The notes under the pieces are model-generated. The model ran no database searches. It was not told where the DNA came from and saw only the letters and a program-made list of their open reading frames with translations. From positions 285,010-349,009 of the forward strand of contig NW_002060960.1 of assembly GCF_000150275.1 (NCBI RefSeq): a stretch of DNA of 64,000 nucleotides. The letters are read 5' to 3'. Origin of the DNA: Trichoplax adhaerens (Eukaryota > Animalia > Placozoa). Position 1 is the stretch's first letter; every line of letters begins with the position of its first letter. Position numbers and translations under genes: made by a program. Shown one piece after another: positions 1 through 64,000 of the stretch.

Positions 1-2110
1 ATAAGAAAGAAATTCGAGCTAAATTCAAGTTTTCCATCTTGAGTCGTAACGAAGAGGAAGTCAGAGCGATGGGTTAGTGACTATCTTCATTACTACTTGA
101 GGCAATCATGCTTACTTACTGCTAAGAATATTCCAATTCGAGTGGATAGGATACAATGATACGCGTCCTTATGCTAGAATCAATAAAACAGATGATCAAT
201 TTTTGGTTCATCTCTCCATTCTTGTATGTATACAGAAAGCCAACGTGCGTACAGATTTGTCCAAGGAAAAGACTGGGGATTTAAAAAATTTGTGCGTCGT
301 GATATGTTAATGGATACATCGTATGGATTGTTAATCGACGATCATCTAACCTTATTTTGTGAAGTAAGTGAGACTGGAGTTGATATCACAAAACAACTAC
401 CATGGCTTGATTGTAATCGTTGTTCATGAAAAGTTATAAGGGATATTCAATGCTTCTATGATTGATGCGTTATAGAGTAATGAATCCGCCCTGTAGCAAG
501 GCGTACATCAAGGCATTTTCCTTTTATCATTGATAGTAACATGATCTACCTTACTCGTAACACGTTTTTGTGTTATTTCGATCACAACATGGATATCGTA
601 AAATAATACAATTTTATGTAGTATTAACATAATTTTGCCCTCTACTTTCTCTAACATGGCTAAGTCGAAAATACCGTGCTTTAAGATTTCGTTCCTAGAC
701 GGATTCTTACGTAGATTGATTTTCCAAAATATCTTCCAACATTTTAGATCAATGTTGTATCTGATCCTGTCACTCTTGATGGTCGTTTTACCGCAGAAGA
801 AGCTGAAGTACCGAAATGTCGATTAGCACAAGACTTGGATCAATTATTTAAAACGAAAAAATTTGCCGATATCACATTTAATATTGGAAAGGATCAATTG
901 AAAGCTCATAAAGCCATATTGGCTGGTAAGATGTTTGCCTTTTTGCTACTTAATTGTGCATTAGTTATGTAATAAGGATACTTATAGTATGTGCTAATCG
1001 GATAACGATCGCGAGTTCATGAATTTCACACCTTTTACTTGATCCTAATATTGAGCTGATTGTATTGCAAGTAGTATTATTATTATTATTATAATAATAG
1101 TCATATGGTACCATTTCATCATTAAATTAGCAATGTTGACCAACTTGGTATGCGTATGATAATAATTTAGCAAATTTCATACTTTGTATACGGTACGTTT
1201 TGTAGATTTGTGTGTCGAAGAGAATACACAACGTTGTAGACTGTTGAAATAATCTTTCCACGTATGATTAAAAAATCTCAGCTAGGTCGCCTGTCTTTGA
1301 TGCAATGTTCAAGCATTGTATGGAAGAGCAACGCCAAGTAAGTTGTATCCAAAACTTACCAATCGATACATTATCATAAATATGGGAAGATTTTAATTAA
1401 TCGACAGTACCGTGCACGCATAATTAAAAGATATCATTAAATCATCGCGTCCTTATTGACAGGGTACAGTAGACGTATCTGACATAGAAAGCGATGTATT
1501 TGAAGAGATGATCAAATTCATCTACACTGGGGAAGAACCAGAGCGCATCGATGATCTAGCCGCGGAAATATTAGCGGCTGCGGATAAGGTAATTTACTGT
1601 ACAGCATCATAAACTGCTGCTTTCGGAAATATATCTGCTTTCAATAAAATTATCTTCAATATATGAATATAAAGTATGAAGGGCAAATTATTCACTTTCC
1701 TCTTGACCTTTTGGTTGACAGTACGATTTACAAAGGTTAAAATCTTTATGTGAAAATTCCATATCAAATAACCTGACTGTTGAGAATGCGGCTAAAGTGC
1801 TAATTATTGCCGATATGCATAATTCTGAAGTACTAAGACAAAATGTTTTGGAGTTTATTAACAGGTAATACCATATCGCTAACCTATAACGATTAGTAAG
1901 GGTAGGGTATACAGTTATTGGCTTAATGGACGTCATACATCTTTAAATATCTTTTTCAGTCATGCCTTGGAAATCGTTGAAACCGAAGGCTACCAACATT
2001 TGTTGAAGAGTTATTCTCACCTTATAACCGACGCATTCCGCACCTTAGCAAGATCTTGCAATAGCAAAACCGATGTAACATCGACCAGAAAGAAAGTGCG
2101 CTTATCATGA
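1..2110 (+). CDS. SPOP: Speckle-type POZ protein (MATH-BTB-BACK Cullin3 adaptor), 5'-truncated by the window edge
   Basis: Exons 1-72, 236-363, 748-925, 1282-1337, 1463-1588, 1722-1864, 1960-2110 are all GT-AG and phase-compatible. They translate to [87 protein letters not shown], ending in a basic NLS-like TRKKVRLS*. Co-linear with SPOP. Confidence 0.95.
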
Positions 2111-3218
2111 TTGTACTTATTATTATTGTTATACAGAGATACTTGATTTAACGTTATATTCTAAAATTCATGATCATTATCATGGGCGATAACCTAAAGT
2201 AATTTCTATGTAATTCAAAATTTCAAAAATTTTATTGATTCTCCCTTCATGTACATACTTATGTACTGTACCATACGTACTGTATGCAGAAAGCTGTATA
2301 TCTATCTCGTGTAGTTATAAAATGTTTCATAATGAATATGTTGCCGATTTTGATCTAGCTACAAGTGCTAAGGCGCTTGTCGACTTATCTTCAAAAGCTA
2401 GCAAATCTGTTCATGATTTGTGGCGGATAGCGTGTGCAAATTTAAACTCAATTATTTCCACTATGATGGTAACTGAAAAGCATGCACCTGACGTCTTGCA
2501 AACAGGAAATCTTTAAATATTGGAAGAGCAAAGAATATGGTGACATGCCACGATAGATGCGCGTAATATACGAACGTTATTTGAACTCATCGTTGAAAAC
2601 TGTGTGATAAAACTAATTAATTTAAGATTTAGGATCTCATTTTCCATCCAAGCTATCTAGGATCATTAATAGCTCAGGCGAGCTAACAGTTAACTGAATG
2701 ATTTGCTCCCTAAAGTATGATATTGTTTGTTGTATTAAATAGATTTTACCTCATATTCAAGATGGCACATGCATGTAATAAGGATACGAATATGACTATA
2801 GCACTAGAGTTATACAATAACGATAAAAGTTCATTTTTTATATAATGACAAGAGTGTATATATACTGTACAACATCCACTCTTTCCAATAGAGCAACACC
2901 AGATATTGTCGTCATCATTTGTCAAAAAGGATGTTTTCAATTTTGTTGTAATGTCGGTTAAGTAAACTTATTTTGACTGCCATATGCTATGATAGAAAAA
3001 ACTGAAATTTTATTACGATACCTTATTTCTAGAACTGCTTCTAGTTAACACCAATCAAGCAATAAAGTAAAACCAGAAAAATGACGTTATATAAGTTATT
3101 AAAACCGATCGAAATAATACAGATTTCTGCTTAACTACAAGCATGTTAATGCCTTAGAATTTTAAAATAATGGAATGAAAATCACAAACAAAGAAGACCC
3201 AGTTAGTAGAATAAGTTC

Positions 3219-5035
3219 TTAACCAGCCATAATTATTTTGACGAAATCTACAAAATACAGTGAAAATATTGAAAACTTTAGATTCAATTGATAGCAAATG
3301 AAAAAATTTCGTTTACCTTCGTAGTTAATCATGCCTTGGGAGTCGTCGACACCACTCAATAGTTGTTCAACATCATCATCGCTTAATTTCTCTCCTACAT
3401 TGGTGAAATTATGAAATGATTTAGCCAACAGTGATCCTTAATTAGGGCAAAAAGATTGCAATCTTTCATTAAAATCGTCATGTAGCTCAAAAGGATGTGA
3501 GGTTTTCGGTAATTGTCGTTACTCAATGACTTGGTCTTACTCTATCTCAAAAAGTAGAGAAAATGGAATACAACAACTCTTTGACGGTTAACTGCGCGTC
3601 TTTCTAGCGGATGATTACCATCTTCAAATGGCAACTAAATGTATCATCGTGATAAATGTTACACAATACAATAACAACTTTTACTATATTACATTACTGT
3701 GAAAGATTGAACGATTACTGCCGACAACATTTACTTTAGTTAATACGAAAGCTAACCGTTTCGCATTGGAGTCACAACATAGACAGAATACTACGTTGTG
3801 CTATCACACAAATTGAGTTGCATTGTACTTTCACTTATTCAAGGAAAAGCGCATTCTATTTTCACTTATTTAACGAAAAGCGTTACCTAAACTGGTCAGC
3901 ACATGCCGAAGTTCCGCTGAGTTAATCGTACCATTGCCATCCTTGTCAAATACACGTAAACCCTCAACAAAGTCCTCCAGAGATCCTTGATCACGCTTCT
4001 GCCGTGAAGCCTGAAGGATTGGTAGAAATTCTTCAAAGCTGATTCTTTTAACACCTATAACGGCCGTTATATTCAACATTAGTATGTAGCAAGATTGATC
4101 AGATTGATGTTCATTTTACGACCGCTGACTACAACTTGACAGGCATGGAATTAATTCATTACTATGTAACAAGCCTTTTCTCGATTAGTATGTTGTACAT
4201 TATTAGCAAGCATCCCCTTGATTGTATTTCATATTACAATCGATTGATTGCCTAACTACCGAATCGACCAAGCTATTCCAATTGTTAAGGTCCAATTTTG
4301 AAATAGTTATTCAATTTGTATAGACATTGATTGCAAGCACAAGCCTACCGTTGGGATCGATCTCTTTGACAACTTTGGTCACCTCTGCCTGAGTAGGGTT
4401 CATCCCTAAGGCTCTTAAAACGTCCCCTAGTTGAGCAGAGTCGATTTTTCCATCGCCTTTCTTATCGAAAAGTGAGTAAGCTTCCTTAAAATCTAAAAGA
4501 TAAAGTAAAAGGCATTCATGATGAGGCATATGACTTGCTATGAGACCCTTTCTCTCGTTGACTACCACCAAGTTGGTGGATTTCTGCCAAGAGATAAACA
4601 ACGTTTTGGGTGTGGACGTTGTAATACGTCATGTACTTAGTCGTTGAAAATTGAGCATCACTGATTTATGTATTCAACGTCTATATTACGGCATTTTAAG
4701 TTTATGATTAATATTAGATGGATAAATAGAATTAGTGGACTATCCCTAAGGGTTTTAAAATAGCCGATCACAATCATTGGCATCAAGCAATGCATAAACA
4801 GCAATAGATTTAATGCCCTTGCGGACATGGCCGGCTATGAATGCCCATGCCAATTTTGGCAGACTAACTTACCAGAAATTTCTATTTCTGAAAATCCGGA
4901 CTAGTCAGAAAGAAGAAAAACCTATCATTAGATCCATATGACTTGGCTATTCCACTAATCTATCATAAAATGATGGAGTCTTTCCTCCAGAAAATAGAAA
5001 GAGCTGAATATCCATTCGATCCTCTCACTTACCAT
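3219..5035 (-). CDS. MYL6: Myosin essential (alkali) light chain, MYL6/Mlc-c-like EF-hand protein
   Basis: Exons (minus strand) 5033-5035 (ATG only, then GTAAGT), 4873-4900, 4349-4492, 3887-4054, 3317-3394, 3219-3247. Protein [106 protein letters not shown]. Confidence 0.93.
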
Positions 5036-5189
5036 TTTGTCTCTTGGCAAAGTGTTGAATAGTAGCGGCGGCGTCGTCTCTCTTTTTCCAAGCTTATTTT
5101 TCCTATCCGACACTGTACCGTACCATCGACTTGCTACTCTATCCTCGCTACAATTTCAGGCCATAGTATCAGTACGCAGTCGTAAAAAG

Positions 5190-5212
5190 CGGTTCGGTTC
5201 TGAACCGAACCG
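5190..5212. promoter_or_regulatory. Perfect 11-bp inverted repeat upstream of the myosin light chain start
   Basis: CGGTTCGGTTC-T-GAACCGAACCG about 155 bp upstream of the ATG at 5035; regulatory role is inferred from position only. Confidence 0.4.
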
Positions 5213-5247
5213 AACTTCTGACAGGTCTAGTACGCACGCTCGCTGGC

Positions 5248-5992
5248 AGTACTGTACAGTGTACAGTGTAGCGCTAACAGTACAGTCACTGTAAAGCTAC
5301 AGTATATTATACTGTACTGCTCTTTATCATTTTCAGAAAGGTGTCCGACCGTCCGTTTCCAGGTGGCCTGTGGCAAGCCTACATACTGTACTGTACCTGA
5401 GTGTACAGTACTGTATACAGTATTGTGAATGCACACAGCACTGTACTAGTGTTATTCATCATTTTCAGAAAGGTGTCCGACAGTCCGTTTCCAGCTCACC
5501 TATGGCAAGCCTACAGTACATACTGCACTGTACATGTACTGTACTGTACAGTCTGTACTGTACTGTACAGTACAGTACTGTACTGTACTGTCTGTACTGT
5601 ACTGCACTGTTATTCATCAGTTTCAGAAGGGTGTCCGACTGTCCGTTTCCAAGGACCCTACTTGGATGAAAGTAATAGTAATTTAGAGTATAGTTTGAAA
5701 CCGACGTACTGAAAGAACTCAATAATGCAGTAAAAATAAATAAAAACATCAAGGACGAACTGCTCAAGGTTGTAATGATTTGCATAGGCGAAACTTGAGC
5801 CAAATTGAAAGACCTAATGAAGGGCTTCACTATGGCTGAACTGTTTCCAGTGTCAACTGTACAGTATTGTACTGTACACTGTACAGCACCGTACTGTAGA
5901 TACGGCTCGCCACGCCCATGAAATCATGGTCCATTCCATGATACTGTACCGTACTGTACAGTAGTTACTGTAACAGTATTATTACCGTACTG
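5248..5992. repeat. ACTGT/ACAGT pentamer-rich region containing three copies of a ~45-60 bp unit
   Basis: Dense tactg/tacag runs. The unit ttcagaa(a/g)ggtgtccgacNgtccgtttcca occurs at ~5323-5383, ~5451-5514 and ~5609-5651. Confidence 0.85.
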
Positions 5993-6436
5993 TTTGGTAA
6001 AAGAAATTTCCGGCTAAGCCTTTACCAGAGTGTCCATACAGCGTACTCGTCCTTCCTGTAGAGTTCTACCACAGTTATCAACATCCTGCGCTATTCCTTA
6101 AGTTGTTGCTGTTTTTAATCAATGTATTCATTAAATAAATCAAATGGTAGAGCATTATGAATATAAAATGTCGGGCCTAACTTGCAGTTGTTTCAAAGTA
6201 CACACTGATCTACAAAGTATAAATAGCTCACCTTGACGATTTTGTACTTTTTTAGTACTGAAATCAACGCCTACAATAAACTACGATACAATGATAGCGA
6301 TACCTAATAGTGATTGTAGAAGGCATTTCTTATTTTTATTTTATGGCGTATTTTGCATAATATTCAATACGTACTTTGATGACTCATGAATGAATTCGTT
6401 CATGTAATACGAGAATACAGAATATCCTTTGGCATT

Positions 6437-6892
6437 CATTTATGAAGGGCAGGTAGTCCTCATTTATGAAGGGTAGGTAGTCCTCATTTATGAAGGGTAG
6501 GTAGTCCTCATTTATGAAGGGTAGGTAGTCCTCATTTATGAAGGGTAGGTAGTCCTCATTTATGAAGGGTAGGTAGTCCTCATTTATGAAGGGTAGGTAG
6601 TCCTCATTTATGAAGGGCTGGTAGTCCTCATTTATGAAGGGCTGGTAGTCCTCATTTATGAAGGGTAGGGAGTCCTCATTTATGAAGGGTAGGTAGTCCT
6701 CATTTATGAAGGGCAGGTAGTCCTCATTTATGAAGGGCAGGTAGTCCTCATTTATGAAGGGCAGGTAGTCCTCATTTATGAAGGGCAGGTAGTCCTCATT
6801 TATGAAGGGCAGGTAGTCCTCATTTATGAAGGGCAGGTAGTCCTCATTTATGAAGGGCAGGTAGTCCTCATTTATGAAGGCCAGGTAGTCCT
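6437..6892. repeat. 24-bp minisatellite, 19 copies
   Basis: Unit CATTTATGAAGGG(C/T)AGGTAGTCCT repeated with period 24, unit starts from 6437 to 6869. Confidence 0.97.
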
Positions 6893-7435
6893 GTTCAAGG
6901 TACACGAAGCAGGCCCAACCAAATAATTGTTCGAGATAGAGGTCAATTAAGGAGTCATTGCATTAAGTTAATTAAAAGGTGTACTGTCGATACAAGGTAT
7001 CGATGTTATACAGTACCTTTGCTAAATCATCCATGATATGAATATAAGAATACACAATACCCTTGGGCACTTTGCATGCTTTTAATTGACAACCAGTAGA
7101 CTCCCTCTCCGCAAATACGCGTCTACCTGGTGTCTATCTAACATTATTGTACCAGTGAATGAAAAGGTTAACACAGGGATAAAAAGGCAGTTATAAATTA
7201 CTAAAAGCTATAAGAAGGACGACAACACCATGACTATCTTTGGATTGGCCATATTACCTACTAGTCGATAGTAGTTATATCCATAACGGTCTTGCACTCA
7301 TCGTGGCACTCCCTTATTATATTTCAGGATAGTCATCTCCTACTACAGTACAGTATAGAACTGTCCTGCACCAATCAACTTCAACACAACGCCACTCACA
7401 TCAACATGTGATCAGATCAGCAATGCTGGTCTCCA

Positions 7436-7452
7436 TCACGTGACTCACGTGA
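7436..7452. promoter_or_regulatory. Tandem palindromic E-boxes (TCACGTGA x2), CLEAR/MiT-TFE-like
   Basis: TCACGTGA-C-TCACGTGA about 200 bp upstream of the SLC15 copy 1 ATG; an extra CATGTGA lies at ~7405-7411. Confidence 0.65.
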
Positions 7453-7648
7453 GCAGAATGAGGTCAAAGATTATTGGAGCGAATTTTTATCTTATCGGTG
7501 ACACTCCATTAGAGTGGCAGGAAATAGCTTGCGATTCTACATTCTCGGTGAGAAAGTGTTATGGTTGGATAGAATTGATCAAGTTTTCCTCTTTCAAAGT
7601 TCAAGGTTTACTAACTTGAACTTGTGTTGATGAGCAGACTGATTGGCC

Positions 7649-10600
7649 ATGTCTGCTGAAACACCGACAGAAACAACCACTCTACTAGGACAGCAAGAAT
7701 GTGCCAAAATTAATATTAGCTCTAGCGATGAAGCTGTCCAAGCGAAGATCGTGAATCCTTCCAAAGATGCTCAGTCTATTCCGAATCGGATTAAAATTAT
7801 TGTCTTGTGTATATTATTTACCGAATTTGCCGAAAGTATTGCATTTTATAGTATTGCTGCCAATCTTATATTATTTGCCAATACACATTTGGGCTTTACG
7901 AATACACAAGCAGCGACATTAAGTTTTATCTACGTTGGCACAGGTTATGCTCTCCCTATATTAAGTGGGTACTTAGCGGATTCCCATCTTGGCCAGTATA
8001 ACACCATGTATCTTGGTGGCCTAATTTATATTGCGGGTATCTTAACCGTCTTCTTAATGACAGTGCCCTATCAACTGCCTTTCTCTACCAGTGCCAAAAC
8101 ATCTTATTTTATTGTTGGTCTAATTTTGGTAGCAATAGGGACTGGAGGTATGGCATTGATTGAATGAATCTCATTTCCAAGATAAATTGTTCTGATAACT
8201 TGTCTAGTCGAAAGAATAGACATTCGGTATCAATTAATTGTATTAATAATATATATACAATGAATTAGCCGTTTGACTATGATGAATATGCTATGAACGA
8301 TTATGATCTAATAACGGTTGCATTAATATTCCACAATAAATAGATTATAGTGATCTTCAACCAATCATTCTATAATCAGTTTATTATCAATTGAACCTAT
8401 TCAATCTTGCTATGTTATACTTCTCTTTTTAATAGTGTGGATATGATACACTTAGAAACTAGTTAGGATTGAATACATAACAATTATCAAAAGGGTCTCT
8501 TTAAAATAGATATTCGAGTTATATTATTCTGTTACTTATAAAAAATATTCTAATTAAAATTCCTCTCACGATGTACATCCTTAAACTAAATTGGAATAGG
8601 AGTAACGCTGCTAATTTCCCTAGTGTATCAGCTCTTATACACTATTCGAGAAATTAATCTAGTTGCTAACTCATTATTCTATTGATAATAATATTCTAAT
8701 TAACATTATTATTATGATATATACAAACTCAATTCGAATAAGAGTATCGCTGCTAGTTTTCCTAGTATATTAGTTCGTTCACTATTAGAGAAAATTAGTC
8801 TAGTTACTAATTGCATTATTCTATTGATAGTAATGTCCTAATTGGAATTGTTATCGTGATATACAAACTAAAATTATAATAACAGTGTCGCTGCTAACTT
8901 GCCTATCATATCAATTCATAGATTATTAGAGAAATTAGTCTAGTTACTTCATAAGTAGCTTCGTCAATCTTAGCAAATTGGGTTCAAGCGATACAAGACT
9001 ACATTTAAGATTTTATTCAGAACTTCATTAGATATCTGTATCCATGCTAGGACTTTCAATTCTCGAGCGACATAGGTCTATCAATAGAAACCCAGTGACA
9101 CATAGAATTATATAAAACGAATTCGATCGTAATTGTATAATTGGGGTATAGTAGTTTCGTATTATTTTATTTTTTTTTTTTGGAGGGGGGTGAATTCTTT
9201 CTGGAACGATAGCACATAATAATAAAAATATATGGGTAGTATACGTAGTGATTAATAAAGTTAAATTAGTTACACGTATTCGTATCGCAAAAGATGATCG
9301 TATCGGCGATGGAATTTCCTTGTTTTTCTACTTAAGCACATGATAAGTTTGTGCGTACATTCACGCTAATGAGAAGATGTACTAAAAGATAAATTGAAAG
9401 CAGAATGATAACAATAATGCTTTATGTATTCATTTGATAGCTTATATTCAAAGTTAGGCAGGAAATCATGTCATTTCTTTGCGCATTTATAATTTACGTA
9501 TATATTCTTGTCCTAATGTTGTACTACGTATATTTTGATCAGGTATTAAATCGAATATTTCACCTTTTGGTGCAAGCCAACTGGAAAGTTGCGGCCCAGT
9601 TTATGTCCAAAGATTTTTTGCTTGGTTTTACTTTTCTCTTAATTTAGGATCGCTAATCTCATTCACTGTCGTAGCCTACATACAACAAAATGTAAGCTTT
9701 TTCTATGGCTTTATGATTCCTTCTATTGCTATGATATTAGCCGTGGCCGTATTTGCATCAGCCCGAAAATACTACGAACTCTATACTCCAAGTAAATATT
9801 TCATAATTCTTGACTAGAATTTCAAATTAACTTAAAATCAAGATAGAAAAAATATTAATAATTTTCACGTCATTATTGAAGTATTACTCCATTTGATAAT
9901 ATTCGATCTCTAAGCAAATTTGTACTTTATATTATTGCTAGATAGATATATAAGTTGATTCCATCACTAAGTCTCTTGTTACTTTAATATTTTTTGCAGA
10001 GGGTTCGTTACTTGGAGAAGCGCTAAGTATCACATACCAAAGTTTTAAAGTTAGACTCTCCAAGCGGACTAATATTATTGATAAAAGCAATATCCAAAGT
10101 TTCTTCGATTACGCAAAAAAAGAGAATGGGGGAAAATTTGATGCTCATCAAGTGAATAGGATCAAGCCCTTAGGACGCGTAATACCCGTCTTCCTTCTAA
10201 TAGTCTTGTTTAGAACGGTTTACTTTCAGGTATGAAAAGCATCCTGCAGCATGAGATTATTTTTGTTCGGTACTTTAGTTCGTGCTATTAAATCTTTAAT
10301 TAATGTTAAGCACATTCGCTATAATGGAAATTATTGTAAACAATGCTTTTACTATTATTCCAGTCAAATTATATTTATATGTTTATAGTAAATAATGAAG
10401 TCTAAAACCGATAAATATGCGTACTATAAACAACAGCTCTTAAGTATTTCAAATGAAATTATTGCCTAATTCAATAATTGTTTACGATATGTATGTATTA
10501 TATCTAATACAATTATAAGTTTAAGAATGACAAAATTTTGCGAAATCTCTTAATCCTACGTTTGGTTTCATATCCTGAATAGATGTCGACAACATGGTTT

Positions 10601-11731
10601 ATACAGGGGGAATCCATGAATTTACAGCTAGGCAATATCAAGCTACCAGTAGCGTTACTCTCTACTTTTGATATTATTTCCGTGATGATTTTTATCCCAG
10701 TTGTAAATTATGGCGTGTACCCTGCATATCAAAAGATATTTGGCAAACGCATTTCCCGATTTCGAAGGATGGGTTAGTAACAAATTTTATGCCAACAGAG
10801 CTACTTTGACAGTAATATTTACTAAGATGTTACAGGTAAGATTTTACTTACATACAGATTATATTTACTAGGAACCGGTATGGTATTTGCTGCTCTTGCT
10901 ATGCTTGTCGCTGGAATAGTTGAAAGCAACAGATTAAAAAATGTATACGAAAATCCATTACCTCAGACAGTTTCTGGTAAGACATTCAATGCTTCTGCGA
11001 ATATTACCGTCCTTGCTCAGGTACCCCAGTTCGCGTTAATTGGACTAGGTGAAACTTTTACTAGTGTAACAGGTATATCCTACGACCTTAAATATTCTTT
11101 TTTACCTTTATTATTTATTGTTGAATATCTGTGAGAAATGGTTATTATGAAAATTTTGAGCATAAAAAATATATGCATTTTTATCTATGCACTGAATAAC
11201 TTGGGAACGCTAAAAAAAATGGAAGCATTTGAATTCGCTTATGCTGAAGCACCAGAAGAACTTAAAGGGATTATTACCGGAATGTACCTTCTGGCTGTCG
11301 GTTGCGGCAGTTACTCAGGGTCTTTAGTTATTGCTATCATAAATGCTATAACTCATAACCCTAGTGTCCCTAATTCAAAATGGGTTCCCAAGAATATTAA
11401 CGATGGACATCTCGATTACTATTTTTATTTTCTTGCAGGTATCTAAAAGTTGTAGCGTTTTGCAATTTTACCATTTACACTTGATTGTATATGATTAAAG
11501 ATAAAATTTTAAATACTGTTCCATGACTACTTAACAATAATTTGGTCTTTTTATTTTTAATTTAATTTAGCTTTCATGATGCTTAACTTTACCCTCTTTG
11601 TAACCATGACAACATTTTGGTATAAAGACGATAATTCATATATGACCCATAAACTAACTACGGAAGAGATAGTGCCTGATTTGGATGCACAAAACATATT
11701 ATCGATACCAGAGGAAAACGTTAATACTTGA
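7649..11731 (+). CDS. SLC15/POT (PTR2) oligopeptide transporter, SLC15A4-like, copy 1
   Basis: Exons 7649-8147, 9543-9791, 10000-10229, 10583-10772, 10872-11072, 11226-11438, 11571-11731 give an open frame. Motifs SGYLADSHLGQY, GTGGIKSNISPFGASQ, FFAWFYFSLNLGSL, QVPQFALIGLGETF, FEFAYAEAPEELKG, GHLDYYFYFLA. Confidence 0.92.
8580..8948. repeat. Diverged ~141-bp tandem repeat (about 2.5 copies) in intron 1 of SLC15 copy 1
   Basis: cgctgcta..ttccta..tat..gagaaatta.tctagtt.ct recurs at ~8605, ~8746 and ~8887. Confidence 0.8.
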
Positions 11732-13892
11732 TAGTAGAAGTAAACATGCTACCTGTAGTGTAATAATAGCTAAGTTTTAATACTAAAATATACTTTAAAT
11801 ATGTAGTGTACGAAGTGTTATATTACAGAAATAACCAATCTTGATATTTTTATATTAAGTTAGTATTGGAGACGATCTTTCGCACTTCAGATAGTGAGCA
11901 ATGATCGATGCATTTGTAATAGAAATAGCAAGAAATTGTAATTTTTAAAAGACTTTATTTTAGGATTATTATTTTCCATAGCCTAAATTTAAGCATTGGT
12001 GGCCATTATACAATGTTCGAAATTATACAACGTGTACATAGTATATCCTAACTATATGAAATATTAACGGTGGCCTTGATGACTGTATAACGCTAAAATA
12101 TCAGCATTTTTTATTATTTTAATCATTGTGAATAAAAACGTCGACTAGTTGATATTTTAAGTAAAATGTGTTTATTATCTTTCGTTGTATAAGAAGTTAC
12201 AAAAGGTAAAGACCAGGTTAATTTATCATGGAAATCGCGATTCATTAACACTAAAAGTTGTACAGCGATCGCAGCCAATTTAACGGTAAATGTGTAATAG
12301 ATGTATCTCAGCGTATGAGAAATGAAGTTGTAATAAATTCATTCGTAGTAATTTTTAATTGCAGGAAGTTCTAGAAAAGTGATAATTACACATTAGCTGT
12401 CAGCCATTACAAAATCTTTTTCTATCAATCAATTACCTTTCCGCTTTTGCTTGCAATATTTTGATTAGGATTTCTTCAATTATAACAAGTGTCAGGCGAC
12501 TAACCTAGCTAGGCTAAACTATAGGAAAATTATTATTTTAGAGAATTGAAAATCGATTTTAATAGTACCACTTATATTTCATCACTAGAATTTTCCAATA
12601 ATATTGTTATAATTTTTTTAACTGAATTAGTTATAATGGCTTTAAAACAGTAAGCAGGATTGGCCACGTTAGGAGACTTTTATTGTGTCCTCACTTTACA
12701 AGGTGATGACAAAGACAATCCCCCTTCATGTTTATTTATAAATCTCTATAGAATAGTTTAGGCTTGCATAATTAATTACTATATTATGCCAAAAGGATCC
12801 ATAAGCTACAATTATTGGTTCAAGGCTAATTACGTAAAATACTTTATGTCAAAAGTCTCTTGTATTTATCTAGAATTATCAAATAGCCATAAGACATAAT
12901 AACCTTATACCTTCTAGGCGTAATGCGTCATATTATGCCTCTTTAGTATAGATTGATATCTTAATACCGAGAAAATATTAAACAATTTCTATGCTAAAAC
13001 ATTGTATTGCTGTGGTTTATTTTTGATAGACTAAACTTCCTACTTCTAGTTCCAACTTCTTATTACAATAGACCTTATCGGCGGCTATCGTAGATAGAAA
13101 ATTCCCACCTTATTAATTAAACTTTTTTGACCCAGTGGGATGAGTTTTGATCGTTCTATCTAAACGGTTTAGTCAAGTGCTAACTAGAATTAAAGCAGCT
13201 GCGATTATTTTCATAATGGCTACAAGATCGTTGTACTTATAAGGATTTATAAGTATAAATACTTCCATCCTCCTTACAAAGTTGGTTTCGTCTTTTCAGC
13301 AGAGTAGATTACAGTTAATTCATAGGTTTGTTAATGTCAGTTAAGAAATGTACTGTAAATTTTCGTATATTACATCTACATAAACGTACAAGTTTAGATT
13401 AATTTAAGTGTAGCTTAATTAGGCATTACGAAGAAGAAATATTGCCCGTGTTGAAGTGTATTAATAATTCATAGACAGGATGTTTAATTCTCTCAGAATC
13501 TTTAAATGTAATGATTTTATTCTTTTTATTTATCTTCATGTTACTATTTTATCAGTAATGCTTGGTTCAGTAATTTTAATTACAATATAATGATTTTTTT
13601 ACACAATAATCGCAAGCGTACTATTTTTTACAGAAGCATGTAGGAAGGAGTAACGAAATTTTGTTGTTTATGATAGCACTTAGCTTTAGAAAAGCTTTAA
13701 AATGTTGATAAATCGAAAATTTGATTCCTAATTCTTCCAATATACTAGGGCATCCCTGATTAACATTTGACAAGCTCAAACCAGATTCTACTTTATTTTC
13801 ACTCGAGTAATGAAGCCGATAATTGTAAGAATCGGTGAACTATTTTTCAAAACTAAGATCTGCTAGATTCGAATAAGAATCATTTAGCTAAC

Positions 13893-16800
13893 ATGGCAGA
13901 TAATCAGCCTATAATAGCTAGCTCTGAAGAATCATCATCACTGGTAGACAAACTTTATTCGCCTAGTAATGTCTATGATCTTGAAGATCCCACTATTAAA
14001 ATCAATATTCGAAAAAGCAATGATGATAAAGTTCCTCTAAGAACAAAATTGGTAGTTTTATGCATTCTACTAACGGAATTTAGCGATTCTATAGCAATAA
14101 GTAGTGTAGCTGCCAATATAATATTATTTGCCAACACTCACCTAGGATTCACCAACCCGCAAGCGGTAACATTAAATTTTATCTTCACCGGTATTCGTTG
14201 TGCATTTCCGCTACTTGGTGGATGTGTTGCAGATGCTTTTCTTGGACAATATAACATGATGTATGCTGGCAGTTTAGCATACATTCTTGGTGTTATGGCT
14301 ATATTTTCAGTCACTATCCCATTTAGTGATCCTTTTTCCAATGGTGCAAAAATAGCCTTTTATTTACTAGGCTTATTCTTAGTTGCTGCAGGCAGTGGAG
14401 GTAAAGATTATGCTCATAAAGATCTATATCAAGCAATTCTATAATAATTATCATTAGAGATTTTATTCCTTGAGCCTCATCTCTAGAATGTCGAGAAATG
14501 AACGCTACTAAAATTAAACAGCGGTGTTGTTAATAATATATGTACTCAAAGAGAAAGTCTGATTCTATATTAATTATGCCACAGCTGTAGATTTGCAGCT
14601 ATGGCTAATTGATCGACCAATTGCATTTAGTTTTATATCTTTCGTCACTTAAATATCATATCTAGACACATTTGTAATGAAATTTTAAATAATTAGGGTC
14701 ATCGATTTCGGCTAAATTAATACTTATAGCTTGCATCTTACAACTATATTTTGAAGTATGAACTTGCTAACTCTTACTAATTTAATTTAAAACTTTACGT
14801 AAGTTATGTTCTAACATTTACTCTTTATGAGTAAAATTTTTACTGGCTACTGTATGCTTCCTAGTACTTATAGTATTAGATTCGTAACGGTATTCATATC
14901 TCATTGGTTACAATTTTGCTACATACTGGTAGTGCAATATAGGCTTATTATTATCATATAAGTATCCTTTATTTCTTAGCATTGATTAATTAATTTAGGA
15001 TATTATAATAGGCGATATAAATTAAGGATGGTAACTATACCCACAAAGCTGTTGTACTGCTTACTAAATCTGAAATTTGAATCTGGTTGTGATTTATTGA
15101 ATAGGAGTTAAATCAATTATAAGCCCATTTGGTGCAAGACAATTGGAAAATTGCAATCCTATCTATATTCAGCGATTTTTTGCTTGGTATTACTTTTTTA
15201 CCAACGTTGGGGCACTCATTTCCTTTACAGTAGTAGCTTATGTCCAGCAAAATGTAAGTTTTTTCTATGGATATATGATTCCTGCTATTGCTCTTGTAAT
15301 GGGTACTACTATATTCGCCTTGCCTCGAAACTATTATCGAAATTCTTATCCAAGTAAGCGCCTGTTGTCTAGTTCGAGATAAATTACCTTGTCTTGAAAT
15401 ATTTAAAGTGTAGTTGGCTCAATTGGATTAACTGGCATGTTGTAATTTGCTTTCTCTTTCGCATTGCAACAATTTGATATTTGTAGCCAAAGTACAGTAC
15501 TGCAATGTAATAGACTGCTATTGCTCTTACCTATTAGGTTAATCATAAAATGAATTTCGGAAATAACTCTACAAGTATGTTAAATTAAATTTATAGAGGG
15601 TTCGTTATTGGGAGATATCATTGGAATTACTTATCAAAGTTTCAAATCAAAATTTGGCTGCAAAACAGTGTTGGTTGACACAAATAATATAAAAAGTTTT
15701 TTTGACTACGCTAAAAAAGAAAATGGAGGGAAATTTGACGCTAGCATAGTAGAAAAAATAAAGCCTCTAGGACGCGTTGTACCTATCTTTTTACTAATCG
15801 TCTTATTTAGAATGATTTACTTCCAGGTAGAAATCCTAATATTACTTTCGGGTCTATTTGTGTTCATGTATTCTTTATTTGATTGGATCTATATTTAAAT
15901 TGATAGGACTTTCTTAACAACTACCGTGTAGCGTAATGTGATTTGATGCATACCATTTACTAAATGTTACTGTTGACCTTAACAACCAAAAGATGATAAC
16001 GACATGGTTTTTGCAAGGGGAATCTATGAATTTATATTTAGGCAAGCTTAAATTACCGGCGGCAGCGTTGACAACATTTGATATTATCGCTGTGTTGATT
16101 TTCATACCTGTTGTCAATTATGGTGTGTATCCTCTATATCAAAGAATTTTCGGCGTAGCCATTACCGCTACAGAGAATTGGTTAGAAATTATCTTGCTAA
16201 TAATCTTTTTTATAGAATTGGCGTACCTATTTTGTCAAAGTAAACAGATATGTATAAACGTGTATTACATCATTAATAGGGACCGGCATGGTATTTGCTT
16301 CTCTTGCAATGGTAGTGTCTCGAATTGTTGAGCGATACAGACTTATAGATGTTCATGAAAATCCTCTTCCTCAGATTATATCGGGCAAAGTTTTCAATGC
16401 ATCTGCCAATATTAGCATTCTAGCTCAAATACCGCAATTTGCGTTGATTGGATTAGGAGAAACTTTCACAAGTGTAACAGGTAGCGAAGATGCTTTATAC
16501 ATTTATTTTAGGCTCCTCTGCGATTGCATATGTACGGGTACAATATTTACTTATACCGTTTATATTTACCGTCATTTAATTTTGGCTGTATCAGGATTTG
16601 AATTTGCATATTCTGAAGCGCCAGAGGAGCTAAAAGGGATTATGACAGGACTCTACCTTTTGGCCATCGGTTTAGGTGGTTTTATAGGTCCTCTCGTGAT
16701 TACGATAATTAATGCTATAACCTACGATCCTAAAGTTGTAAATTCCAAGTGGATTCCTAAAAATACTAATAATGGTCACCTTGATTATTATTTTTATTTT

Positions 16801-17212
16801 TTAGCAGGTATTTCGTATAGTAGCGTCTTAATAAAATAATAAAATTTGGTTTTAAACATTGGTTAGGGTTAGATAGCGTTTGGATTGGTATTTTAGTAAA
16901 TATATGACAAGATAATCGGATACTTTATAAATGTGTAGAATTAGAAGAAGTCGATAAGTTCAATTGTAGTGTTTTCATTGGCCACCTGGAACTGTTACAC
17001 TAATTTGAATACTAATCATAATCTGTCAAATCAATTTTTTGTACTATACAGTCTTTATGTTGGTGAATTTTTTGGTGTACGTTATTATGACAAAGTTTTG
17101 GTATAAAAATGAAAGCTTTCCAGAAAATTGTGATCCGCGCACTAGTGGAAGACCGCCGGAAACTAATTTGCACAGCCTAGATAAAGAATCAGACTTTAAT
17201 GTAGATATTTAA
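13893..17212 (+). pseudogene. SLC15/POT transporter copy 2, with an apparent 2-nt frameshift in exon 4 (recent pseudogene or assembly error)
   Basis: Exons 13893-14400, 15105-15353, 15597-15826, 15993-16180, 16280-16480, 16595-16807, 17052-17212. Exons 2, 3, 5 and 6 equal copy 1 in length (249, 230, 201, 213); exon 4 is 188 nt versus 190 nt. Family identity is secure; pseudogene status is not. Confidence 0.6.
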
Positions 17213-17406
17213 TATGACTACGAAATACATAGCCTCTATTAATAATGAATCTTGAAATTTTTTTTATTTCATACTGACAAGTATCATATCTAATGTATGC
17301 TTCATATTGAATGTTTTATTGACTAAATTCATTGCAAGATTTTATGGATTAGATCTGATTTTAAAATTCTTGTAAAGGAATCTCTTCATCAGATATTAAT
17401 TGATGA

Positions 17407-17780
17407 TACGATGAGAGAAATTAGCATTGAGTTTCTGGGTTTGCTTTTGATATTCACAATAGTTCAATTTTAACAGTTATGAATTACGATATGATCTGTT
17501 ATTCAATACAAGTGCAGTAGGAATCAGGACTATCGTACAGTAGTACTGATTCACCACTCCATTGCAATTGTAATCTCGTGACAAAATATTTTATACAATG
17601 AGAGAAATTAGCATTGAGTTTCTGAGTTTGCATTGGATATTCACGATAGTACAATTTTAACAGTTATGAATTACGATATGATCTGTTATTCAATACAAGT
17701 ACTCTAGGTACAGATTACCGTACAGTAACACTGATTCACCACTCCATTGCATGTGCAATCTCGTGACAAAATATTTTATG
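17407..17780. repeat. Direct tandem duplication, period 187 bp
   Basis: atgagagaaattagcattgagtttctg... at 17411 and 17598; both copies end ctcgtgacaaaatattttat and are highly similar. Confidence 0.92.
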
Positions 17781-19608
17781 CGTTTAGACTGATACCAATT
17801 GCAATGACATGAAGAAGTAAAGTATTACAACTCACTACTGGTTGTTTTGTCTTGACTATTTCTTTTAAATTTACTCTGATTCTTGTCATTGCAATAATAC
17901 AGTATTACATGCTACAGGAGTTAAACGTTAACTATTCTATCTTGCAACGTGTATTTCGTAACTGCAATCTGGTTGATTTATTTAAGTTTTAGATTATTCA
18001 ATAGCGCGAGGAAACCGCGCATTCACATCTAGCTAGTGCTAAACATTTATGCAAATAATATGCAAATGATATTAGTTTGCTTTAACTGGATTATAAGGAT
18101 TTCGAGCAAGTTAAGAATGCCTTGAATCACTTAAATTCATCCATGTGTAATTTGTTACACCTTTTGTTTGTCTGCCAATTGAGATTGCGTTTTTTAAATG
18201 ACTCTATTCCGGAATGTAGCTGTGTAATGTAAATATACATAAATATCATTTTACTATTTGCTGATAAAATGAAAATATGCGTATGTCAAGTACCTGGATG
18301 AGAGCTAACATCGAATTTCGAATTGCATGCTAGGTAAAGATTTCTGCACGTAGGTGCATTTTATAGCGTGGATTTACAACGTATAGCTATACTCATTACT
18401 TTCTAGTAGGTGATTATTCTGATTTAAGGATACCATTACGAGGTATTGAAAGTCATGTTTTTCAAACTTTCCTATCATGTATTTTTGAACGTTAAAAATT
18501 AGATTGGTAAATAAAGTTTTATTTGGATCGCTTTGGCATGTTTACAGTACTTGTATTTGTTATTCTCTATCATCAGTGGATTTTCGATGGATTTCGTAGG
18601 AGGAACTAGTGATCGTTAAGCATATCGACGGATTGATCTAAGAATACTTTCTAGCATGGAAGAAGATTTGCACTACAAGTCGTGCCGCATAAAAGGGAAA
18701 ATTGATTGATATTCTGTATCCATTTTACGAGTATTGGTTGTAAAATGATTGCCTATTAATGCGTGATCAAACCTGCACTATTAATCGATGGAGAGCATTC
18801 AATATTAGCTCGTGCAAGCATAAGCAACTGTTTTCACTTGTTTCATGAATGCTGAGTCATGTCAATAAAGTATTGCAATTTATGTATAAATTCATCGTTG
18901 TAAACAAAATTCAATACGGCATTGATTGTTTGATCATGGCGGTATTTTTAGGGTATCTCTACCTCAGTATCTTCTCGCGATATTCGTATTTAGATCTGTT
19001 TATGTTCTAAACTTGTTTGCACTAGTCCAGTTTTGGTGTAGCCTAGAACTTGTACGATGCTGGTGTCCCCCATTTCTTTATTGTGAGCAGTGAACTCCTC
19101 TAGTAACTAATATCCTAATCCACACGGGGTACGAATACCGTAGGATAAAATCGCTCCAGTACGAATATTCATAGCCTATCTGTCTTGATCTATACCACTA
19201 CCTACAGTACATCAGCATATACATCTGCTTTTAAAAGCATTCTTGATCTACTCTTTCTCAGATGACATATCTCTCTCCTAGCAGCAACACCTGCTAATGT
19301 GTATTGGTGATGATTTAGTAAATCTACTTTTATCCTCTTGGTCAATCTACTGACATCCTTTCGACATGACTAAACTAAACTAAATAAATAACATTACAGA
19401 TGGAAAGGACGTACGTTACCGTAGCCTGCTGTACAGTGTACAGTACATTTGGTATACAGTACAATGTACCGTGTCAGGTTCACACTGTACAGTATACAGT
19501 ACTGTACTGTACTGTCGATACAATGTTGGCGTCACCCCTGACCTTGTTATTGTTGTGTTGTCATTTACTTTGTAGGGTCACCTACGATAGGATTGATACG
19601 CCTACTAC

Positions 19609-19925
19609 GATCGTCATCGTCTATTGTATGCAATTCCATTTGGGTTAGCGATTGCGTGCAGACTGGACGAAGTAGAAGTTCAAGCGCTAGTCTACTTTGA
19701 TCGTCATCGTCTAGTCTATGCAGTTCAATTTGTGTGCAGACTGGTCGAAGTAGAAGTGCTAGTCTACTTTGATCGTCATTTGGTCTAGCGATTGTGTGCT
19801 CACTGGACGTAGTATCACTTCAAGCGCTAGCTTGCTAAGATCGCCATCGTCTACTGTATGCAACTCCATTTGCTCTAGCGATTGTGCGCATACTGGACGT
19901 AGTATAACTTCAAGTGCTAGTCAGC
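19609..19925. repeat. Diverged 90-bp tandem repeat (~4 units) immediately upstream of ABCC1 copy 1
   Basis: gatcg(t/c)catcgtcta...actggacg(a/t)agta..ttcaag(c/t)gctag units at ~19609, 19699, 19771 and 19839. Confidence 0.85.
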
Positions 19926-20025
19926 TTATCTTGTCATTGGCGTCGCTGTTCTGACGGTTGAAGCTAAGAAACAGTTGACGTTCTCCTGTTGTCCTGGTTG
20001 CACTGCTGCTGGACGTCCATCCAAC

Positions 20026-32073
<12,048 letters not shown>

Positions 32074-35000
32074 ATATTAGGTTAATACAATAGCTTCTCA
32101 TAAAGTTTATTGATTATGTATTGGCGGTACAGCAGTTGATAAACTTTTTACTTAAAGTAACTAGTATTAGCAAGTTGTTGTAGCTACGGTCGTATTGAAG
32201 GCTCTTGCGTATTGTTTGAATGTCTGTTTGTTTGTTTGTTCCGGTTGCTTTCAGCCGGTAAATTTGATAAGTGATGGATAAATATCACAGCATACCGGCT
32301 TATGCCTAGCAACTGAAAAGGAATTTAAGCAAGTGTACCGTTGTATGCTATTTCACCACATATGCGATGATGCAAAATTCAAGGTTGCATATTGTATATT
32401 GCATCATAATATATTTGTTTATAATGATATTTTCAGTGATGATCTTTGGGTATATTGTGCTGTACAACTTACGAAATGTTATGATAAAAGCGCCTACCCA
32501 CGTTAGGGTCTCTTGTGTGATAGCAGAGTTGTATTTCTACGCGTATTTACGATGGATATTTATTCTACTTTGTTTGCAGTAAACGCTAGTGTATACAGTA
32601 TGTAAACTGAAGGTACTGGACAGTGTACAACGCTATGGCGGCGGCATACTGTACATTACTGTAAGTTAGACCTAACGCAAGTACAGGACAGTGCAGCGTA
32701 CTGTATAAATCAAAATACTATGTAAACAATCATTGATTCATGTACAGAGACAGTAATCCTAATCTGTACTGTATCAACTTTTAGTAATCACGATCAGTAA
32801 TCCAAATTTTGAATTCGAAGAATTAGATAAGCCAATGATAGGATGACCCTGCATATTAAATGAGAGTTTGTGTGAACTAGAGTGGACGTATTGAGTAGCA
32901 TTGGGCGGCAATAGCTAGGAATACATCCGTTAGCTCATCTCATCCAGATTTACGGGTTCAATAATACTGGTAGCATTCAGTTTAGCCCACTCAAGATTGG
33001 AGTTTTATTGATTTGTTCGTGCTATATACTGTAAGTATAGCTGCACATGCCAACGAAATTCCTGTCTAGCAGATTCAAGTTATTCACTTGAATTTTTTCT
33101 ACTTTAAGTTTAAAAGCATGTCGTGATTTTTAGCATACAGAGTCTGCAGGCATTGCGCTAATTTTAATTTGATCAACCCGATCTCGTTTATCCATGTGTA
33201 TTGCATTATCGCGCAATTCTGCATCTCATGACAACAGGACAAATGAATCCTTAATAAGGTACTGTCCTATACGTTGACACGATGAACATTTCTTATTTTA
33301 TTGTACAGAAAGTGTTTTAACAGACCACAGCGAAGACTTTGCACGAGTCCAGCTTGCTTTTTGAATCAAGTTGTTATTGTCCCTATCGACATCAAGGTGA
33401 GCTTGTCAACTGCAGGAAAGAATATAGAATTCTCCATCAAATCAATCCTTGCTATGCTAGCAGTGCAAAAACTACCAATTTACCATCGCTTGTATGCACG
33501 ACTGGTTAGATGGGGTGCAAACAGAATAGAAGCTACTATTCAATGATTCTAGCATATTACTTGCAGAGGAAAAGCATTGTTTTGTTGCTTTTGATGAGCA
33601 CAGTAGCATGTTGCAATAATTGTTTGTTTTGTTGTTGATGTTGACCTTGTTATTGTCTTTGATGACTAAAACTAATTCTAAACCATGAGTCGGCAAAAAG
33701 TTAATACCTGAGTCCACACACGTGATCGGAATCATAATCAACATGATCGTGGATTGTACTGTACACTGTACACTGTACCGTGCTGGATGGGGCGGTTGAT
33801 CTGGCTTGACGCCTGCGCCCTGCAGTCGCCAAGTCTAGTTTACGCTTTCGATGACGTAACAATTGTCCTGTTGTCAGGTCCAGCTACAGGTCACTCGCAT
33901 AGTCAAGCGTCATCTTCGCTGTACTGACTACAGTGCATTGTACTGGCCAATAACGCTTCAACCTCACCGTGACGCTTCATCTTTGCTGCACTTCAGCTGC
34001 TCGCTGGCTGCTTCAACTTCGTTGTCACCGGTCTGACATTTTTCCGCCATTGCAGAGAAAGAAAAAGCACTGGAAAATTCTTGTTTTGTAGGTAAAAATT
34101 ATGCTAGCAAAGAAGCCATAAATCAATTTTTTCTGTGTATGTTACAGTCGAAAAGAGAGCTAATTCGTCATGAGAGAGAGAGAGAGAGAAATGACCTTGG
34201 AAGCGAGTTGAATTGAAATTGATAGTGGCACTTGTACTGAATCGTGTTCACGCATTGCAAAGTAGAAAAAGTTTACAGTCGTAGGAGCGCTACCACTTGC
34301 CATCTTCACAGTATTTGTTCCTTTCTCATTTCCATGGCCAATGGCTCATCGTTCTACTCAGATTGAAAGGACACTAAAATGAATATCAGCCATCTCTTAG
34401 TCACTGAGGAAGAAATAGGCTTTGTAACTGTGATTTTACTGCACGGGTCTTCTTTTGTTCCGTGATCCCTATGGAAAGTCCAATGAACGATTGGATACAG
34501 TTTAGGTATAGGCTTTCTCGATGACGCCATTGAATCATTTTCAGGCGCGTTCTATTTCTAGGCCTTGTCGTTATGGTACTAATGTAGTTTTCAGGCCAAT
34601 CATGGCCAAAACAACTTAGGATATCAATACACACTCTCCTATCAGGGGAGTGGAAGTGTTATTGACGCCCTGCTAATTTAAACATGCTGCAATAGGATAC
34701 ACAACATGATAGCGAGTGCGAATTCAAATTAGATGGACACTTCGTCGACAGTAAGATTGATAGACACCCCTCAGAAAATGGTAATGATAATTCAATCGTA
34801 CAATTTTTCAAGTAGTCATGGCCGAATTGCCTGCAATCGTGGTTTTACTCCAGTATCCCAGTGCAAAGAAAGGGAAATACTGCAATGATTTAATGTTTGC
34901 CATCATCATCCATGCATGTGTAAAAAATCCTTCAAAGCGATATTTTGCCACTATTGTATCAGTAGTGGATAGTTCATAGACTACACAAAAAACGGGAAAC

Positions 35001-35444
35001 ACTACCATGGTTCCACATCTGTATACACATAGGTCGTAGAAGCTGCTATCATCATCGATGCATGTGCTAATGCCTTTCTAAGCGATGATCTATCTATTTT
35101 ACCACCATTGCATCGGTAGTGGACACTTAATACAGTACACTGATCAATACGGTAGCAAAAAAAAAGTTGATTAATGCAATGGTACGGTTTCAAACAGTCG
35201 CGGTCGAGTCATTTCAAAGAAAGGGAAACACTGCAATGATTCCTCTATTGGTCTTCATTAATTATCATGGATGAATGTGCTAATGTTCTTCTTGACGTTA
35301 ATATCTGATCACTGTTGCATCAGTTATTAAATCATAGCGATCGAGAAACGAATTCATTAATGATCTTGTGCGTTATTCTTTTTCTAGCAGCTGTCAATAT
35401 AAAGTAAGGGAATCAGTTCATTTAGATCCACCTTGAGTGTCACG

Positions 35445-46338
<10,894 letters not shown>

Positions 46339-49300
46339 ATATTCTAAGAATTAGTTCTTCTGTTTATTCATATATGTATTCTAAGTTAGAACTTTATTTC
46401 TTGTGTTGCACTTATAAGCAACTTATATGTTAGGGTTATACGAACATTTTATGTCCGTAGTAACATAAATTAGGCTACTGATATCTGCAACTTCAATTTG
46501 TATGGTATGTCGAGATGAAATAGGATTTAACGATGACTCTTAGTTGACAACTTTTAACTTGTAAACTTGCTTGCATCCATAATTTTATATTCTGCATTAG
46601 CTATATGTATATCTTAATGTTATAGATATCATAACTTAAAGTATGTTTACAACAATGATCGAGATGCAATAATAATATAAAGTGATTGTAATAAGACAAT
46701 AAATTGTTTGTTTTTGTATCGGTACAGTTACTACGAGATGAAATCAATAAGACCTTCTTAGTATAGCGCAAAAACGGAACAACTAATGTAAGATGATAAC
46801 CCAAAGTGTAAATCATTTGACATTTTCCAAGTTATCAGTTAGTGCAACATCTTGTGTCCCAGGTATAAGAGAAGCTCGAATAAATTGTTACTATTTTTAT
46901 TATATTGACTTAGTTCTATAACTCCAACGCCTAACTTACTCATTGTACCTTGTTGTTATTCAATCGGTTATGAAATCTATATCCCTTGCTCTGTTGTGAA
47001 CGTTAATTATGATTATTACTCTCATGTTCTCTCCAGTTTATTTTTATACTGTAGTACTACTAATAATTGCCGAAATCGAGTTTAAGCTGAATGTTGCAGA
47101 AAAATTTAGATAGATTAGAGTAATGTAAAATGAAATGCACTGTTGAAGTCTGCTCAAAGTTTTTAGTACGATAATAATTAATTTGTCAATTAGTTGATGA
47201 CTACAGAATATCTTGATGGTGATACTTTGCATAAATATGTTTGTACTTTTGCTGTAGCTTTTAGGGCTTTGACTGATGCTTTATTAGAATTAGATTACTG
47301 TACCGCTATTATATATGTATGGCCTTGTATTAAAGAAAGGAATATATAATATAACATTCAATTCTGAAACTCTGGCGCACAATAACTGTAATCTACATTT
47401 AGTAGTTATATATCAAATATAAGTTCTTACATGTGTCCATTGTATATCGGCGTCTTTAAATTTTTCTGACGTGTACATTATTTTCATGTTATGCTCGATA
47501 TATACTTTTATGCCAGTTAATGTTTACGGTTGCTTTAACTGTAACGTTAGTGTTCAACAGTTGATACGTCAGCAAACCTTAATATAGCTCTAGTTTTAGC
47601 TAAATATACTTATTAGAAAAGATATTAGATAAAACGACTAAATTCTCGAAATTGCCCATGGTTATATTTTACTGACGTCTGTGATTACAACGAATCATTA
47701 TAGCAATATTCGAGCTTATTTTAGGAGCGCATACATTACGCTATGTATTATTATTATTAGCCCGATATTACGGTAAACTATTTAGAATTTAATGCACGAT
47801 AACCTACAAAAATCAGATGTGAGCATGGATATTTAAAAACTCAACGCTAATTTCATTAATGTATTATTTGACCAATTTTAGTCTTCTAAGCTTAATTAGT
47901 ATGTTAATGCTTAAGAATTTTGTACAGACCTTTACTTTTACAGCCCGTATCTAGTATAAGTTGATTGAACTCAAGCTTTAATTTTCCGAAATTTGGCGAA
48001 TAATTATATACTCGCATGATTAGAATATTGCCTACTTGTGATACTTAGCATAGTTTTTTACTGAATAGAATACAGTATTATAATATATCACTTCGCTTAG
48101 CTTGATATACGTATATTTGATAAATTCTCGAAGTACATTATTATAACTTAAAAAATCCGTCAGAATCTTTCAATATTGTAGTCGATATCTAGTTGTATAT
48201 TTATGCAAGTTCTAGCACATTGTAATAAATTGGATCCGTTTCAGTAAAATTATGTCCGAGTTTAATTCTTGCATCATTGATTATATTGCACGAGATTAGA
48301 GAATAAGGAGTAATAAAATGGTTTATCATTATGAATGCAGATATCATGATAAAGGAATACACCATTGCACTCATTGTCATCTCAAAGCTCCTGTAATGTA
48401 AGCTACTATACACAATATAGATTACTAAAATACCTTAAAATTAACGAAACTAAATAAAACTTTGTTATATAGAATATATGATGGCTTAGTGATTTTTTAC
48501 AATTTTATTAAGCGAAATATGACTAAAAAAAATCAAAGACGAATGCAGCATACACGGCATTCTATTGCTCCTGTAAATCACACTTTATTGTGCACCGCAT
48601 AGTATCTGATATAGCGTGTTCAGTAGATGATAAAAGCATAAATAATAACTTAAATGTGATTAGGAAAAGTGATTTCCTTCAAGCGGCGTCAATTCAAATA
48701 TTAGTTGCAAATTTGAATGTTTAGCAAGCCTTGCTGATACATTGTCTGTTTCGTGTTTTTAGTGAAGTAATACTACTGTAGAATTATAATGAACCCTGCG
48801 TTATAGGAATACTGACAGGGATGAATTTTCTTACAGGTTTATATTCTCGAGCAGCTCGACTATTACTCAAATGGGTACATAAATAAAGGGATTTATATTA
48901 ATTTATTGAATCATTTTTTATAATATATTGGTTGGTGAGTCAGTAAGAACGAGAACTTCAAAATACATAGAAGGAGTTTACTGTCGCAGAGATTGAACTG
49001 ACTAGCAATCAGATAGCTGCAATATAACAATTACAAATCAGGGATAGTAGGGTCGCGAATGGCTGAGAAACTAAAGGTATAGAATTAAAACAGAGGCCAA
49101 GATAATTATTCAGAAAACACACATACTACTGTATATAGAGTTCAGGACACTCACATACGTTAGACATCTTAAGATGAAAATATGACAACACTAGTTAATA
49201 CGCTATTTTGATCTTATCAAGAGGTATAATCAAAGTGGTATCGTTCAATAAAGCAAACATTACAAATATAGCATTAAACTTTAGTCATAACAACAGTAGA

Positions 49301-49755
49301 GTTCAAAAACAAACATAATAAATAATTTGCTATGATGAATTAAACATAACACTACATGTAACGCAGCATGTGGCAATTGATCATGACACTTTTTCAAATT
49401 TTCTATCCTAGACTATGTACTACTTTGGGTAAAAGTAATCTTTGAATTTGAAAGTAAAGCAAATTGATCTAGATGGATTGCATTATATTAATACCCACAT
49501 ATGTTTGGTAGATATCTATATGGAATTAAGCCTTTGAGCTATTTAATGTTACATGTGATATAAAATATAGCGCGCTAATATCAGTATTAGTATGTGTCGT
49601 TTACTGCTATCATCGTTTTCAAGCCGTATGATAATACCAACACTTTCTACGGGATTTTCGAAAGCAATCAAATGGCGAGGTGCTATGTGATTAAATAGTG
49701 ATTGCACCTTAACTCAGATATAGTAGTAAGGAAAGATTATTAAAGGAATTATCAG

Positions 49756-52700
49756 TTATAAATATTGAGATAAAAGTGCTAAATTCGATGCTAAATCAGC
49801 TACTAGTGCTTCTCTCTCTGCTATTGATTGAGTAACTTGGCTTTGAAGGTCAGCAACTAGATTTTAAAAGAATGAAGTCGGTAATTGAGTACACTATAAA
49901 ATATTAGTATTGCATTCCATCATACATCTGATAGGAGAAATGTGAAAATTTTTATTACGTAACCTAGGACATTACGATTAGGTATTCAAAGCTAAAATAT
50001 TGTAATTATTTCTTACATCTAGAAATACGCATGTATTCTATATCATTGATTTTAAAGTTACCGTACGTTTTTTTAATGAATGGGAATTTGTGTTAAGGAA
50101 TTGAGACTATAATTAGTAAATTGAACTATGCAATCTTAGAACATTACGGCACAGTAAACTGCAAGCCTCTCTAGACAAACTTTATTACCATATTAACTAG
50201 TTTGTAGTCAATATACGTAAGCATTAACTATAATTATCGGTATATATGATTGATCATGTTATGAGAGCTTTACCGTAATCTAGTAAATGCATGAATTAAG
50301 ATCAATACTGATACTTCCTTAGATAATTTATCCTATAAAAATTGCTGCATCTACTATGTAAGAGTTTTTTCGTGATAAATATATTATTATTATAATCAGA
50401 TTGAGCAGTCGGTTCATGAACGTAATTAATTTTTCCAGAACTTCTCCATGCTATAAATAATTGAAATTAGTCTATCGGCTTTTATGGATGACAATTAACT
50501 ATTCTTATAGATCGTCATGCTACGAAACTATTTCATAGAATAGAATTACAGAATTGGTTTTCCAAATATTCTTTATGAGTACCAAATTACGTAGTCAAGA
50601 ATGACTTACCCACTCATGAGTTGCAATCCATGGATTAATTATGCTTCTATCCAGTTGATGGTCCATTTTGGGTATACAGAAAGCAACTAATTCATCGCAC
50701 AACTGCGCTAAGCTTTTTAAATCTTTTCTTAACAAACTGAAGAGATCAGGAAATTGTAAGGTATCCTGATATATTTTAGTTGAAGAAAAATTTCCAAGCA
50801 GAGCTGTAATATTCATGCCCTAGTTATAATAGTGCATCGATAATTATTGTGTTTATATGTAAAATAAAATTAAAACTTGGATTATGACTGGTTATACAAT
50901 GGTTATCTATCTAATAATCCAAATTGAAGTTTGTAAGGTAAAAGTAAATATAGCGGGTTTATCGTTAAGCCTGTCTAGAAATTACGACTTCATTTGATCG
51001 GCTATTGCCGGAAGGCACAATAACTAATTTTTTTTCAGTCAAGACTGTATAACTTCAATTCAATTATAGCTATAAAAATCTAATGTGTAAGTAAGCAATC
51101 CTATACTTAGTTAGCTTATATACCTCCTCAAGAAGAAGTAAGATCAGCAGATCTTTACGAATATACTATATAACCTTGCCTAGGGGATAAATTGTTTCGC
51201 GACTACTAGATAAAAGACTCTTTTCATTTTCCGTTCGATAGAAGTAAATGTAGCACTTGTCAGAGATTTTATTAAGCTTGCCGAGCTTGTTCATTACTGT
51301 GACTACTAGATTAAAGGTTCTTTTCATATTTAATTTCAGGTATGAAAGTGCATCGAGCAATATGCCACCGTGTTCAGCAGGTTATAAAATGAACTTGCCT
51401 AATACGTGATAATTTCAGAGCAAAAGCGACTATGCTACTCTAGTTTATTATAGAAATAAATCACCTGGCTGGGAATCGAAATATATATATTGTCTTTACT
51501 AATATTGCCATGAATGATTGAATAACGGCGCAGCGACTTGATTGCTTTTTCGGTATCTTGCATGATTCTTCTGACATTTTCAGCAGTCAGATAATGAGAT
51601 TGGCTATGGATCATATCACTTAGGATCTTGATATCATTTTCTCGTATCTGGTAGCATACAATCCTAATAATCAAATGCTAGTATTCATTCACTGTATCGG
51701 ATCAACTTACTGAATGAAAAATCAGTTTTTAAACTGTACAATAATGACTACAAACACTATAATTCCCGTCTATCGTAAAACATAACGTGAATATAATATA
51801 CTGGATACACGCAATTCACACTCTTACAGTTTGTTTTTGAGCTGTCTAATGTTTCCATTTGTTTTAATTTTGCATTTATGATCTGTTAAACATATACATG
51901 GGACAATGTTATCCATCTGCCAGTTTCGTAATTTGATCGTGCAATAAAAATTTTTCTCGGTTTCCCATTGCTTCTTTTCCTTTCTGTCGTAATACTTGAG
52001 CCAGGTAGGAATACCATCGGGATCATTTTGACCGAATATTTTGGCTTTATAAAATTCCTAGGTATCGTTATAAACATCGTTAATTGTATAATTATTAATC
52101 TATGTTATATTGGATTGAAAATACTGCTAGCATGTTTCTATATTATCTAGCTAACTGTAATAAGGCCTATTCCTATTTCTACACTAATGAAGACCAGTCA
52201 AAAATTATTTCCAAATTTAGCGAATACAAACAGTTTATTACTGAATATTTATCGCTGGAATGTAGTAGTAATAAGTAGACAACGCAGCTTGTATACCGCT
52301 AGATTTCAGACTGGCTTCCCTCCAATAGGAGTTAGCAGTCTTTCATAGTCTTACAAAAGTGTTAGCAAATAGATTTATCGGATACTCTTATTGAGACATC
52401 GAGTCTTTTCACTTAGAGTTATTGATAGCGACTCTATTTTATCTACGTGTAGGTATTTCATGATCCTTTCGTCTACATGGAACATTCCTGACACCGCCGA
52501 TCCTGTCCAGACCTTCGTTGCCAGCTTACTCTTAAGTTACAATAACTTTCTTACAAACAATTTATTCTAGCTTCATCGTTTAAGAATGGGTTATATTTAA
52601 CTTAAGTTAGATCCAATAATTTCAATTTTATCTCATAAAGCTTTGATTTACAGCGACATTAGAGCCACTTAATCGTCGCTATAGAGGAATTATAGGCTAC

Positions 52701-55700
52701 AATTTTAATTATCGAACAGTGTAGTAAGATTAAGGAAGTGATGAAATGGATAGAAATTTATTATTGGTGAATATGTTGAAGCAATAATACACTATGAAAT
52801 TTCATGGTCAACGATGCAAATGAATAGAGCATGGCTTAGATACTTTCCATTGCCTGAAGTTTTGAGTATTTGCTAAGTCATCAGCCAGTAATTTGTTAAA
52901 TAAGCGTTTGTGATTAATCCCTTATTATTTTTGAAACGAGATGTTACAGTACATGCGATTTTCGGCCATTTTTTATATGCTTCAAGTATGGTAGTAAGCG
53001 AGCAATGTCTGTTCACTACGTTCGATCAGGCATTAAAATTTAAAATATCTACTATTATTATGAGTGCTCAAGGATAAAGAATACTGCATCAACAGAAAAT
53101 ATTCCACTTGCTATGTGCATTAATGTTTTATTAAGAAAATGCAATTTTTTAATATAAAAATAAAAAAATATTCTAAAACTTACAGACGAATTGGCAAGTA
53201 TCGACGAGGTTATGGTTAGCGATACTTTTTGAATGGAGCTGGTCGAATTACCTAATTAAAATTTATAACATTTATTATGCTTATGAAACAGAAAGGTTTC
53301 CTCCCAATTAACATTAGTCAAGCTAGGCCGTATCATCATCACAGTTATTGAATATTACTTTTAAAGTATTACTGGCATCATATTGCTGGCTATTCTGCGT
53401 CAAAATCCCTATAGTCTTATTAATTAGTATCCAGCTATGCTTCTACATAATTTCTTCAATAAATTCTTACTCACTTGTACTGTAACTCTCATTTTTGAGA
53501 TTTCGCTGCTCTTGCCTAGTAAACAAATGGATTGTAGCGAAACAACGTTGAAAATTTCTAGCAATAGTTCCAGCCTTATTTAAAAAAGTTTGCGTAAATA
53601 GGGTATACAAGATCGGATTAATGCATGAATTCATAGGTAAGGAGAGGATGGCTACGAATGGCATGGTATGGGTATCCAACTCAGAGCGAAGTAAACTGCC
53701 TATGAAGACGATATAAAATGGTAACCAGCAGGTAAGATCAGTTATGACGATTGTGATCATTTTCATCTGCATAATCTTATCCACTTTAGACATGGTATGA
53801 TTAGTATCTCGACGCGATTTCGTTAATGTGACAATAATTGTGATATACATGATGGTAATGATGATCCAAATGATAAGAGTTAGGCCGCAGTAAACTAATG
53901 ACCATACTAGTAGATAATGATTCTCTATGTTTCCCGGCAGGCAAGCACCATTATTACCATATAAACGATTTCTATATGGTTGATTAACGCTGTAGATTAT
54001 CGGTAGAGCAACAAATGCGACGAAAATTGACCATGATACCAACAAGGAAAGCACAATGTTACGATAGGATAAACGATAATTGGCAAATGGAAAGACCAAG
54101 AATAAGAAGCGATCCAAAGTGATAAGAAACATAATCATGGTCGACATGAGAGATGATATAGAAATCAGAAATGAAGATAATAAACAAATTGGACTTCGTA
54201 ACCAAATTTCATGAAATTCAGCAAAATTTCCAGCATAATAAACATCGGATGATGCGATGAAAATGAGATAGAATCCCATTAATAAATCTGCGACTGATAG
54301 ATTGATAACTAGCGTTGTAACGATATTGCTTTTCGCTTGGTTTCTTCCGTGCCAAATGATTGAAATAATATTACCAGTAATGGAGAATATGCTAATAAAC
54401 CAAACAAATGTTCGTAAAACTCCATGTGATAAAATATGAGTGCAAGTTGACAAGCTGAACTGATTAGGTAGTGGTTCGCATAGAAGTACATCTGCAGGCG
54501 CAATACAGCACAAGTATTCAAGTGTGGTATACCTATTTATGATTAAATAGACGAGTTTTAAGGCGATTATTGCATCAAGTCTTCAAGTATCATTTTATTG
54601 AATATTTTCTTGAACGAGAGTTATGAGCTTTATAAAATTTTTAACTAAACGACCGAAAGTGATGCTATACAGCGCTATAAATACATTGCTAAAAGATATT
54701 GTAGTTTCTATGCTAGTTTATACTAACTTGCAAAGTCATCAGTTTTGCGTTGCTAAAATCAAGTGCCATTTCGCTTGCTTTATGCAAGAAAAAGTGGGCA
54801 AAATCATTTAAAGCAACAATTTGGTTCAATTATGCTACGAAATTGTTATAATTTTTGGTTAGCGAAATTTTAAAATAGGTATATGGCGTATTCTGAACTT
54901 TGTAAACATTTGGGTTGGAATGCAAAGTAATAGAATACTTGTTATATGGAGTCTCAAATCCAACTATTGAGCAATGACTTAGTAAATGTCCGATTTTAAA
55001 GGTACGATATAAAAGCTTTTTTGAAAAAATATTGTATAACACTAAAAGAAATAACATCTTCTTAAATTTAAGTATATAGTAGGATCAAAGAAAATCCTCT
55101 AATTATGATCAGGCTAAGACGAATATAAATCTTTTAAAAGTATATTTTCATCGTTACGAGATATTCATTTAAAATTTAAATCCTATGCCATGCTGACACG
55201 ATTTGATTATGTAAGTTACGGCTAATATCATAAATTTAATAATATTGGAATTATTGTAATAGCAGCAATGTTAAAGGTCATTTTTGGGGGATACTTTCAA
55301 TATTATTAAATTCTCAGGTATTGGCCGTAACATGAATATCTGTACACTTCTTGGTTCGTATATTCATTTTTAGTCAAATCTGAAATCGTTAACATAATAG
55401 CAGCTTCGAGATTTTCTAACGTAGATTACCCTAAGAATAAAATTTTGCTAGCCCCTATTTACGTTACATTTACGGTACCGATTTTATACTCATGTTATTA
55501 TTGATTTGATCGTTAAAATCACTATCAATCATCCATCGCACTTATGATTCAATATTGAAAATATAGCAACTTTATAGCCGAAAGGTACCATTTTAGTACA
55601 AGGTCTTTCGATTGAAATATTATTGAAAAAAGCCCTAAAAGACTTACTATCATATAATAAATATATGTGTATGTATACGGGAATTTATTCAATATACTGT

Positions 55701-58700
55701 GAATAATAATGATTGCAACAGTACTCGCGTATAATATGGCATAAGAATTCTATGGGTCATCTTTTCCTTTCAATTGTGCAGCCTTAATAATAATAATTTC
55801 AAATTTCATCATTTCCAAATGACTTTGTACTAATTTATGTTTGCACTGCGTTGCGCAATATATTATTAGTCATCATTATGATGAAATACAAGTCTGCTTT
55901 GCTATCATAACATTATGGACATTCAATTAAAAGAGGACCTTGATTATAATTTTAAATTAATATCGTATACAGGACGGTATAGAAAACTTCGAAAAAATAT
56001 CGCTATAAATATTGCAAGTTGAGACGTAAGAATAAGTAACTTACAGTGAATTTAGATATCTAGAGCCAACAAAGGAAAGTTTAGTAAACTCCAGTACTGG
56101 ATTGTTTCTTAAATTTCTGATGAAAAAATCCGCAGTAATTATTGATGTTATCATTTCAATTTTCAGAAGCGTTGGAAACCTTTATCAATTTTTGCCTTAA
56201 TCGCTCACCATGCTGCTATAATTTTATACCAATTCAAGTTGTAAACTTATAAATTTATTATTCTACGCTTACAATATATATAGATGTGTAAATATTAATA
56301 AGCAGCGTGGTCCTATTTGGCTTATTCGGTTGTTTGCAACATTTCTAAAATATATCAAATAAAAACGTTTGAGTTTAGTAGTCAGTTTATTACCGAAAAA
56401 TGTTGTCTGTTGCTATATTTCAAGAATGTATGCTTATTAGCTCTGGCAATTATTGTCAACATATTAGTAGCAATAAATTTAGATGTTAGCTAAATATAAG
56501 AATAATCTATGTAAGACTGTCAATATTAATGCTAGCTGTTGGTTTGCTTTGTACACTGTGAATAAATATACTGCAAAATCTAATTTATGAAGCTGACAAA
56601 ATAAGATAATTTTAAGTATACATGCAATTTAATCTATGAATTTGGTAGATTCGTCACAAAACCGCTTTTGCAGTAAAGCAACCTAGTTTGCAATTCAAAT
56701 GTCTCGCTCCCGAAACGCCTATTAGGGGAAAATATCTGCTCTATCATGACAGAAATAACACTTCAATAAAAAGAAATTAAACAATTTATGATCTAGGTCA
56801 AACGTGGGTTCTCGAAAAGTCTCTTTAAAGCTCAATATATGGCGGGTTGATTAACTTCTATAATAGTTTTGGAGTCCTAGTGAATACTGTGAATATTGGA
56901 GTTTTGCTATACGTTGGATAATGAATCTTAAATTATAGGTATCCAACATACAGATATTTAATTTTCACAGGAGATGTCCCACTACTGAGTACACAAATGT
57001 CCGTGATGTTGTTGGTGTCAAGAATCCTGCAACATGAAATTTAATTATGATAACCTTAAAATTATAAAGCACAAACAATGAAATTCAAATTTATGAATTT
57101 GTGATAAACTATCTTTGAAATACTGAAACTAGAACTATGGTATTTTTTGAAAACTTCATTTTTTACATAAATTTGATTCTTCTAATAAAACCAAGGAGCA
57201 TCAACCTTCGCTCATCTATTTATGATTATATTCAATTGTGTACATAAAAACTTCTTTTAACAAAATCACAACTTGCCAATTTTGTTAAACCTCTAGATCG
57301 ATCAAAAATTTACTATCGTACGATTTATTATAATTGTTCATAATTGATTCTAACTGAAGAGTCACGGTCAGTTCTTTATGATACTAATACTTAATACAAT
57401 CTAATACGTAGCTATTCAAAACATCGTAATATATGTATCATTGCAATAAACCTACAATACGGACCATAAATATCATCTGAAAATATATACTTGTACGATC
57501 ATGCAATCTAATGTGTAACCTAAACTATTTTCGTACAAAATTATAATTTTTATCATAAACCCATTTTTAGCGCTGCTCTACAAAACAGGTATATACGAAT
57601 AACTTAAATTTACTCACAATTCTTGCAAAGATTGTATGGCAATCAACGAAAGATAATCAGCCCTTTTAAGCTGATTATGACTTAAATGTCTACAAGAAAT
57701 ATGACGTAAAAAAAATTTACTTTAGACTTTAGAATTATAAATTAGTAAATGTATCATGTTTCGTATCTATTTTCCTTCATGCTATACTCCCATTTTTAAA
57801 GAATAATAGGATACTATACCAAATTACTTTTGAAGGTATAAGTCATAGAATTTTAATATTTAGGAATGTAAGATTAAAAGAAATGTTATACTATTCAGAC
57901 GCATATGTCTTAATTCTTTGTAAATCGTACAGTGTCTTCACGATTGCTGTTTGTCTTATAGCAATTTTATTCACCGACGTCAGGTTAGCGTTATCAATTA
58001 TGCTACAGATATAATTGGAATAATGTCAGATATGATCTGTTCATATGGTACTGATTAGTTTAATATTCAAATTTTGCTATTAGGGGTTGTATTATAAATT
58101 AGTCAAGAAACTTACAGCCGGTTTACTTGGTATGAACTCGTAAAAAGATTATGAGATAACTGATCAAAGGAATTGCCACTTAGAATTCTGTAAATTATGA
58201 TTTATATAACAAAGTCATTTAAATTTCCTTAGTATAATTCGTTTATAATATCTTAATTTTAAACATTTAAGAAATGGTACCAACATACAATTCATTGTAA
58301 AGGATTCTGCCGGATATGATATTCTGAAGTTTAGAAACTGAAAGGTTGGTAAAACTCAGATCCCTACATTACATAAATAAAAATATAGTGAAGTATAAAG
58401 ATTAGAAGAACTATTATATTAAAAAAATCAAATGGCAATAGCTATATTCCAATAGTTGATAACTCTTAATAGACTTAATTAATCTTAAAATAGTAATAGA
58501 TTAGCTTCCTTGGGGAGGATGTTTGAAAATAATAGTAAAATACGTTGCAATAATTATAGCAGAAAATAAAAAGTACATTTGGTAATATAAAACTTTCAGA
58601 AAAAGATTATTTTCATAATAGCAAATCTACGTTAAATTAAGTTACGAAAAGAAACTAACTTACAAATTAATAAGATTTTTGAGATCTTGCAATAGATTTT

Positions 58701-61700
58701 CGTTTGTTCCTCTCAAATTATTGCCTGTCAGATATCTGTCATGAGGTATTTCAAAAGTACATATCAAAAGTAATATTATCAGGTGCTTTTCAAAACATAT
58801 TTAATTAAAAAATCAAAACTATTCTACTTATAATTACTAAGGGTAAATAAGAATACGCAAGTAATTTAGAGATCAGCTATCACAAAGTTTATAGGTAATA
58901 AAATGGAAATTTCAGTGAAACTTCTTGTATTAGCTATTGAAATTATGATTCAATAACGTTTCATGATGGATTGAAAATCTTACGAATTAACTATATGCTA
59001 AATTATGTTCTACGGCATTTTTCATTATCATAGTCTTTTAGATAGATGATATGTATTTAAATTGAATTTTATAACTAGACACTAATATTGCATTTCGTAT
59101 ATACAGTACCGGAGAATACAGTAAGTATTATTTCACGTTGGTGGAAATTGATCAAAAGACGAAATACGCTAGCGGTGCATAACATTTAAATGACATACTA
59201 CAGAATCACATATTTGGTGGGAGGAATTTAGACCTTATAACTAATTCCAATGTTTATCTATCAATGCATTTTGTCTGATTAGATATAGTTATATAACTTA
59301 CAGGCCGTTTATGCGAGACACTACTTTAAAAAAATCATGATTAATGATTGATTTGTTGAAATTGCAGTTTCTAATATACCTAGCAAAAATTGTTTTATTA
59401 GTCATCTATTAGCAATTTTTACAGATATCCAACTGCGATAATAAATAGGGAAAATCGATTAAATTATTTAGCTGCAGTGTTGTTAAAATATCATAAATTA
59501 TAGTTGGAAAGGTATTCTTATTTGTAACCATAGCTATGCTATTATTACAAATTCATTAGTGATCCAAGGTGACTGAGAAATTGAAAATTGTCCAATTTCA
59601 AACTGTTGCTATTCTCTATCATGCTACAAATAAAAAGCGAATAATGCTTTAGGCATAGTAATTGTTATAGCAAATTTTACATTTGATTTTTGTAGTCGAG
59701 AAATTAATTGCTTACAAAGTTATTAGAAACTTAAGTTTGCTGATGGATTTTTCATGTATGTATTCCAAAGAACTACTTCCAATTTTTCTAAGTAGATCAC
59801 AATAATTATCAACTTAAAAAACTTGATGAATATAAAATTATACGATATTATGCAGCAGTAATCTACATCTCTTAATATAGTAAATAATCTAGTATTTAAA
59901 TTCGTATTATACTGTATAGCCTGTAATATAAATTACGGTAATTAAATCCAAGATATAAGAGAAAGTAACTATTTGATGAACTTTTATATTCCAGCCAGAA
60001 ATAACTAACAGGAGCCTTAATTGGATTTGGTTATTAAACGCATTTTCCGGAATTTTTGCAATTCTGTTTCCAGATATCCATCTATATGTTTAATGAAGAT
60101 AAATCTGAGTTTAATCTATATACCACAGTAATGCTAATTGGTGTCAATAAAACCTTTTACAAAATCGCTTAAGCAACTATATAATTGAAATTCTAAATTA
60201 TTAATATGGGACAACTTAATTACATATAATAAAGTCAATGTCAAGTATTACTATATAAATTACAGTTAAAGAATATTCATAGCGATATAAATAAGAGTAT
60301 ATCATTTAAGATTTTTCAACTGTGCAAACTCAGTAAAATACAAGTAGACAATATGAATGGCACCAACATGCAATGGTAGTACTATAATGATACAAAATAA
60401 TTGGACGATTGCATAAATTAGACTTGATGCTATGGATATCTCTATGCTCTTTCTTATTGTAGCAAGTCAAATTTTCCTTTATTAAGTAAATTAATTTATG
60501 AATTATGAACTTACAATTCCAAAAGCAAAGGAAGTCTCTTAAGAAGGCGTACTGATAGGATTCTTAATCGATTTCCAATTAAATTTCTTTCAAATTTCGA
60601 TATTTAATATGCTGTTAAACATACGTATTGCTTCTAGCCAAATATTATTATTTATGCAGATAGTAAAATGTTATATTAAATCAGTTACTATACTTACAAA
60701 TATTTGATGTTTGAATAGTCGCCGAATGCTTTTTCATCTATTTCCGTAAGTAAATTTAATAAGTTCATTAAATTTTGTAAATAATATAATGAAAAATTGA
60801 TNTCTAGCCGTAACATTAACTTTCCATATGTAAAATTCTTTTGTAATCTGCGGTCAAATAAGAAGAAAAGGAACTAACTTATGCTTACGATCGTACCACT
60901 TCTATATTTTTTTGTCATCTAGAATTATACTGCAGCTCAACAGCAGCTGGATCGTCTATATTATATTCAAATTGGTTTCACTGACACAAATTCAACATAT
61001 CAATAAAGCTATAGTAGGTTCTTCGCACTTTTAGACCTAATGATGAGCACGTTTGGCTATTTGACTTTTATGATTATTTGTACATTTTTTAAATTGTCAT
61101 TAAGTTTCGCAGATTTTGATGCTCCTCTATATTACAAAACTTGTCCTTACTTTATTCAGCGATATCGACACTTAAATCCACTTGGATATGAATGTTATAG
61201 TTTTTAAATTGCTTGATAACGCATTTACATCTTATGCTATTCTTATAAACTGGATGTGTAATTAAATATTGTACTTACATACTTTAGCAACGATTGCTTT
61301 AAGCATGTACTTACAGCTTACAGGTATTTTATTCGGTTAATAAAGAGATTTGCAGAGTTTTTAGATCTAATATTGTAGCCACTTTGTTAAAATAAAATAT
61401 CTTATTTTAGCAACCTACATTTTCTGTAATGAGATCACGTCTAGGAAAACTTTAGGCCCTAATGTGGAAATTTCATTGGAAGATAGATCTCTAAAATGTT
61501 TCATGATAGTTGATGATATAAATTTCTTATGATAACACCTAAGATAGGTTATTGTTATTCGTCTACCATAGGCTATTATAATGGAAATTTACGAGGAAAT
61601 TCAAACGTATACAAGTATAGATGATACCATATACTGTTTCAAATTAATTATATTTTATCTTTGTTGAGATACATTTTTACCTTAAACGTTATCGATTACG

Positions 61701-62069
61701 CAGTATTAACAGGTAATGGTATTTTCTCATTGCAGCATATAGTAGTTGTCGTATTATGTATAATGACTATTTACAACTTACAGTGATTTTAAATATATGC
61801 ACTCGGAAAAGTGATTGCGATGAAGACTTTGAAGTCTATTTCTAAAGAATTTCCTAGAAATAAGCAATAAACTTATGCCATCTATTGTAGATACTATTAA
61901 ATGTCGTCTAGAAAATACTGAAATGCCTATTGACGGCAAATAAAGAGGCAAGATTATGAGCATGTGATAAATGATATTCAATTGTGTTAAAATCACTTAC
62001 AGATATTCAAGACCAGTACCATTGCACAGATGATTTGGTAAACTAGCCAAACGATTTTCGGTGAGATCT
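49756..62069 (-). CDS. Leucine-rich-repeat GPCR (LGR, RXFP/GRL101-like) with a predicted C-terminal TKL-type pseudokinase domain; 5' end and extreme 3' exons unresolved
   Basis: About 17 phase-2 LRR exons of 69-78 nt between 56045 and 62069; 7TM exon 53475-54532; linker exon 53184-53251; kinase-like exons 51828-52057, 51465-51663, 50610-50819; candidate last exon 49756-49856. Confidence 0.7.
50610..52057 (-). CDS. Three exons encoding a kinase-fold (pseudokinase) domain
   Basis: 51828-52057 EFYKAKIFGQNDPDGIPTWLKYYDRKEKKQWETEKNFYCTIKLRNWQMDNIV (phase 0->2); 51465-51663 LIVCYQ..LSDMI..IIHGNISKDNIYI (2->0); 50610-50819 ITALLGNFSSTK..RKDLKSLAQLCDEL (0->0). All are AG/GT bounded, and the subdomains appear in kinase order. 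Confidence 0.75.
53467..54532 (-). CDS. Hinge plus class A 7TM exon of the LGR
   Basis: YTTLEYLCCIAP..FSLSTCTHIL..LRTFVWFISIFSITGN, INLSVADLLMGFYL, W..SPIC, ITLDRF, NGACLP, TDLTCWLPF, NSCINPILYT: typical LGR/relaxin-receptor-type 7TM motifs. Confidence 0.95.
56045..62069 (-). CDS. LRR ectodomain exons of the LGR (one LRR per phase-2 exon)
   Basis: Examples: 56045-56116 NLRNNPVLEFTKLSFVGSRYLNSL; 56273-56344 NVANNRISQIGPRCL; 57618-57689 HLSHNQLKRADYLSL; 58116-58187 ILSGNSFDQLSHNLF; 58664-58735 YLTGNNLRG; 60010-60081 WISGNRIAKIPENAFNN; 61419-61490 DLSSNEISTLGPKVF; 61782-61853; 62001-62069 DLTENRLASLPNHL. Confidence 0.88.
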
Positions 62070-62764
62070 CTATTTTGAATAAGAAAAAAGTTTCCCTATT
62101 AAGTTCTAAATTATGTAAGCACCGGATTATAATTTCATACAAATATTTGGCCACTATATAGCACTTTAGAGTAGCCTGCTAAGATTACTGTCTTTCGGTA
62201 TATAGCATTGTTACGGTGTTATCTCACCATTTGAATAGATTTACGTAATCTTAGCTAATGTGGTAGAACTGGTGATAACTTGATGTTGTTGTTTACTAAT
62301 TATTGTCGATATATGATCATGTTATGTTAAATGGATTGTTTGACAGTATCGGTAATATGTAATACTGATTACTATGACTTAATAGAATAATCTCATACTA
62401 TCTCTTAGTCGTAATCATGTGTAATGTGGTATTGAAGTTGTTTTGTTATTGTTATGTTCGATTATCATCGAGCCTTATAAAAGCGAGTGCGCTGCTCAAA
62501 AGGCTCTAGTTGTTGTAGTTGTTGTTGAAGAAATCGTTGTAGTTCTCCAGTTTGTAAGTCGTCTTTACTTAAAATAAAAGGGCGTTTAAGTCATAAGTTT
62601 GCTTAAGGACTTTTATCTTGCGTTTCCTTGCCACAAACAATTCCGGTTTGTGACAAGCATAGATATATATTAAAATGTGGTATTAGAGTTTTAGACTTGA
62701 ATGATTGTATGACTAAGAAAAATATATATTGATCAAATGATTTGAAAAACTGTCGAAAATAAGA

Positions 62765-62814
62765 NNNNNNNNNNNNNNNNNNNNNNNNNNNNNNNNNNNN
62801 NNNNNNNNNNNNNN
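62765..62814. other. Assembly gap (50 N)
   Basis: Run of N; a further single N is at 60802. Confidence 1.
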
Positions 62815-64000
62815 ATGCACCTATAGTTCAAGTATAGAATATAAGCTTCGTCATTTTAGACTAGCAGAGAACTATGATTGCCCTAATAATAAATCTAGAA
62901 TGTTTCTATTAACAATAGTTAATTTTGACTGATTAAGTTATAAAAGTCTAGGCAATTTGTTAAAAGAAAATTTAGAATTTAGAATAACTATAACTTTTTG
63001 GGACTAAAAACTAGGAACGTCAATTTAAATTGGCGTTGATAGTATTTCGATATCTAAGTGCATCGAATTACACCCTTCGAATGTATCTTTTTCTTATAAC
63101 ATTGCGTTTTTCATTCCAATGTTGTATATTAATTAACTTAAAAATTAATAATAATATTTGAGCGATATAGTATGTATTTTTTACTTCATACTTAAACATG
63201 TTAAATTAAAGACACTTATACAAACATAATTCTTATAGATTGCCGCTCAGCTTGATGTGAATTTTTTAAGGAATGAATGAGATTTTTGGAATAGTCACTA
63301 GAAATAAATAATAAACAGTCACTACAGCATAGAAGTTAATATAATAAAGTAAAATATTAGACATTAGTACTGTTTCAACAGCTTGAATATCGAAATTTAT
63401 TAAATTTGAATCTATTTTTTATAGCATAGCTTCGATGATATTACTAAGATTTAAACTAAGCATGTACGCAAATAAAAATCATCTAGTTGACATTACTCTT
63501 CGCCAGTTTTATATTTCTAATCGGTATTCGTACCAGTGCAGATTTTCTTGGCATGATTGTAAGGTCTACTGCATTATTATCTAGAGTAATAATTCTATGG
63601 ATCTTGTTTTCAACTAATAGGCCAATAGTTGATTGCTGATCATCAAAATCGAAATATAATTTTTTTGTCGTGTGTCACAAAACAGCTTTGCAACAAGATA
63701 ACGCAATATACGATCAATAAGTCAATTCCTTGAACCACGTATCAAGGAACGATATCTGTACTATCACAAACACTTTTGCTCTACTAGAAGACTACACAAA
63801 GACTTAAACGCCTCGTATTTTACGTTAAACACTAAGCTGGAGAATTCACTTTATTTCACGATATACTGCATTTATATACTACTCCTCAATAGTTCATGAG
63901 TCATAGTTAATACAATTAACATTAGAATCATTTACTGAATTAGATATTAATTTTAGCTACTGCTCCCTTAATGCAGACAACAGTATTTACGAACATAGAC

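Follow-up and report, generated by a model that had tools for sequence, protein, structure and literature searches.

A single mRNA of Trichoplax adhaerens encodes leucine-rich repeat (LRR) ectodomain exons, a rhodopsin-class seven-transmembrane (7TM) domain and a catalytically dead kinase-fold tail. The window analysed, a stretch of 64,000 nucleotides from contig NW_002060960.1 (positions 285,010 to 349,009), contains the 3'-terminal third of a very large LGR/GRL101-like class A GPCR gene, which lies on the minus strand; all coordinates below are minus-strand positions in the window. The best explanation, which we consider probable, is that this GPCR gene splices past a TAA located after helix 8, and that five further exons add a linker and a dead kinase-like domain to the receptor. 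The features of the gene are as follows.

55972..62068, minus strand: at least 10 single-LRR ectodomain exons; a splice joins the last of them, which ends at 56045, to 54532, and further ectodomain lies past the window.
53475..54532, minus strand: 7TM exon, comprising the end of the Cys-rich hinge (YTTLEYLCCIAPADVLLCEPLP), TM1-7 (motifs DRF and NPILY) and helix 8, up to the donor A|GTGAGT.
53252..53474, minus strand: intron 1, 223 nt, GT..AG, skipped in contigs of three runs.
53184..53251, minus strand: linker exon, 68 nt, phase 1 to 0, Ser/Thr-rich; both junctions found in X5, X6 and X7.
51828..52057, minus strand: K1 exon, kinase N-lobe (beta2-beta3, alphaC and beta4, NIVPCICL); junctions found in contigs.
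51465..51663, minus strand: K2 exon, beta5/hinge, alphaD, alphaE and a catalytic loop in which HGNISKDN replaces HRDLKxxN; junctions found in contigs.
50610..50819, minus strand: K3 exon, beta8, the DFG-equivalent LLGNFSS, no APE, and an alphaF-like helix (DLKSLAQLCDELVAFC); junctions found in contigs.
49821..49856, minus strand: last coding piece, LLTFKAKLLNQ and the stop TAG (49823-49821); junction from 50610 to 49856 found in X5, X6 and X7.

Transcript structure was determined by mapping contigs of three runs from three studies (X5, X6 and X7) to the window; these are assemblies rather than raw reads. The runs were classed as RNA by guess, with the splicing itself arguing for cDNA, and intron depth was none in all three; run X8 was taken to be DNA because it covers introns. 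The contigs, which are silent on transcript ends and abundance, skip exactly 53474-53252, 53183-52058, 51827-51664, 51464-50820 and 50609-49857, and all five introns are GT..AG. The 51464-50820 skip was seen in X6, together with a loose end in X5 that agrees with it. One X7 contig (record 14, 1045 nt) extends from 54089 to the end of the 7TM exon, through the 68-nt linker exon to 52056-51827 and on to 51662-51532, and X6 record 9 joins the linker exon, K1, K2 and K3. Acceptor 54532 and donor 53475 of the 7TM exon were both used in contigs of X5, X6 and X7. The TAA at 53469-53467, which is the end of the mechanical ORF, lies 5 nt inside the GTGAGT donor, and since donor 53475 is used in the contigs this TAA is intronic.

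The four junctions that the first-pass annotation of this DNA had proposed (53475 to 53251, 53184 to 52057, 51828 to 51663 and 51465 to 50819) were all present in spliced contigs from the three studies, which add a fifth, from 50610 to 49856; possible exons near 52530 and 50450 were unused in the contigs. The single polypeptide of LRRs, 7TM and pseudokinase that it had postulated was also borne out at transcript level, with the X7 contig bridging the 7TM exon to K2 and the frame remaining open to the terminal stop. Transcripts continued beyond the TAA that follows helix 8, and the K exons did not form a separate transcript. In the joined frame the phases chain and the single stop is terminal, giving 599 codons counted from the 7TM exon onwards, of which 247 follow that exon. 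The resulting tail of 247 residues consists of a 23-residue Ser/Thr-rich linker, in which 12 residues are Ser or Thr by translation count, and approximately 224 residues of a degenerate protein-kinase fold. The end of the gene, previously set at 49756, had to be moved: the TAA at 49756 is out of frame and lies in the 3' UTR, whereas the real stop is the TAG in the last coding exon. The 3' UTR reaches at least 49405 and probably 49300 or lower, as contigs run to 49405 and 49300.

The 7TM exon matched the whole of the Pfam 7tm_1 profile (positions 1-260 of 260; E 5.7e-27, 95.3 bits with a cutoff of 30.5), and its translation contains the rhodopsin-class motifs LDRF at the end of TM3 (DRY-like) and NPILY in TM7 (NPxxY). 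The 7TM exon is joined to the LRR exon that ends at 56045: in X5 and X6, loose ends at 54532 map to 56045-56074. The number of LRRs had been put at about 17, which is an undercount: tblastn with paralogue LRR regions detected LRR-like exons on the minus strand out to approximately 78.5 kb on the window scale, with 23 minus-strand and 3 plus-strand intervals. As in LGRs, the transcript of the 7TM domain carries an LRR ectodomain and a Cys-rich hinge, the 54532-56045 join being seen in contigs and the farther LRR exons by tblastn. Each LRR is split between exons, and a simple LRR regular expression therefore misses these LRRs. The window 7TM is 57% identical to that of the paralogues P0151/P0001, and the best structural matches of the P0151 7TM were TSHR (Z 29.6), RXFP1 (Z 29.2) and a C. 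elegans LGR (Z 26.0), with LGRs filling the first 26 Foldseek ranks. Tail-bearing paralogues are named 'GRL101-like' in the sources. Fold searches with the whole 641-residue P0151 model returned GPCRs only.

The window tail was searched exon by exon, the joined frame serving for a count of length and stops. The K2 exon of the window matched Pfam Pkinase at E 0.017 (profile positions 85-132), scoring 14.9 bits against a gathering score of 31.7. This was the best score of the window exons alone, all of which are below every Pfam threshold, and the tail was missed by routine annotation because it scores below these thresholds. Pkinase or PK_Tyr_Ser-Thr matches were found in 12 tails at the same profile positions as in the window K2; tails of paralogues and relatives scored 12.8-24.4 bits, and only Glandiceps P0041 was above gathering (PK_Tyr_Ser-Thr, 24.4 against 23.1). 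When a K2 family profile that includes the window exon was compared with the PDB, all listed matches were kinases, apart from TALE repeat proteins, which were the top matches and were rejected as sums of many weak repeats. The best kinase match was CDKL3 (E 2.9e-5), and about 20 sequences were below 1e-3, all at the position from alphaD to the catalytic loop. The K3 exon profile had no match in the PDB, and a word-indexed similarity search with the P0151 tail region matched P0001 alone.

Structural models of paralogues agreed with these profile matches. In the ESM Atlas, P0151 residues 385-641 gave a feature score of 0.97, and the ten best matches were all kinases (TM 0.58-0.65 over 189-206 residues). 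The AlphaFold model of P0151 had a tail pLDDT of 73-93 and secondary structure in kinase order: an N-lobe sheet and alphaC, alphaD-alphaE, the catalytic loop, beta7-8 and a long alphaF-like helix, with the remaining C-lobe shortened. The tail fragment P0157 (C-lobe) was modelled with the window K2 and K3 exons as rows of alignment A6, and the 50 best Foldseek matches and the 50 best VIA matches of this model were all kinases or pseudokinases. The match to Rad53 reached Z 10.6 (rmsd 2.1 over 93 residues), 90 chains were at Z of at least 8, and the structural matches included RNase L, JAK, NFR5, STK40 and IRAK3. A homodimer prediction with two copies of P0151 residues 396-641 scored 0.02, which counts neither for nor against dimerisation. 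The protein-kinase fold is thus shown on models of paralogues, and it is predicted for the window gene at 35-50% identity over colinear exons.

The first-pass annotation had described the tail as TGF-beta-receptor-like. The only PDB matches of the K1 family profile were indeed TGFBR2 N-lobes, with K1 colinear to TGFBR2 residues 24-78 over beta2-beta3-alphaC-beta4, including YKAKL, but at E 6.5, which is not significant. TGFBR1 (Z 9.0) and ACVR2 (Z 8.8), which like TGFBR2 belong to the TGF-beta/activin receptor kinases (TKL), were among the C-lobe matches, but Rad53, TBK1, TNNI3K and JAK matched the C-lobe as well or better. The K2 profile and structural matches were spread across many kinase groups with no group preference. 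The TGF-beta-receptor-like label is kept as a weak hint only; the kinase homology of the tail stood up. The K1 profile matched no genuine kinase and no TGF-beta-type receptor exon in the Trichoplax genome; an additional match at C1412:807528 was rejected as a Lys/Glu-rich low-complexity frame.

The motifs of the tail were read directly in the translation and are those of a pseudokinase, as had been noted from the sequence. The tail retains the beta3 Lys (WLKYY) and the alphaC Glu (WETEK) and lacks a glycine-rich loop (GxGxxG) and APE; HRD is replaced by HGN and DFG by NFS, so that the catalytic Asp and the metal-binding Asp are both Asn. HGN is also found in JAK JH2 and in the kinase-homology domain (KHD) of receptor guanylyl cyclases. 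By motif criteria, the tail is probably not an active protein kinase and would be unable to transfer phosphate. It could instead be alive, binding nucleotide and having an atypical catalytic or nucleotide-switched activity (cf. WNK, CASK, HER3), which would make the receptor a true GPCR-kinase. The retained Lys and Glu, the latter invariant in 13 paralogues, are in keeping with such an activity, as is the single Asp retained in some paralogues (HGD in L004, GDF in L003 and L005). However, we consider it unlikely: besides the missing glycine-rich loop and the replacement of both Asp positions in the window gene, no paralogue keeps both, several have lost the beta3 Lys (to S in L002 and to Q in L010-L013), haplotypes differ at the catalytic-loop Asn (N58T), and the C-lobe is shortened and without APE.

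Approximately 15 paralogues carry the tail, and K1, K2 and K3 are colinear at no fewer than 15 loci. In the same genome, the single K1 exon had 14 matches and the K1 profile 16 strong ones, and 19 paralogous exons were found for K2 and 9 for K3. The 7TM domain and tail are in one chain in the public proteins P0151, P0188, P0003 and P0158. Homologous tails were detected in Nematostella, hemichordates and echinoderms, where they sit on GRL101-like receptors, and protostome receptors have an eroded form; the architecture is unique neither to the window gene nor to placozoans. The placozoan K1, K2 and K3 profiles matched the tail of Nematostella XP_048584250.1 colinearly (E 8e-5, 2.7e-8 and 3e-6 per comparison). 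Comparison by hhalign gave a probability of 96.7% (E 3.5e-10) for placozoan against ambulacrarian tails and of 95.9% (E 5.9e-9) for ambulacrarian against protostome tails. Five protostome GRL101-like receptors had no Pfam kinase match, and their tails are linked by profile-profile comparison only. These similarities indicate that the kinase-like tail module is old, with homologues in Cnidaria, Ambulacraria and, more eroded, protostomes. On the 7TM tree the tail-bearing receptors require at least 8 label changes; one ancient origin of the tail followed by losses is plausible.

The loss of catalytic motifs, the progressive erosion of ambulacrarian and protostome tails to a C-lobe piece, and a paralogue (C1394:269202-269708) with stops in K1 and K2 would also fit a decaying relic without present function, spliced on because an ancestral gene structure persists. 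Against this, which we regard as quite improbable, the window tail contains no stops and no frameshifts, its listed K2 and K3 variants are 6 synonymous to 4 non-synonymous, and frames are open in about 15 paralogues, across which non-catalytic positions are conserved in K1 (W31, E34, F37, N50), K2 (C3, L14, L25, I33, A40, S43, I49) and K3 (L8, G9, F11, L40, C48). The LLG.FS and H-G/N motifs are common to placozoan and Nematostella tails across a very deep split, and the AlphaFold confidence of the P0151 tail is high. That the junction of 7TM and tail is an artefact, from a chimeric contig or two merged neighbouring genes, is highly improbable even though the evidence comes from assembled contigs of runs taken as RNA by guess, given identical canonical GT..AG junctions in three runs of three studies, a frame preserved across five introns, the same 7TM-then-tail order in independent paralogue gene models and four other phyla, and K exons without a plausible start of their own.

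Kinase-homology domains act as docking or allosteric modules in receptor guanylyl cyclases, JAKs and KSR. By analogy, the dead kinase-like domain of the window receptor would most likely be a receptor-tethered, non-catalytic docking or allosteric module. Agonist binding would move TM6/TM7 and helix 8, and this movement may pass through the linker, possibly phosphorylated, to the pseudokinase, which could in turn recruit, or let go of, a partner in the cytoplasm, for example an active kinase or another effector. Such a partner route might operate beside, or in place of, G-protein or arrestin coupling. The receptor guanylyl cyclase KHD, JAK JH2, KSR, IRAK3 and plant NFR5 similarly combine a kinase fold with replaced catalytic residues, are tethered to or associated with receptors, and work by allostery or scaffolding, but they are found on single-pass receptors or soluble proteins, while the window tail is on a 7TM protein, and no specific sequence affinity to them was found.

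The window receptor shares with the LGR family (TSHR, FSHR, LHCGR, RXFP1/2, GRL101) one LRR per exon, a long ectodomain, a Cys-rich hinge, a rhodopsin-type 7TM, and DRY-like and NPxxY motifs. In contrast to the short unstructured C-tails of characterised LGRs, it has a folded kinase-like domain of approximately 224 residues and far more LRRs. In protists, a 7TM can be fused within a single polypeptide to a kinase-type domain at the C-terminus, as in oomycete GPCR-PIPK and Dictyostelium RpkA. Those proteins carry an active phosphatidylinositol-phosphate (lipid) kinase on a non-rhodopsin 7TM, whereas the window receptor has a dead protein-kinase fold on an animal rhodopsin-class LGR. Signalling by class A GPCRs is generally attributed to G proteins, GRKs and arrestins, and their tails are short and disordered; in a class A receptor, a fused kinase-derived domain that folds suggests that the output follows another route. 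It is conceivable, if on the doubtful side, that an ancient LGR-type branch, already present before cnidarians, placozoans and bilaterians diverged, signals through a built-in pseudokinase coupling the 7TM directly to a kinase cascade or other scaffolded effector. Such receptors would form a class midway between GPCRs and receptor kinases that might trace back to a TGF-beta-type II-like kinase; most bilaterians would have lost or eroded it, and placozoans would keep it intact.

The window gene falls within the placozoan 'non-canonical' LGR expansion, for which 41 genes are listed (PMC9545775). That study treats LGR ectodomains only, and the word kinase is absent from it. The published placozoan and ambulacrarian LGR inventories examined do not mention a kinase-like tail, and no description of an LGR or GRL101 with a kinase or pseudokinase tail was found in the literature searched. 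The tail offers a testable handle on the role of the large orphan LGR expansions in early-branching animals. The only public model of the window gene, P0159, is a 268-aa 7TM fragment, and gene models of the placozoan tail-bearing LGR family need re-annotation; the tail is already held in the public paralogue records RDD36152.1, RDD45091.1 and XP_002116412.1.

The long minus-strand open reading frame at 54513-53467 encodes a 7TM domain of the rhodopsin class (Pfam 7tm_1, 95.3 bits, E 5.7e-27) in whose translation the LDRF and NPILY motifs are present, and its stop codon, TAA at 53469-53467, sits within ACA A/GTGAGTAA. The DNA of the window (C1397:285010-349009) is AT-rich and introns are short, and the proteins it encodes match TRIADDRAFT models of Trichoplax adhaerens at 100%. 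Contigs of four public sequencing runs (X5, X6, X7 and X8) were aligned to window positions 49300-55200, and the transcript evidence for this gene consists of assembled contigs throughout. In the contigs of X5, X6 and X7, which represent three separate studies, depth is confined to exons and five introns are skipped exactly:

53474-53252, minus strand: intron 1, 223 nt, GT..AG, skipped in contigs
53183-52058, minus strand: intron 2, 1126 nt, GT..AG, skipped in contigs
51827-51664, minus strand: intron 3, 164 nt, GT..AG, skipped in contigs
51464-50820, minus strand: intron 4, 645 nt, GT..AG, skipped in X6, with a corresponding loose end in X5
50609-49857, minus strand: intron 5, 753 nt, GT..AG, skipped in contigs

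Since these contigs lack introns and their boundaries are canonical, X5, X6 and X7 are argued to be cDNA, the RNA label of the runs being a guess; X8 covers the introns and is therefore genomic DNA. A single 1045-nt contig (X7 record 14) starts at 54089, continues past the 7TM exon's end and the 68-nt linker exon, and reaches into the first two kinase-like exons, K1 and K2. Another contig (X6 record 9) connects the linker exon, K1, K2 and the third kinase-like exon, K3, and the junction from K3 to 49856 is present in X5, X6 and X7. The junctions predicted in the first-pass annotation (53475>53251, 53184>52057, 51828>51663 and 51465>50819) are all real in these spliced contigs, and the optional exons it placed near 52530 and 50450 are unused in them. 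The exon phases chain, and when the exons are joined from the 7TM exon onward the frame comprises 599 codons with its sole stop at the end. A single mRNA carries LRR exons, the 7TM domain, a Ser/Thr-rich linker and the kinase-like domain, and the contigs join an LRR exon to the 7TM exon and, in frame, the 7TM exon to the tail exons, as the proposal of one LRR, 7TM and pseudokinase polypeptide had anticipated.

The gene had been predicted to end at a TAA at 49756, which proved to lie in another frame within the 3' UTR. The true last coding exon begins at 49856, contributes LLTFKAKLLNQ and closes with TAG at 49823-49821, and the 3' UTR reaches 49405 or further. Over window positions 49300-49821 contigs extend at least 420-520 nt beyond the stop codon, with ATTAAA at 49547, and this stretch is either one long 3' UTR or an overlap with a neighbouring transcript. 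Over 49405-49856 and 50610-50811 X5 has two contigs, one equal to the window and the other with 47 differences; among the X5 differences, K2 has I49T as well as N58T, which changes the Asn of the catalytic loop. As both contigs cover the same spliced stretch, two haplotypes or strains are present in the X5 culture.

Upstream, the acceptor of the 7TM exon at 54532 is spliced to an LRR exon whose end lies at 56045, and LRR-like exons continue up the minus strand to ~78.5 kb on the window scale (23 minus-strand versus 3 plus-strand intervals), an ectodomain far larger than the ~17 LRRs first estimated. Runs of N, which are assembly gaps, occur at window ~60797-60816 and 62713-62831 in the LRR-exon region of the gene, and the assembly may therefore lack at least one LRR exon.

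The 7TM exon is followed by 247 residues, the first 23 of which, with 12 Ser/Thr, form the linker. The remaining ~224 come from three exons and a 36-nt end piece:

52057-51828, minus strand: K1 exon of the tail, after the linker
51663-51465, minus strand: K2 exon of the tail, after K1
50819-50610, minus strand: K3 exon of the tail, after K2

Alone, the window's K2 gave a weak match to Pfam Pkinase (E 0.017, profile positions 85-132), and K1 and K3 alone gave no relevant Pfam match. Within the Trichoplax genome itself (105.6 Mb, 1414 contigs) K1-K2-K3 are colinear and open at at least 15 other loci, at 30-50% identity, a recurrence that made it possible to build family profiles. The tail paralogues have invariant non-catalytic positions in common. 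Among the variants listed, a small and incomplete sample, K2 and K3 have 6 synonymous and 4 non-synonymous changes, and the 7TM exon 7 and 10. Frames are open at all tail loci except one (L016, G000:C1394:269202-269708), where stops interrupt K1 (TAG, TAA) and K2 (TAA); this paralogue is probably a pseudogene in a tandem cluster on C1394. The K1/K2/K3 matches at C1288:2101-3276 and 11786-12862, on a small contig, score identically to those at C1394:309505-310680. The C1288 copies would be a haplotig or assembly duplicate or else a very recent duplication, and in either case paralogue counts are inflated.

A K2 profile (alignment A1, window exon first) was compared with all PDB sequences, and TALE artefacts aside, the matches listed were protein kinases only. 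The best was CDKL3 (E 2.9e-5), ~20 distinct kinases including MAPKAPK3, MST1, PAK1 and RAF1 fell below 1e-3, and KSR1 and VRK3 were slightly over it; all of the kinase alignments are located at the alphaD-alphaE-catalytic-loop. TALE repeat proteins (E 1e-19) were rejected as relatives because 15-18 weak repeat matches had been added up, 'LTPEQVVAIAS' repeats pairing with the alphaD-alphaE stretch 'LTPESILQI', an artefact to keep in mind with short profiles. The K1 profile (A2) matched TGFBR2 alone in PDB, at N-lobe residues 24-78, in convincing order but with an E of 6.5, and the K3 profile (A3) matched nothing there. Across the Trichoplax genome the K1 profile found no genuine kinase exon, its one extra match being a low-complexity frame.

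The only public model of the gene, P0159, is a 268-residue 7TM fragment and gives no reference for the tail, so public paralogues were used for fold work: P0151, P0188 and P0003 / P0158, with 7TM and tail in one chain, and the fragment P0157, which carries the UniRef name 'Protein kinase domain-containing protein'. P0151 (RDD36152.1, Trichoplax sp. H2) is the closest, its identity being 57% for the 7TM and 37-43% for K1-K3. In ESM Atlas its residues 385-641 fall among kinases (feature score 0.97, family common to 10/10 best matches), and the stored model of this region compares with kinase clusters at TM 0.58-0.65 over 189-206 residues. When P0151 was modelled with AlphaFold (alignment A5), pLDDT was 73-93 across residues 400-600; two strands come first, followed by a long alphaC, more strands, alphaD and alphaE, then a beta hairpin pair and lastly two helices, the first of them 39 residues long. 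Fold searches with the whole model returned GPCRs only, with TSHR (Z 29.6) at the top, then RXFP1 (Z 29.2) and an LGR (leucine-rich-repeat GPCR) of C. elegans (Z 26.0), which identifies the 7TM as LGR-type. For the P0157 tail fragment (pLDDT 74.5, pTM 0.69; alignment A6, including the window's K2 and K3 exons), kinases made up 50/50 of the matches listed by Foldseek (E 1.3e-3 to 1.2e-2). VIA-align against 48,161 chains likewise listed kinases or pseudokinases in 50/50 places, with 90 chains at Z >=8, topped by Rad53 (Z 10.6, rmsd 2.1 over 93 residues) and including TBK1 (10.2), RNase L (9.9), JAK (9.9), NFR5 (9.4), TGFBR1 (9.0) and IRAK3 (8.8). As modelled in its paralogues, then, the tail has a kinase fold in which the C-lobe is shortened, in agreement with the kinase-like tail originally proposed. 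The likeness to TGF-beta receptors survives only as an N-lobe hint, the K1 profile being colinear with TGFBR2, because no kinase group stands out.

Read from the sequence, the tail lacks GxGxxG, retains the beta3 Lys (WLKYY) and alphaC Glu (WETEK), has HGN at HRD and (G)NFS at DFG, and lacks APE, so that the hallmarks listed in the first-pass annotation are borne out. The alphaC Glu is invariant across 13 paralogues, the beta3 Lys is substituted in several, the catalytic-loop Asn varies between haplotypes (N58T), and no paralogue retains both catalytic Asp positions together. With catalytic motifs replaced or variable in this way, the prediction of a pseudokinase is well founded on sequence grounds. 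The tail domain would thus be non-catalytic and may serve, tethered to the receptor, for docking or allostery; receptor guanylyl cyclases, JAK JH2 and KSR offer an analogue in their kinase-homology domains. The linker is disordered in the P0151 model (pLDDT 30-44, residues 350-398) and is a plausible phosphorylation and arrestin site. A homodimer prediction for the P0151 tail gave no verdict and is neutral as evidence.

When the 7TM exon was used for a full HMMER scan, 4702 relatives were found, and tails were examined in the best 150. Among these, Pfam kinase matches lie behind the 7TM at the same profile positions (~72-163), all but one below threshold, in Nematostella, hemichordates and echinoderms.

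Relatives with Pfam kinase matches in the tail
Ptychodera flava (hemichordate): P0027, P0059; match in tail
Glandiceps talaboti (hemichordate): P0041, P0087; P0041 above threshold, PK_Tyr_Ser-Thr 24.4 bits versus 23.1
Saccoglossus kowalevskii (hemichordate): P0060; match in tail
Antedon (crinoid): P0053; match in tail
Anneissia (crinoid): P0098; match in tail
Holothuria (sea cucumber): P0061; match in tail
Nematostella vectensis (sea anemone): P0134 (XP_048584250.1, 3282 aa); PK_Tyr_Ser-Thr E 1.5e-4

The broader K2 profile also matches tails of Ptychodera (P0130), Antedon (P0107) and the starfish Patiria (P0149) and Acanthaster (P0144). On the Nematostella tail the placozoan K1, K2 and K3 profiles match in succession, at residues 114-156, 177-233 and 242-297 (per-comparison E 8e-5, 2.7e-8 and 3e-6), and placozoan and Nematostella motifs are close (IRAVLGGFSKAEKI versus ITALLGNFSSTKIY; VVHNAIS versus IIHGNIS). 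Most ambulacrarian tails have the C-lobe piece alone, and Ptychodera P0027 has an N-lobe-like stretch besides. Pfam kinase matches were absent from five GRL101-like receptors of protostomes (Lineus, Lingula, two Mercenaria and Dinothrombium). In profile-profile comparison protostome tails matched ambulacrarian tails with a probability of 95.9% (E 5.9e-9), and placozoan tails matched them with 96.7% (E 3.5e-10). The GRL101s of coral and Aplysia have short tails from which the module is absent. In a 7TM tree of 173 rows all the placozoan tail-bearing rows, including the window, fall within one 28-row clade (SH-aLRT 100), and the tail label requires at least 8 changes across the tree, in which many gene models are incomplete. 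The simplest reading would be one ancient origin of the tail, followed by erosion and loss.

Peptidergic signalling in placozoans and cnidarians was reviewed in 2022 (PMC9545775); that review counts 46 LGRs in Trichoplax, of which 41 are non-canonical, describes their ectodomains only and uses the word 'kinase' 0 times. A tail of this kind is likewise unmentioned by Roch and Sherwood 2014 (PMC4079206), by Veenstra 2021 on ambulacrarian GRL101 (PMC8286064) and by de Mendoza 2014 (PMC3971589). The literature searched held nothing relevant on an LGR or GRL101 with a kinase, pseudokinase or kinase homology domain, which is not proof of absence. The original observation is confirmed and its interpretation, the TGF-beta label excepted, is supported: the gene encodes an LGR-type GPCR with a conserved, so far undescribed pseudokinase tail.

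The tail-bearing receptors from outside placozoans (P0134, P0060, P0059, P0087 and P0031) are giant mosaics of 1700-3300 aa, named 'uncharacterized protein' in the database, with MAM, CUB, C-lectin, F5/8-C, LamG, pentraxin, LDLa and LRR modules N-terminal to the 7TM.
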